From an uncultured Actinomycetota bacterium (GTDB taxonomy: Bacteria > Actinomycetota > Actinomycetes > JAHEKZ01), in the NCBI GenBank assembly GCA_963829525.1, contig CAWHIJ010000003.1:2784001-2848000 (forward strand): DNA of 64,000 nucleotides, read 5' to 3'. The notes under the pieces were generated by a model that saw nothing but the letters and a program-made list of their open reading frames with translations, was not told the DNA's origin and searched no databases. The position numbers were made by a program, and so were the translations under genes. How positions within the stretch are numbered: position 1 is the stretch's first letter; each line of letters begins with the position of its first letter. Positions 1 to 64,000 of the stretch are shown here, piece after piece.

Positions 1-5
1 ACTTC

Positions 6-1109
6 GTGCCCGGCCTTGAAGGCGTTATCGCCTTCGAGACGCAGATTGCCGAGCCCGACAAAGAGGGTAGTGCCCTGCGCTACCGCGGTGTCGACATCGA
101 AGACCTAGTCGGACGAGTCACATTTGGCAACGTTTGGGGCCTGCTGGTCGACAACGAGTTCAATCCCGGGCTTCCGCCCGCCGAGCCGTTTCCACTGCCT
201 GTGCACTCCGGTGATGTACGCGTCGATGTGCAGAGTGCCCTCGCGATGCTGTCACCGTCATGGGGCCTGCGCCCACTGCTCGACATCGACCACGACCAGA
301 CCCGTGACGACCTCGCGAGGGCCAGCGTGATGGCGCTGTCCTACGTTGCGCAGTCCGCGCGTGGGCTCGGCCTGCCGATGGTGCCCCAGCGCGAGATCGA
401 CAAGTCCACCAGCGTCGTCCAGCGGTTCATGGTCCGCTGGCGTGGCGAACCCGATCCGAAGCACGTCAAGGCCGTCGACGCCTACTTCGTCAGTGCGGCC
501 GAGCACGGTATGAACGCCTCGACCTTCACTGCGCGGGTGATCGCGTCCACGGGCGCTGACGTCGCTGCGGCTCTGTCCGGAGCCGTTGGCGCGATGTCGG
601 GCCCCCTTCACGGTGGCGCACCATCGCGCGTGCTGCACATGCTCGAAGAGGTCGAGCGCACCGGCGACGCCGAAGGGTTCGTGCGCAACATCCTGGACAC
701 CAAGCAGCGCCTCATGGGGTTCGGCCACCGCGTCTACCGAGCCGAGGACCCTCGCGCCCGAGTACTGCGGCGCACCGCACGCGACCTCGGCGCCCCCCGC
801 TACGAGGTCGCCGAAGAGCTAGAACGCGCCGCACTGAAGATCCTGGCTGAGCGAAAGCCAGACCGAGTCATTGCCACCAACGTCGAGTTCTGGTCGGCCG
901 TCGTCCTGGACTTCGCCGAGGTTCCCGCGCACATGTTCACGCCAATGTTCACCTGTGCACGCACTGCCGGGTGGAGCGCGCACATCCTGGAACAGAAGGA
1001 GACCGGTCGCCTGATCCGTCCGTCCGCCCGATACGTGGGGCCCGCACCGCGCAAGCCCGAGGCCGTCGAGGGATGGGACCGCGAGGTCAAGCCCTCGTAC
1101 GCGATCTAG
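6..1109 (+). CDS. citA: Citrate synthase 2 (true start probably just left of the window)
   Basis: PGLEG N-terminus; [29 protein letters not shown] and NVEFW citrate synthase motifs. Confidence 0.93.
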
Positions 1110-1181
1110 ACCCGCAGGACTGTGTTGTTTCACCCAGCGGAAATGTGTGCCGCCCCGGGGCGCAGTCGCTGGTCGGCCTCA

Positions 1182-1187
1182 TAGGCT
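1182..1187 (+). promoter_or_regulatory. -10 element (TAGGCT) of a leaderless serC transcript
   Basis: TAnnnT hexamer 6 nt before ATG 1194, no Shine-Dalgarno. Confidence 0.55.
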
Positions 1188-1193
1188 GGTCAC

Positions 1194-3329
<2,136 letters not shown>

Positions 3330-4630
3330 CGGGGAACTCGACGGCGAAAGTCGCCAGCCGGGGCGAACGGCGTCCAGGTCATCGGGCTCAGCAATGTGCA
3401 GATGTGGCCGCGGGCGGGCGTGGGCGCGGACCTCCAACCCGGAGCGACGAACGTGGAGGACGGCAACGGTCAACGCTGCAAGAGCCGACACGATCCCCCC
3501 CAATGCAATCGACCAACGCGGTCCGAACGTCTCGGCGACCCAGCCGATCAGCGGAGAGCCGAGCGGAGTTCCGCCCAAGAAGAGCAGCGTATAGATACCC
3601 ATCACGCGTCCGCGCAGCTCTGGCTCGGAGTTCAGCTGCAAGAACGACTGGGTGGCGTTAATGAGCGTGAGGGCGCCCATGCCCACCAGTGGCAGCGCAA
3701 CCAGGAACATCAGATAGCTCGGCATCAGAGCCACCACCACGGCGGCGGCTCCAAAGGCGAGCGCCGCCAGAACGACCAGGCGGATTCGAGGTGCACCGCG
3801 TCGCGCGGCCGCGAGCGATCCGGCCAGGGACCCCACGGCCAGCACCGTTGACGCAACACCGAAGGCGGCCGGCCCGAGCTCGAACTCCCCGGTCACCATC
3901 GCAGCGATCGTCAGCTGGAAGTTCAGGCCGAAGGTACCGACGAAGAAGGCAATGATCAGCACAAGGACGAGGTCTGGGCGCGCCCAGACGTACCTGATCC
4001 CCTCGCGCAGGCCTCCAGCGTCAGCATTCGGGCGTACCGGCACGGCCAGGTCGTCGGGTCGGATGCGGGAGAGGGCGACGAGCACAGCGAGGTAGCCCAC
4101 CGTATTGAGGATGAAGACCCAGCCGGAGCCGACTGCGGCGATCAGCAAGCCGGCAACGGCAGGCCCGAAGACGCGGCCGAGGTTGAACGACGCGGTGTTC
4201 AGCGCAACTGCGTTGGGCAGGTCCTCGACGTCGACCATCTCAGAGACGAAGGCCTGCCGGGCCGGCCCGTCGAATGCTGCGATCGAACCGACAAGGAAGG
4301 CCATCAGCATGACGAGCGGGACGGTTGCCGAGCCCGTGAGCACGAGGACTCCCAGGCTGAAGGCGGCGACACCAAGAAGCGCAGTCGTGACGAAGAGCAG
4401 CTGACGCCGGCCGAAACGGTCGGCAAGACCGCCGCCCCAGAGGCTGAAGAGCAGCATGGGAAGGAACTGCAGACCGACAGTGATTCCGAGCGCGGTCGCT
4501 GAACGGTCGGTGAGTTCAAGCACGAGCCAGTCCTGGGCAACGCGCTGCATCCAGACGCCGGTGTTCGCCAGCAGCTGCCCAGAGGCATACAGCCGGTAGT
4601 TGCGAACGCGGAGGGATCGGAAGGTAGGAC

Positions 4631-5122
4631 TCACTCGCTGATCAGTGTCTCCAGAATCGGCACGACTTCACGCAGGGCACGTCGCTGTTCGGCGTCGAGG
4701 GTGGCCAATCGCTGGGCCAGCCAGGCCTCCCTGCGCTCGCGGTCGGCGCGCAGCATGGCGCGGGCATCGTCGGTGACGGCAACCAGTACCTGGCGGCCGT
4801 CCGTGGGATGGGCGGTCCTGACGATCAGACCGCGCTCACTCAGCCCTGCGAGCACCCGCGTCATCGACGGCGGGCGTACCCGCTCGACGGTGGCGAGGTG
4901 GCCGGGGGTCGTTGGGCCGCAACGCTCGAGGGCCGCGAGGGCCGACAACTGGGTCAACGTGAGGTCGAGGTCTGCGCGCTCGTGACGGAGCCGGCGGGCC
5001 AGTCGCATGACGGCCATTCGCAGGTCTCCGGCCAGCGGCAGCGCGGCCGCCCCAGCGGAGCCCGACCCTCGAGCCCGAACTGTGGCTGTGGCTGTGGATG
5101 TGGCGGCGGCTGAAACTGACAT
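4631..5122 (-). CDS. MarR-family transcriptional regulator
   Basis: LRMAVMRLARRLR, LTLTQLSAL, ERVRPPSMTR, HPTDGRQV winged-helix motifs; stop overlaps MFS start. Confidence 0.9.
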   Translation of the reverse strand: MSVSAAATSTATATVRARGSGSAGAAALPLAGDLRMAVMRLARRLRHERADLDLTLTQLSALAALERCGPTTPGHLATVERVRPPSMTRVLAGLSERGLIVRTAHPTDGRQVLVAVTDDARAMLRADRERREAWLAQRLATLDAEQRRALREVVPILETLISE

Positions 5123-5124
5123 GC

Positions 5125-5154
5125 CGTTAGCATACGTCATTACTCCTGCTAACG
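5125..5154. promoter_or_regulatory. Putative MarR operator (8-bp inverted repeat)
   Basis: CGTTAGCA-N14-TGCTAACG immediately upstream of the marR ATG. Confidence 0.5.
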
Positions 5155-6343
5155 AAACTCCAGCAGGTCCGCAAGGCGCGGCCGAAGGCTCCACTCCTCC
5201 ACCAGTTGCCGGTACTCCGCTTGCTGCTCGGCTGTGGACGCTGAACCGGTGCGCTGCGCCCGCAGCAGAACGTTGCGCGGGGTGTGCCTGCTGTCGACGA
5301 ACTCAACGAGGTCGGTGCGGTAGCCCTCTCTCCTCAGCAGCTGGGCACGGAGCGCATCGGTGACGACGTCCCCCCAGCGCTCCCGAAGCAGACCGTGGCG
5401 GGTGACGAGCCCGTAAGGCGCTGGCGGAGCGGCTGCCCGCAGCTGTCGCTGGATGTCGTGATGACAGCAGGGAGCAGCAAGAATCAACTCGCTCTTCCAG
5501 CCGACGCCCCGCGCCAGCGCGTCATCGGTGGCCGTGTCGCAGGCATGCAGGGCAAGGGTGATGTCGGCCGGGGAGCTCGACGTCGGCGTCTCCGATTGTT
5601 GCCTCGACAAAGTGCACATCAGCCGACCAGCCGAGTCGTCCCGCGACCTTGTGTTGTGCTGGAGTGCCTGTTGCTTGACGTCCACCCCGACCAGCTCGAC
5701 CGAGAGCCCAAGGCCAGCAGTCAGGTGCTGGTACGCGGCGAAGGTGAGATAGGCGTTTCCGCACCCGAGGTCGACAACGCGCAGCCTCTCGCGCTGGAGG
5801 CGGCCGGCATCGCGAGCGTCCCGAACTGCCGCGTCGAGTAACCGGACAAACTCTTCGACCTGGTGGTACTTGTCAGCGCGCGACCTCTTGACGGCCCCAG
5901 AGCTGTCGGTGACACCGAGCTCGCGGAGGAAGGGAGCGGCAGGATCGACGAGGCGGCTCTTGACGCGGTCGTGCGAGATGTTGCGGGCCCGTCCGGTTGA
6001 CGACCGCGTCACCAGAACGCTGCCGCTCTTGGAGACCCGGTAGCCCAGCTCGCCATCGGTGCTGGCCACGTGCCAGTGCCCGAACGGTTCACTCAGCAAG
6101 CTCTTGAACCACCCGCTCGGCATCGGCGTTCCATGGGTAGTTGTTGGTGAAGGACTGACGCTCGTCGTAGGTGACGACCTGCAGATGCGAGCCACTCTTC
6201 AACTCGACGGGACGGAGCTCGACCCGGCGCCATCGGGGCCGCTGACCACGCAGCGCGCCACCGGCCGTCGCCCGGACCAGCCGCTCAGCGTCCAGGACGC
6301 GCTGCTGAATCTCCGCTCGTGCGGTGGCGAGGTCCGTGGGCAC
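5149..6343 (-). CDS. SAM-dependent methyltransferase with three apparent frameshifts (about 6100, 5650, 5572)
   Basis: VVDLGCGNAYLTF, LALHACDTATD, APCCHH, HTPRN motifs; N-terminus lies in ORF 6089-6343; segment KVAGRLGWSADVHFVEATIGDADV lies in another frame. Confidence 0.82.
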
Positions 6344-6360
6344 GCGCCTACTGTCTCACC

Positions 6361-7332
6361 ATGGAATACACACACATAGGACGCACAGGGTTGGAGGTCT
6401 CGCGGCTCTGCCTCGGCACCATGAACTTCGGGCCGCAGACACCCGAGCCTGAGTCGCACGCCGTGATGGACCATGCGCTCGAAGCTGGGATCAACTTCTT
6501 CGACACTGCGAATGTCTACGGCTGGGAGATCGGCAGGGGCACCACCGAGACGATCATCGGAAACTGGTTCGCCCAAGGTGGTGAGCGACGCGACAAGGTG
6601 GTGCTCGCCACCAAGCTCTACGGCTCGATGACCGAGTGGCCGAACGACACATTTCTTTCGGCGCGCAACATCCGGCGCGCCTGCGACGCGTCGCTGAAGC
6701 GCATGCAGACCGACTGGATCGACCTCTACCAGATGCACCACGTCGACCGTTCCACACCGTGGGAGGAGATCTGGGAAGCCTTCAGCGTGCTTCGTCAGCA
6801 GGGCAAGGTCCTCTACTTCGGGTCGTCCAACTTCGCCGGGTGGCACCTCGCACAGGCGCAGGAAGCGGCTCGGCGCCTCGGGATGCTCGGCCTCGCCAGT
6901 GAGCAGTCGATCTACAACTTGGCCGTGCGCACTATCGAGCTCGAGGTTCTCCCAGCCGCTCGGCAGTACGGAATCGGAGTGATTCCTTGGTCTCCGCTCT
7001 ACGGAGGCGTGCTCGGCGGCATCCTGAAGAAGACCGACGAGGGACGAGCCGTCGGCGAGGGGACGCAAGAACGGCTTGCCAAGTATCGGCCGCAGGTGGA
7101 GCAGTACGAGGAGTTCTGTCGCGACCTTGGTGAGCACCCGGCCGACGTCGGTCTCGCCTGGCTGCTCGCCCAACCAGGGGTCACAGCACCCATCATCGGG
7201 CCGCGCACGAAGGCACAGCTGGACGGCAACCTCCACGCTCTCGAGGTGACTTTGACGGACGACGCTCTGGCGAGGCTCGACGAGATCTGGCCCGGGCCAG
7301 GGGGCACCGCACCTGAGGCCTACGCCTGGTAG
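6361..7332 (+). CDS. Aldo/keto reductase
   Basis: LCLGTMNFG, FFDTANVY, LATK, IDLYQMHH, PWSPL, IIGPRT motifs. Confidence 0.93.
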   Translation: MEYTHIGRTGLEVSRLCLGTMNFGPQTPEPESHAVMDHALEAGINFFDTANVYGWEIGRGTTETIIGNWFAQGGERRDKVVLATKLYGSMTEWPNDTFLSARNIRRACDASLKRMQTDWIDLYQMHHVDRSTPWEEIWEAFSVLRQQGKVLYFGSSNFAGWHLAQAQEAARRLGMLGLASEQSIYNLAVRTIELEVLPAARQYGIGVIPWSPLYGGVLGGILKKTDEGRAVGEGTQERLAKYRPQVEQYEEFCRDLGEHPADVGLAWLLAQPGVTAPIIGPRTKAQLDGNLHALEVTLTDDALARLDEIWPGPGGTAPEAYAW

Positions 7333-7348
7333 GCACCAGCGCACCCGG

Positions 7349-7435
7349 CTAACCAACCACAGCAACAATTACGACGACCATCACGAACGCCACCAGCACG
7401 AGCGGAACCAGCCAGCGACGCGTCCGGGGATTCAC
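7349..7435 (-). CDS. 28-aa single-pass membrane microprotein MNPRTRRWLVPLVLVAFVMVVVIVAVVG
   Basis: GTG...TAG ORF filling the intergenic gap; basic N-terminus plus about 20 hydrophobic residues; TAGGCT -10 element 7 nt upstream. Confidence 0.65.
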   Translation of the reverse strand: MNPRTRRWLVPLVLVAFVMVVVIVAVVG

Positions 7436-7477
7436 GGAGCTGAGCCTAAGCGACCCCGGTGGTCTATCGTCGCCGAC

Positions 7478-7741
7478 GTGTCAACGGAGCAGCCACAGCC
7501 CACCCGTCGTGTCGAGCCGCTCGACCTCGATGCTGTGCGCACGGTGCAGATCGGCACCGCCCTATGGGCAGTTGCGTTGATTGCGTCTCTCATCGCTCGT
7601 GACACCCTCGAGGCCCAAGACCGAACCTGGTGGATCTGGACGTGTGTTGCCGGGGTCGTCCTTGGGATCTTCGGCCTTCTGGTGACAACCAGGCGAAGAC
7701 GCCGTATCGCCAGTTCCCGATCAGCAAATCAACGGTCGTAA
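7478..7741 (+). CDS. DUF2530-like small membrane protein
   Basis: Two TM helices; GTALW and WWIWTCVAG motifs; usual gene context. Confidence 0.8.
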   Translation: MSTEQPQPTRRVEPLDLDAVRTVQIGTALWAVALIASLIARDTLEAQDRTWWIWTCVAGVVLGIFGLLVTTRRRRRIASSRSANQRS

Positions 7742-10714
7742 AGGCGCTCGATCGCGAAGCCATCCGCCGACTCAGGCCGCTCGAGACCAGCAGCGAACTC
7801 AAATCGGCGTGACCACTGTCCGCTGGCCCATGCAAGTGCGCGTGCCAACCCCTCCAGAGTTGCGGCGTGAACCTCACCGTCGTCGGTCACCCACCAGTCG
7901 ACAACCACGTCACCGATCACGAGCTCGTCGTGCTCACGGTACGTCTCTACGGACGCGTCACCGACGAGGAGCGGCGGCACTGGTCGTTCGACGCCCGACC
8001 CTTCGATCGTCGAGGCTGCACATGAAGCATCGTTGCTGATGTCTACGTCCAGCAGGTCGGCTAGTGCGCGAGTTCCGGGGATGTGAGGCGTTCGGAGGAC
8101 AAGGGCATGATGCGGAGCGCCTGCCACGATCACGTCTTCGGCATCGGAGAACACGATGGCTGCATCGACGACAGCGCGCACCTTCGATGGTGGATCCACG
8201 AGCTCGGGGCGATCGGTCGCTGCGATCTGCGAATACAGCTGCGCGAGCAGCTCGATGCCGATTTCGGTGTCAGCATCTGCCATCGAATCGAACAGCTCAT
8301 TGACTCCGTCGGGAGCCTGTAGCCAACGCTCGAGGGTGCTGTGCACGCCGATCGCCTCGAGCAGCTCCTGGCTGACCCCTGATGGTGTCTCGACCACAGG
8401 GAAGAACGGGGCAAGCCGATCGTCGCCGGGGATACGCACCTCGATCGGACTGAGGCCCTGCAGCAGCGGAGCCTCGCTGAGCCACCACGCGCCAGGTGAC
8501 GGCACTGCTACCCGGCGCCCGTCGCCGGCCAGCACGATGGTTGGTGCCAAGAGTGCGCGCATCACCTCCGGAACGGCGAGAAGCCCGGCGATGTCGGCCA
8601 GCGAGGAGCCATCGACCAATTCAATGCCACGCACGATGGTCACCTCCGGCGCGAGCAGCTCACCTGGGTCGTTGCTACCAGTGCGTTCGGCGACTGAGAT
8701 GCACCAGTCGCCCCCATCGGTCATCAGGTCGTCCCACGACTCAGGGTCGAGTGGCAGCTCGTGCAAGGTGACGGGCGTCAGTTGCGCCAGGACGCCGAGC
8801 GCGGCCCAAGCGGAGGCAGGTGCGGTGTCGGCAGCCGCATCGGCCAGGCGCGGCGCCTCCACTCCTGCAACCGCATCGAGCGCCGAACCCGGAAGCACTA
8901 CCGAAGCCGCCGGACTCCAGCCTCCATCACGCGTGGGCACCGGGAGATCAGCAAGATCCACGAGTTCGCCGGGGGTGACATCTGCGTCCATCAGAAGGCG
9001 GACAGCGGCCGAAACCATCGCACGAGCTTCGGCAGGATCAAACTCGACGGCATCTTGAACCCTCCGCACGAATGCGCCGTCGAGAACCGTGACGACGTCG
9101 AACGAACGCGCACCGAGCCGCTCCAGCAATGGATGCTCCGCATCGGTGTGCACGACATCGACCCCGAGCTGCGCGAGCAGGCTGCCGTGTTCTGCGGCAA
9201 GCATGGTGGTTCGGGCACCACGTACCAGCCGGCCATCGGCCAAGGGCACCGGCAAGCCTTCCCAGACCCGAGCATCCAGGCGCTGCACCTCGTCGTAGAT
9301 GGCCCTCCACTGGGCTGGCGAAATGTCCAGGGGCGCCAGCGAGTCCCACACCTCGGACATCGGGCGGGTCACCAACCCGAGACTGCGAAGCTCCTCCCCA
9401 ATCCAATCGGGATCGACGAGGTCCACCAGATGATCGGCAAGGACCCGCACGACACCAGGATCAGCTGGCTCGAGCGCGACCAGATCAGCCGGGCGTTCCA
9501 GATGGCCGTCGCAGGCTCGAGGCACCCAGCTAGACCCCGCCAGTCGGTCGCGGACCCGTTCTCGAACCAGATGGTCGATCGGCCCGACGAGCGCCGCCGG
9601 CGGAACGAGCGTGAGAGCCACCCTGCCGTGCTCGCGCGCGATGTCCAGCACCAGCGAGGCGTAGGCGATCGCAAGCGCTTCGACCACGGCTGTCGTCCGT
9701 GCTCCTTCGGCTATGTGCCGACGTGACGAGTCCAGACGAAAGTCGGCGATTGCCACAACGGGCAGACCCCATGGCTCAACGGTCGGCGTCGGTGCATTGA
9801 CGACCCGGGCCAACGAGCCCGGCAACGGCAGTGGCATCCCGAGCTCGGTGACTGGCAGCACCACGGACGCAATCCACTGCCGGCGCAAAGCTTCTTCGTG
9901 CGCGATGGTCTCGTCATCGTCGGTGACCCCGCCCACGATGCCCGCCCATTTCCACCACGACGACTGTTCGTCGCGCCGTATCAACCACGGGCTGGTGCTG
10001 CGGTCGACCACCCAGGTATGCCCTTCGAAGGTTTCCGTGCCGGCAGTTTCCGTGCCGGCGATCTCGATCCTCACCTCGCCCAGGTCGGGCAACGAAAGCA
10101 GCAGCACCTCGTCGATTGCGCTAACAGCTTCGATCGCCAGCTGTCGTGCTGCGTCGTCACGCCACGGCAGCACGACAGCTGTGTCGTATTCATCTGGTGG
10201 AGCGGCATCAGTCGGAAACGGAACTCGCAGTGCCGGCGGTTGGCGCTGCTCGAGGAGCAAGGCAAGTTCGGCATCCTCATGCATGAGCTGCGTCGTGGCT
10301 GCTCTGTCGAAGCGAACACCACCATCGCGTGATCGCACCTCGGGAGTGTCGGTGATGGCGAGGACTGCGGCGAAACCAACCCCGAACCGGCCGACCGACC
10401 CCTCCGACTTGCTCGATGCGCGCATCGCCGCGAGTGACTCGACGCCAGCGCGGTCGAGGGGCGCGCCGACGTTGGCTGCGGTCAGACCGTCGGCATCGAG
10501 GCGGAGCAGCAAGCGCCCACTTACCCCCGGCTCGAGCGGCGTCCGAGGCGTTCTGGGCAAGCTCGACGACCAACCGATCTCGATAGGCGCCCAGGGCGTA
10601 GTCCTCTTCGACATTGGCGTCCTCGCGAAATCTCGTCGGCGACGCTCGCCACGCTTCGAGCACCGCGGCACGCAGTCGCGCAGTGCCGAACGGGTCAGCT
10701 TTGGTCGAGCTCAA
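7729..10714 (-). CDS. Sacsin N-terminal-like (GHKL) ATPase-domain protein, frameshift at C5 run 10524-10528
   Basis: DPFGT, FREDAN, YRDRLVVELAQNASDA in ORF 10277-10750 continue into AANVGAPL and VGRFGVGF in ORF 7729-10671. Confidence 0.78.
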
Positions 10715-11591
10715 CGGCCAGCTCGGGAGCGACCGACGTCTCGCGGGCAACCGGCTCGAAGCCGACTTCGTCGATCACCGGCTCCGGCCGCTCGGCCATG
10801 GCGGGAACGACGACCGCCTCCGAGTGGGCACCGCAGCCGTGCCCAAGGCTGACGACGTGACCGTCGCTTGGCGAGATCTCGTTGGCGCACAGACCGAATG
10901 CCTGCCCCAGCGTTCCCCGGATCGGAACCCGAAAGCCGCAGGTCGCGCACAGGGCTGGGGCCGACTGTGCGATGGGGGCATCGGCGCCGTGAGGGCCGGC
11001 GCTCCACCGGTCGACAGCGTCATCGAGGCCTATCGGGCTGAGAACCCGTGGACGCATAAGGTCGAGCTCGACCGAAAGGGCCAAGATGGCGTCGGCATCG
11101 ACCCAGCCATCGAGGCGGCCTTCATCGCCGCTATCACCTTCGTCGATCTCATCATCGGTCCCACCTTCGATCTCGGCGATCTCGGCGTCGATGTCTTCTC
11201 TCGCGTTCCAGCCTGGCTCGAGCCTGGGGTCGTCCTCATCGGTCGGAAGAAGATCGCCAACCCCGAGGTCGCCGGGGCGAAGCCTCTCAGTCCAAGGCAC
11301 CCAGGGCGGCGACAGTAATGACTGCGAGCCGGGAAGCAGCACGGCCTCGCCAACGCTGACGCTCTTGCTGCGTGAGGCTCGCATGATGGTGACGGCCCAA
11401 CGCCAGCCGCGGTATCCAGGAAGAGTCGCCTCGAACGAGTGCAGCACCATGCGCTCCTCTTCGGGCTCGACGCCCAAGTGCGCACCGACGGTGCCGTCGG
11501 GCGCAACCTCCGCGAGCGCTTCGCGCGCCACCTCAACGGCATCGGCGCAGATGGGGTCGAGGACGGGGGTCTTGCCGGACAAGAGGGTCAC
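10695..11591 (-). CDS. DUF3027-family protein
   Basis: PGYRGWRW, LRPGDLGVGD, DDPRLEPG, CATCGF, CANE, HGCGAHS; probable GTG start at 11591. Confidence 0.88.
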   Translation of the reverse strand: MTLLSGKTPVLDPICADAVEVAREALAEVAPDGTVGAHLGVEPEEERMVLHSFEATLPGYRGWRWAVTIMRASRSKSVSVGEAVLLPGSQSLLSPPWVPWTERLRPGDLGVGDLLPTDEDDPRLEPGWNAREDIDAEIAEIEGGTDDEIDEGDSGDEGRLDGWVDADAILALSVELDLMRPRVLSPIGLDDAVDRWSAGPHGADAPIAQSAPALCATCGFRVPIRGTLGQAFGLCANEISPSDGHVVSLGHGCGAHSEAVVVPAMAERPEPVIDEVGFEPVARETSVAPELAVELDQS

Positions 11592-11677
11592 AACCAGCAA
11601 GGGTAGCCTCGAGTACCGGTGCGAGAGGCGCCGCGCCCTCCAACACTTGCCCCAGAGCGAATCGGAGCCGTGTCCTG

Positions 11678-12187
11678 ATGCCGTCCCGTCGTGCCCGTCG
11701 TGCCCTTCTGGCCGCGCTGGCAGGCGTCCTGAGCCTGCTGTCCCTCTCAGCCTGCGAGGAGCCCGCCCCTGGGGCAACGGTGTTCTCCGGGTCCACCTCA
11801 GCCCATCGTGAGGCGATCTGCTGGTCATTCGATGCCTCCCAAGCCGCCGACAAGAGCGACTGCTCGCTCGACCTCGACACGCAACCCGCAGGTGATGCGG
11901 CTCAGGCGCTACTCGACGAGATCGCGATCATCCCCACGACTCCCGGCGAGACGGTGGGCATGAGTGTCGACCCCGATGTCGCAGCCAACGGTTGGGTTGT
12001 CTCGATCAACGGCAGGTCTTTGAACCGCAAGCCCGTGACCGAGAAGTACTTCCGCTTCACGATGCCCCCGCAACCGCTCCGGCAAGGCGACGCACAGCTG
12101 GTCATTCAGGCGTTGACCGAGGATGGTTCGGAGGTACGCGGTTCTTGGCTCTTCGGCCTCTCGGACGCAAGCAGCGACGAGAGCTAG
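11678..12187 (+). CDS. Lipoprotein (DUF2771-like)
   Basis: Lipobox LSAC; SVDPDVAANGW motif; context next to cold-shock gene. Confidence 0.7.
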   Translation: MPSRRARRALLAALAGVLSLLSLSACEEPAPGATVFSGSTSAHREAICWSFDASQAADKSDCSLDLDTQPAGDAAQALLDEIAIIPTTPGETVGMSVDPDVAANGWVVSINGRSLNRKPVTEKYFRFTMPPQPLRQGDAQLVIQALTEDGSEVRGSWLFGLSDASSDES

Positions 12188-12565
12188 CTAGTCGAGGTCG
12201 TCGGCCACCGCGCGCAGCAACTTGGCGACTTTTTCCGCCTCAGGAGCTGCCGGTGCCTTGCCGCGTCGGAGCCCGTTGCCGAGCTTGTCGAGCAGCTTGA
12301 TGAGGTCCTCGACGATGATCGCCATGTCCTCAGGGGGTTTGCGCGCAGTTGTCACGCCAACCGGTACGTCGAGAACACGCACCGACAGTGCCTGCTCGCC
12401 GCGACGCCCTTCAGCGACGCCGAACTCGACGCGCGAACCCGGCTTGAGGGCGGTGAGGCCCTCCGGCAGCGCGGACTGGTGGACGAAGACCTCGCCGCCG
12501 TCGTCCCGACTGAGGAACCCGAATCCCTTTTCGGTGTCGAACCACTTGACCTTGCCCGTGGGCAC
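12188..12565 (-). CDS. cspB: Cold-shock domain protein with C-terminal extension (CspB type)
   Basis: PTGKVKWFD, KGFGF (RNP1), VFVH (RNP2); helical C-terminal domain. Confidence 0.88.
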   Translation of the reverse strand: MPTGKVKWFDTEKGFGFLSRDDGGEVFVHQSALPEGLTALKPGSRVEFGVAEGRRGEQALSVRVLDVPVGVTTARKPPEDMAIIVEDLIKLLDKLGNGLRRGKAPAAPEAEKVAKLLRAVADDLD

Positions 12566-12708
12566 GGCACACCTCACACGTCTCGTTGAACCCTCGCCCC
12601 GACCAAGCAGGACGCAGCCCCGCGGCTGCAGGGTGACCCCCAGGGTAGTGACAGAACAGGGCGCAGCCCCAACCGGTTTCGGCCAAGGGCCCTCCCTACC
12701 CTGGATTC

Positions 12709-12969
12709 ATGAGCGCACCCGGCGACACCAGCCCTTCCCGTTCGGACGTCGCAGTGCGCGTCGGAGCTGTCCTCGTCGCCATCGGCGCTCTGGCCGCGAT
12801 CGCCACGCTGGTGCCGCTCTTCTCAGGTCTTGATCCGCTTCCGGTCGGCGTCTACCTCCTCTGTTTCCTGGCCCCACTTGGCCTGGCAGTGATCTTGGTT
12901 GCCCTCTGGCAGCGCGCCAGAACGCGTTCGGAACGCATCCGGGCGGCTGCCCAAGATCACCCTGAATAG
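12709..12969 (+). CDS. Small membrane protein (2 TM)
   Basis: Two hydrophobic helices; TACCCT -10 element 6 nt before ATG. Confidence 0.7.
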   Translation: MSAPGDTSPSRSDVAVRVGAVLVAIGALAAIATLVPLFSGLDPLPVGVYLLCFLAPLGLAVILVALWQRARTRSERIRAAAQDHPE

Positions 12970-13012
12970 CTAGCGACCACCGCTTCGACCGGCATCGCCT
13001 ACCGTGGGGCAG

Positions 13013-15304
13013 ATGACCACGCGACCACCCGGACCACGCAGCCTTGCCGAGGACCTGCGGGGACGCGATGACCGGGCCCTTCAGTCGCTGGTCCAACGTC
13101 GACCCGACCTCGCCGTCCCCGCGCCAGGCGATCTCTCGCAACTGGCCGGACGCTCGGTCACAGCGGCTTCGACGTCGCGGGCGCTGGACCACCTGACCCG
13201 CTTCGGACTGCAGGTCCTGGAGGCTGCTGTCGTCTGTGCAGAACCCTTCTCAGCGGCAGAGCTTTTCGCGCTGCTACCCGACACCCCGCAGGTCGACGTG
13301 ACACGGCAGCTCGACGACCTCGTCCTGCTGGCCCTGGTGTGGGGCGAGCCGGACGGCTGGCGTCCCACCGTCGCCGCCCGGGAGACGGTGGGGCGCTTCC
13401 CCGCTGGCCTCGGGCCCCCGTTGGCGCTGCTCGGTGGCGGGGGCCTCGAGCCCCTGGTCGCAGCGATGGACGAGGCCCCCGCCGACGCACGTGAGGTCGT
13501 CGACGCCCTTACCTGGTCGAACCCCACGGGCCGCGTCAAGGATGCCGACCGCGTCGTGACGCCCGAGTCGGCCAAGACACCCGTCGAGTGGCTGCTGGCC
13601 AGGGGGGTCCTGCGACCGCTCGACAGAGGAACCGTCGTACTTCCGCGCGAGGTGGCCCTGCACCTGCGGTCCGGACGTCTGCACCTAGCAGTAGCCACAG
13701 AGGCGCCGGCGGCCGAGCTGCACCATCACGATCCTGTCGTCGTCGATCGTCTGGCGACCGGTACCGCCGACGAGCTCGTTCGCCGCGTGACCACCCTGCT
13801 GGAGCGCTGGGCGGTGGCTGCACCACGGGTGCTTCGATCCGGGGGGCTCGGGGTCCGAGACCTTCGCGCCGCTGCGGTCCTGCTCGATGTCGACGAGCAG
13901 CTCGCGGCCCTCGTCGTTGAGGTCACGTGGGCAGCTGGCCTGCTCGCAACAAGTGGTGAGGCTGACGACGAGTGGCTGCCGACCCCTGCCTACGACCTGT
14001 GGCGCACTCGCTCGGTCGCTGAGCGATGGGTCCAGGTGGTCGGGGCGTGGCTGAGCACATCACGTGTGGCCAGCTTGGTCGGCACCGTCGCCGCGGCTGA
14101 CACGCGCATCAACGCCTTGACTGCGGAGGCCGAACGTGTGGTGGCTCCCGACATTCGACGTTGGGTACTGCAGGACCTGGCCGAGTTCGATGCTGGAACG
14201 GCTGCCAGTGTCGAGTCGATGGTGCACCGTCATGAGTGGCGGCGCCCACGACGCGGTGGTCGCCTCCGCGACGACCTCGTCCGGTGGACGCTTCATGAGG
14301 CCAACGCTGTTGGAATCTGCGCTCGCGGAGCCCTGAGCGGTTTCGGCCGCCTGCTGCTCGATGGTGCGACGGCCGACGCCGAGTCGGCGTTGTCGGCGCT
14401 ACTCCCCGACCCCGTTGACCACGTTCTGTTGCAGGCCGATCTCACGGCGGTTGCGCCAGGACCACTCCGCGACGACCTGGCCCGGTCACTGTCGCTGCTC
14501 GCCGACGTCGAGTCCTCAGGTGGTGCAACGGTCTACCGGTTCAGCGAGGGTTCGGTGCGTCGGGCGCTGGACGCGGGGCGTTCAGCAAGCGAGTGTCAGG
14601 CATTCCTTGCAGGAGTCAGTCGCACTCCGGTTCCGCAGCCACTCAGCTACCTCATTGACGATGTCGCGCGACGCCACGGCCTCTTGCGCGTTGGCAGCGC
14701 CAACTCCTACCTCCGCTGCGACGACCCGGCTGTGCTCGATGAGCTGATGGCCGGCCGCTCCAGTGAGACGCTACGACTGCGCCGGCTGGCTCCGACCATC
14801 GTGGTGACCCCCACCACCCCAGATGTGCTTCTCGAGCGCCTCCGCGAGCTCGGGCTGGCGCCAGCCGCTGAGGGGGGCGACGGAAGCGTCGTCGTCTCCA
14901 GCCGGGAGGAGCGCCGCACGGGTCCGCGCGGCGTCCCTGCGGTGCTGACCAACGACCCACCAGCCCCGCCGGAGGCCGTGGCCGCGTCTCTCGTTCGGGC
15001 GCTCCGGGCTGCCGAGCGTGGGGCATCCCGCGGGCCTCGCACCTTGGGCCCCGGCCTCGGTGCCCATGTCCCTCGAACGGCGATGACCGAGACCATGGAC
15101 GTGCTGCGACAGGCGGTTGAGTCGGGGGCGTCGGTGTGGCTGGGCTACGTCGACAACGACGGCATCTCGGCAGAGCGAGTCGTCGACCCGGTCACTTTGT
15201 CCGGTGGACAACTGACTGCGTACGACCACCGATCCGACGGCGTGCGCCGGTTCGCGGTGCACCGGGTGACCGGAGTTGCACCGCTTGCCGAAGCGGGCCG
15301 ATAG
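13013..15304 (+). CDS. XPB/Ssl2 helicase-associated domain protein with C-terminal WYL-like domain (Rv0862c-like)
   Basis: RPDLAVP, LRSGGLGVRDL, LQADLTAVAPGP, GATVYRFSE.SVRRALDAG, VPQPLSYLI, YVD...RVVDP...FAVHRV. Confidence 0.88.
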   Translation: MTTRPPGPRSLAEDLRGRDDRALQSLVQRRPDLAVPAPGDLSQLAGRSVTAASTSRALDHLTRFGLQVLEAAVVCAEPFSAAELFALLPDTPQVDVTRQLDDLVLLALVWGEPDGWRPTVAARETVGRFPAGLGPPLALLGGGGLEPLVAAMDEAPADAREVVDALTWSNPTGRVKDADRVVTPESAKTPVEWLLARGVLRPLDRGTVVLPREVALHLRSGRLHLAVATEAPAAELHHHDPVVVDRLATGTADELVRRVTTLLERWAVAAPRVLRSGGLGVRDLRAAAVLLDVDEQLAALVVEVTWAAGLLATSGEADDEWLPTPAYDLWRTRSVAERWVQVVGAWLSTSRVASLVGTVAAADTRINALTAEAERVVAPDIRRWVLQDLAEFDAGTAASVESMVHRHEWRRPRRGGRLRDDLVRWTLHEANAVGICARGALSGFGRLLLDGATADAESALSALLPDPVDHVLLQADLTAVAPGPLRDDLARSLSLLADVESSGGATVYRFSEGSVRRALDAGRSASECQAFLAGVSRTPVPQPLSYLIDDVARRHGLLRVGSANSYLRCDDPAVLDELMAGRSSETLRLRRLAPTIVVTPTTPDVLLERLRELGLAPAAEGGDGSVVVSSREERRTGPRGVPAVLTNDPPAPPEAVAASLVRALRAAERGASRGPRTLGPGLGAHVPRTAMTETMDVLRQAVESGASVWLGYVDNDGISAERVVDPVTLSGGQLTAYDHRSDGVRRFAVHRVTGVAPLAEAGR

Positions 15305-15314
15305 CCTCATTCCC

Positions 15315-16418
15315 GTGACCGAAGAGACACAGGCCTCGTTCCTGCAGCGTGCTGTCTCCGGGGCTGTGGACGCCACTGTCGGTCGGGTCGAGGATCGGGT
15401 CGTCGCTTCGACGAAGGGCGTCATCGACGACCTTGAGCCGTACCTCGCCGAAGAGACGGTTCCACGGATCGTCGACGCTTTGATGCCGTACCTCATCGAG
15501 CGAGTGGTTCCCGAGGTCATCGCGGGGCTGACCGATCGGCTGGCTACCGAGACGGGGCCCGAGATCGTCGAGGGGATGACCCCCCAGCTGGCTGACGAGC
15601 TGGTTCCCGTCCTGCTCGAGCGGATGCGGCCCTACCTGGAGACCGAGCTCGTGCCTGCCGTCGTCGATGGCCTGACGCCGTACATCATCGACAAGGCCGG
15701 ACCGCAGATCGTTGCGGGACTACTCCCCTACATCCAGGCGGAGGTCGTGCCGCAGATCCTTGACGAGTTCGTCGACGACCCCCGGGTGCGCGACCTGATC
15801 CGCGAGCAGAGCCTCGGGTTGCTGTGGGACGCAGTTGAGGCATTGCGCTCCGGGCTAGCCAGAGCAGACGACCTCGTTGAACGCGTGGTTCGCCGGCTCT
15901 TCTTCCGCAGTCCAGTGCCGGATGGGGTGCCCAGCGACAACATTCCGCCCAAGCGCCACCGCTCTCACGCCGGGATCATCTCGCGCTCAGCCGGTGCCGG
16001 ACTCGATCTGCTGATCATTTCGCTCGTTGCCGCGCAAGGCTTGGCTACCGCCCTCTCGCTCATTGGATCAGTCGTCGACCCAATTCCGAAGTGGCTCATT
16101 GCCATCCTCAGTTTCCTTTTCGCGTGCCTCGGGCCGCTCTACCTCGTCGTGGCCTGGCGAGCCATCGGGCGCACCATCGGTGGCGCCGTCGCCGGCTACG
16201 CCGTCATCGCCCCGGACGGTGAGCAGCTGGGAGTCTTCCGGGCGCTGGTACGCGCGTGCTTGAGCTTCTTCCTCATGCCGGTCTGGGCGTTTGGCATGTT
16301 GGGGACGGTGTTCAACCCGCTGCGGCGATCCTGGGGCGACCAGTTATTGGGGTCGCAAACGCCCTATCTCGTGCATACCGAGAACAGGACTTCCCGCATG
16401 CCTTCCCAGTGGGTCTGA
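15315..16418 (+). CDS. RDD-family membrane protein with N-terminal 16-aa repeat domain
   Basis: C-terminal AGIISR..A..D, GRTIG, RALVR, RRSWGD RDD-like motifs. Confidence 0.75.
   Translation: MTEETQASFLQRAVSGAVDATVGRVEDRVVASTKGVIDDLEPYLAEETVPRIVDALMPYLIERVVPEVIAGLTDRLATETGPEIVEGMTPQLADELVPVLLERMRPYLETELVPAVVDGLTPYIIDKAGPQIVAGLLPYIQAEVVPQILDEFVDDPRVRDLIREQSLGLLWDAVEALRSGLARADDLVERVVRRLFFRSPVPDGVPSDNIPPKRHRSHAGIISRSAGAGLDLLIISLVAAQGLATALSLIGSVVDPIPKWLIAILSFLFACLGPLYLVVAWRAIGRTIGGAVAGYAVIAPDGEQLGVFRALVRACLSFFLMPVWAFGMLGTVFNPLRRSWGDQLLGSQTPYLVHTENRTSRMPSQWV
15432..15767 (+). repeat. Seven in-frame 16-aa (48-bp) degenerate tandem repeats
   Basis: LEPYLAEETVPRIVDA / LMPYLIERVVPEVIAG / LTDRLATETGPEIVEG / MTPQLADELVPVLLER / MRPYLETELVPAVVDG / LTPYIIDKAGPQIVAG / LLPYIQAEVVPQILDE. 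Confidence 0.85.
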
Positions 16419-16421
16419 GTC

Positions 16422-17708
16422 CTACACCAGGTAACGCAGCCACAGATAGGGAACGCAGAGCGCGACACTCACCACCACGATGAGTAGCCCGTAGCGGGTG
16501 AACTGCCAGAACGAGATCGGATGACCGTAGCGCTTGGCGATACCGATCACGACGACGTTGGCGCTGGCCCCGATGGCCGTTGCATTTCCACCGAAATCGG
16601 CGCCAAGTGCCAGCGACCACCACAGCACGTTTCCGGGGTTCAGCGCCGGGTCGTTGGTGGCGAGCTGGTCGACGACCGGCGACATCGTTGCCACATAGGG
16701 AATGTTGTCGACGATGGCCGACAGCGCAGCGGACCCGAAGAGGATGCCAAAGGTGGCGGCGACCGGGTCGCCGCCAACGGCGTCGGTCAGTGCCGTGGCG
16801 ATCGCATCGATCGCGCCGACCTCAACCAGCGCCCCGACGAGAACGAAAAGCCCCATGAAGAAGACGAGTGTCTCCCACTCCACCTGCTTCATGTACTCAT
16901 CGGTTGGACCAGGGACGGCAAGCATCATCGCCCCGCCGCCGAGCAGGGCGACGATCGACGGCTCGATCCCCAACGTCCGCTGCAGGACGAAGCCGATGAG
17001 CACCAGCGCAAGAACCGCCAGACCGCGGACCAACGCCTGTGGGTCCTCGATGGCTTCACGCTCGTCGAGCCGCATGACTGACTGGGCTGCCTCGGGGTCA
17101 TAGGTGAACGCGTCCCGGAACACGAACCGGGACAGCAGAAGGAACGCGACCATGACGATCACGACGATGGGCCCGAGGTTGACCACGAAGTCCATGAACG
17201 ACAGGTCGGCGCGGCTCCCGATGATGATGTTGGGCGGATCACCGACCAGCGTCGATGTGCCACCGATGTTGGAGGCGAGCACCTCAGCGATGAGGAAGGG
17301 GATCGGGTTGAGCTTCAGCCGGCTGCAGACAAGCAGCGTTACCGGAGCGACCAGCAGCACCGTCGTGACGTTGTCGAGGAGCGCGGAGGCAACCGCCGTC
17401 AGAGTGCAGAGCAGTACGAGGAGCGGATACGGGTGTCCCCGTGTGCGTTTGGCGCTCCAGATCGCGAGGAACTCAAAGAGTCCGGTCCGCCGCAGCCCGG
17501 CGACCACAAGCATCATTCCCAGCAGCAAGAAGATGACGTTCCAGTCGATGCCGGTCTCCCGCGAGTAGAACGCCTCCTGCGCGCCCACGATCCCGAGCAC
17601 GAAGACGGCAGCAACACCACCCAGCGCTGCAACTACGCGGGGAACACGCTCGGTGGCGATCAGCGCGTAGACGACGACAAAGACCGCGACTGCGAGCGCT
17701 GCAGTCAT
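16422..17708 (-). CDS. ArsB/NhaD (IT superfamily) transporter
   Basis: SALLDNVTT, ASNIGG, VGDPPNIII, DNIPY, GADFGGN, GASANVV motifs. Confidence 0.9.
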   Translation of the reverse strand: MTAALAVAVFVVVYALIATERVPRVVAALGGVAAVFVLGIVGAQEAFYSRETGIDWNVIFLLLGMMLVVAGLRRTGLFEFLAIWSAKRTRGHPYPLLVLLCTLTAVASALLDNVTTVLLVAPVTLLVCSRLKLNPIPFLIAEVLASNIGGTSTLVGDPPNIIIGSRADLSFMDFVVNLGPIVVIVMVAFLLLSRFVFRDAFTYDPEAAQSVMRLDEREAIEDPQALVRGLAVLALVLIGFVLQRTLGIEPSIVALLGGGAMMLAVPGPTDEYMKQVEWETLVFFMGLFVLVGALVEVGAIDAIATALTDAVGGDPVAATFGILFGSAALSAIVDNIPYVATMSPVVDQLATNDPALNPGNVLWWSLALGADFGGNATAIGASANVVVIGIAKRYGHPISFWQFTRYGLLIVVVSVALCVPYLWLRYLV

Positions 17709-17715
17709 GTGTCTG

Positions 17716-18168
17716 TCATGCCTGCGTCATGGCAGCGCCGAGAACGTGGCGGGCCGAGACCGTCCCGATCGCCCTCCCGTCAGGGCCGGCAACCACTAGT
17801 AGCGGGACGTGCAGCCGGGCCATCAGGGCGGCCACCTCGAGCAGAGTGGCATCGTGGGCGACAGTGCCCAGAAGATCGGGCTCGGCATCGTCGAGAACGG
17901 CCTGGACGGTCAATCCCGCTAGTTCATCGACCAGCCGGTCCGCGGCTGCTTCATCGACGACTCTGGCCAGCGACGGGTCGTCCTTGATGTAGGTGGGCAC
18001 TGCCAGACCGAGAACTTGCGACGCGGGCAGGATGGCCAGAGGGCGCCCGTCATGGGAGACCACGGCCAGCCCCGGGAGCGCTTCTGCAACCAAACGACGC
18101 GCCGCATCCAGCACCGTGTCGGTGGTCAGCACCAGCCCGACGGGCTGGGCCAAATCAGCGGCGATCAC
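17716..18168 (-). CDS. CBS-domain protein
   Basis: Paired CBS pattern, VPTYIKDDPSLARV motif; directly upstream of the transporter. Confidence 0.8.
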   Translation of the reverse strand: MIAADLAQPVGLVLTTDTVLDAARRLVAEALPGLAVVSHDGRPLAILPASQVLGLAVPTYIKDDPSLARVVDEAAADRLVDELAGLTVQAVLDDAEPDLLGTVAHDATLLEVAALMARLHVPLLVVAGPDGRAIGTVSARHVLGAAMTQA

Positions 18169-18272
18169 GGCCGTAGCGTACTGCCGGAACAGCGGGCCCC
18201 GACGCGATGTTGGACACTGAGGCAGGACCCTTTGGTTCCGTACACCGTTCAAACACCATTCGAGGAGCACGC

Positions 18273-19940
18273 GTGACCGATGGTCCGCTGATCGTCCAGA
18301 GCGACAAGACCCTGCTCCTGGAGGTCGAACACCCGCTCTCGGACGACTGCCGTCATGCGATTGCGCCCTTTGCCGAGCTCGAGCGTGCACCCGAACACGT
18401 CCACACCTATCGCGTCACACCGCTGGGCCTCTGGAACGCGCGGGCTGCCGGCCATGACGCTGAGCAGGTGGTCGACACTCTGCTCAAGTACAGCCGCTAC
18501 GCAGTACCGCACGCACTGCTCGTCGACATCGCCGAGACGATGGCTCGCTACGGGCGGTTGCAGCTGATGGCGCACCCGACCCACGGACTGGTGCTGCACA
18601 CCAACGACCGACCGGTCCTAGAAGAGGTGCTGAAGTCCAAGAAGATCGCACCACTGGTTGGTGAGCGGATCGACCAGGACTCCGTCATCGTGCATCCGTC
18701 CGAGCGCGGGCATATCAAGCAGGTGCTGCTCAAGCTTGGCTGGCCCGCCGAAGACCTTGCCGGCTACGTCGACGGTGAAGCGCACGCGATCGCACTGGAC
18801 GAAGGCGACTGGCACCTGCGCGACTACCAGCGGCACGCCGCCGAGAACTTCTTCCACGGTGGCTCCGGGGTCGTCGTACTGCCGTGCGGAGCGGGCAAGA
18901 CGATCGTCGGGGCTGCCGCCATGGCGATGGCTCAGGCCACAACGTTGATTCTGGTGACAAACACCGTTGCCGCCCGCCAGTGGCGCGACGAGCTGCTGCA
19001 CCGCACCAGCCTTACCGAGGACGAGATCGGCGAGTACTCCGGCGCCAAGAAGGAGATCCGTCCGGTCACCATCGCCACCTACCAGGTGATGACCACCAAG
19101 AGAAAGGGCACGTATGCGCATCTCGAGCTCTTCGACGCTCGGGACTGGGGGCTGATCCTCTACGACGAGGTGCACCTACTGCCGGCGCCGATCTTCCGTT
19201 TCACCGCCGACATTCAAGCGCGTCGAAGGCTTGGCCTGACGGCCACATTGGTCCGTGAGGATGGACGCGAAGGTGATGTCTTCTCGTTGATCGGGCCGAA
19301 ACGCTTTGACGCTCCGTGGAAGGAGATCGAGGCGCAGGGTTACATCGCTCCAGCGGAGTGCATCGAGGTCAGGGTCACACTTCCCGAGCGCGAGCGGCTG
19401 GCCTACGCCACCGCCGAGCCAGAGGAGCGTTATCGGCTCTGCTCCACGTCGCAGGAAAAGTCGCGCATAGTCGAGCGGTTGGTCGAACAACATCGTGGTC
19501 AGCCGACACTCGTGATCGGCCAGTACATCGATCAGCTGGACGAGCTGGCCGGCCGGCTGGACGTTCCGGTCGTCAAGGGCGAGACAACCGTGAAAGAGCG
19601 CGAACGACTCTTCAACGCCTTCCGTTCGGGCGAGATCACCACACTGGTCGTCAGCAAGGTCGCGAATTTTTCCATCGACCTGCCAGAGGCCAGCGTCGCC
19701 ATTCAGGTGTCCGGCGCCTTCGGCTCACGGCAGGAGGAAGCCCAGCGCCTCGGCCGCATCCTCCGGCCCAAGGCCGACGGTCGCTCGGCGCGTTTCTACG
19801 CCGTGGTGGCGCGTGACACGGTCGACCAGGACTTCGCCCAGCACCGCCAACGTTTCCTCGCTGAGCAGGGGTACAGCTACACCATCACTGATGCCGACGA
19901 CCTGCCGGCCGCCGACCTCGGCTCTGCTGATGACCGCTGA
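18273..19940 (+). CDS. DNA repair helicase XPB (Rv0861c-like)
   Basis: PLIVQSDKT, LPCGAGKT, DEVH, LGLTAT, QEEAQRLGR motifs. Confidence 0.95.
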   Translation: MTDGPLIVQSDKTLLLEVEHPLSDDCRHAIAPFAELERAPEHVHTYRVTPLGLWNARAAGHDAEQVVDTLLKYSRYAVPHALLVDIAETMARYGRLQLMAHPTHGLVLHTNDRPVLEEVLKSKKIAPLVGERIDQDSVIVHPSERGHIKQVLLKLGWPAEDLAGYVDGEAHAIALDEGDWHLRDYQRHAAENFFHGGSGVVVLPCGAGKTIVGAAAMAMAQATTLILVTNTVAARQWRDELLHRTSLTEDEIGEYSGAKKEIRPVTIATYQVMTTKRKGTYAHLELFDARDWGLILYDEVHLLPAPIFRFTADIQARRRLGLTATLVREDGREGDVFSLIGPKRFDAPWKEIEAQGYIAPAECIEVRVTLPERERLAYATAEPEERYRLCSTSQEKSRIVERLVEQHRGQPTLVIGQYIDQLDELAGRLDVPVVKGETTVKERERLFNAFRSGEITTLVVSKVANFSIDLPEASVAIQVSGAFGSRQEEAQRLGRILRPKADGRSARFYAVVARDTVDQDFAQHRQRFLAEQGYSYTITDADDLPAADLGSADDR

Positions 19941-20268
19941 TCCCGAGACAGCGCTCGTCGATGCGAGGGCACGCGTCCTGCACGACCTGTCCGCGACCCT
20001 GCCGACGACGCCCCTCGTGATCGACGCCCTGGATGCCGCCATCAGCGAGCGACGCGACTGGGTCGAACCCTGGCCAGAGGGTGCCGCCTTCCTCGCCTGC
20101 CTGGTGGCACAAGACGTCCAGGAGGCGATCGCCCCGTCCGTTGGGCGCTGGCCTCGCTGCCGGACCAACGGCGACCACACCCTGCACGTCGAACCCGATC
20201 TCGGTGAGGACCCGTCCTGGGTCTGCGAGAGCTGTTCGGCGGTTGTTGCCGCAATCGGCGAACTCTGA
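19930..20268 (+). CDS. Hypothetical protein, possible Zn-binding C-terminus
   Basis: VAQDVQ, RWPRC..H, WVCESC; overlaps the XPB stop. Confidence 0.72.
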   Translation: MTADPETALVDARARVLHDLSATLPTTPLVIDALDAAISERRDWVEPWPEGAAFLACLVAQDVQEAIAPSVGRWPRCRTNGDHTLHVEPDLGEDPSWVCESCSAVVAAIGEL

Positions 20269-20315
20269 CGCTGGTTCGCGCCACTGCGCGAGCCGATTCA
20301 CGCCACACTGGGGCC

Positions 20316-20930
20316 ATGCGCGAGCCAACCGAACGCGAAGCACGCCTCCTCGATGCCGCCGTTGTGACCGGTGGCCTCGGCCCCAGGTACGCCCAGCCAC
20401 ACCGGGAGTACCACAACCTGATGCACATCGAAGACGTCCTGCTCCGGATCGAAGAGCTGGAACCTCCGCTTGAGCATGAGCTCTCGCTGGCGCTTGCCGC
20501 CTGGTTTCACGACGCGGTCTATCAACCGGGACAGGACGACAATGAGGACCGCAGCGCCTACGCGGCGTATGACGCCCTCGAGCAGGTGGGTGCTGACCCC
20601 GAGCTGATTTCCGAGGTCGTGCGACTCATCCGATTGACAGCGGAGCATGATCCTGAGGATGACGATCTCGCCGGCGCCGTGCTCTGCGATGCCGACCTCG
20701 CGATCCTCGCTGCTGTGCCAGACCGCTACGCCCAGTACGCCATGGCCATTCGGCAGGAGTATGTCCACGTGACCGAAGCAGACTTCCGCGCCGGGCGAGC
20801 CAAGGTGTTGCGCCGATTCCTCGACCGGCCAACCATCTACCACACGGCGCATGGCTGCGAGCATTGGGAAGCGGCAGCGCGCGCCAACATCGCCACGGAG
20901 ATCGCTTCTCTCGAGCGAAGCGATGAGTGA
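20316..20930 (+). CDS. HD-superfamily phosphohydrolase
   Basis: HREYHN..H, WFHDAVY, NE.RSA, LCDADL, IRQEY motifs. Confidence 0.88.
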   Translation: MREPTEREARLLDAAVVTGGLGPRYAQPHREYHNLMHIEDVLLRIEELEPPLEHELSLALAAWFHDAVYQPGQDDNEDRSAYAAYDALEQVGADPELISEVVRLIRLTAEHDPEDDDLAGAVLCDADLAILAAVPDRYAQYAMAIRQEYVHVTEADFRAGRAKVLRRFLDRPTIYHTAHGCEHWEAAARANIATEIASLERSDE

Positions 20931-21288
20931 CAGCGCCCCACACGTCGTTGACCTGCGCATGGTGTGCTTCGACGCTGCCGACCCGCCAGCCCTTGCCGGA
21001 TTCTGGGCGAGCCTCCTGGGCGGGGAGATGTCCGTCGACGGGGAGGGTGACGCGTGGGTCACGGTGGGTTCTGGGCCACGGCTGGACTTCCTTCGCGTGC
21101 CAGAGGTGAAGACGCTGAAGAATCGTCTCCACCTTGACATTGCGGTCACCAATGTAGAGCTGGCCACTTCCGAAGCTCTGGCGCTTGGGGCATCCTTGGC
21201 CGGCGACGTCCACCACGGCGGACCCTGGCAGGTGCTCCGTGACCCCGAGGGCAACGAGTTCTGCCTGCTCCCCCCTGACCTGTCCTGA
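20923..21288 (+). CDS. VOC/glyoxalase-like protein
   Basis: FDAADP..LA.FW, KNRLHLD, DPEGNEFC. Confidence 0.9.
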   Translation: MSDSAPHVVDLRMVCFDAADPPALAGFWASLLGGEMSVDGEGDAWVTVGSGPRLDFLRVPEVKTLKNRLHLDIAVTNVELATSEALALGASLAGDVHHGGPWQVLRDPEGNEFCLLPPDLS

Positions 21289-21300
21289 AAGGTAACCCGA

Positions 21301-22983
21301 ATGAAAAGCCTGATGCCGGAGTGGACACAGGGGTACTCCCGCACGTACGTCGCGAAAGACATGGTGGCCGGCGGCACTCTGGCCGCGGTCGCCATCCCTG
21401 AGGTTCTCGGGTACACCTCGATCTCGCAGACACCCCTGGCTACGGGTCTCTACACGATCATCTTCCCGACGATCGTGTTCGCACTGTTCTGCTCGTCTCG
21501 CCTTCTCGTGGTGGGGGCTGACTCGGCAACAGCGGCCCTGATGTCGGCCGGGCTCCTGACCCTGGGGTCGGTGAACCTGACGCCGTACTCCGACAAGTGG
21601 GTGGCTTACACGAGCATCGTGGCGATCACCTGCGCCGCCTTGCTGCTTCTCGCCCGCATCCTCAAGCTCGGCTTCCTGGGTGACTTCCTGTCAGCATCGG
21701 TGCTGATCGGCTTCCTCACCGGTGTCGGCATCTCGGTGCTCAGTGGTCAGATCCCCGACATGCTCGGGATCCCCAAGGGAACGGGCAACTGGTTCGAGCA
21801 GCAGTGGGCCTGGATCAGCTCGCTTGGCGACATCCAGTGGGAAACCGCCGCCTTCGCGGCGGCCACGATTCTGATCATCGTCGGTTTCAAGAAGTTTGCA
21901 CCGCGGGTCCCCGGAGCACTGATCGCCGTCATCGTCCTCACCGGGATCTCGGCAGCAACCGACGCCGCTTCGCAGGGAGTCGCCGTCGTCGGCACCGTAC
22001 CGGCCGGCTTCCCACCTGTTGGTCTCCCGAAGGGGTTCAGCCTCTCTGAGGCATTCTCAGTGCTGGCCATTGCGCTCTCCTGCCTGGTCCTGATCATTGC
22101 TCAGAGTGCGGCAACGGGCCGCAGTTTCGCCATGAAGCATGGCGACAAGGTCGATATCAACCGCGACATTGTGGGCCTGTCCGGAGCCAACCTGGCGGCA
22201 GGGCTGACCGGAACCTTCGTGGTCAACGGCTCACCGACCAAGACCGAGATTCTCGATGAGCAGCACGGCCGATCGCAGGTCGCGAACCTCACGATGGCTG
22301 CCATCGCGCTGCTCTTCACGATGTTCTTCACCACGTTGCTGGCCGACATGCCGAAGGCTGTTCTGGCCGGAATCGTGTTCCTGATCGGCGTAGGGCTCAT
22401 CGACATTCTCGGCATGCGCACCATCAAGATGATGCGGGTGAGCGAGTTCTGGATTGCCGTCGCAACGACCGTGGTGGTCTTCGCAGTTGGCGTCGAGCAG
22501 GGAATCATCGTCGCGATCGTTGTTTCCATCCTGGACATCATCCGGCGCCAATACCGACCCGCGTCCTTCGTGGTCAGTGAGACCCACGACGACGAACCGG
22601 TCTACACGAAGGCAGCGCCCGGAACCCAGAGCGAACCAGGCTTGGTGGTCTTCCGCTATGACTCTGAGCTCTTCTACGCCAACGCGAACCGGTTCGTCGA
22701 AGACGTCCAAGCGGTCATTGCCGGCGCACCAGATCAGGTGCGATGGGTCGTCCTTGACACGACTGCCATCACCGACCTGGACTACTCAGCCGGCATCGCC
22801 TTCAAGGGGCTGGCCAACTACCTCGAGGCCAACGGCATCGCACTTGGCGTCACCAGCGTCGATCCTGTGCTCCTCGAGACGATGAAGCACTACGGGCTCG
22901 GCGACCTCATTCCGGAATCGATGATGTTCGACACCATCGAGGAAGCCATCGCCGGCTTCCGGGCGGCTCCCCACCCTGCGTGA
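21301..22983 (+). CDS. SulP-family anion transporter with STAS domain
   Basis: DMVAG, SSRLLVVGADS, GFLTGVG, LFYANA STAS motif. Confidence 0.92.
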   Translation: MKSLMPEWTQGYSRTYVAKDMVAGGTLAAVAIPEVLGYTSISQTPLATGLYTIIFPTIVFALFCSSRLLVVGADSATAALMSAGLLTLGSVNLTPYSDKWVAYTSIVAITCAALLLLARILKLGFLGDFLSASVLIGFLTGVGISVLSGQIPDMLGIPKGTGNWFEQQWAWISSLGDIQWETAAFAAATILIIVGFKKFAPRVPGALIAVIVLTGISAATDAASQGVAVVGTVPAGFPPVGLPKGFSLSEAFSVLAIALSCLVLIIAQSAATGRSFAMKHGDKVDINRDIVGLSGANLAAGLTGTFVVNGSPTKTEILDEQHGRSQVANLTMAAIALLFTMFFTTLLADMPKAVLAGIVFLIGVGLIDILGMRTIKMMRVSEFWIAVATTVVVFAVGVEQGIIVAIVVSILDIIRRQYRPASFVVSETHDDEPVYTKAAPGTQSEPGLVVFRYDSELFYANANRFVEDVQAVIAGAPDQVRWVVLDTTAITDLDYSAGIAFKGLANYLEANGIALGVTSVDPVLLETMKHYGLGDLIPESMMFDTIEEAIAGFRAAPHPA

Positions 22984-23256
22984 TCACTGGCCCTTGGCGC
23001 TGCGGGGACGCCGGCGACGCAGCCCTGACGCGTTCAGCCTGGCCACCAGGTCGCGGGAGGTGACAGGTATCGCGCCCGCGGCGATGAGGTCGTCGCGACG
23101 CTCGACGGGGACGTCGTAGTGGTCGCCGTCAAAGCCACGTGCAGGAACGTCGAACGGGGCGACGAACGCGTGCAACTCATCGAATGACGTGTCGCTGGCC
23201 AGGTGGCACCAGAACCGACCGTGCGCCGGCACCTGAGCATCGTCGATAACAATCAC
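22984..23256 (-). CDS. DUF4031-family protein
   Basis: HGRFWCHLASD, ELHAF, FDGDHYD. Confidence 0.85.
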   Translation of the reverse strand: MIVIDDAQVPAHGRFWCHLASDTSFDELHAFVAPFDVPARGFDGDHYDVPVERRDDLIAAGAIPVTSRDLVARLNASGLRRRRPRSAKGQ

Positions 23257-23356
23257 GATGCGCTGACCACCAGCTGGGCAGGCAGGGAGACGACCACGTG
23301 CCCATCGAACCAGGTCGGGTCGATAATGGGGCCCCGAACCGAACGGAGCCAGCCTC

Positions 23357-25315
23357 GTGACCGCCTTCCCCCAGCTCTTTTCACCGATCCAGATCGGCTC
23401 GCTCACGGTGAAGAACCGGATCTTGTCGTCGGGCCACGACACCGTCATGGCCGAGGACGGAAAGATCGGCGACCGGCTCGTGGCCTACCACGAGGCACGC
23501 GCATTGGGCGGGGTCGGACTGATCGTCGCGCAGGTTGCCGGTGTCCATCAGAGCGCGAAGTATTCCGCGAGCATCTTGATGGCCGACACCGACGACTGCA
23601 TCGCCGGCTACCGCGCGCTGGCCGACACCGTGCATCCCCACGGAACGGCGCTCTTCGGTCAGCTCTTCCACGACGGGCGCGAGATGATGGAGAGCCAGGA
23701 CGGGTCATTGTCAGTGGCGCTCGCCCCCTCGGCGGTGCCGACCGAACGCTTCCATGTGATGCCGCGCGCGATGCCGGTCTCGCTGATCGACGAGATCGTC
23801 GCGTCCTTTGGCTCCGCCGCCCGTCGGTTGCAGACCGCCGGTCTCGACGGCGTCGAGATCGTGGCCTCTCACGGCTACCTTCCCGCGCAGTTCCTCAACC
23901 CGCGGGTGAACCTCCGCGAAGACCAGTACGGAGGATCGGCTGAGAACCGGCTGCGCTTCCTGAGGGAGGTGATCGCGTCGGTCCGCGAGCAGGTTGGCCG
24001 GGACTTCGTCGTCGGCGTCCGCGTCTCAGCGTCGGAGGAGTCTGAGGCCGGGTTCAGTGCCGACGAGATGCTCGACGCCCTTCGGGCGTTGGACCGAGAA
24101 GGCACCATCGACTACATCAGCGTCGTGGCCGGGACATCGGCCACGCTCATCGGCTCAGACCACATCGCGCCGCAGATGAGCTTTGCACCCGCCTATCTCG
24201 CACCGATGTCGGCAAGAGTCAAAGCAGCTATCAACGTCCCCGTCATGGTCGCGGGCCGGATCAACCAGCCGCAGGAAGGCGAGCAGGTGCTCGCCAACGA
24301 GCAAGCCGACATGGTCGTCATGACCCGCGCGCTGATCTGTGACCCTCTCATGCCGGCCAAGGCCGAACAGGGGCTAGCTGACGAGATCCGCGCCTGCATC
24401 GGCTGCAACCAGGCGTGCATCGGCCACTTCCATGCCGGCTATCCCATCTCGTGCATCCAGCATCCGGAGACAGGACGCGAGCGCACCTACGGCATCCGGC
24501 GTCCGGCGGCAGCGGCGAAGGACGTCATGGTGGTCGGCGGTGGCGTGGCAGGCTTGAAGGCGGCCGTCGTCGCGGCAGAGCGCGGGCATCGCGTCACGGT
24601 GTACGAGGCTGGCCGCCGCCCTGGCGGCCAGGTGTTGCTGGCCGAACAGCTGCCAGGGCGCGCCGAGTTCGGTGGCGCCGTAACCAACCTGCTGAGCGAG
24701 GTCGACCGGTACGGCGTCAAGGTTGTCACCGGTCAGCGCGTTGATGATGCCTTCGTCCGTGACCAGAAGCCAGATGCCGTCGTCGTCGCAACTGGAGCGA
24801 CGCCACGAGTTCCCCACCTCGAGCTGATGGACGACCCCACCGTGCTCACGGCATGGGACATCATCAACGACGCGAAGCTCGCGTCCGGACGCGTCGTGGT
24901 CGCCGACTGGAGGTGCGACTGGATCGGTCTCGGGATCGCGCAGCGGCTGGCGCAACAGGGTCACAAGGTGACGCTCGCCGTCGACGGCTACATGCCAGGG
25001 CAGCGCATCCAGCAGTACGTGCGTGACGAGATGACCAAGCAGGTGCTGCTCGTGGGCGTCGAGATCATCACGCTGGTTCGGCTTTACGGCGCAGATGCTG
25101 ACAGCGTCTACCTGCAGCATGTGCTCACCGGAGAGCCCGTGGTGGTAGACGACGTTGCGGCGCTGGTGCTCTCACAGGGGCACGACTCGGTCACTGAGCT
25201 GATCGACTCCCTTGCCGACTACGCCGGCGACGTGCACGCGATCGGCGACTGCCTGGCGCCGCGCACCGTCGAGGAGGCCATCCTCGAAGGCCTGCGTGTG
25301 GGGTCAGACCTCTGA
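23357..25315 (+). CDS. NADH:flavin oxidoreductase (OYE barrel + 4Fe-4S + FAD domain)
   Basis: SHGYL.AQFL.P, DQYGGSAENR, CIGCNQAC, VVGGGVAG. Confidence 0.9.
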   Translation: MTAFPQLFSPIQIGSLTVKNRILSSGHDTVMAEDGKIGDRLVAYHEARALGGVGLIVAQVAGVHQSAKYSASILMADTDDCIAGYRALADTVHPHGTALFGQLFHDGREMMESQDGSLSVALAPSAVPTERFHVMPRAMPVSLIDEIVASFGSAARRLQTAGLDGVEIVASHGYLPAQFLNPRVNLREDQYGGSAENRLRFLREVIASVREQVGRDFVVGVRVSASEESEAGFSADEMLDALRALDREGTIDYISVVAGTSATLIGSDHIAPQMSFAPAYLAPMSARVKAAINVPVMVAGRINQPQEGEQVLANEQADMVVMTRALICDPLMPAKAEQGLADEIRACIGCNQACIGHFHAGYPISCIQHPETGRERTYGIRRPAAAAKDVMVVGGGVAGLKAAVVAAERGHRVTVYEAGRRPGGQVLLAEQLPGRAEFGGAVTNLLSEVDRYGVKVVTGQRVDDAFVRDQKPDAVVVATGATPRVPHLELMDDPTVLTAWDIINDAKLASGRVVVADWRCDWIGLGIAQRLAQQGHKVTLAVDGYMPGQRIQQYVRDEMTKQVLLVGVEIITLVRLYGADADSVYLQHVLTGEPVVVDDVAALVLSQGHDSVTELIDSLADYAGDVHAIGDCLAPRTVEEAILEGLRVGSDL

Positions 25316-25391
25316 CCGTCGAGGCTCTCTGAGGGCGTGAGCCACCGGCCCACGTTGACGGCTGATTGAGTGTTCAGTCAGGATTGCCCTC

Positions 25392-27458
25392 GTGAACCTC
25401 GACCGTCTTCTCGCCCCCCGCTCCGTCGCCGTCGTCGGTGCATCGCCGCGTGTCGACACCTACGGACACCAGGCGCTCGACAACCTCGTTGCTGCGCAGT
25501 TCAACGGGCCGGTCTTCGGAGTCCACCCTCGCGAGACCGAGGTGCTCGGTGTTCGTTGCTACCCGACGCTCTCCGATCTCCCCGAAGTTCCCGATGCGAT
25601 CGTCATCGCAACGCCGGCGGCCACGGTGCCCAACCTGATCGACGAAGCCGGACGCCTCGGGGTAGGCGGTGCCGTGGTCATCGCAGCCGGCTTCGCTGAG
25701 GTCGAGCATGGCCGCGACCTGCAACGACAACTTCGTGAGAACGCGCTGCGGTACGACATGCCCGTCTGCGGTCCGAACGGAAACGGTCTCGTCTCTGTCG
25801 TCCGCCGCGCACCCCTCTGGGGCGACGGCTACAACATCGCGTCGGCCGGCGGTGTCGCACTGGTGTCGCAGAGCGGCAATGTCGCGGTGAACGCGATCGG
25901 GGCGGCGCGCGCGCTTCACCTGCACACCGTCATCTCATGCGGCAATCAGGCCGTGCTTGACGCCTCCGACTACGTCGTCGCTCTCGCCGAGCAAGAGGGT
26001 GTTCGCTCAATCGCGTTGTACCTCGAGGCCGAGGGTGACGGCGTGCGGCTCACCGAGGGATTAGCGATGTGCGCCGAGCGCGAGATCGGCGTCGTGGTGT
26101 TGAAGTCGGGCCGTAGCGCACTTGGTGCAACGGCAGCCGCAGCGCACACCGGCGCCGTCGCCGGCGACGCGCAGGTCCTCCGCGCACTTATCGAGGACGC
26201 TGGTGGGGCTTGGGTAGACGACCCGCACGAACTGCTCGAGACCGCCAAGGCGATGGCCCACGGGCGCCGCAAGGTCGGCGCCGGAGTCGCCGTCATCACC
26301 TGCTCCGGCGGTGACGCGGCGATCAGCGCCGACGAAGCCGACCGCCTCGGGATCCCGCTGCCGCCACTCGCCGACGCGACGAAGGCCGCACTTGAGCCGA
26401 TCGTTCCGGACGCCGCGACCATCGGGAACCCGCTCGACTACACCGCCATGATCTGGGGCGACGTCGAGGGCATCGCCAACATCGTCCGCGTGACCGCCTC
26501 TGATCCATCGCTCGGCCAGGTCCTCGTCTACTACGACATGCCGCAGAAGATGGGAGCCGCCGCCAGCTACAGCTGGAACAGCCAGCTTGACGGGATTCTG
26601 CTGGGAGGTCAGGACTCCGACGCACCGGTGATCGTCGCATCAACACTGCCTGACCTCCTGCCGGAGGACTTGGTCGACAAGTGCCTGCAGCGCGGTGTGC
26701 CAGCGGTGTGGGGACTGACCACCGGCATCAAGGTTGCCGATGCCATGCGCCGTCCGTTCGGCGACCCCGTTCGGCTACGCGGGGTCGGAGCGATCGCCGG
26801 ACCGGCCAACCCTGGCGAGTGGCTCGCCGAGCACGAGGCGAAGTACCTGCTGGCCAAGGCGGGCGTTTCCGTGCCACGTGGTGGCGTCGCCTCGACCACG
26901 GACGAGCTCGCCGCGCTGATCTATGAGTTTGATGGTCCGATGGCGATGAAGCTGAGCCACGCATCCCTGCAGCACAAGAGCGACATCGGCGCACTCGAGC
27001 TTGGCGTCGTTGGCACTGACCATGCACGTGCAGCCTTCGACCGACTCCGCGCGATCGACGGTCATCACGACTCCCCAGTGCTCGTCGAGCAGATGCAGGC
27101 GCCCGGTGTGGAGCTGCTTATCGCCGCGCGCCGTGACTCGGTCGTGCCGTGTCTGGTCATCGGGCTCGGCGGCCTCTGGGTCGAGGCCGTGGGTGACGCA
27201 GCCGTCATCCCGTTGCCAGCCGATGCCGCTCGGGTAGAGGCAGCGATCGGCTCTCTGCGCGGCGCTTCGCTGCTGACCGGCGGACGCGGGCGCCCACCCG
27301 TCGACCTCGAGGCAGTCACCGATGTCGCGGTACGGGTCGGTCAGCTGTTGATCGACGAAGATCTGATGCTGGTCGAGCTCAACCCGGTTTTCGCGCGCCC
27401 CGCTGGCGCCGACTCTGGGGCCGTCGCCGTCGACGCGGTCATCCGTCGCACCGCCTGA
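25392..27458 (+). CDS. Acyl-CoA ligase (ADP-forming), fused alpha/beta
   Basis: PRSVAVVGAS, GPNG.G, VSQSG, AAHTGA (catalytic His), NPLD, HKSDIG, ELNP, VDA. Confidence 0.9.
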   Translation: MNLDRLLAPRSVAVVGASPRVDTYGHQALDNLVAAQFNGPVFGVHPRETEVLGVRCYPTLSDLPEVPDAIVIATPAATVPNLIDEAGRLGVGGAVVIAAGFAEVEHGRDLQRQLRENALRYDMPVCGPNGNGLVSVVRRAPLWGDGYNIASAGGVALVSQSGNVAVNAIGAARALHLHTVISCGNQAVLDASDYVVALAEQEGVRSIALYLEAEGDGVRLTEGLAMCAEREIGVVVLKSGRSALGATAAAAHTGAVAGDAQVLRALIEDAGGAWVDDPHELLETAKAMAHGRRKVGAGVAVITCSGGDAAISADEADRLGIPLPPLADATKAALEPIVPDAATIGNPLDYTAMIWGDVEGIANIVRVTASDPSLGQVLVYYDMPQKMGAAASYSWNSQLDGILLGGQDSDAPVIVASTLPDLLPEDLVDKCLQRGVPAVWGLTTGIKVADAMRRPFGDPVRLRGVGAIAGPANPGEWLAEHEAKYLLAKAGVSVPRGGVASTTDELAALIYEFDGPMAMKLSHASLQHKSDIGALELGVVGTDHARAAFDRLRAIDGHHDSPVLVEQMQAPGVELLIAARRDSVVPCLVIGLGGLWVEAVGDAAVIPLPADAARVEAAIGSLRGASLLTGGRGRPPVDLEAVTDVAVRVGQLLIDEDLMLVELNPVFARPAGADSGAVAVDAVIRRTA

Positions 27459-27480
27459 CCCTCACCCGACAAACCCCAGA

Positions 27481-27551
27481 CGTCAACCAGGTGTGCACTC
27501 GGCGGGCTTGGGCGTCAACCAGGTGTGCACTCGGCGGGCTTGGGCGTCAAC
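27481..27551. repeat. 32-bp exact tandem repeat (2.2 copies)
   Basis: CGTCAACCAGGTGTGCACTCGGCGGGCTTGGG twice, then CGTCAAC; between convergent genes. Confidence 0.9.
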
Positions 27552-28950
27552 TGATGGTGAAGTCGGTGGCGGCCAACGATTTCGGCAGGTCATCCATCAG
27601 CAGATGTGCGGTGTAATCCCCGGTTGGTAGCGGCCACTTCTTGGGATGCGAGACCTCGTCGAAGATCAGCTGCCCTTCGACGGTTGCACCTGTCGCCGCC
27701 GTCAGGGACGGTTTCGCCGCACCCGGCACTGCGCCCCGTCGGTAGATCGCAACCCAGTCGGCCCGGTTTCCCGGTGACCAGGTCCATTGGACGTCGACCG
27801 CCTCACCTGCGGCGTAGTGCGGAGAGCCAGTCGTCACATCCGGTGTGGCGCCAACCGCAGCAATCCAGAGTGTCGACCTGGCGACCTCTCCACGAGCATC
27901 GTCCGCGGCAACGAGATCGAACACTCCGACCCCAAGGGTGGCGGTGTCGAGTTGCCACACACTTGCGTCACCTCGAGGCAGCTCGACGAGTATTGCCTCC
28001 GCACTCCCACCTCGTGGAACGACCCGTAGGGCGGACAGTCGGTCGGCGATGGCCCGCACAATGACTTCGTCACCAACGACCGCCAGCCGCCGCGACACCG
28101 AGACCACCGTTGGGGGCTGAGCGGGAGTCAGGTGCAACGCCGCGAGCAATCCACGGTGGTCAGTGGGCCAGGGCGTCACCGACATCTCGCTGAACGGGGA
28201 CTCCTGCTCGCCGACGATCTGGATCCCAGCCACCGAGATATCCGGACTGACGTGCATGAAGTCGATCCGGTCTGGGCTCTGACCATCGGCAGCGGGGTTG
28301 TACCCCTCGACGAACGGACGCGCAGCTGGCCATGTGAGCCCAGGATGAGTCACCGGGTCGGGGTGGGCAGCGCGGTAGGCGTCCACCAATCCCGTCGTCT
28401 CCACCGCCACGCTCGTCGGCCAAGGGACGGCCTGCGTCACCTGCGGCAACGCACCTACCGCGGCCTCGGTCCAGTCGAGGTGCGACGGCGCGTTGAAGTC
28501 GCCGAGCAGGATGACCGGAACACCATCTCGCATCAGCAACACCGCGGCGTCCAGTGACGGCTGAAGCTCAGCGAGGCGCAGCCGCCGTTCCCGGCGGAGG
28601 ACCCGGCGCAGCGGTTCTCCCTTGGCGAGCCGAAACGGTCCGTAGCGGCGTGACGCCGGATGCACGTTCACGATCGCGACAACGCGACCCGGCTCTAGCT
28701 CCACGAACACCACACCCGCTGCCGGTACGGGCGGGTCGAGCAATGGCAGCTGTGACACCACCTGGGTGCGCACGTCGAAGTAGGGCCACCCAAGGTCCGC
28801 CGCAATCTCTGGTACCCGGCCACACCCTTCCTGAAGCGCCACAACCGACGCGCCGGACTTGTTGATCACCGCAATAACCGCCGCGAAGTCGACCCCGGTG
28901 CCGCCGTACTCGATGTTGAGCTGCAGAAGTTGCAGCGGCGTCACGGTCAC
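27547..28950 (-). CDS. Endonuclease/exonuclease/phosphatase-family protein with beta-rich C-terminal domains
   Basis: LNI, LQE, GDFNAPSHLDW, DRID, PTDHR motifs. Confidence 0.87.
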   Translation of the reverse strand: MTVTPLQLLQLNIEYGGTGVDFAAVIAVINKSGASVVALQEGCGRVPEIAADLGWPYFDVRTQVVSQLPLLDPPVPAAGVVFVELEPGRVVAIVNVHPASRRYGPFRLAKGEPLRRVLRRERRLRLAELQPSLDAAVLLMRDGVPVILLGDFNAPSHLDWTEAAVGALPQVTQAVPWPTSVAVETTGLVDAYRAAHPDPVTHPGLTWPAARPFVEGYNPAADGQSPDRIDFMHVSPDISVAGIQIVGEQESPFSEMSVTPWPTDHRGLLAALHLTPAQPPTVVSVSRRLAVVGDEVIVRAIADRLSALRVVPRGGSAEAILVELPRGDASVWQLDTATLGVGVFDLVAADDARGEVARSTLWIAAVGATPDVTTGSPHYAAGEAVDVQWTWSPGNRADWVAIYRRGAVPGAAKPSLTAATGATVEGQLIFDEVSHPKKWPLPTGDYTAHLLMDDLPKSLAATDFTIS

Positions 28951-29248
28951 GTGCGAATCCCCTTCGACGCGGTCCGGCCGCCCGGCCGGTGATGGAGACC
29001 CACGCTAAGGGCATGCCATCAGCTGCGGTCCCGGCAATGTCACCTTTTGGTATCCAACCGTGAACCTGGGGACGAATCGGTCGCGACCCTTCTACCCTGG
29101 CTCTACCCTGGCCCAGAAGAACAGCCCGAGGACACCCAGAGGACGTCGACTGTTCACCTCACCGTGTTGCCCTGGCGGCAACGAATGATCATGTCCTGAT
29201 CTACGACGCACCTAGGCTCACCGCGACACCCGCTCACCGGAGGAACAC

Positions 29249-31043
29249 ATGAACCGCACAGGCCGACGGCTCCTCGCTGTCGCTGGCATCGGCGCCGTTC
29301 TCGCGCTGGCGGTACCACTCTCCTCAGCGACATCGGCGTCCTCCTCAGAGGCAGAGCCCAAGGTCCTTCGGGTAGGCGTCCCCAACGACCTGACCACGGC
29401 AAACCCACTTTCCCTTCGCTCTGGAAGCGATTGGAACGTGGCAACCATCCAATACGACATGATGCTGCAGTTCGGCAACGAAGACCTCTCCCCGCAGCCG
29501 GGTCTTGCCGAGGGGTGCGAGCCCAACAACGACAAGACCGAGTGGACATGCACCCTTCAGGATGGCGTGCTCTGGAGCGACGGGGAGCCATTCACGTCGC
29601 AAGATGTCGCATTCACGTACAAGTTGGTGATCGACCAGGGAATCTCCACGTACGCCCAGTACTTCAGCGAGGGCACCACCTTCGAGACACCAGACGACAC
29701 CACGCTGATCTGGAAGTCACCAACGCCGACAAGCCAACCGCTGACCCCGCCCTGGATCTACATTCTTCCTGAGCACGTCTGGTCCCAGTACGCAGACCTC
29801 GACAAGGCCGATCTGCGCGCAGTTGAGAATGTGCCATCAGTCACCACCGGTCCGTTCACACTCACCGAGGTCAATCGGGGACAGAACTGGACGCTAACCA
29901 AGAACCCGAACTACTGGGGTGACGAGCCCAACTTCGACGAGATTCGTTTCCAGCTCTTCACCAACCAGGACGCGATGGCGCAGGCTCTTAAACAAGGCGA
30001 CATCGACGTGGCAACGTATCTCGAGTCGTCGCTGCTTCCCTCGCTCGACAGACGACACCAACATCACGGTCCAGCGCAACGTCTCCGACTGGTGGCTCAA
30101 CCTGGCCTTCAACTTCGGAGGCCAGAGCGCCGACGCCGACCCGCTACCCGCGCTTCAGGACAAGACCGTGCGGACGGCGATCGCGATGGCGATCGACAAG
30201 CAGGGCATCGTCGACAAGGCTTACGACGGAGCGGCTACCCCAGGGACGTCTCTGATCCGTGAAGTTCCCGCGCAGTGGCACTACGACGTGCCCGAAGAGG
30301 ACCAGTTTCCCTACGACCCGGACGCGGCCAACGCGATGCTCGACGACGCCGGGTACACCAGGGGCGGGGACGGAGTGCGCGTTGACCCAGCTACCGGCGA
30401 CCGGCTTTCACTCCGCATGCCCATCTCACAGGAGACCGCCGGGGCGCTGCCTGCCGGTCAGCTGATCGTCGGTTACCTCGATCAGATCGGGATCGAGGTC
30501 GAGATCCTGCCGGTGAACGAGGGGAAGATGTACTCGTATTGGAACACCGGTGACTGGGATGCCTACATCTGGTACTGGACCGGTGAACCGGATCCGAACT
30601 ACCAGCTCACGACCTTGATGTCTGACCAGTGCGGCGAGCTCAGCGACGGCTGCTGGAAGAACGCCGAGTACGACGCGCTCGTCAAGCAGCAGAAGACGAT
30701 CATCGACAGCGAAGAGCGGCAGGCGGTCGTCCACGATGCGCTCGCCCTCTCGTACGCCGAGTTGCCGTCGATCGCCCTCGCCTACCCGAACAACATCGAG
30801 GCCTATCGCAACGACCAAGTCACCAACTTCACACCCGTCCCGGGCGACGCCGGGTACCTCATCCCCAACTACAACAACGTCGGAATGGTGACCGTCGAGC
30901 CGGTGACGGGCAGCGGCGCGTCGAGCTCCGATTCGTCCGGCGGTATCCCACCCTGGGTGTGGGCCGCGTTGGTCGGAGCGGCAGCCGTCGCCGGCTTTGT
31001 CTCCTACCGTCGACGTTCACGTGTCGATGACGAAGAGGGCTAA
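29249..31043 (+). CDS. Family-5 ABC substrate-binding protein with C-terminal TM anchor; +1 frameshift near 30050
   Basis: WSDGEPFTSQDVAFT, TGPF, NPNYW, AIDK, YDPD.A..LD.AGY; halves lie in ORFs 29249-30262 and 29919-31043. Confidence 0.85.
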
Positions 31044-31062
31044 CCGTGACTAACGGCCGGCG

Positions 31063-32028
31063 ATGAGGGTTCGCTACGTCGCGCGAAAGCTCGGTTGGGC
31101 AGCAGTGACGCTGATGTTCGTCCTCTGCTTCAACTTCTTCCTCTTCCGGATCATGCCCGGGGATCCAGCCGGGCTGCTGGCTCGAAGCCAGCGCCTGACC
31201 GAGACCGAGATCGCCGAGCAACGGGCGATCTTCGGCCTCGACAAGCCACTCATATCCCAGTTCTGGACCTACCTGCAGGAGACGTTCACCGGAAACCTGG
31301 GGACGTCGTACCTGACCGGACAACCGGTGGTCGAGACCATTTCCAGCCGGGTGTGGCCGACGGTCCTTCTGGTTGGCGTCGGAACCTCGGTCGCCATCTG
31401 GCTCGGCCTCAAGATGGGCATCAAGGGTGGGTGGCGACGAGGGTCGGCCTTCGACCGAACGAGCCTCTACGGGTCGCTCACGCTGTACTCCACTCCTGAG
31501 GGGTGGCTGGGCATGATGTTGCTGATCATCTTTGCCGGTTCACTTGGATGGTTTCCCGTCGGCGGATATGACTCCGGCGAGGACCTCACCGGCATGGCGC
31601 ACGTCATCGACGTCGCCAAGCATCTCTTCCTTCCAGCAGCAACCCTCGCGCTTGGCTACGGGGCCTCGTACATGATCGTGATGCGTTCCTCGCTGCTCGA
31701 GGTAAAGGACGAGGACTTCGTCGCAACCGCAAGGGCGAAAGGACTCACCGAGACGATGGTGCGTCGACGTCACGCGGTTCCCAACGCATTCCTGCCCTCG
31801 TTCACCCTCATCGTGCTGAGTTTCGGGTTCGTCCTCGGTGGGTCGATCGTGATCGAGACGATCTTCTCCTACCCCGGGATCGGGCTGCTGACCTACCAGG
31901 CCATCGACGCCTTCGACTATCCGGTCCTCCAAGGGGTCTTCCTCATCAGCAGCGTGGCCGTCGTACTCGCCAATCTGTTGGCCGATGTCACCTACGGATT
32001 CCTCGATCCTCGCATCGAGGAGGTGTGA
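31063..32028 (+). CDS. Peptide/nickel ABC permease (DppB-like)
   Basis: MPGDPA, GLDKP, TARAKGL EAA loop, IETIFSYPGIG, DYPVLQG. Confidence 0.92.
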   Translation: MRVRYVARKLGWAAVTLMFVLCFNFFLFRIMPGDPAGLLARSQRLTETEIAEQRAIFGLDKPLISQFWTYLQETFTGNLGTSYLTGQPVVETISSRVWPTVLLVGVGTSVAIWLGLKMGIKGGWRRGSAFDRTSLYGSLTLYSTPEGWLGMMLLIIFAGSLGWFPVGGYDSGEDLTGMAHVIDVAKHLFLPAATLALGYGASYMIVMRSSLLEVKDEDFVATARAKGLTETMVRRRHAVPNAFLPSFTLIVLSFGFVLGGSIVIETIFSYPGIGLLTYQAIDAFDYPVLQGVFLISSVAVVLANLLADVTYGFLDPRIEEV

Positions 32029-32954
32029 TGGCCTCTGACAGCGCAGTAGTCGGCTCGGTCGTGGAAAGTCCTCGTCGCCTCGTGTGGCGACGACGTCGAG
32101 AGGCAGTCAGCCGCAACTGGGCTCTTTACCGACAGAACAGGCAGGGCATGACCGGCCTGGGGGTCATGGTGTTCTTCGCGTTGCTGGCGCTCGCCGCACC
32201 CTTGCTTGTCCCTGCGGCCGACATCGAACCGGCCACCGCACAGGGTTTGCCGAACCACCCGCCTTACGGCGGTTACCCACTCGGCACCGACAACTTCGGG
32301 CGTTCGGTGCTCGACCTTGTGATCGTCGGTGCGCGAATCTCCCTTCTGGTCGGGGTCACGGCCACAATTGTCGCCGTTGCGCTCGGGGCGACGATCGGAC
32401 TGATCAGCGGCTACTACGGTGGCACCAAGATCGACGTGGGCCTCAACGCCATCACCAACTGGTTCCTGGTGATCCCATGGCTGATCCTCGCCATTGTCCT
32501 TTCGGCGATCCTCGGCGCCAGCGTCTGGATCATCATCTTGGTCATCGGCATCACGTCATGGGCACAGCCGGCCCGATTGATCCGCGCACAGGCGCTCAGC
32601 GTCAGAGCACGGCCCTATGTCGAACGCGCGCGTGTGCTGGGGTGCGGCGACCGAGCCATCCTCGCTCGCCACATTCTTCCCAACGTCGCACCGGTCATCT
32701 TTGCCAACGCCATCTTGACGGTCGCTGTCGCCATCCTCACTGAGACAACACTGTCGATCCTCGGCCTCGGTGACGCCACAGCGATCTCTTGGGGAGTTGT
32801 CATCGAGCAGGCCTTCAGCGCAGGGGCCATGACGAACGGTTACTGGTGGTGGATGATGCCACCGGGAATCGCGATCGTCTGCGTGACCTTGGCATTCACC
32901 ATGTGCGGCTACGCCCTGGACGAGGTGCTCAACCCCAAGCTACGCGGTCGCTGA
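32025..32954 (+). CDS. Peptide/nickel ABC permease (DppC-like)
   Basis: LGTDNFGR, GARISL, RHILPN, SWG, WW..PPG. Confidence 0.92.
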   Translation: MMASDSAVVGSVVESPRRLVWRRRREAVSRNWALYRQNRQGMTGLGVMVFFALLALAAPLLVPAADIEPATAQGLPNHPPYGGYPLGTDNFGRSVLDLVIVGARISLLVGVTATIVAVALGATIGLISGYYGGTKIDVGLNAITNWFLVIPWLILAIVLSAILGASVWIIILVIGITSWAQPARLIRAQALSVRARPYVERARVLGCGDRAILARHILPNVAPVIFANAILTVAVAILTETTLSILGLGDATAISWGVVIEQAFSAGAMTNGYWWWMMPPGIAIVCVTLAFTMCGYALDEVLNPKLRGR

Positions 32955-32974
32955 GCACAGGGTCGAGCAAGCCG

Positions 32975-34384
32975 TCAGGCTGGGACGCCCTGACGCAGTG
33001 CACGTGCGAAGGTCTCCAGGTTGGCGACGAACCGGTTGACGTCCTCCATGGTGTGCTGCACAGACATCGTCCACTGCTCGCACTTGCCCCACGGTGGCAG
33101 GAACACGTTGTTGTTGTGCTGATAGAGCCAGTGGGCGTTGCCCCACTGGTCGTCGTAGTCCAAGAAGTCCCGGTAGTTGCTCAGGTTGTCGGTGAAGATC
33201 ACCGCACCCTTGGCGCCGAAAGCTCGGACGAATCCTGGTAGCTGGTGCCGCTTCAGCACGTCCTCGCACCCCTTGACCTGCGCATCACGCAACGTGTCGA
33301 GGTGGGCGTACGCCTCTTGCGTCAGTACCTCCTGCAAAGTGGCGCGAGCCGCAGCCATGGTCAGCGGGTTCCCGTTGAACGTTCCGACCTGCTCATACGT
33401 GCGGTCGGCGATGAGGTTCATCAGCTCGGGAACTCCTCCGATCGCTCCGCAGGGAAGCCCACCACCCAGCGCCTTCGCGGTGCACAGCAGGTCGGGTGTC
33501 ACGCCGAGCAGCTCGGTGGCGCCACCGGGGGCCAATCCCAAGCCGGTCTTCACCTCGTCGAAAGCCAGCCACGCGCCGTGCCTGTGCAGCAGGTCCTTGA
33601 GGTCAGCCATGTATCCAGGTGGGGGCGGGATCAGGCCGATGTTCATCATCACCGGCTCGACGATCATTCCGGCGATCTCGTCCTTGTGGGTTGCTAGGGC
33701 CCTCTCGACAGCGGCGAGGTCTCCAAAGGGAACGATCACCGTCAGCTGAGCCATCGGGTCAGGGATGCCCTGACCCCCAACCGACCGCGGGGCCTGGGCC
33801 GAACCGGCCTCTTCCAAGGATGGAAAGACCGAGACCTGGGCGGCGTCGTGGTGTCCGTGGTAGCTGCCCTCAACCTTGATCACCTTGCTGCGCCCCGTCG
33901 CTACTCGCATGAGGTGGAAGGCGTCCATGGTCGCTTCGGTTCCGGAGTTGTTGTAGCGCCACAGCGGAAGGCCGAAGCGCTTGGTCAGCTCGCGGGCAAC
34001 GACGATGGCGTCCTCGGTCGGCTGGGCAAAGTGCGTGCCCTTGGTGACGCGGTCTCGTACCGCGGCGACGATCGCCGGGTGCGCATGTCCCACCAATCCC
34101 ACGCCGTAACCGCCGTGGAAGTCGGAGTACTCGGTTCCGTCGACATCCCAGATCTTCGAGCCTTCACCGCGGTCGATCCACACGGCGCACGGCGGGGCGT
34201 CTTGCCAGCTCGACGCTATGCCTCCGGCGAGTACCGTCCGGGCTTCGGCCCGCATCGCCTGCGACTTCTCGGTGCGGGCGAGCATGACCTTCTCCTGCTC
34301 GCTGATCAGCTGGTCCATCCGGTCCAGCAGCGGATCGGCACCGGGTGAGGTCCGCTCGCTGGCGATCGGCGCTGACACAGACAT
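32975..34384 (-). CDS. Class III PLP aminotransferase (GSA-aminomutase-like)
   Basis: WDVDG, NSGTEAT, GSYHG, FDEVKTG, AKALGGG, GTFNGNP. Confidence 0.9.
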   Translation of the reverse strand: MSVSAPIASERTSPGADPLLDRMDQLISEQEKVMLARTEKSQAMRAEARTVLAGGIASSWQDAPPCAVWIDRGEGSKIWDVDGTEYSDFHGGYGVGLVGHAHPAIVAAVRDRVTKGTHFAQPTEDAIVVARELTKRFGLPLWRYNNSGTEATMDAFHLMRVATGRSKVIKVEGSYHGHHDAAQVSVFPSLEEAGSAQAPRSVGGQGIPDPMAQLTVIVPFGDLAAVERALATHKDEIAGMIVEPVMMNIGLIPPPPGYMADLKDLLHRHGAWLAFDEVKTGLGLAPGGATELLGVTPDLLCTAKALGGGLPCGAIGGVPELMNLIADRTYEQVGTFNGNPLTMAAARATLQEVLTQEAYAHLDTLRDAQVKGCEDVLKRHQLPGFVRAFGAKGAVIFTDNLSNYRDFLDYDDQWGNAHWLYQHNNNVFLPPWGKCEQWTMSVQHTMEDVNRFVANLETFARALRQGVPA

Positions 34385-34428
34385 GGGGTACCTCTTCTCC
34401 GCGGAGCTCTCGCCCCGCAATGGGGCCT

Positions 34429-35640
34429 TCAGCTGTCGATGGGAAAGGCGAGTGCTGCGCGCTGTTCATCGGTGATCATGTCGGCCACCCGCGTTGGGGC
34501 GACACCGGAGAGGTACGCCTGCGCCAGCCATTGCGTGAAGAGCCGGACGCCGACCTCGTGGTACGACGAGAGCGGGCCAGGACGGTAGCCGCGCGAGGCC
34601 ACTCCGCGCTGCACGCTCTCGCATGCCGTCCAGTCCTGCCGGTTGGTGATGTCCCAGAAGTCGACCGCGTACGCCGGGTCGAAGCCGGGCTTCTCGAAAG
34701 CCTCGGGTGGAAAGAGCCAGTGACACTCGATGAACGTGCGGTCGGGTGCGAGCGCAATCAGCCGATGGATCATCACATAGTCCGGGTGCAAGCTGACGAG
34801 CACGTTGGGTCCGACCTGCAGATAGAGCGTCGCGTGCCGGTACTTCTGTGGAAGATCAGCGATCGGAACGCCGCCACTGGTGCCGTCGAGCGACATCGTC
34901 TCGACGCCGTCCCGAAAGTCGTTCGTGCCGCCGAAGAACAGCCCCTCACCGAAGACGGAGACGCCGGCTTCGGTGTCGGAGACGAGGGAGAGCTCGGGGT
35001 GGACGGTGGGGCAGTGGAAGCATTCGTGGTAGTTCTCGACGATCAGCTTCCAGTTCGCCTCGATGGTGTAGCTGTGCGTCTCGGCAAGCCGCAGCTCGCC
35101 GATTCCGAAGTGATCAAGAATGTCGTCGAGCCCCTGGAGGTACTCGCTCAGCGGCGGCGCGTCGCCCGACATGTTGACCATGACGAAGCCGTTCCACAGC
35201 TCGAGGGCAACCGGCACCAACGAGTGCTGCGTCAGGTCGGTCACGTCGCCCTCATGGGTGGGCGGCACACCACGAAGGTCACCGTCCGGCGTGAACACCC
35301 ACGCGTGGTAGGGGCACCGGATCAGACTGCCGCTCGCCTCGCCACCGGCCGGAAGCAGCTCGTGACCGCGGTGGCGACACGAGTTGTAGAAGCCCCGCAG
35401 CCGCCCGTCGGTGCCCATCACGACGAGCAGGCCCTCGCCCCCGACCTGGTACGCGCGGCGGTCGCCGGCCTTGACGAACGAGCCGGCTGGTCCGATGCAG
35501 ATCCAGCCACCCGCGAAGACATGATCGTTCTCCCACGCGAGCACGTCAGCCTCGGTGTAGGCCGCGGCCGGGAGCATCTGACCACTGCCGTTCATTGACG
35601 GACGGAGCTGCTCCGCCGTCATGGGAAGTTCCCTGGCCAT
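34429..35640 (-). CDS. Rieske non-heme iron oxygenase alpha subunit (betaine/choline demethylase-like)
   Basis: CRHRG...CPYHAW Rieske ligands; NWK..ENY.ECFHC.TVH and QD iron ligands. Confidence 0.9.
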   Translation of the reverse strand: MARELPMTAEQLRPSMNGSGQMLPAAAYTEADVLAWENDHVFAGGWICIGPAGSFVKAGDRRAYQVGGEGLLVVMGTDGRLRGFYNSCRHRGHELLPAGGEASGSLIRCPYHAWVFTPDGDLRGVPPTHEGDVTDLTQHSLVPVALELWNGFVMVNMSGDAPPLSEYLQGLDDILDHFGIGELRLAETHSYTIEANWKLIVENYHECFHCPTVHPELSLVSDTEAGVSVFGEGLFFGGTNDFRDGVETMSLDGTSGGVPIADLPQKYRHATLYLQVGPNVLVSLHPDYVMIHRLIALAPDRTFIECHWLFPPEAFEKPGFDPAYAVDFWDITNRQDWTACESVQRGVASRGYRPGPLSSYHEVGVRLFTQWLAQAYLSGVAPTRVADMITDEQRAALAFPIDS

Positions 35641-35787
35641 TGCCGCTTCGTCCTCTCCGTCGCGCCACAAAAGGGTCACGATCTGAACCCCGATTCGCCC
35701 AAAACGTTCCACGAGCCACCCTGATCAGGCCAGAATGACGTGATCAGGCGCAACCCTTGTCCTCGAGGGCTACTCTCGACAGACTAA

Positions 35788-35807
35788 CTGACCAACCAGT
35801 CAGTCAG
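35788..35807. promoter_or_regulatory. Putative TetR operator copy 1
   Basis: CTGACCAACCAGTCAGTCAG, 14/20 identical to 40289-40308; just downstream of a TACTCT -10 element (35771-35776). Confidence 0.55.
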
Positions 35808-35864
35808 GAAGATTCACGACCGCGGAGATCTCGATACATACCTTTCCTTCCAGGAGGACCCGGC

Positions 35865-37131
35865 ATGCCGTTCGATCCCAAGTCATCCGACCGAGCCCGC
35901 TCAGTGGCGGCCACAACTGCATCGCCGCGATGTTCTTCGGGGTGGAGCACTCGCGGCAGTGGGCCTGGGGGCGGCCCCGCTCCTGGCGGCCTGCGGGGGG
36001 AATGACAACAGCCCAGCCGGAAGTGCAGACTCTTACCCGCTGGCAACGCCTGAGAACCCGGTTACGCTGCCGATCTTCGACGACAACCAGCCCATCGAGA
36101 GCGGCCTGGAGCCCGAAAAGGCCAAGACCCTGCGGGTCCTGAACTACGCGGACTACATGGCGCCGGGAGTCATGAAGGACTTCCAGTCGAAGTACGGCGC
36201 CGAAGTGCAGGTGACCCCGTACAACAACTACGACGAGATGCTGACCAAGATCAGCGCGCCCGGTGCCGAGTTCGACGTGGTCTTCCCAGGCCCCAGCGTG
36301 ATGAGTCGCATGGTCTACGGCAAGTTCCTGCAGCCGTTACAGCAGTCGTACATGACGAACTTGAAGAACGTGTGGCCCGAGTACCAGGACCCCTGGTACG
36401 ACGTCGGCTCGCAGTACAGCGTGCCCTACACCGTGTACACCACCGGGATCGGCTACCGTTCCGACCGCGTCAGCGACCCGTCTGAGGGCTACAAGATGCT
36501 CTGGAACCCCGAGTACTCCGGCAAGATGGGCGTTCTCGATGACGCGGGCGAGGCGCTCGGCATGGCCATGCTGGCCTGGGACATCACCAAGGACATCAAC
36601 ACCGCTGACCCCGAACTGATCACGGCGGCCGAGGACAAGCTCAACGAGCTGATCCCGCTGGGTGTGAAGGTGGACATCACCCAGTACGAGACGATTGCGA
36701 ACGGCAGGTTCACCGTTCACCAGGCCTGGTCGGGCGACATGATCGCCGCCAGGTGGTACCTGGCCGGGGGTGCCACGAGACAGGATCTCGGGTACTGGGT
36801 GCCCGAGTCGAAGTCAGACGTCGTCATCGGTAACGACAACATCTGCATCCCCAAGTCGTCGCCCAGCCCAGTGTTGGCGCACACCTTCGTCAACAGCATC
36901 CTCGACGACAAGATCGCCGAGAAGAACTTCAGCTGGAATGGCTACCAGCCACCGCTCACCAAGCTCGACGCCCAGTACCTCATCGACAACGGCTACATCA
37001 CGGACAACTTGATGTCGGCAGTCGTGGTTCCGGAAGACTTCGCATCGGGGATCAGCTTCTACGAGCAGACCCCGGCGGTTCAGAACCTGTATCTGGCGGC
37101 CTTCCAGGAGTTCCAGAGTGGCGGCAACTAA
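35865..37131 (+). CDS. potD: Polyamine ABC substrate-binding lipoprotein (Tat-exported); frameshift within about the first 40 nt
   Basis: AGGAGGA SD before ATG 35865; +1 frame gives HRRDVLRGG...LAAC; NYADY, YSVPY, AWSGD, DNICIP. Confidence 0.8.
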
Positions 37132-38035
37132 GGAAACGGTGGGGGGCCGGAAAGACGCGGCCACGCGTTTCCTCTGGCCCGCCCTCGCAGTACCCGGCAC
37201 GGCCTGGCTTGTCGCGCTCTTCCTCGTCCCGTTCTACGGGATCATGGCGATCGCGTTCTCAAGCCAGCTCAACATTCTCGGGCAGCCCATTCCGGCGTGG
37301 AACCCGCTCAAGTGGGACTTCACCGTCATGGGGCAGGTGATCGACGAATCGATCAACGGCAGCTATCGCTCCGCCTGGGAGCACACGTTCATCTACACGG
37401 CCATCGCGATGTCGCTCTGCGTGCTGATCGGGTATCCGGTGGCCTACTACGTGGCTCGGCTTGCCCGCGGAAACCGCGGCCTGCTGCTCGCGCTCATCCT
37501 GGCTCCTTGGTGGATCAACTACCTCACGCGCATGCTTGCCTGGGTCGGCATCCTTGGCGACCAGGGATATGCCAACGACATCGTCAGGTTCTTCGGATTC
37601 GCACAGGTGGACTGGCTTGGCGGTCAGTGGTACGTCGTTGTGGTCGCACTCGTCTACGGCTACCTGCCGTTCTTCATCGTGCCGCTCTATGCCTATCTCG
37701 ACCGCATCGACCAAAGCATGATCGAGGCATCCCGCGATCTCGGTGCGAACACGATCCGCACCTTCTTCCGCGTCACCCTGCCACTCAGTCGGATCGGCCT
37801 GATCACAGCCCTGGTCATCACGGCTCTTCCGATGTTCGGTGACTACTACACCAACACCCTGGTCTCGAACTCTCCGACCACGGTCATGGTCGGCAACTCG
37901 ATCGAGAAGTCGATCCAGAGCGGCTTCTCGCGGGGCCAAGGGGCCAGCCTGGTGCTGCTGCTGTCGGCGGTGCTGCTGATCTTCATGGCCTACTACCTGA
38001 TCTTGACGGTGCGGGCATCACGGGAGGCGCGATGA
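37118..38035 (+). CDS. potB: Polyamine ABC permease
   Basis: GYPVAY, YGYLPF, EASRDLGA, RVTLPL. Confidence 0.85.
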   Translation: MAATKETVGGRKDAATRFLWPALAVPGTAWLVALFLVPFYGIMAIAFSSQLNILGQPIPAWNPLKWDFTVMGQVIDESINGSYRSAWEHTFIYTAIAMSLCVLIGYPVAYYVARLARGNRGLLLALILAPWWINYLTRMLAWVGILGDQGYANDIVRFFGFAQVDWLGGQWYVVVVALVYGYLPFFIVPLYAYLDRIDQSMIEASRDLGANTIRTFFRVTLPLSRIGLITALVITALPMFGDYYTNTLVSNSPTTVMVGNSIEKSIQSGFSRGQGASLVLLLSAVLLIFMAYYLILTVRASREAR

Positions 38036-39027
38036 CAACCATCGGTGTCGACGCGCCTGGCGCGGCAGATTCGTGGGACGAGAAGGATCGGTACGTTCCT
38101 CCGCCTGAGGCGATCCGGCCGCCGAAGAAAGGGTTCGTCCCGCCATGGCGCAACCCATGGCGTCGTCCCTACGTACTCGCCACGATCACCTGGGTCTACA
38201 TCCTGTGGAGCCTGGTGCCGGTCCTGATCGCCGTCCAGTTCTCGTTCAACGACTCACGATCGCGCAGCTCATGGAACGGCTTCACCACCGCGTGGTACTG
38301 CTGCGGCAAGCCAGGGTCGATCGCGGAGGGTACGTCGGTCTTCGGCGCCGGTGCCAACGATGCGTTGTTGCTTGCCCTGCGGAACAGCTTGACGCTAGGA
38401 GTCGTCACCACCCTGATCTCCGTACCCATCGGTACGGCGCTTGCGCTCGGTCTCAGCCGCTGGCGCTCGCGTACCAGCAACGCGGCCAACGCTGTCTCGC
38501 TCTTCCCACTGGTCACCCCAGAGCTGGTCCTGGGTTCGGCCCTCTATCTGGTGATCTCGACCCTCTACACGCAGATCGGGCTGGGCCGCACCGCCCTGAT
38601 CCTGGGTCACGTCACGTTCTCGATCTCGTTCATCCTGGTGATCGTGCGTGGCCGCCTGGTGAGTATCGGTAGCGAGTTCGAGACCGCGGCCCAAGATCTC
38701 GGCGCAACACGCATCCAGGCGATCCGAACGGTGCTCCTGCCCATGCTGGTCCCGGCGATCTTCGCAGCGGCCATGATTACCTTCGCCGCATCCCTCGACG
38801 ACTTCGTCGTCAGCAACTTCCTCTATGGCGACGCCAGCCAGATCACCGTTCCGGTCCTGCTGTACAGCGCCGTCAAGGCGGCCCCGTCGCCAGCACTCAA
38901 CGCGCTGGCGACCCTCCTGCTGATCGGCACACTGGCAGCACTGCTGCTCACGTATCTCGTCCTCCGCTTGCGACGCAGAGGAGATGGCGGCTCTGCCCTC
39001 GACGACCTGGCCGGCGTCGAGATGTAG
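38032..39027 (+). CDS. potC: Polyamine ABC permease
   Basis: SFN, GFT..WY, TPELV, GHVTF, AAQDLGA, SLDDF. Confidence 0.85.
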   Translation: MTTIGVDAPGAADSWDEKDRYVPPPEAIRPPKKGFVPPWRNPWRRPYVLATITWVYILWSLVPVLIAVQFSFNDSRSRSSWNGFTTAWYCCGKPGSIAEGTSVFGAGANDALLLALRNSLTLGVVTTLISVPIGTALALGLSRWRSRTSNAANAVSLFPLVTPELVLGSALYLVISTLYTQIGLGRTALILGHVTFSISFILVIVRGRLVSIGSEFETAAQDLGATRIQAIRTVLLPMLVPAIFAAAMITFAASLDDFVVSNFLYGDASQITVPVLLYSAVKAAPSPALNALATLLLIGTLAALLLTYLVLRLRRRGDGGSALDDLAGVEM

Positions 39028-39099
39028 CGGTCCGCCAAGCGCGGTGGGCCGCAGGACAGACTCCAGGTACGGCCGAGCACAGGCACAAGCGGGGTCGGT

Positions 39100-40248
39100 T
39101 CAGCCAGCCCTCGACACCGAGTCGGAATCGCTCCAGGCGTGTTCTTCGGAGTGCTCCAACACGTGCAGCGATTCCGCAGGCATCCGGACGCGACACGCAT
39201 CGCCTGACCTCCACGGCTCTTCGTGCACGGCGTTGGTGACGAGCGACTGGACGCTCGTACCGTCCGCGAGTCGCACGAACACCTGTGACGTGGACCCCAG
39301 GTAGACGACCCGCTCGACCATCGCGGGCAGCCGGTTGTCTCCACTGAGCTCGCCCTCTTCGAGGTGCAGGCTCTCGGGCCGGATCACCGCGCGACCAGGA
39401 CCAGCCTGGAAGCCCTCGGGAATCTGGGCGTCGAGGGTGAAGTCGCCGAGCTTGACGCGACCTACTCCGGCACTGCTGCTCTCGACCTGGACGTCCATCA
39501 GGTTGGCCACTCCGAGGAAGTCGGCCACGAACTCACTACGGGGGAACTGGTAGATCTCGCGGGGCGCACCCAACTGCATGATCTTGCCCTTGCTCATGAC
39601 CGCGAGGCGGTCAGACATCTCCAGCGCCTCTTCCTGGTCGTGTGTGACGAAGACAAATGTGATGCCCACCCGCCGCTGCAGCTCGGTGAGCTGGGCGCGC
39701 AGCGAGTGGCGGAGCTTGGCATCCAACGCACCGAGCGGTTCGTCGAGGAGGAGGACCGAGGGCTCGAGCACGAGCGCCCGCGCCAGGGCGATGCGCTGCT
39801 GCTGCCCTCCGGAGAGCTGGTTGGGGCGGCGCTTGGCGTACTCGGTCATCTCGACCAGCTCGAGCGCGGCGTCAACCTTGCCCTTGCGGTCGCTCTTGGG
39901 AACATCCTTGGCCCAGCGCAGGCCGTACTCGACGTTCTTCCATACGTCCATGTGTGGGAAGAGCGCGTAGCTCTGGAAGACCGTGTTGACCGGCCGCTTG
40001 TGGGGAGGCGTCTGCGCGACATCGGTGCCGTCGATCAGGATCTGCCCGTCGGTGGGTTGCTCAAACCCCGCCAGCATGCGGAGCGTCGTGGTCTTGCCGC
40101 AACCCGAGGGGCCGAGCAGCGAGAAGAACTCACCTGAAGCGACGTCGAGGTCGATTCCGTCGACGGCGACCGACCCTCCTTCAAATACCTTGCGGAGCCC
40201 AAGAATTGAGATTGATCCGCCGGTGGTCGCTGCACTTTCATCAGTCAT
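39100..40248 (-). CDS. potA: Polyamine ABC ATP-binding protein
   Basis: GPSGCGKT, FQSYALFPH, LSGGQQQR, DEPL, THDQEEA, TOBE-like C-terminus. Confidence 0.92.
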   Translation of the reverse strand: MTDESAATTGGSISILGLRKVFEGGSVAVDGIDLDVASGEFFSLLGPSGCGKTTTLRMLAGFEQPTDGQILIDGTDVAQTPPHKRPVNTVFQSYALFPHMDVWKNVEYGLRWAKDVPKSDRKGKVDAALELVEMTEYAKRRPNQLSGGQQQRIALARALVLEPSVLLLDEPLGALDAKLRHSLRAQLTELQRRVGITFVFVTHDQEEALEMSDRLAVMSKGKIMQLGAPREIYQFPRSEFVADFLGVANLMDVQVESSSAGVGRVKLGDFTLDAQIPEGFQAGPGRAVIRPESLHLEEGELSGDNRLPAMVERVVYLGSTSQVFVRLADGTSVQSLVTNAVHEEPWRSGDACRVRMPAESLHVLEHSEEHAWSDSDSVSRAG

Positions 40249-40288
40249 GCGCGGAAGTCTAGAGGGCCCGCGCGGCGCAGTCAGCCGG

Positions 40289-40308
40289 CTGACTGAATAT
40301 TCAGTAAG
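40289..40308. promoter_or_regulatory. Putative TetR operator copy 2
   Basis: CTGACTGAATATTCAGTAAG with a perfect 14-bp palindrome core ACTGAATATTCAGT, between divergent potA and tetR. Confidence 0.65.
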
Positions 40309-40348
40309 AATCCCCCCGCAGCTACGGGTCGGCCGCTAAGTTAGCGGC

Positions 40349-40996
40349 GTGGCACGAGCAGGAGCGGCGCGAACCAGCCGCCAGGAGCAGGTTGAGCAGC
40401 GGCGCGCTGAGTTGCTGGAGGCGGCCAAACAGGTCGTCCTGGAGCGTGGACTCTCCAATACCCGAGTGGCCGATGTCGCTGCCGCCACCAAGGTTAGCGG
40501 CGGGCTGATCCACTACCACTTCGCCACCAAGGACGTTCTGCTCACCGAGATGCTCCGCAACGAGGCCGAGCATGACATCGCCAAGGCGCGCCGCCTGGCA
40601 ACTGGGGCCGGCACCGCACTGCAGCGCCTCGACCGCGTCATGCGCGAGTTCGTCCCCAGCTCACGCAACGACCAGACCTGGGTATTGTGGATCGACGCTT
40701 GGGGAGCCGGCCTGCGCGACGACACGCTGCGCACGATCTCTGAAGAGCTCGACACGGCTTGGACCGAGATGCTTCTCACCGTCATCGAGGACGGCGTCGC
40801 ATCTGGTGAGTTCGCTACCGATGACCCGAGGGGCGTTGCCGACCGGTTGTCCTCACTGCTCGACGGCCTTGGTCTGCGCGTCACGTTGCAGCGTCCAGGC
40901 GTCACCCGCAAGCAGATGCACGAGCACGCCAGAGTGGCCGCCGAGCTGGAACTCGGCCTCGTACCCGGCTCATTGGCCAACGCGTCCGGATCCTGA
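40349..40996 (+). CDS. TetR-family regulator (BetI-like)
   Basis: RRAELLEAA...TRVADVA...SGGLIHYHFATKD HTH; LLDGL C-terminal motif. Confidence 0.92.
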   Translation: MARAGAARTSRQEQVEQRRAELLEAAKQVVLERGLSNTRVADVAAATKVSGGLIHYHFATKDVLLTEMLRNEAEHDIAKARRLATGAGTALQRLDRVMREFVPSSRNDQTWVLWIDAWGAGLRDDTLRTISEELDTAWTEMLLTVIEDGVASGEFATDDPRGVADRLSSLLDGLGLRVTLQRPGVTRKQMHEHARVAAELELGLVPGSLANASGS

Positions 40997-41024
40997 CGCC
41001 GACTTTCTGACCAGGGACACGCCC

Positions 41025-41996
41025 ATGTTCGCTGCCATCGCCACCTCCTTCGATGCCGAGCATCCACTCAATGGGCTCACCCTTGGTGACCACGCCGAAC
41101 CCACGCCGCCGGATGACAGCTGGACGACGGTCACCGTGCGGGCCACCGCCCTGAACCACCACGACCTGTGGTCGCTCAAGGGCGTAGGACTTCGCCCAGA
41201 GCAGCTGCCGATGATCCTTGGCACCGATGCCGCCGGCGTCGCCGAGGATGGTCTTGAGGTCGTCGTACACGCGGTGATCGCAGACCCGGCGCGTGGCGGT
41301 GGCGACGAGACCTTCGACCCCAAGCGCTCGCTGCTGTCTGAGGTCTACGACGGGACGCTGGCTGAGCGGGTCACGGTGCCGCGTCGAAACTTGGTGGCGA
41401 AGCCGGCGTCACTCTCCTTCGAACAGGCGTCGTGCCTGCCGACAGCGTGGCTTACTGCGTATCGCATGCTGACCACCCGCGGTCAGTTGATGGCTGGCGA
41501 GACCGTCCTCGTACAGGGTGCCGGCGGTGGCGTATCGACAGCGTTGGTGCCGCTCGCCAAGGCCATGGGGTTGCGGGTCTGGGTCACCAGCCGTACTGCC
41601 ACAAAGCGTGAGCAGGTGATGGCGCTTGGCGCAGATGCGGCATTCGAGCCGGGCGCCCGGCTGCCCGAACGAGTCGACGCCGTCATGGAGTCGGTCGGCG
41701 AAGCAACGTGGAGCCACTCGCTCAAGTCGCTGCGTCCCGGTGGTCGCGTCGTCGTCTGCGGATCCACCTCTGGCGCGAACCCGTCCGCCGACCTCGCCAG
41801 AGTGTTCTTCCTCCAGCTGTCGGTGATTGGTTCGACGATGGGGACGCGCGACGAGCTCGAGCAGCTGCTGTCGTTCTGCGCTGAGCATTCACTCACGCCA
41901 GTGATTGACCGCACCTATCCACTTGCCGAAGCCGATCAGGCTCTTTCCCGACTCGCCTCCGGCGACGAGTTCGGCAAGATCGTGGTCACAGCCTGA
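41025..41996 (+). CDS. MDR (zinc-binding dehydrogenase family) oxidoreductase
   Basis: LNHHDLW, ILGTDAAG, PTAWLTAY, QGAGGGV, GKIV. Confidence 0.9.
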   Translation: MFAAIATSFDAEHPLNGLTLGDHAEPTPPDDSWTTVTVRATALNHHDLWSLKGVGLRPEQLPMILGTDAAGVAEDGLEVVVHAVIADPARGGGDETFDPKRSLLSEVYDGTLAERVTVPRRNLVAKPASLSFEQASCLPTAWLTAYRMLTTRGQLMAGETVLVQGAGGGVSTALVPLAKAMGLRVWVTSRTATKREQVMALGADAAFEPGARLPERVDAVMESVGEATWSHSLKSLRPGGRVVVCGSTSGANPSADLARVFFLQLSVIGSTMGTRDELEQLLSFCAEHSLTPVIDRTYPLAEADQALSRLASGDEFGKIVVTA

Positions 41997-42043
41997 GTGT
42001 TCGCGTCGCGACTTCCTCCACTCATCGCCGCTACCGAGGGTTG

Positions 42044-43264
42044 TCAGGGAGCGTGGTGGCGCAGGTGGTGGCGCACGTCGCGGAACCTCACCGCCTCGTA
42101 CGCGATCAGCACCACCAGCAGGGTGACGAGAGCCGTCAGCGATACATACGCAGGCACGACCAGTCCCATGGGGATTGCCAGCACCAACAGTCCTGCGGCT
42201 ACGGATCGCTGCACGTTGACCGAGCCCATGTTCCGCAGCCGAAAGAGGATGTGGCCGACGAGGTAGAGGGCCACCCCGCCGAAGAGCGCAACCGACGGGA
42301 TCAGCTTCAGCGGCTCACCGACGTCCAACAGACACTTCTTGAGCCCGAGTGCCAGGAAGACGATCCCCAGGATCATCAGCACGTGTAGGTAGCTGTAGGA
42401 GTCGCGGGCGAGTGCGTTGCGCTCGGCACCAGTTGCCTTGCCGAGTCGCTTCTCGGCGGCGAGCGCTACCACGTCGAAGTAGAGCCACCAGAGTGCGGCG
42501 ACGACCGTCATCCCGAAGACACTCGCGCTGACGACCGCTGCCGTCTGCGGCTCTTCGGACGCAGCCAGACCCAGCGCCACGATGGACTCACCGAGAGCGA
42601 TGATGATGATCAGGCCATGACGCTCGGCAAAGTGTGACGGCCTGACATGCCACCCCTGCGTACCCGAGATCAGCGGAGCGGTCGTCGTCAGGATCAGCGC
42701 CAGCGTCCAGAGCGAGGCACGCATCACGCCTGCCTCAAGAAAGCCTGCTATCGCGACCAACACCGGTGCGGCGAGCACACCTGGGGCCATGCGTAGCACG
42801 GCTCGGTTCATTTCTGGCTTGTCGCGGGTGGACAACGCATACAGCAAGATGAACAACAACGTCACCGTGAGGTAGGCGAAGCCGAAGAGAACGCCGTCGC
42901 CGGAAAAGGCCTCTGGAATCGCCAGTCCCATCACCAGGCCGGCGGCCATGGCAGCGAATACCACGATTCGGGAGCGAATGTCGTCGTCCACCGGGACCGA
43001 GTTCGTCAGCCAGGAGTAGCCGACCCAGGCCCACCAGACGACGAGGAGGAGAGCGATCCCTCGGAGAATTCCGGTGCCGGTGAGGTCTACGGCGAGCAGG
43101 GACGTCACCTGAGTGAAAGCGAACACAAAGACGAGATCAAAGAAGAGCTCAAGCGGCGAGACGCCGTACTCCTCGTCAGGCGGTGGTTCGTGCGAGTGGT
43201 CGTCATCTGCGACGGTGTCGGGATCAGGCATGGACTCTGGTTCAGGTTCTGGCACGGACGCCAT
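42044..43264 (-). CDS. Low temperature requirement protein A family membrane protein
   Basis: LELFFDLVFV, WWAW, HFAERHGL.IIALGES, WWLYF. Confidence 0.9.
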   Translation of the reverse strand: MASVPEPEPESMPDPDTVADDDHSHEPPPDEEYGVSPLELFFDLVFVFAFTQVTSLLAVDLTGTGILRGIALLLVVWWAWVGYSWLTNSVPVDDDIRSRIVVFAAMAAGLVMGLAIPEAFSGDGVLFGFAYLTVTLLFILLYALSTRDKPEMNRAVLRMAPGVLAAPVLVAIAGFLEAGVMRASLWTLALILTTTAPLISGTQGWHVRPSHFAERHGLIIIIALGESIVALGLAASEEPQTAAVVSASVFGMTVVAALWWLYFDVVALAAEKRLGKATGAERNALARDSYSYLHVLMILGIVFLALGLKKCLLDVGEPLKLIPSVALFGGVALYLVGHILFRLRNMGSVNVQRSVAAGLLVLAIPMGLVVPAYVSLTALVTLLVVLIAYEAVRFRDVRHHLRHHAP

Positions 43265-43296
43265 TGTGGCCGATCCCGCCTCGGTACGCTGCCTCG

Positions 43297-43704
43297 ATGA
43301 CCGCACAACGCACCCCCGACGGCGCTAGCGCCGCCCCCTTGGACTCTGCCTTGGGTCTGACAAGAGCTCCCGACGACGGTGACTCTGCGGTACTGCGGCT
43401 CGACCCCACCGCCATTGCCGTCGGCGCCGTCGAGCCGGTTACCTACCTGCATGGCGGGGCGCTGGCGACTGCAATTGACACCGCAGCCTGGGAGGCGATC
43501 ATTCGGGTCAGCGATGACACGTGGGTGGTCGCTGACATGCGGATCGATTTCGTGCGACTGGCCCGGAATGAGGTACACCGGGTCACGGCAACAGCGCGGA
43601 AGATCGGCCGCGCGCAGGCTGTAGCCGACGTCGAGATCACCGCCTGGGATGACCCTTCACGACTGGTCGCTCTGGGTCGGGTTCTGCTGGCCAAGGTCGG
43701 TTGA
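43297..43704 (+). CDS. PaaI-family hotdog thioesterase
   Basis: LHGGALATAID motif. Confidence 0.85.
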   Translation: MTAQRTPDGASAAPLDSALGLTRAPDDGDSAVLRLDPTAIAVGAVEPVTYLHGGALATAIDTAAWEAIIRVSDDTWVVADMRIDFVRLARNEVHRVTATARKIGRAQAVADVEITAWDDPSRLVALGRVLLAKVG

Positions 43705-43708
43705 TCCC

Positions 43709-44509
43709 GTGTCGCCCGAAGAGCACTACACACACGGTCACCACGAGAGTGTGCTGCGCTCGCACACCTGGCGCACCGTCGCGAACTCGGCTGCTTACCT
43801 GGCACCTCGACTGATCGAAGGCTGCCACGTGCTGGACGTCGGGTGTGGCCCTGGAACCATCACGGCGGAGATGGCAGACCTCGTAGGACCGGCCGGATCG
43901 GTTACCGGGATAGATGCATCAGCGGAGGTGGTGGGTCTTGCCGCCAGCGCCCACCAACGCTCCAACCTGACCTTCACGACCGGGGACGCCTATGCGATCG
44001 ACGCCCCCGAGAACACGTACGACGTTGTGCATGCTCACCAAGTTCTTCAGCACCTCGCCGATCCAGTTGCGGCGCTGCGCGAGATGCGCCGGGTCTGCCG
44101 CCCCGGCGGTGTAGTCGCCGCGCGCGACGCCGACTACACAGGTTCGGCGTGGTACCCGGGCGATCCGAATCTGGACCGGTGGCTCGCACTCTCGCTGGCC
44201 GTCGGTCGAGCCAATGGCGGTGAACCGGAGGCCGGGCGGCGTCTGCTCGCGTGGGCTCACCGCGCCGAGTTCGCCGAGGTGACGCCATCCGCGAGCCTTT
44301 GGTGCTTTGCGACGCCAGGGGAACGGTCGTGGTGGGCGAACCTGTGGGCCGACCGCGTCACGCAGTCGCAACTTGGGCAGCAGGCAGTGGCCGAGGGCTT
44401 CGCGACCATTGCGGAGCTGGCTGAGATCGCCGACGCCTGGCGCGCATGGGCAGCCGACCCCGATGCTTGGTTCGCAGTGCTGCACGGCGAGATCCTGGCC
44501 AGCGTCTGA
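43709..44509 (+). CDS. Class I SAM-dependent methyltransferase
   Basis: YTHGHHESVL, LDVGCGPG, HAHQVLQH, RPGG. Confidence 0.9.
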   Translation: MSPEEHYTHGHHESVLRSHTWRTVANSAAYLAPRLIEGCHVLDVGCGPGTITAEMADLVGPAGSVTGIDASAEVVGLAASAHQRSNLTFTTGDAYAIDAPENTYDVVHAHQVLQHLADPVAALREMRRVCRPGGVVAARDADYTGSAWYPGDPNLDRWLALSLAVGRANGGEPEAGRRLLAWAHRAEFAEVTPSASLWCFATPGERSWWANLWADRVTQSQLGQQAVAEGFATIAELAEIADAWRAWAADPDAWFAVLHGEILASV

Positions 44510-44517
44510 CGACGTCG

Positions 44518-44740
44518 GCGGCGGCGTCCGCGTGTCGGCACCTTGCGGTGGCGTTCGCGTGTCGGCACCTTGCTGCGGCACTTTGCTCGAGCCGCTGCGG
44601 TGGCGTCCGCGTGTCGGCCCCTTGCGGTGGCACCTTGCCCGAGCCGCTGCGGTTGCATCCGCGTGTCGGCCCCTTGCGGTGCACCTTGGCTGCGGTGGCA
44701 TCCGCGTTCAGCCCCTTGCGGTGGACCTTCTCGGCCGCTG
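44518..44740. repeat. Degenerate minisatellite, 5 units of about 27-52 bp
   Basis: Core GCGGTGGCGTCCGCGTGTCGGC(A/C)CCTTGCGG starting at about 44518, 44545, 44597, 44649, 44692. Confidence 0.85.
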
Positions 44741-44757
44741 AAGCGCCGCTCGGACCA

Positions 44758-44803
44758 TTTGGGTGCAGCAAGTGTGGTGGTAGCGACACTTGCTGCACCC
44801 AAA
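44758..44803. repeat. REP-like hairpin copy 1 (perfect 18-bp arms, 10-nt loop)
   Basis: TTTGGGTGCAGCAAGTGT-GGTGGTAGCG-ACACTTGCTGCACCCAAA. Confidence 0.92.
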
Positions 44804-44834
44804 CACCGTGATTCGCGTCCGCCACCGAGCCCCA

Positions 44835-44930
44835 CCTCGACGCGCCCACACCCGAAGACGTCCACACCCCAAGACGCCCCCACCCCAAGACGCCCCCACC
44901 CCAAGACGCCCCCACCCCAACGCGTCCACA
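44835..44930. repeat. 16-bp tandem repeat x6, G-quadruplex-prone on the minus strand
   Basis: CCCCAAGACGCCCCCA exact x3 (44867-44914) plus three degenerate copies. Confidence 0.9.
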
Positions 44931-45007
44931 GGTGGGGTCGAGGCCTGCCACCCACAGTCGACGCACGCCAAAGCCCCTCGACGGGATGCCTGGTTGACGC
45001 TGCGCCG

Positions 45008-45901
45008 GTGCCTCCGAAACCTCCGGTCGTCCTTCGCACCCGTGATGCCAACGGCCTCTTCGGCGCGTCCCATGTGCGCTGGATGGTCCAGTCGGGCCGT
45101 TGGCAACGACCGGCCAAAGGCGTGGTCGTGCGTCACTCCGGTGGCCTGTCCTTGCATGAGTCCGTCACGTGTGAGTTGTTGGCGCAGCACTCGTCGGCGG
45201 CGCTGGCCGGGCTGACGGCAGCCACCTTGGACGGATTGCGCGGATTCGACACACGCAAGATCTTCATCGTCACGCCTCACGGCACCCGGGCCCGTGTTCG
45301 ACCGCAGGTGATTGTCGTGCGCTCTCGACAGCTGTCAGCCAAAGACGTCCACCCTGTCCTGACTCCTCGTCGAACGCGGCTTCCCCGATCGATCGTTGAC
45401 GCAGCATCCTGGGCATCAACCGACCTGCGCTGTCAGGCGATCATCGCCTCAGCTGTGCAGCAAGGACTCGTCACAGCGAGTGCGCTGCATGTCGTCGCAG
45501 CTCCGCGGATGAAGCTTTCGCGACACGCGCTGATCACCGAGACGATCCGCGACGTAGGCGGCGGCTCGCTCAGCGAGTACGAGGTGCTCTTCATCCGGAT
45601 GTGCCGGAGGTACGGGCTACCCACACCCACACGGCAACGGCGGCGCAAGGATGCCGCTGGACGATGGCGCTACCTCGACGTCGACTTCGACGAGTACCAG
45701 CTGGTTGTGGAAGTCGATGGGCAGCAGCACATGGAGGCGCTCGCCTGGTGGGAGGACATGATGCGCAACAACGAGGTCGTCGTCGACGAGCAGAAGACTT
45801 TGCTGCGCTTCGCTGGGTTCGCGCTACGGCATCAGTGTGAGTTCGTCGCCGCGGTCCTGCGGCGGTTCTTCGACTCGCGGACTCCTGCATTGCCACGGTG
45901 A
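45008..45901 (+). CDS. AbiEi-like / DUF559 (Vsr-like) putative endonuclease
   Basis: GRWQRP..GVV, AGLTAA.L.G, RSIVDAASW, SLSE.E, YLD, VVEVDG.QH, D..RNN; start codon uncertain. Confidence 0.82.
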   Translation: MPPKPPVVLRTRDANGLFGASHVRWMVQSGRWQRPAKGVVVRHSGGLSLHESVTCELLAQHSSAALAGLTAATLDGLRGFDTRKIFIVTPHGTRARVRPQVIVVRSRQLSAKDVHPVLTPRRTRLPRSIVDAASWASTDLRCQAIIASAVQQGLVTASALHVVAAPRMKLSRHALITETIRDVGGGSLSEYEVLFIRMCRRYGLPTPTRQRRRKDAAGRWRYLDVDFDEYQLVVEVDGQQHMEALAWWEDMMRNNEVVVDEQKTLLRFAGFALRHQCEFVAAVLRRFFDSRTPALPR

Positions 45902-45911
45902 CGCCACCGTC

Positions 45912-45953
45912 TGGGTGCAGAAAGTGTTGCGTGAGCAGCACTTAAGACACCCA
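45912..45953. repeat. REP-like hairpin copy 2
   Basis: TGGGTGCAGAAAGTG-N12-CACTTAAGACACCCA, 10 nt after the DUF559 stop. Confidence 0.78.
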
Positions 45954-46127
45954 CACCCCCTCTCGAGCGGGGCCACCGGGTGCGGAGATTGCGATCCACC
46001 TGCAGCGCTTGTCTTCGACCTGTGCGAAGCGCGAAGAACCGGTCGTCGGTTGCCGTCCTTGCTCTTGGAGTCCGAGTGTGGTGCGGTGGCGGGCGTGGCC
46101 GAGGGTGCCGACGATGCAACCGACGGG

Positions 46128-47192
46128 GTGACTGTGACGCCGACGTGGGTGCTGCACGTCGATCTTGACCAGTTCATCGCAGCCGTCGAGATTCGCCGCA
46201 ACCCGACCCTGCGTGGTCGGCCAGTAGTCGTCGGCGGAGACGGTGACCCCTCGCGACGCCGCCAGGTCGTGGCGACGGCTTCGTACGAAGCGCGAGCATT
46301 CGGCGTCCATTCCGGGATGCCGCTCACGTCGGCCTATCGCCGCTGCCCGGACGCGGTCTTCCTGCCCTCCGACCGCGACGCCTATGACGCGGCGTCCGAA
46401 GAGGTGTGGAGTGTGGTCCGTGAGCTCCCCGTGGTCACCGAGGTGTGGGGCTGGGACGAGGCGGTTCTTGGGTCAGACACCGACGACCCCGAGTTACTCG
46501 CTCGGCAGATCCGTCGCACTGTCGTCGAACGCACCGGCTTCACTTGCTGCGTCGGTATAGGCGACAACAAGCTGCGGGCCAAGATTGCGACGGGCTTCGC
46601 GAAGGCACCGGCTGGTGCACTGCCAGATGCTGCCATGGGTGTGTTCCGTCTGACGAAGGCGAACTGGCTCGAGGTGATGGGAGACCGGCCGACCGATGCC
46701 CTGTGGGGCGTCGGCGGGAAGACCAGCGCGAAGCTCGCTGAGCTGGGGCTTTCGACTGTGCGAGATCTTGGGTCGGCCGACCTCGACGCGATGCGGGCCC
46801 GGTTCGGTCCCAAGACCGGGCCATGGCTGGTGTCGGTGGGACGCGGGATGGGCGACCGCACGGTCACGAACGCCCCCTGGGTGCCCCGTGGCCGAAGCTC
46901 AGAGGTTACCTATGAGCACGACGTCGTCGATCGCCCGGATCTAGAGGAAAAGCTGCGCCAGATCGCAGCCGGTGTCGTGGCCGATGTCGCACCGAGCGGC
47001 CGGGCGATCACCCACGTCGGGATCAAGGTGCGGTTCGTGCCGTTCTTCACCACGACCCGCGTGCACAAACTGGCATCGCCGACGCAAGACGCCCGCGTCG
47101 TCGCCGACAACGCCGTCGCGCTGCTCGACCGGCTAGAGCTTGGGCGTCCCATCCGTTTGCTCGGGGTCCGCGTCGAGCTCACCGATCTCTGA
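46128..47192 (+). CDS. dinB: DNA polymerase IV, DinB2-like
   Basis: WVLHVDLDQFIAAVE, ASYEAR.FG..SGM, GWDEA, NKLRAK, LWGVG, RLLGV. Confidence 0.93.
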   Translation: MTVTPTWVLHVDLDQFIAAVEIRRNPTLRGRPVVVGGDGDPSRRRQVVATASYEARAFGVHSGMPLTSAYRRCPDAVFLPSDRDAYDAASEEVWSVVRELPVVTEVWGWDEAVLGSDTDDPELLARQIRRTVVERTGFTCCVGIGDNKLRAKIATGFAKAPAGALPDAAMGVFRLTKANWLEVMGDRPTDALWGVGGKTSAKLAELGLSTVRDLGSADLDAMRARFGPKTGPWLVSVGRGMGDRTVTNAPWVPRGRSSEVTYEHDVVDRPDLEEKLRQIAAGVVADVAPSGRAITHVGIKVRFVPFFTTTRVHKLASPTQDARVVADNAVALLDRLELGRPIRLLGVRVELTDL

Positions 47193-47196
47193 GTCT

Positions 47197-47236
47197 GGGT
47201 GCACGAAGTGGTGCCAGGACCACACTTGGTGCACCC
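47197..47236. repeat. REP-like hairpin copy 3
   Basis: GGGTGCACGAAGTG-N12-CACTTGGTGCACCC, 4 nt after the dinB stop. Confidence 0.82.
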
Positions 47237-47260
47237 GCATGCAGGCGTTGGCTCGTGGCC

Positions 47261-48199
47261 CTAGTCGTTGTACGCCTCGAGCAGGATCCACGCGCTGCCG
47301 TCCAGCTCGTTGAGCGTCACCGTGTAGGTGACGCCGCCTGCTCCGCCCGCCTGTCCTTGACGCACCCTCAGGGCGCCCACCTGTTCGTCGATGACCACCG
47401 GGTCGGCGTTGATGTAGGCCATGTAAGCGTCAAACACTTCGTCGGGGTCACCTGTGACGCCGACGACGGCCGTGAAGCCACCAGTGATGGAGCCCCAGCC
47501 TTGCGGCCCAGCGAGGAAAGACCCTTCGGCAACCTTGAGGTCTGGGTCGCCTTCAACGTCGGTCGTGATCGTGGTTGGTCCGCCGACCCCCTCAGGCGCA
47601 TCTGGGAGGCCGTCGAGCGTCATGACACTCGACTCGGGCCACTGCACGCTGCCCAGCACGGGCCGGCCTGACTCTGTGACGTCCTGCCGCAGGTCGAGGG
47701 TGATGCCTTCGCCAACTTCGGAGACTCCGTTAGGCAGGGTGGCTGAGCAGATGACCTCGACGGCGTCGGCATCAAGGTCATCGGTATACGGCTGGGTGTC
47801 GACGCCGAGGGGCCCTCCGCGGTCGATCTCTTGGTTGCACACGGTGTCGTTGTACTGGGTCTGCAAGCCTTGGGGACCGCCCAACTGCGCAACGAGGTCG
47901 TCCGACAGGTCGACGATGTCAGCCCCTCCTGAGAGCAGGTACGCCTGCTGACCGTCGACGTACCAATCGCCGCCATCGATGGGCGACCGTTGCGACACCG
48001 AAGAGAAGACCGGGCCCACCAGCTGCGCACCCTGCGGCACGACGAGTTCAGCACCCATGGGCGTCCCTGCTGGCTGCATCCACGCGGCGTCCGGGGCATT
48101 CCACGGCTCGGTTGAAGAAACTGGCGCTGAGTCGCTGGCGCATCCGGCCGCAACAACTGCGAGGGCCGCAGCCGCCACTACCGCGATCACCGGGCGCAT
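47261..48199 (-). CDS. Acidic lipoprotein of unknown function
   Basis: Lipobox AAGC after a hydrophobic signal; AAAGGGGG SD before ATG. Confidence 0.72.
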   Translation of the reverse strand: MRPVIAVVAAAALAVVAAGCASDSAPVSSTEPWNAPDAAWMQPAGTPMGAELVVPQGAQLVGPVFSSVSQRSPIDGGDWYVDGQQAYLLSGGADIVDLSDDLVAQLGGPQGLQTQYNDTVCNQEIDRGGPLGVDTQPYTDDLDADAVEVICSATLPNGVSEVGEGITLDLRQDVTESGRPVLGSVQWPESSVMTLDGLPDAPEGVGGPTTITTDVEGDPDLKVAEGSFLAGPQGWGSITGGFTAVVGVTGDPDEVFDAYMAYINADPVVIDEQVGALRVRQGQAGGAGGVTYTVTLNELDGSAWILLEAYND

Positions 48200-48314
48200 C
48201 GCATCCCCCTTTGATGTCACGGCAGCATGGCTGACGCGGAGGGCGTCCACCAGCACCAGGACCCACCCGTGGCCCAACCGCAACCGCGCCGTAACCGGCC
48301 CCAAAACGCCACAA

Positions 48315-48356
48315 CGTGTAAGTCCCCTGGGCCTATAGGCCCAGGGGACTTACACG
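48315..48356. terminator. Perfect 42-bp palindrome, probable groEL terminator
   Basis: CGTGTAAGTCCCCTGGGCCTA|TAGGCCCAGGGGACTTACACG, 27 nt after the groEL stop. Confidence 0.82.
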
Positions 48357-48383
48357 CTGTTGTTGCTGGTGGTGCAGCGTGGA

Positions 48384-50165
<1,782 letters not shown>

Positions 50166-50192
50166 TTAGCACTCTCACCCTCCGAGTGCAAA
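50166..50192. promoter_or_regulatory. CIRCE element 2, overlapping the groEL promoter
   Basis: TTAGCACTC-N9-GAGTGCAAA; minus strand has a TTGCAC -35-like hexamer. Confidence 0.9.
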
Positions 50193-50268
50193 CGGTTCGG
50201 CCCGGGCGGACTGGTTTGGTGGTCCTTTGGCTCGCCACGAGGCAGCCAGAGGTCGCGTTCTGACCCGC

Positions 50269-51947
50269 TTACCCCACCAGCTGCTCAGCAAACGACGCAT
50301 ATGTGGTCCCGGGTGGAAGGGCACCGATCACGGTGCTGGCCCCGAAAGCGTCAACGGTGACCACGTCCAACGGAAGCGGCTGCGGGCGGGGGCGGTCTGG
50401 ACGAATCACGAGAAGGACGCCCGAACGCCCCGGCTGAAGCGTGATGGGAGTGCACAGCGTGCCGTCGCGGTCAGGAGCGGGCGTCACGGGCACTGGCGTC
50501 GAGAAGTCCTCGTTCCACCAGACGCACCGGCCACCATCAGGCGAAGTGTCGGCGCCGAGCGCGTAGATCGAGGTGACATTGACACTGACGTAGATCGTCG
50601 GTGAGTCGGCCGATATCGCGAGCGCGTCCGGGTTGCCCATACGCCGCACCGACGTCGAGGGGGCGCTGACCGCTAGCCAGTCGCCATTCGGCTGTCGGAC
50701 GACGAGGCCGACACCCCCCACGCGACGTCGGTCACCTGCTGTTGCGACGCGGAGGTCTGCACGACACGGCCCGCCGTCGGCTGGACGTCGAAGACTCCCA
50801 GCTTGCCACCGCAGACACACGCGAAGGCGCCGCCGCCAGGAGCCCAGGCGAGCACCGTGTCGGCGATCGATGCTTCGCCCTGAGCCCGAGCCACAGGCTT
50901 GGCCTCGGGCACCGGTATGACGGCTCCGGTGTCGATGCGGACGAGGTACAGATCGCCCGTGGCATCGCCCCTTTGGAGGTTTCCGGTGGCCTGCACCAGA
51001 AGCAGCCACGCCCCGTCCGGTGAGAGCACTGCCTGTGTCCACGGTGGCCCGCGCCGCAAGAGACCCGTGGCAACACCGTCTACGTTGCCGTCGTACCACT
51101 CCGGTGTCGGGCGCCCGGAAAGCACAGTGTGCGCTTCACCAGTTGACGCATCCGTGACGACGGGCACACCCCCGACGACGTAGGCCATCGAAGCGGTCTT
51201 GATCGGCTGTTCGGCCAAGCTCGGCAACCCACGAGGAGGCGCTGCACTGTCCGGGATCCCCCACTGTTCGATGTTCGCGGCTACCGGGTCTGCGGAGGTA
51301 TCGCCCCCACTTTCCGGTAGCAGCGCAACGGCCGCTGCTACCACGGCGACGACCGCTACCGATCCGGCAACGACACTGACAAGCTTGCGGCGTCCACCGG
51401 CGCGGGACGCGGCGAGTGCGCGATCAGCCAGGTCCGATGGCACGTCTCGGGACGCCGCGGAGTTCAGCAGCGGGAGAAGCGGCGCATTTGCAGCAGCACC
51501 GGCAGCATCTCTGAACTTCGCGGCTGCAGTTTCGATGTCTGCGTCGACATCGTCAGTCGAGCAGTGCACAAGCGCGGAGATCTCGCGACTGCTCATCGAC
51601 TCGAGACCAGAGAGCACGACGAGCACGCGTTCCCGGTTGGTGAGCGTCGCGAGCGCGTGGCGTGCACCAGGCGCATCGTCGGCGATCGCGCTGGGTGCCG
51701 GGACCGCGTCGAAGGTCTGTGCGCGTCGCGACTGGGCGATCAGCGTCTCGTGGAGGTGCCGCCTGATTTCTGCCTCAGCACTGCCGTCGCGGGAGAGTGC
51801 ACGCCACTGTCGGGCAGCAGATGCCAGCGCACCTACGACTGCTTCCTGTGCTAGGTCGTCGTCCAGCTCAAGCAGCGACGCGGCGCGAACCACGGCAGGG
51901 CCGCGCACATCGACGAACTCGGCGAATCCAGCGGGACCGTTGGCCAC
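50269..51947 (-). CDS. Degenerate ECF-sigma-like domain fused to a TM helix and extracytoplasmic beta-rich domain; frameshift at C6 50714-50719
   Basis: FAEFV...AQEAV (sigma2-like), ALATL..RER..VVL...EIS (sigma4-like), TM segment, LSPDG and AWAPGG blades; C-terminus lies in ORF 50269-51099. Confidence 0.62.
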
Positions 51948-51989
51948 CGAGTGAGTACACCACGTCGGTGGCCTCACTGCCCGCGTTGG

Positions 51990-52420
51990 TCATTCGACGA
52001 GGTCGGAAGCGAACGAGACGGCGGTCGCCCCTGGTGGGAGGGTGGTGAGGGTGGTTGTGGTTTCGCCGTTGGAGTCGATTCTCGTGACCTCGTAGTCCAC
52101 GGGATCTCCCTTCCAGTCCGTGAAGACGGTGAAGTAGGAGCTACCGAGCGCGCCAAGCAAAGGCCTGACACTGACCGATGGCATCGTCCAATCCTGGACG
52201 TCGTTCACGATCCAGTATGAGCGGTACCCCTTCATCACGCCGAGGAAGCCTCCTTGCCGGGATTGCCCCATCACGACGGCAGTCACCAGTCCCCCGGGGT
52301 CGAGAACTGAACTGATCGTGGGCCATTCTTTAGGGTCGGCCATTGACCCGTCGCCGGGCGGAACAAGCCTCCAGTCGCCGCCGAGTTCAGTCAGCTGCGT
52401 CGTTCTTGGCTCGGGGATGC
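51990..52420 (-). pseudogene. 5'-truncated paralog of the neighbouring gene's C-terminal domain
   Basis: GGDWRLV...MADP vs NGDWLAV...MGNP; LPPGATAVSFASDLVE vs LPPGTTYASFAEQLVG; frame stays open up to the ACP stop. Confidence 0.6.
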
Positions 52421-52423
52421 GGG

Positions 52424-52666
52424 TCAGGTGTGGGCGGTGAGGTAGGTGACCAGGCCTGCGAGGCTGCGCACCTGGGGGTAGTCCCCCTCTGGCACGTCGA
52501 CACCTGTGCTCTCCTTCAGGCCTTCGATCAGACCGAGGAAGTCGAGCGAGTCGAGGTCGAGCTCGGTGCGCAGGTCCTCTGATGGCTCGACGTCGTCGAG
52601 GTCGGCCTCCGGGGCTATCTGGCCCAGGATCGCGGCAACGGTGTCTCGGGCTTGGTCGGCATTCAC
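52424..52666 (-). CDS. Acyl carrier protein
   Basis: 80 aa, acidic, DLDSLD phosphopantetheine serine motif. Confidence 0.88.
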   Translation of the reverse strand: MNADQARDTVAAILGQIAPEADLDDVEPSEDLRTELDLDSLDFLGLIEGLKESTGVDVPEGDYPQVRSLAGLVTYLTAHT

Positions 52667-54171
52667 AGGTCCTCCGGTGTTTGAAGCAGATCGTCGACGG
52701 CAGATAGGAATAGTCCGCCGCGGTGTCCGTCGGTGACGCGGTGGTCAGCGGCCAGAGACGCGGTCACGATCGGGTGCACAGCCAGCATCCCGTCAACGGC
52801 CCACGGTCGCTCGACGATCCGGCCGAAGCCGACCAGGGCCACCTGCGGCGGGTAGATGACGCCCACCACCGACTCCACCCCCTGGTCACCCAGGTTCGTC
52901 ACGGTGATCGTCGGATCGGACATCTCTGAGCCTCTCAGGCGTCCGGCGCGCGCCCGGGCGACGAGGTCTTTCAGCGCAGCCATCAGGTCGTCAAGGTCCC
53001 GCGTGTCGGCGTCGTGGATCGCCGGCGCGACCAGCCCACCGCCACGGAGCGATACAGCGACGCCGAGATGCACGCCGCCGCCGCGGTGGAACGCGCCGTC
53101 GGTGTAGAAGCCGTTGACCTCGGGCACCTTCGGCACGGCCTTGGCGACCGCCTTCAGCAGGAGCGCCGCAGGAACGAGTCGCTGCTCGGCGCCGCGTCCG
53201 GCGTTGACGTCCCGCATCCATTCCATCGCCGTGCGCAGATCGATGTTCTGCGTCAGGTAGTAGTGCGGGATCTCCCGCTTGCTCTTGGCCATCAAGTCGC
53301 CGATGGCTGCGCGCATCGCCGCCTGCTTCGCGCGCGCCTTCTCCTTGGCCGACAAAGTCGTGCCAACTACCCCCTTCTGCGATGGTGCGAGTCCAGTGGC
53401 GCTACCGAGCCGTTCAGGTTCCAAGTTGTCGGGGATGGCAGGTGGCGACTTCAGCTCGGTTACAGCGGATGTGGCAGTCCTCGCGGACGCAGCACCTTCG
53501 ACGTCGGTAACCGTGATGGCGCCATCCGGACCTGTGCCGGTCACCGTGCCGAGGTCGACACCGAGCTCACGGGCACGCCGTCGGGCGAACGGCGACGCGC
53601 GCACGCGCCCCCCCTCCCCCTCCGAACGTGTGACTTCGTTGACGCCATGGGCCCCACCAGGTCGCACGTTGTGGGGGATGGCGGCCGGGACCCCGGCCGC
53701 CGCTTCGACGTCGTCGCGAGTGACGGTGCCGTTGGGGCCGCTGCCTCTCACAGTGCCGAGGTCGACACCCTTCTCATGCGCCAGGTGGCGCACGATCGGT
53801 GACGTCACGGCAGGCTCACCCGATGTCTCGGGTGGGGGCCCCGGCTCGTCAGACGTCTCGGATCGTGTAGCCGAAGTGGGCCTATGACCCCTGTCATCTT
53901 TCACATTGCGGGGCTCTGCGGCCTCTTCGGGACCGCCGCCACCGGTCAGGCTGGCCAGTACTGTGCCCACCGCCACCGTGGTGCCGGTGGGCACCAGCAG
54001 CTCCTCGACAACGCCGTCCTCGAAGACCTCGATCTCGATGGCTGACTTCGCGGTATCGATGATCGCGACGATGTCGCCGCGATGCACCTCGTCGCCTGGA
54101 GCAACGAGCCACTCGACCAGCGTCCCTTCATCCATGTCGGCGCCGAGCGACGGCATCCGGAACTCACCCAT
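52663..54171 (-). CDS. pdhC: Dihydrolipoamide acyltransferase E2 with two subunit-binding domains
   Basis: [13 protein letters not shown] lipoyl lysine, two SP..R..A...GVDL..V.G.GP.G motifs, IPHYY, DHRVTDG. Confidence 0.9.
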
Positions 54172-55147
54172 GAGCGACCACCTCCTCGGCGGCAGCCACA
54201 ATCCGCTCAACACTCGGCAGCGCGGCAAGCTCGAGGTGACGCGCATAAGGGATCGGAACCTCGACGGCGCAGACCCGACGCACCGGGGCGTCGAGGTCGA
54301 AGAACGCCTCCTCGGCGATGCGCGCACTGACCTCGCCAGCGAGCGAGAGCGTGTGCCACCCTTCGTCGACGATGACCGCTCGATGGGTCCGTCGCACTGA
54401 CGCGAGCACGGTGTCCCAGTCCAGGGGCCGCAGCACGCGGAGATCGATCACTTCTGCGCTGACGCCATCCGCAGCCAGCGCCTCTGCGGCGTCGAGGGTC
54501 TTGGGTAGCGAACCCCCATAGGTGATGAGCGAGACATCGGTTCCCTGACGTCGCACGGCTGCGTGCCAGAGGTCGTCGGGAGCCGGAGCGAGGCCTGTCA
54601 CATCCGACGGACCGCTCTCGTTGTAGAGGGCGCCGTGCTCGAAGAAGATCACCGGGTCAGGGTGCTCCAGCGCGGGCCACAGCATTCCGCGAACATCCGC
54701 GACCGTCGCTGGAGCCAAGACCACCAAGCCTGGCACATGGGCGTACCAGTTCTCGAGCGAGTGCGAGTGCTGACCGGCCAGCTGCCGGCCGGCTCCGGTC
54801 GTCATCCGGATGACGATTGGGATACTGAACTGGCCGCCGCTCATGTGGTGCAGGGACGCCGCGGTGTTGACGATCTGGTCGAGCGCGAGCAGCGAGAAGT
54901 TCACGGTCATGATCTCGACGATCGGCCGCATCCCACCGAGAGCAGCACCGATGCCAGCGCCAACGAAGCCTGACTCCGAAAGTGGGGTGTCTTTGATGCG
55001 CTCTGGTCCGAACTCTTCGAGCAGTCCCAGACTGACGCCGAACCCGCCGCCATACGCACCGACGTCCTCCCCCATGAGAAAGACCCGGTCGTCACGCTTC
55101 AGCGCCTCACGCATGGCCTCGCGGACCGCTTCGCGGTAAGTCGTCAC
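54164..55147 (-). CDS. pdhB: 2-oxoacid dehydrogenase E1 beta
   Basis: [28 protein letters not shown]. Confidence 0.92.
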
Positions 55148-56142
55148 TATCCATCACCGCCAGCGCTGGTGGTGCAGACGAATCGAGTGAGCTCTTCGAC
55201 CGGCTCGATGTCACTCGCCTCGGCGAATGCAACGGCATCGTCGATCTCGGTGGTGATGTCCCCTTCCAGCTGCGCAACGTCTTCATCGGTCAGCGATGCT
55301 TCGTTGCGCATCCGCTCCGCGAGCAGCAGCAGCGGGTCGCGGTGCCGCCACTTCTCGATCTCCTCCTTCTCGCGGTACCGGTCTGGGTCGTACATCGAGT
55401 GCGCGCGGAAGCGGAACGTGCGGGCCTCAAGGAAGACTGGCGACCCGCTCTCCCGCACCTGAGCGATGGCACGGTGCGCTGCCTCATTCACGGCAAGGAC
55501 GTCCATACCGTCCACACTCCACGATGGAACCTCATACGCGGCTGCCTTGAGAGCGAGATTCGGCTCCGACTCCGAACGCTCCAGCGCGGTGCCCATCGCA
55601 TAGAGGTTGTTCTCGCACAGGAAGAGAATCGGCAGCTTCCAAAGCGCCGCCAGGTTCATCGACTCGTGGAACTCCCCTTCGGCCATCGCCCCTTCCCCAA
55701 AGAAGCAAACGGTGACCGATTCACGTCCCAGCATGCTGTCAGCGAGCGCCATGCCAACTGCCTGCGGCAGTCCGGCGCCGACGATGCCGTTGCCGCCGAA
55801 GAGTCGCTGTTCGGCATCGAACAGGTGCATCGACCCTCCGCGGCCACGGGAACACCCGTCAACCTTGCCGAACATCTCAGCCATGACCTTGCGCATCGAG
55901 ACCCCACGCACCAGGGCGTGCGCGTGCTCGCGATACGTCGCGAAGATCGAGTCATGGGCTCGGAGGTGCGGGATCGCGCCGACAGCGACCGCCTCCTCAC
56001 CGATGTACAGGTGGAGGAAACCACGGATCTTGCCGGCACTGTAGAGCTCGGCGCACCGTTCCTCGAAACGCCGCACGCGGAGCATCTTTCGGTAGAGGTC
56101 GAGCCCCAACTCACGGTCGACGGCTGAGCCGATGGCTGTCAC
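55147..56142 (-). CDS. pdhA: 2-oxoacid dehydrogenase E1 alpha
   Basis: [29 protein letters not shown]...N TPP motif, RFRAHS. Confidence 0.92.
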
Positions 56143-57939
56143 GCGGATCCCTCCAACGTCGACAGGTCGCCCTCGGGGAGCCCGAGCTCGCGAGCCTTCA
56201 GCAGCCGGCGCATGATCTTCCCGCTCCGCGTCTTGGGCAGATCGGATTGAAACTCGATCTCCCTCGGCGCAACGGCTGGTCCGAGCCTCTTGCGGGCGAA
56301 GCCGACCAGTTCGAGTCGCAACTCATCGGTCGGAGCGTGTCCGACCTTCAACGCGACGAATGCCTTCACCACCTGACCGGCGACGTCGTCTGGGATGCCG
56401 ATCACCCCCGCCTCTGCAACAGCTGGGTGCTCCATCAGCGCACTCTCGACCTCGAAGGGTCCGATCAGATGTCCTGCCGACTTGATGACATCGTCACCGC
56501 GCCCGACGAACCAGAACCAGCCATCGGCGTCGCGCCGCGCAAGGTCTCCCGAGCGGTACCAGTCCCCGGCGAAGGCCGCGCGATATCGCTCGTCATCGTT
56601 CAAGTACGACCGCATCAAGGACGGCCATGGCGCGCGCAGCGCCAACTCGCCCTCGGTATCGGGCTCGGTGACAAGGGTCGGCGCACCGGAGGCGTCAAGG
56701 CACCAGATTGCCCATGGCGTCACGGGCGAGCAGCGCTGCCTCGATCCCCGGCACCGGGCGCCCCATGGATCCGGGGCGGATGTCAGCACTGGCGTAGTTG
56801 GCGATCATGATCGCGCCGGTCTCGGTCTGCCACCACGTGTCGTGGATCGGACGCCCAAAGGTCTCATTGCCCCACATCACCACCTCCGGGTTGAGCGGCT
56901 CGCCAACGCTGCAGATGTGGCGCAATCCGGTGAGATCGTTCGATGCCGCACGATCGGACCCGGCCTTCATCAGCATGCGCAGCGCCGTGGGCGCCGTGTA
57001 CCAGACAGTGACGCGTTGCTCATCGAGGATGCGATACCACCGGTCAACATCGAACTCTTGCTCGTCGACGACGCACGTGACGCCGCAGGCGAGTGGAGCG
57101 ATGACGCCGTACGACGTGCCCGTGACCCAGCCGGGGTCGGCCGTGCACCAGTAGACGTCATCGTCGTGCAGGTCGAGCACGGCGCGTGCGGTCCAGTGGT
57201 GCGCGACAACCGCGTCGTGGACGTGAACCGCGCCCTTGGGAGTTCCCGTCGTGCCGCTGGTGAAGTGCAGGAGCGCTGGATCTTCGGGATCGGTGTGTGG
57301 CAAGGCGTGTTCCGGCACTGCTGCCTTGAGCAACGCGGCAAGGTCGTGTGCGGTTGCATCTGTAACGCGCTCCTGACCTGATCCAACAAGGAGAACGTGC
57401 TGCAGGTGGGGCAGCTGGTCACGAATCGGTGCAACCTTGCGTCGGTAGAGCGTTGGAGTGGTGACCAGCACGACACCGTCACCCAGCTGAAGCCGTTGCT
57501 TTACCGGTTCGGGGCCGAACGCTGAAAAGAGCGGGCAGAAGACCGCCCGATGCTTGAAGGTGCCGAGGATGGCGGCGTACAGCTCGGGCCGGCGGCCCAT
57601 CAACGAGAAGACCCTCTCGCCAGGCTTCACACCGAGCGATGCGAGGACCGCAGCGAACCGCGCAGAGAGATCGAACAGGTCCGAATAGGAGAGCTCGACG
57701 TCGACGACGGGCTCCTCCTCAGGACCGGTCCCCATGAACCTCAGCGCAATGTGGTCTCGCCGGGGACCCTTGCTGTGGCGGTCAACCGCCTCGTGAGCGA
57801 TGTTCAACCCGCCGCCCGGAAGCCCTTCGAGGTCGTGTCGCGCCGCGTCCCAGGTGAACGAGGCATACGCGGCCTCATAGTCATTCACCACCGGAGTGCG
57901 ATCGTCGTCCAGCCTCTTGGTGAGTGTGGGAAAGGACAT
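56139..57939 (-). CDS. acsA: Acetyl-CoA synthetase; +1 frameshift near 56700
   Basis: [46 protein letters not shown]; AAGGAGGAG SD. Confidence 0.9.
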
Positions 57940-58016
57940 GCTCCTCCTTGACCGACCTCTGGTCGGAGCGCCGACATGACTCTCCATGGTGCACAGGGGT
58001 GCCGCCACGAACGGCA

Positions 58017-58030
58017 GGGTCGGAGGTCCC
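58017..58030. promoter_or_regulatory. Putative DevR/DosR-type binding site
   Basis: GGGTCGGAGGTCCC matches GGGnC-N4-GnCCC, about 78 nt upstream of acsA. Confidence 0.5.
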
Positions 58031-58178
58031 GCGCCCTCAGATCGTGGTGGCGTGGGTGACCACGTAACTGCGGGAAGTCAAGTGCCCAGCGACGGTGCAC
58101 ATCTGGCAGCAACGGAGCAGTATGGCAAGTGAGCCGCCGATCAGAAGGCGGAGGGCACCAAGCCCGGGAGGGAGTGCC

Positions 58179-58538
58179 ATGAGCGAGAGCACCTGGTTCA
58201 TCGACCCCGAGGCTGGAGCTGTCTCGGTCGAAGATGACGACAACTATGACGAGGCGTACGGGCCCGGTGACCCACACCCGCAAGAGGGGCGGTTGGTCGA
58301 AGATGACGAGGGCGTCCGCAGCGACACGACGTCAGAGGCGGTCGCCCACGTTGCAGTCGGCGACACCGCGTGGAAGTCAGCCGAGGAGTCGGCCGTTCAT
58401 GTGATCAACGAGAACGACATGGTCGACTCCGACCTGGTCGACCTCGATGAGCTGCCGGACGAACCCCGACGACCGTTGACCCATGGGGTTATCGGGGTTA
58501 TGGCCCGAACGAGGGTTCCGCGTGGGTGGTCGGGCTAG
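58179..58538 (+). CDS. DUF5709-like acidic protein
   Basis: GRLVEDDEG...SAEESAVHV motif; GGAGGGAG SD. Confidence 0.7.
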
Positions 58539-58735
58539 ACCGGGCGGACGGAGTCGGCCTGCGGGCCCTTCTGACCCTGCGAGATCTCGAACTCGACGCG
58601 CTGGCCGTCCTCGAGGGCGCGAAAGCCCTCCATCTGGATCTGGCTGTAGTGCACATAGACGTCAGGGCCCTCGTCCACCGCTATGAAGCCGTAGCCCTTT
58701 TCGGCGTTGAACCACTTGACCGTGCCCTGAGCCAT
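58535..58735 (-). CDS. cspA: Cold-shock protein
   Basis: [29 protein letters not shown]. Confidence 0.95.
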
Positions 58736-58994
58736 TCGTCACTCCCGGAGTTGTTCGCCGACGGCATCGTCGACCGGCACACCGTACCCCGGTGTCCGAA
58801 CCGCAGCCTACGCCCCCCTTCGGCCGATTTGGCCGCCTCCTTGACCGCTTTGCGCCGTGTCGTGGCCGGGAGTCCCCCATTCGGACGCTCCCGCCACACC
58901 AACGTGGCGGTAACGGGATCAACGTGGCCGTCGGCCGCCACCTCTGTGCGCGATGACCACGTCACCTGGCCATCGTGGGCCCTCGGAGGGGGGG

Positions 58995-59270
58995 TCAGCC
59001 GCCGGCGACGGCAGGGATGATGGAGATCGAGGTGCCGTCGGGGGTTGCCGTGGCCAGGCCCTCGGCGAACCGGACGTCATCGTCGTTGACGTAGACGTTG
59101 ACGAAGCGGCGGATCGCGCCGTCGTCATCCAGCACTCGGGCCTTCAGCCCTGGGTGCGCCAGCTCCAGAGAGTCGATCACCTCAGCGAGGGTGCCGCCAT
59201 CGGCAGATACCTCTGATGCGCCGCCGGTGTACGGACGCAGGATCGTCGGAATGCGAACGGAGACGCTCAA
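58995..59270 (-). CDS. MoaD/ThiS/CysO-family sulfur carrier protein
   Basis: Ubiquitin-like, VRIPTILR, C-terminal PAVAGG; GTGA/TTGA-type overlap with upstream gene. Confidence 0.92.
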   Translation of the reverse strand: MSVSVRIPTILRPYTGGASEVSADGGTLAEVIDSLELAHPGLKARVLDDDGAIRRFVNVYVNDDDVRFAEGLATATPDGTSISIIPAVAGG

Positions 59271-60550
59271 CGGAGGCCCTTCTCTTCAGCAAAGGCACGG
59301 AACTCTCCATACCGGGGGGCGATGGTGACGGTGGGCGACGCCACAGGCGCGACAGCGTCCAACGTCTTGAGGCCGTCGCCGGTGTTGAGGATCACCGTCT
59401 CTGCAGCTGGGTCGACCAGTCCGGCCTCCAGCAGCTTGCCGAGCGTCGCAACAGTGACGCCGCCGGCCGTCTCGGCAAAGATGCCTTCGGTGGCAGCGAG
59501 CAGCTGAATGCCGGCAACGACCTCGTCGTCAGACACGTCGGCGATGGCGCCGCCGGTTCGCCGGGCGACGTCGATCGCGTAGGGGCCGTCTGCCGGGTTG
59601 CCGATCGCGAGCGACTTGGCGATGGTGTCCGGTCGCACGGGTTGGACGACGTCGTGGCCGGCCGCCCACGCCGCACTGACCGGTGAGCAGCCGGTGGCCT
59701 GGGCGCCGAAGATGGAAGCAGGCGAATCCTCGACGAGTCCGAGACCAACCAGCTCGCGGAAAGCCTTGTCCACCTTGGTCATCAGCGATCCGGACGCAAT
59801 GGGCGAGACGACCTGGCGCGGAAGCCGCCAGCCCAGCTGCTCGGCGATCTCGTAACCAACAGTCTTGGAGCCCTCGGCGTAGTACGGGCGCAGGTTGACG
59901 TTGACGAAACCCCAGCCGAGGTCTCCGGCGACCTCCGAGCAGAGCCGGTTGACCTCGTCGTAGTTGCCGTCGACGGCAACGAGCGTTCCCCCGTAGACCG
60001 CGGTGGTGACGAGCTTGCCGGCCTCAAGGTCACTCGGCGCGAACACGCAGGAACGCAAACCGGCGCGAGCAGCCGCTGCGGCGACGGCACCGGCGAGGTT
60101 TCCGGTCGATGCGCATCCGACAGTGGTGAACCCGAGCTCTTGGGCCGCCGACAGCGCGATCGCGACGACGCGGTCTTTGAACGAGTGAGTGGGGTTGCCG
60201 CTGTCGTCCTTGACCCACAGCGTCTTCATGCCCAGAGCCGCTGCCAGGTTGTCGGCCTTGACCAGCTTGGTCATGCCCGGGCTGAGGTTCTTGCGGTCGG
60301 CGATGTCCGACGGCACGGGCAGCAGCCCGGCGTAGCGCCACATCGACTGCGGGCCGGTCTCGATGTCAGCGTGGGTGACGATGCCGAAGTCGTACCCGAT
60401 CTCGAGCGGGCCAAAGCACTCCATGCAGGCGTAAGAGTCCCCGAGCGGAAAGGTGGCGCCACAGGCGCGACAGACGAGCTCTCGCGCCGGGCCGAACGAC
60501 GCCGGCGAGGCCGGTGATGCAGGCGTAGCTGCATCCAGTGATGCGGTCAT
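59267..60550 (-). CDS. thrC: Threonine synthase-like fold-II PLP enzyme (possibly O-phosphohomoserine sulfhydrylase)
   Basis: N-terminal CxxC...CxxC, NPTHSFKDR, ASTGN, EGSKT, TGDGLK. Confidence 0.85.
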   Translation of the reverse strand: MTASLDAATPASPASPASFGPARELVCRACGATFPLGDSYACMECFGPLEIGYDFGIVTHADIETGPQSMWRYAGLLPVPSDIADRKNLSPGMTKLVKADNLAAALGMKTLWVKDDSGNPTHSFKDRVVAIALSAAQELGFTTVGCASTGNLAGAVAAAAARAGLRSCVFAPSDLEAGKLVTTAVYGGTLVAVDGNYDEVNRLCSEVAGDLGWGFVNVNLRPYYAEGSKTVGYEIAEQLGWRLPRQVVSPIASGSLMTKVDKAFRELVGLGLVEDSPASIFGAQATGCSPVSAAWAAGHDVVQPVRPDTIAKSLAIGNPADGPYAIDVARRTGGAIADVSDDEVVAGIQLLAATEGIFAETAGGVTVATLGKLLEAGLVDPAAETVILNTGDGLKTLDAVAPVASPTVTIAPRYGEFRAFAEEKGLR

Positions 60551-60562
60551 GCGGAGACTCTC

Positions 60563-60711
60563 CTCATCTCTCCTGGCGCCGGGCGGCGTCAGGTCGGATT
60601 TGGCACCTGGCCCGTACACCGCCGGTTGGGGCGTCTCGAAGAGTTCGTCTCCGCGTGTACGGGGGGTTGCCGGGGCTTCAGCGGGCCGTTCCCTCTGCCC
60701 CTCTTGATGAG
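60563..60711 (-). ncRNA. SAM-I (S-box) riboswitch
   Basis: CTCATCAAGAG...GAGGGA..GGCCC..TGAAGCC..GGCAACC...GGTGCCAAATCC...GATGAG; the P1 3' strand overlaps the GAGGAG SD. Confidence 0.93.
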
Positions 60712-60909
60712 CGGTATGAAGTTGTCCACTTGCCTGGGTACTGCTTGCCTGGTTACGGCGTGGTGGTTGGTTACTGCCGGTGCTGCCGAGTTGTGTCGAT
60801 CCGCGCGATCGGCGAGGCTCGACAAGGGTAAGAGAGTAACGGACGACGTCCTGAGCCCGGAAATTCGGTCCAGCGAGCGAGACGGACCCTGACGAGTGTT
60901 GGAGAACTG

Positions 60910-61872
60910 ATGGAGCCGGCCGTCCAGGAGTGGTTCGAGCGGCGATCCTCGCGCGCCGCCGACTGGCCTGTCGACCAGCTTCGCGCCGCGAAGGGCAGCA
61001 GCACCGTCAGCGTCGTCCTGCCCGCCCTCGACGAGGCGTCGACCGTCGGCGGCATCGTCGACACCGTCCGCCGTGACCTGATGGACGTCGCGTGGCCGCT
61101 GGTCGACGAGATCATCGTGCTCGACTCCGGCTCCACTGATGCAACGGCGGCCATCGCCAGGGCGGCCGGTGCCCGGGTCGTCCACCGCGACGACGTCCTG
61201 CCGGCTGTGCCATCGGTGTCCGGTAAGGGTGAGGCGCTCTGGCGCTCCCTGGCTTCGACGACCGGCGACATCGTCGTCTTCATCGACGCCGATCTGCTCG
61301 CCTTCCGTTCCGGCTACGTCACCGGGTTGATCGGTCCGCTGCTGGTCGATCCGTCGATCCACTTCGTCAAAGCGATGTATGACCGGCCGCTTACCGACGG
61401 GGCGGTGGTACACCCGGGTGGCGGGGGGCGCGTCACCGAGCTCGTCGCACGACCGCTGCTGAACCTGCACTGGCCCCAGCTGGCCGGCTTCGTGCAACCG
61501 CTGGCCGGTGAGTACGCGGCTCGCCGCCACCTGTTGGAGCGGCTACCTTTCGCGACAGGTTACGGCGTCGAGATTGCGCTGCTCATCGACGCGCTCAACG
61601 CCGTCGGCCTCGACGCGATGGCACAGGTGGACCTCGGCGAACGAAGGCACCGACACCACGACGACCTTCGACTCGGCCGAATGGCAGCCGAGATCTGGCA
61701 GACGGCGTTGGCCCGGCTGCACCAGGACGGGGACCTGCGAACCGTCGAGCCGACCTTGACGCAGTTCGTGCGTGATGCCTCCCGGTACGTCCCGATCACC
61801 CACGACGTCGCCGCTCTTGAGCGGCCGCCGCTCCTCACGGTGGTCGGCGACGACAGGCTGCAGGGCCGATGA
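60910..61872 (+). CDS. gpgS: Glucosyl-3-phosphoglycerate synthase
   Basis: VVLPALDE, DSGSTD, GKGEALW, DAD, GGRVTELVARP, QPLAGEYA, GYGVE. Confidence 0.92.
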   Translation: MEPAVQEWFERRSSRAADWPVDQLRAAKGSSTVSVVLPALDEASTVGGIVDTVRRDLMDVAWPLVDEIIVLDSGSTDATAAIARAAGARVVHRDDVLPAVPSVSGKGEALWRSLASTTGDIVVFIDADLLAFRSGYVTGLIGPLLVDPSIHFVKAMYDRPLTDGAVVHPGGGGRVTELVARPLLNLHWPQLAGFVQPLAGEYAARRHLLERLPFATGYGVEIALLIDALNAVGLDAMAQVDLGERRHRHHDDLRLGRMAAEIWQTALARLHQDGDLRTVEPTLTQFVRDASRYVPITHDVAALERPPLLTVVGDDRLQGR

Positions 61873-62699
61873 CCACGCGCATTCTCTACAGCGACCTCGA
61901 CGGCACGATGGTCGGTCCGGGCGGGTGCTTCGTTCGCGCCGCCGACAGATCAACAACCCTCGACCCGACGCTGGCACTCATCGAGCTGCACGACGCAGGT
62001 GTCGCGCTCTCACTCGTCTCGGGCCGCACCCGCGCTCAACTGCAGGAGGCTGCACGCATCTTCGGCGCTGATGGCTTCATCGCCGAGATGGGAGCCATCG
62101 TCGGGTGGGACCACGGGCGCCGCTCCAGCATGCTGACCGGCCAGACTCCGGAGGAGTTCTCCGGACCACTTGTCGCGCAGCTGGAGTCCCTGGGGCTGGT
62201 CGATGCCCTGCTCGCCCAGTACGACGGACGTCTGGAGCACCACGCGCCCTGGCACCTCGGGCACGAGACCGACGTGATGATGCACGGGCGGGTGGACGTC
62301 GACATGGTCAACAAGTGGCTCGTCGAGAAGGGCTATGGCTGGCTGGTGCTCGCCGACAACGGCCGGCTGAACAGCACCGTGATGGACGGGCTGGAAGGCC
62401 CGCCTCACATCTACCACCTGATGGCGCGCGGCATCAGCAAAGGAGTAGGCGTGGCTGCTGATCTCGAGCGCCGCGGGCTGTCACCAACCGATGCGGTGGC
62501 CGTCGGCGACTCACTGTCTGACCTGGAGATGGCGCCACACGTCAAGCGATTCTTCCTCGTGCGCAACGGGGCGGAGGTGGCCGACATCAAGGCTGCGGCA
62601 GATGCACTGCCGAACGTGACCATCTGCGACGGCCCCCTCGGCGCCGGGTGGGCGCAGGCCGCCCGCTACTGCGTCGACTCGATGGACAGCACGCGGTAG
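61869..62699 (+). CDS. HAD-IIB phosphatase, probable glucosyl-3-phosphoglycerate phosphatase
   Basis: DLDGT, SGR, SKG, GDS.SD motifs; ATGA overlap with gpgS. Confidence 0.8.
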   Translation: MTTRILYSDLDGTMVGPGGCFVRAADRSTTLDPTLALIELHDAGVALSLVSGRTRAQLQEAARIFGADGFIAEMGAIVGWDHGRRSSMLTGQTPEEFSGPLVAQLESLGLVDALLAQYDGRLEHHAPWHLGHETDVMMHGRVDVDMVNKWLVEKGYGWLVLADNGRLNSTVMDGLEGPPHIYHLMARGISKGVGVAADLERRGLSPTDAVAVGDSLSDLEMAPHVKRFFLVRNGAEVADIKAAADALPNVTICDGPLGAGWAQAARYCVDSMDSTR

Positions 62700-63694
62700 C
62701 GCCGGGCGGTGTCACTGACATCGGATACCCAGAGGGTTTCGCCGTCCAACATGACGCCCACGAACTCGAAGGGGCTGTTGGTGGTCAGCACCTCCCCGAC
62801 GGTTTGCGTGTCGAGATCGAGCCGGGTCAACGGAGCCCCGCCTGAGGTTCCAACCCACGCCCGATCACCGGCCGTCGTGAGGTCGCCGAAGTAGTCCGGC
62901 CTCACGTCGTAGGTGGCGCGCACGTCGAGGGTGTCGGGGTCGACCTCGGCGACGCCTTGGTCGCCTCCGATCAGCAGATGTTGATCGAGGGCGACGTAGC
63001 GACCGCCCGGCCACGGCACTGCTCCGGTCACGTCGCGCGAGACCGGGTCGACCCGCACCAGACCGACATCGTGACAGGCCACCCACACGGCGTTCAGTCC
63101 AGCAGCGACGTTGTCGCACGACGCCGCCGGCAGCTCGATCGGCGCTGCGGTCTCGTCGCCGGATTTGGCGTCCAGAGAGTGGAGCGTGGTCCGATCTTCG
63201 CCGATCAACCACAGCTGATCGCCGATGACGGGGATGCGGAGCTGGTCAGGGTGACCGTCGAACGAGGCGGTGCGCGTACCGCCCTGCGGTGTCACCCGCA
63301 CGTAGGTTCCCGGCCGCCGGCACGCCCAGAGCGCCGTGTCGGTCGAGCCGATCGCCTCACATCCGGACGCCGCCGGCACGTCGGTGGCGTAGGTCTGCTC
63401 CACCTTGCCGGTGGATGGGTCAAGCCTGACCAGGTCCCCGGGCCCAGACCTGAACCAAACCGACCCGAACGCAACCTCAGGCACCCCGGGCTTGTCCGCC
63501 TTGGTCGCGGTAAGGACCCGGCTGGCCAGTGGCCTGGTCGGAGTGTTGGCCGCGCTGACAGGCGTACCGGTCTCGATCGGCGTGGATTGTCCCCCCGGCG
63601 CACTCACGGAGCCATCCGGCGTCGTGGCTCCCCCGCTACACCCAGCTGCCAGCAACGCGACACACACCGTTGCAGCCAGCGAGTGGGCCTTCAC
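62666..63694 (-). CDS. Beta-propeller lipoprotein
   Basis: Lipobox AAGC; repeated (V/L)W...LVR(L/V)DP blades. Confidence 0.75.
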   Translation of the reverse strand: MKAHSLAATVCVALLAAGCSGGATTPDGSVSAPGGQSTPIETGTPVSAANTPTRPLASRVLTATKADKPGVPEVAFGSVWFRSGPGDLVRLDPSTGKVEQTYATDVPAASGCEAIGSTDTALWACRRPGTYVRVTPQGGTRTASFDGHPDQLRIPVIGDQLWLIGEDRTTLHSLDAKSGDETAAPIELPAASCDNVAAGLNAVWVACHDVGLVRVDPVSRDVTGAVPWPGGRYVALDQHLLIGGDQGVAEVDPDTLDVRATYDVRPDYFGDLTTAGDRAWVGTSGGAPLTRLDLDTQTVGEVLTTNSPFEFVGVMLDGETLWVSDVSDTARRYRVLSIESTQ

Positions 63695-63891
63695 CGAAAA
63701 GCACCTGCACGCGGGTGGCTCCGTTCGGCCAGCACATGCAGGTCCGCAGGATCGGAGTCGGAAGTGTCGAAGTCCGACAGCCGTGCTCGCTTCATCTGGC
63801 GAGGCTAGCCGCTTGCTGGGCGCAAGACCGTGGGCGGTGAGGTCTCCGCTCGAATGTCATGATTGAGGCGCTGACTGCTGAACGGAGCGCG

Positions 63892-64000
63892 ATGATCCAC
63901 CACCTGTCGATCCCCGTCCGCAACCCGCGCCACACCGCCGACGTGTTCTGCGAGCTCTTGGGCGACGGCGTGGTGACGCCGTTCGGCCCGTACCCCGACT
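63892..64000 (+). CDS. Partial ORF, VOC-like N-terminus (MIHHLSIPVRNP...)
   Basis: GGAG SD plus ATG; open to the window end. Confidence 0.55.
   Translation, partial: MIHHLSIPVRNPRHTADVFCELLGDGVVTPFGPYPD

What the first reader, a model, noticed from the sequence alone, without database searches (positions are those of the whole stretch)
44518..47236. Hairpin-punctuated DUF559 nuclease + DinB2 cassette: candidate REP-associated nuclease system
Seen: three copies of a 40-bp element GGGTGCAnnAAGTG-N12-CACTTnnTGCACCC (cores 44761-44800, 45913-45952, 47197-47236). The 12-nt spacer length is fixed but its sequence varies. Copies 1 and 2 bracket the AbiEi/DUF559 gene and copies 2 and 3 bracket dinB. 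Copies 2 and 3 are preceded by GTCT, and copy 1 read on the minus strand by GTTT, so copies 1 and 2 are inverted about the nuclease gene. I saw no other copy in the window. Known: REP/REPIN palindromes flank their RAYT (HUH) nuclease genes; DUF559 is a Vsr-like nuclease fold of unknown role. Inference: DUF559 may be the cognate nuclease or mobiliser of a non-RAYT REP family, with the adjacent error-prone polymerase possibly filling gaps. Adjacency to dinB could also be coincidental.
Basis: partly seen in the sequence, partly recalled or inferred. Interest (0 to 1): 0.8.

Follow-up and report, generated by a model that had tools for sequence, protein, structure and literature searches.

The report
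Palindrome-bracketed AbiEi–DUF559 nuclease gene module
A small nuclease gene of unknown role sits between two copies of its own 40-50 base palindrome and behind DnaA-box-like motifs, a layout that recurs across actinobacteria and suggests a self-contained nuclease-plus-target element, while the neighbouring dinB polymerase is only a bystander.

Summary
Three copies of GGGTGCAnnAAGTG-N12-CACTTnnTGCACCC lie at 44761-44800, 45913-45952 and 47197-47236, where shuffles give none. The genome holds six copies.

The link to the AbiEi/DUF559 gene is real and general.
- In this genus every close homologue, at three separate loci, is bracketed by a pair of similar hairpins. The hairpin family differs by locus and protein clade.
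- Each family occurs only in genomes with the cognate gene or its remnant, with two exceptions.
- Across Actinomycetota, 35 of 67 loci have matching flanks, against 5 of 600 random genes.
- Strong hairpins sit almost only 100-400 nt upstream and under 100 nt downstream.

I also found a leader motif, GTT[A/G]TCCACAG, which matches the DnaA-box consensus. It occurs in 69 of 80 loci and in 4 of 137 controls.

dinB is not part of the module. It is missing from the module in three relatives and in one metagenome contig.

Copy numbers are low (1-9), all three loci are old, and I saw no recent movement.

Best reading: a REP/RAYT-like or homing-like nuclease with cognate palindromes. Binding and cutting are inferred, not shown.

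The parts
44518..44740 (.). Tandem repeats (27- and 52-nt periods) between the methyltransferase stop (44509) and hairpin H1. Context only, variable in copy number.
   Evidence: TRF; a contig of run X5 skips 44552-44733.
44758..44803 (.). Hairpin H1 (core 44761-44800), the upstream boundary palindrome of the module: TTTGGGTGCAGCAAGTG...CACTTGCTGCACCCAAA.
   Evidence: -23.3 kcal/mol, z -7.3. Orthologous hairpins sit in G006, G007 and G008.
44843..44930 (+). 16-nt tandem repeat array in the leader, built of CCACA-bearing units.
   Evidence: Similar box arrays occur in other loci, such as L091.
44922..44931 (+). Best DnaA-box-like motif of the leader (GCGTCCACAG). Weaker copies have their CCACA hexamer starting at 44845, 44861 and 44951.
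   Evidence: Family-wide motif GTT[A/G]TCCACAG in 69 of 80 loci against 4 of 137 control regions. DnaA-box consensus from PMC4285127, Table 1. The same form of box clusters around this genome's dnaA.
45008..45901 (+). Gene for the AbiEi-like DNA-binding part joined to a Vsr/DUF559-like nuclease. The GTG start at 45008 is inferred and the frame is open from 44543. In residues counted from 44984, the AbiEi-like part is about 10-192 and the nuclease part about 196-301.
45913..45952 (.). Hairpin H2, the downstream boundary palindrome of the module (2 mismatches to the consensus), 12 nt after the stop codon.
   Evidence: Orthologous hairpins sit in G006, G007 and G008.
46059..47192 (+). dinB (Y-family polymerase), a bystander and not part of the module. 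The start lies at about 46059-46071.
   Evidence: IMS, IMS_C. Absent from the module in G006, G007 and G008. Overlaps the methyltransferase gene in G001, G004 and G012. An X5 contig skips 45985-47263.
47197..47236 (.). Hairpin H3, a solo member of the same family, between the convergent ends of dinB and the 338-aa gene at 47261-48277(-).

Best explanation
The feature is a self-contained module: boundary palindrome, then a leader of about 200 nt with DnaA-box-like motifs, then a gene for a two-part protein, then a second boundary palindrome of the same family. The protein has an AbiEi-type winged-helix DNA-binding part and a Vsr/DUF559-type nuclease part.

Shown:
- The layout is conserved across Actinomycetota.
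- Each protein clade has its own palindrome family.
- A few solo palindromes of a family lie at the 3' ends of unrelated genes, almost only in genomes that hold the cognate gene or its remnant.
- The stems keep pairing through compensatory changes.
- The module is present or absent as a unit, lies in either orientation at one locus, and often decays.

Inferred:
- The protein recognises its own palindromes, probably when they are extruded as hairpins or cruciforms. The family-specific stem would be read by the AbiEi-like part, and the Vsr-like domain would nick at or near the conserved apex (GYYATRRC).
- Such nicks would drive local recombination or gene conversion. That would maintain the palindromes, occasionally copy them, and let the gene enter a solo palindrome in either orientation, with the palindrome serving as both target and homology arm. 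This works like REP/RAYT or like homing, but with a PD-(D/E)XK-type enzyme in place of a HUH enzyme.
- The DnaA-box-like motifs would tie expression to the replication initiator.

dinB is a neighbour by chance.
For: Observation.

All 13 close homologues examined in the genus have hairpins of one family on both sides, except where the contig is cut. They lie at three loci.

Protein clades match hairpin families, with support of 98-100.

Family census in 14 genomes of the genus:
- Family 1 occurs in 9 genomes.
- Family 2A occurs only in G006 (6 copies), G008 (3) and G007 (1).
- Family 2B occurs only in G003, G010, G002 and G005.
- These are the genomes that hold the cognate gene or its remnant.
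- G000, whose locus-2 gene is a deletion remnant, keeps only two decayed family-2A copies.

An independent case: G024 has 9 copies of AWAGGAGTS-N24-SACTCCTWT, and 2 of them flank its homologue.

Wider sample:
- Flank similarity lies above the 99th percentile of mismatched pairs in 35 of 67 loci, and in 30 of 59 outside the genus. Among random G000 genes it does so in 5 of 600.
- 35 strong hairpins lie in the 226 locus-bins at -100 to -400. 17 lie in the first 100 nt downstream and 6 overlap the gene end. Only 4 lie in the other 1,714 bins.

Structure: 84.8% of cells pair, against 34-47% when the partners are slid, and 7 of 21 pairs change on both sides.

Presence or absence as a unit. Both orientations at loci 1 and 2.

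Protein:
- AbiEi fold, Z 12.0, and PADLOC AbiEi at E 6e-12.
- The nuclease part matches DUF559 3hrl (Z 6.9), homing endonuclease I-Bth0305I (Z 6.4) and Vsr (Z 5.1).
- D232, E243, D245, G246 and H249 are invariant in 16 of 16 sequences.

Leader motif.
Against: - No binding or cleavage data exist.
- Copy numbers are tiny (6 in G000, 1-9 elsewhere).
- I found no recent movement. Every copy or fragment in the genus maps to one of three old loci. The only near-identical pair among the 80 loci is one locus assembled twice beside a tRNA.
- Orthologous upstream hairpins resemble each other more than they resemble the downstream hairpin of the same module, so there is no concerted evolution.
- G004 has 3 family-1 hairpins but an empty locus 1. 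G013 has 3 but no close homologue was found, though that genome is only 73% complete.
- 32 of 67 loci show no flank similarity by my test, and some clades carry one or two hairpins upstream only.
- The hairpins on both flanks stay intact, unlike a classical homing site, which insertion destroys.
- Pfam matches to DUF559 and AbiEi_4 fall below the curated cut-offs.
- The fold Z-scores of the nuclease part are below 8.
- Relatedness among genomes inflates all the co-occurrence counts.
Confidence: 0.5

Rival explanations
1. Regulatory reading. The palindromes are duplex operator sites for the AbiEi-like repressor part, which autoregulates as AbiEi antitoxins do. They also act as hairpin terminators that insulate the nuclease gene from its convergent neighbours. 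The solo copies would be a small regulon. Nothing is cut or moved at the palindromes, and the nuclease acts elsewhere.
For: - AbiEi fold and model match. That AbiEi autoregulates through inverted repeats is recalled knowledge.
- Hairpins lie right after stop codons and in convergent intergenic regions.
- The genome has about 85 other long hairpins, mostly at 3' ends.
- The loci are old and stable.
Against: - Positions that are free to vary still covary between the arms, and the inner 'spacer' pairs. A duplex operator does not need this.
- Solo copies lie at the 3' ends of unrelated housekeeping genes, not at promoters.
- The upstream hairpin lies 100-400 nt from the gene, with the conserved box motifs between them.
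- No T-tract follows the hairpins.
Confidence: 0.25
2. Target duplication. The gene inserted into pre-existing local terminator hairpins and duplicated them. The hairpins would then belong to the target site and not to the element.
For: - Hairpin families differ by locus.
- The empty locus 3 in G000 keeps half a hairpin of the same family.
- Locus 2 in G004 has one solo hairpin.
Against: - Locus 2 in G001 is empty and has no hairpin.
- Empty locus-1 alleles in G003 and G010 carry hairpins of other families.
- Family-1 hairpins occur at other sites in the genome.
- A TTTGGGTGCA...TGCACCCAAA hairpin pair flanks a 44%-identical homologue in a distant family, L075.
- The apex consensus is shared across hairpin families.
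Confidence: 0.08
3. Coincidence. The hairpins are generic factor-independent terminators or REP-like stabilisers with no special tie to the DUF559 gene.
For: They lie at 3' gene ends, and many other long hairpins exist in the genome.
Against: 35 of 67 loci against 5 of 600 random genes. See also the positional profile, the family-by-clade match and the co-distribution.
Confidence: 0.03
4. Cassette array or repair system. The DUF559 gene and dinB are cassettes punctuated by attC-like sites, or they work together, with the nuclease cutting and DinB filling gaps.
For: The layout in G000 is H1-gene-H2-dinB-H3. dinB and H3 are present or absent together in a close relative.
Against: - Modules in G006, G007 and G008, and at loci 2 and 3, lack dinB.
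- dinB overlaps the methyltransferase gene in three genomes, which looks like the older state.
- No integrase is among the ORFs scanned.
- The hairpin ends read GTTTG...CAAAC, not the AAC...GTT order of attC cores (the attC consensus is recalled).
- The junctions of the dinB-less contig lie outside the hairpins.
Confidence: 0.02

Closest known systems
REP/REPIN elements with their RAYT genes (HUH Y1 transposase-like)
   Same: A single-copy nuclease gene is bracketed by its cognate palindromes. Each paralogue has its own palindrome family, and further copies lie at gene 3' ends. Inheritance at a fixed locus is long and vertical. The palindrome family is missing or decayed where the gene is missing or dead.
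   Different: The enzyme is an AbiEi-like part joined to a Vsr/DUF559-like part, not HUH. There are 1-9 copies per genome instead of tens to hundreds. The host group is Actinomycetota. The leader carries DnaA-box-like motifs. No doublet (REPIN) organisation was seen.
Free-standing and intron-borne homing endonucleases of the Vsr-like EDxHD family (I-Bth0305I, PDB 3r3p)
   Same: The C-terminal domain is a fold match (Z 6.4). Alleles are present or absent at fixed intergenic sites. Decay is frequent, through frameshifts, stops and deletions.
   Different: The flanking palindromes stay whole instead of a target site being split. No recent spread was seen. The protein has an AbiEi-type DNA-binding part.
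AbiEi antitoxins of type IV AbiE systems (PDB 6y8q; Rv2827c, PDB 1zel)
   Same: Residues 10-192 match in fold (Z 12.0 and 8.3) and in sequence model (E 6e-12). Inverted repeats lie near the gene.
   Different: There is no AbiEii toxin gene beside it. The neighbours differ at each of the three loci. A nuclease domain is fused instead.
IS200/IS605 elements (subterminal hairpins read by TnpA)
   Same: Hairpins lie at both ends of a short single-gene unit.
   Different: There is no HUH transposase. The hairpins are near-perfect palindromes of 40-50 bp. There is one copy per locus, and no multicopy element.
DnaA boxes as transcriptional control sites
   Same: The leader motif GTT[A/G]TCCACAG contains the high-affinity box TTATCCACA/TTGTCCACA. 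Boxes of the same form cluster around dnaA in this genome.
   Different: Binding by DnaA is untested. The window's own boxes deviate in the first three positions (GCGTCCACA). The motif could instead belong to the module's own protein or to another factor.

Membership tests
DUF559 / Vsr-like nuclease (PF04480) | Sequence match to the Pfam model above its curated cut-off | tested here: not met
   E 0.11, 12.9 bits against a cut-off of 20.6. 6 of 16 homologues match at E up to 0.01, best 6.8e-4. The PDB profile search gave 3hrl at E 0.28.
DUF559 / Vsr-like nuclease (PF04480) | Fold of the C-terminal domain like solved DUF559/Vsr structures | tested here: met
   Residues 196-301 match 3hrl (Z 6.9, 79 aligned, 24% identity), 3r3p (Z 6.4) and 1cw0 (Z 5.1). 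These Z-scores are moderate, below 8. The model has mean pLDDT 83.9.
DUF559 / Vsr-like nuclease (PF04480) | Conserved acidic/His motif (D ... E-x-D-G-x2-H) | tested here: met
   D232, E243, D245, G246 and H249 are invariant in 16 of 16 sequences. That these are the catalytic positions is recalled, not tested.
AbiEi antitoxin (type IV TA) | N-terminal winged helix plus AbiEi C-terminal domain | tested here: met
   6y8q_A at Z 12.0 with 176 aligned. Foldseek E 2.3e-5. PADLOC AbiEi E 6.3e-12. Pfam AbiEi_4 is only E 0.019, below the cut-off.
AbiEi antitoxin (type IV TA) | Adjacent AbiEii nucleotidyltransferase toxin gene | tested here: not met
   The neighbours are a methyltransferase gene, dinB and a 338-aa gene without a Pfam match. 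The other two loci have different neighbours.
REP/RAYT system | Nuclease gene flanked by its cognate palindromes | tested here: met
REP/RAYT system | The enzyme is a HUH Y1 (IS200/IS605-like) protein | tested here: not met
   The folds are AbiEi and Vsr-like. No HUH family appeared in the Pfam, NCBIfam or PADLOC scans.
REP/RAYT system | Tens to hundreds of dispersed copies | tested here: not met
   6 in G000. 1-6 per genome in the genus. 9 in G024.
REP/RAYT system | The repeat family is co-distributed with its gene | tested here: met
   Exceptions are G004 and G013. Relatedness of the genomes was not corrected for.
Integron cassette array | attC sites with R''/R' cores and an IntI integrase | tested here: not met
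   No integrase is among the ORFs scanned at 42.0-48.3 kb. The hairpin ends read GTTTG...CAAAC. The attC consensus is recalled. The rest of the window was not scanned for an integrase.
Intrinsic terminator | GC-rich hairpin followed by a T-run | tested here: not met
   None of the three hairpins is among the terminator-like sites. Whether tail-less hairpins terminate in this organism cannot be tested here.
DnaA box | 9-mer TT[A/G]TCCACA | tested here: met
   Family-wide position counts give GTT[A/G]TCCACAG over 102 sites. The consensus is from PMC4285127, Table 1. The window's own boxes match in 6-7 of 9 positions.
DnaA box | Bound by DnaA | not testable with these tools
   This needs ChIP or a gel-shift assay.
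Homing endonuclease gene | Recent spread, or identical copies at new sites | tested here: not met
   All copies in the genus map to three old loci. The one near-identical pair among the 80 loci is a single locus beside a tRNA.

The most novel reading that the evidence does not exclude
AbiEi-DUF559 genes of Actinomycetota, together with their cognate palindromes, form a new class of nuclease-and-repeat element. The profile search found thousands of 50%-identity clusters in this protein family. The element would be a non-HUH counterpart of REP/RAYT. A PD-(D/E)XK-type nickase would recognise family-specific hairpins and use the palindrome as both target and homology arm. Its expression would be wired to the replication initiator DnaA through boxes in the leader.
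Probability: 0.3. Interest if true: 0.85.

Novelty: new variant of a known kind. Interest (0 to 1): 0.72.

Why it matters
DUF559 is a large nuclease family with no established role outside Vsr and one homing endonuclease. A profile of this clade found 15,732 cluster representatives at E up to 0.001 and 5,736 at E up to 1e-10.

A conserved layout around the gene gives the first concrete and testable substrate and regulator for these proteins. The layout has cognate palindromes at both ends, a shared apex motif, and DnaA-box-like motifs in the leader.

If the protein acts on its palindromes, three things follow:
- REP/RAYT-like partnerships between a gene and its repeats are not tied to HUH enzymes.
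- Such partnerships exist in Actinomycetota.
- There may be a link between replication initiation and a hairpin-specific nuclease.

I found no paper describing this. The searches were for DUF559 (25 papers), DUF559 with palindrome/hairpin/repeat terms, RAYT/REPIN with Actinobacteria, and AbiEi/Vsr/DnaA box/hairpin/Actinobacteria.

Tried and rejected
- Rfam scan of 43000-48500 at E up to 1: no family.
- NCBIfam: nothing meaningful.
- Consensus terminator scan: the three hairpins are not called.
- RNA evidence: no RNA holder is listed for the stretch, so transcript ends could not be examined.
- Recent mobility: the fragments in G001, G003, G007 and G008 all map to locus 3. The 99.4%-identical pair L076/L081 is one locus that ends at a tRNA gene, not a transposition.
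- 'Gene inserted into the loop of a palindrome' at G000 C3:1472647-1472990: rejected. It is a deletion remnant that runs from inside the upstream hairpin to about codon 225.
- Integron reading: rejected (see rivals).
- Hairpin-to-hairpin recombination as the cause of the dinB-less allele: the X5 junctions lie about 58 nt after H2 and 26 nt after H3, not inside the hairpins.
- Similarity of the leader motif to the mycobacterial RecA-NDp/PafBC promoter motif (recalled): considered and dropped, because the motif differs and no TAnnnT follows at the right distance by eye.
- The gene calls used for context come from a home-made codon-usage caller and are approximate.
Full report
**1. Observation**

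The window is G000:C3:2784001-2848000, part of a 2.96-Mb genome with 65% G+C. The closest public loci carry titles such as 'Actinomycetes bacterium' and 'Candidatus Nanopelagicales bacterium' MAGs.

The pattern GGGTGCAnnAAGTG-N12-CACTTnnTGCACCC matches at three places and nowhere else in the window at up to 3 mismatches:
- 44761-44800, 0 mismatches
- 45913-45952, 2 mismatches
- 47197-47236, 0 mismatches

None of 100 shuffles gave a match. The genome has six copies. The other three are at C3:900889, 1040550 and 1231004.

I aligned 26 copies from nine genomes. The element is a hairpin of up to 21 pairs with a 4-nt apex.
- 84.8% of cells pair, against 34-47% when the partners are slid.
- 7 of 21 pairs change on both sides.
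- One position (columns 14/37) is unpaired in 17 of 26 copies.

As DNA, H1 folds at -23.3 kcal/mol (z -7.3). H2 and H3 fold at -12.0 and -13.9 (z about -2.8). No T-run follows the hairpins. No Rfam family matches.

**2. Genes**

- 43649-44509(+) is a SAM methyltransferase gene.
- 46059/46071-47192(+) is dinB (IMS, IMS_C).
- 42044-43306(-) is LtrA.
- 47261-48277(-) has no Pfam match.

The ORF between H1 and H2 has a likely GTG start at 45008 and a stop at 45901. It gives only weak Pfam matches: AbiEi_4 at E 0.019 and DUF559 at E 0.11. A model built on 16 homologues has mean pLDDT 83.9.
- Residues 10-192 match the AbiEi antitoxin 6y8q (Z 12.0) and Rv2827c (Z 8.3).
- Residues 196-301 match the DUF559 protein 3hrl (Z 6.9), the homing endonuclease I-Bth0305I (Z 6.4) and Vsr (Z 5.1).
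- PADLOC's AbiEi model matches at E 6e-12.
- D232, E243, D245, G246 and H249 are invariant in 16 of 16 sequences.

**3. The hairpin-gene-hairpin unit recurs**

Family-1 hairpins occur in 9 of 14 genomes of the genus and in 0 of 27 genomes outside it. There are 35 sites in all, and 11 of them flank a locus-1 homologue. Pairs 0.9-1.15 kb apart in G001, G006, G007 and G008 bracket the orthologous gene beside the same LtrA and methyltransferase genes.

Close homologues (48-67% identity) lie at two further loci. Each is bracketed by its own pair of hairpins:
- Locus 2 carries GATGTTGTTGCACT... (family 2A: G006, G008, and a deletion remnant in G000).
- Locus 2 in G003, G010 and G005 carries TGCAGCGGTTTCCG... 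(family 2B).
- Locus 3 carries a GGAAGAC... type in G002 and G006, and another type in G004.

The protein tree groups the copies by locus and hairpin family, with support of 98-100. All further fragments in G001, G003, G007 and G008 map to locus 3. The genus therefore has three old paralogous modules.

Many copies are broken. There are frameshifts in G008 and G005, a stop in G002, an internal deletion in G006, and remnants in G000, G001, G003 and G007.

**4. Presence or absence and orientation**

Locus 1:
- The methyltransferase gene overlaps dinB with no module in G004, and likewise in G001 and G012. In G001 and G012 the module lies beyond dinB and in the opposite orientation.
- G003 and G010 have neither the module nor dinB. 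Their intergenic hairpins belong to other families.

Locus 2:
- G001 is empty and has no hairpin.
- G004 has one solo hairpin.
- G009 holds other DNA.
- The module in G006 is inverted relative to G008.

Locus 3: G000 is empty and keeps half a decayed hairpin.

All three loci are convergent intergenic regions.

**5. Co-distribution**

- Family 2A is found only in G006 (6), G008 (3) and G007 (1).
- Family 2B is found only in G003 (3), G010 (4), G002 (2) and G005 (1).
- These are the genomes with the cognate gene or its remnant.
- G000, whose locus-2 gene is a remnant, keeps only two decayed 2A copies, with 4 and 5 mismatches.

There are two exceptions. G004 has three family-1 hairpins but an empty locus 1. 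G013, which is 73% complete, has three but no close homologue was found.

In G024, a complete 5.2-Mb genome of another family, AWAGGAGTS-N24-SACTCCTWT occurs 9 times. Two of these copies flank its homologue. A second module there has a single upstream hairpin.

The solo copies in G000 lie beside an aminotransferase gene, a GNAT gene and a beta-CASP nuclease gene. The 900889 site is orthologous in G006, G007 and G008.

**6. Wider sample**

I examined 80 loci from Actinomycetota, among them Streptosporangiaceae, Frankia, Acidothermaceae and Mycobacteriales MAGs and isolates.
- Upstream-downstream flank similarity exceeds the 99th percentile of 600 mismatched pairs in 35 of the 67 loci with enough flank. 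Outside the genus the count is 30 of 59.
- Only 5 of 600 random G000 genes exceed the same score.
- Strong hairpins are sharply placed. 35 fall at -100 to -400, 17 in the first 100 nt after the stop, and 6 over the gene end. Only 4 fall in the other 1,714 locus-bins.
- Some clades carry one or two hairpins upstream only.
- The apex of the hairpins shares the consensus GYYATRRC across families. Its central 4 nt are self-complementary in 14 of 48.
- A distant locus (L075) has TTTGGGTGCA...TGCACCCAAA hairpins like family 1.

**7. Leader motif**

Between the upstream hairpin and the gene, TCCACA occurs in 29 of 33 leaders and in 0 of 32 controls.

Over all loci, 69 of 80 have it on the coding strand within 450 nt. 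Only 4 of 137 control regions do. There are 102 sites on the coding strand and 17 on the other strand. Pairs are often 29-31 nt apart. The consensus is GTT[A/G]TCCACAG.

This contains the high-affinity DnaA box: TTATCCACA in E. coli and B. subtilis, TTGTCCACA in M. tuberculosis and S. coelicolor (PMC4285127, passages and Table 1 seen).

In G000, boxes of this form cluster around dnaA. There are 4 in 269621-269782 and 3 in 271320-271951, against 0.32 per kb genome-wide.

The best box in the window is GCGTCCACAG at 44922-44931. In some loci the hairpin itself is a pair of inverted boxes (L059, L075, L085).

The box is constant across proteins of 25-40% identity, while the hairpins change with the clade. 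I therefore infer that a host factor, probably DnaA, reads the box and the module's own protein reads the hairpin.

**8. dinB**

The module lacks dinB in G006, G007 and G008, and at loci 2 and 3. A contig of run X5 joins 45985 to 47263 and skips dinB and H3. dinB is a neighbour, not a partner.

**9. Reading**

The layout, the clade-specific palindromes, the co-distribution and the pairing constraint show a functional unit made of a nuclease gene and its palindromes.

I infer, but have not shown, that the protein binds or nicks the palindromes. I also infer that this maintains or copies them, or lets the gene enter solo palindromes in either orientation.

The evidence against is set out under the best explanation. 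In short: copy numbers are low, the loci are old and fixed, the flanking hairpins stay intact, and there are exceptions to the co-distribution.

The tally of 26 of 41 genomes with a homologue includes one match in the unpublished genome G025. No other claim rests on it.

I searched the literature and read listings only, except for passages of PMC3733652, PMC3424549 and PMC4285127. These gave no description of this layout. Supplements were closed.

The family is large: 15,732 cluster representatives at E up to 0.001.

Noticed in passing
window 44518-44740: Tandem repeats of 27- and 52-nt period between the methyltransferase stop and H1. One metagenome contig has 180 nt fewer here.
   Followed up: partly
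window 48311-48360: A 23-bp-stem hairpin (ACAACGTGTAAG...) after the GroEL-like gene. Hairpins with the same outer stem sit at the same place in G007 and G010, and two look-alikes with a CTATAG-type apex lie elsewhere in G000 (C3:44487, 656431). This is a second conserved hairpin family with no DUF559 gene.
   Followed up: partly
G000 C3:1472647-1472990 (outside the window; L123): Deletion remnant of a second AbiEi-DUF559 module. It has a truncated upstream hairpin, the last 80 or so codons with frameshifts, and a decayed downstream hairpin.
   Followed up: yes
G000 whole genome: NNGTCCACAG occurs 99 times. 45 of these lie in regions my rough gene caller leaves intergenic, which make up about 17% of the genome. 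This could be a DnaA regulon or the sites of another factor.
   Followed up: no
G000 C3:838515-839489 and 2918579-2919484 (outside the window): Two distant paralogues (31% and 25% identity) also have a CGTCCACAG box upstream. One has a 19-bp-stem hairpin about 210 nt upstream. The other has small CTGGGGGTA..CCCCAG hairpins on both sides.
   Followed up: partly
window 45985-47263: A contig of run X5, from a close relative, lacks dinB and H3. Its junctions lie outside the hairpins.
   Followed up: partly
L076 and L081: Two contigs of one MAG are 99.4% identical across a module and a tRNA gene with anticodon CAT, and they diverge right after the tRNA 3' end. This looks like an island integration site or a strain variant.
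   Followed up: partly
window 47261-48277(-); L023 7733-9609: A 338-aa protein with no Pfam or NCBIfam match. It is present as two tandem paralogues in G006 and absent in G007 and G010.
   Followed up: no
L021 7422-7953: The methyltransferase gene of G007 matches in two pieces, with residues 136-217 missing. It is probably broken.
   Followed up: no
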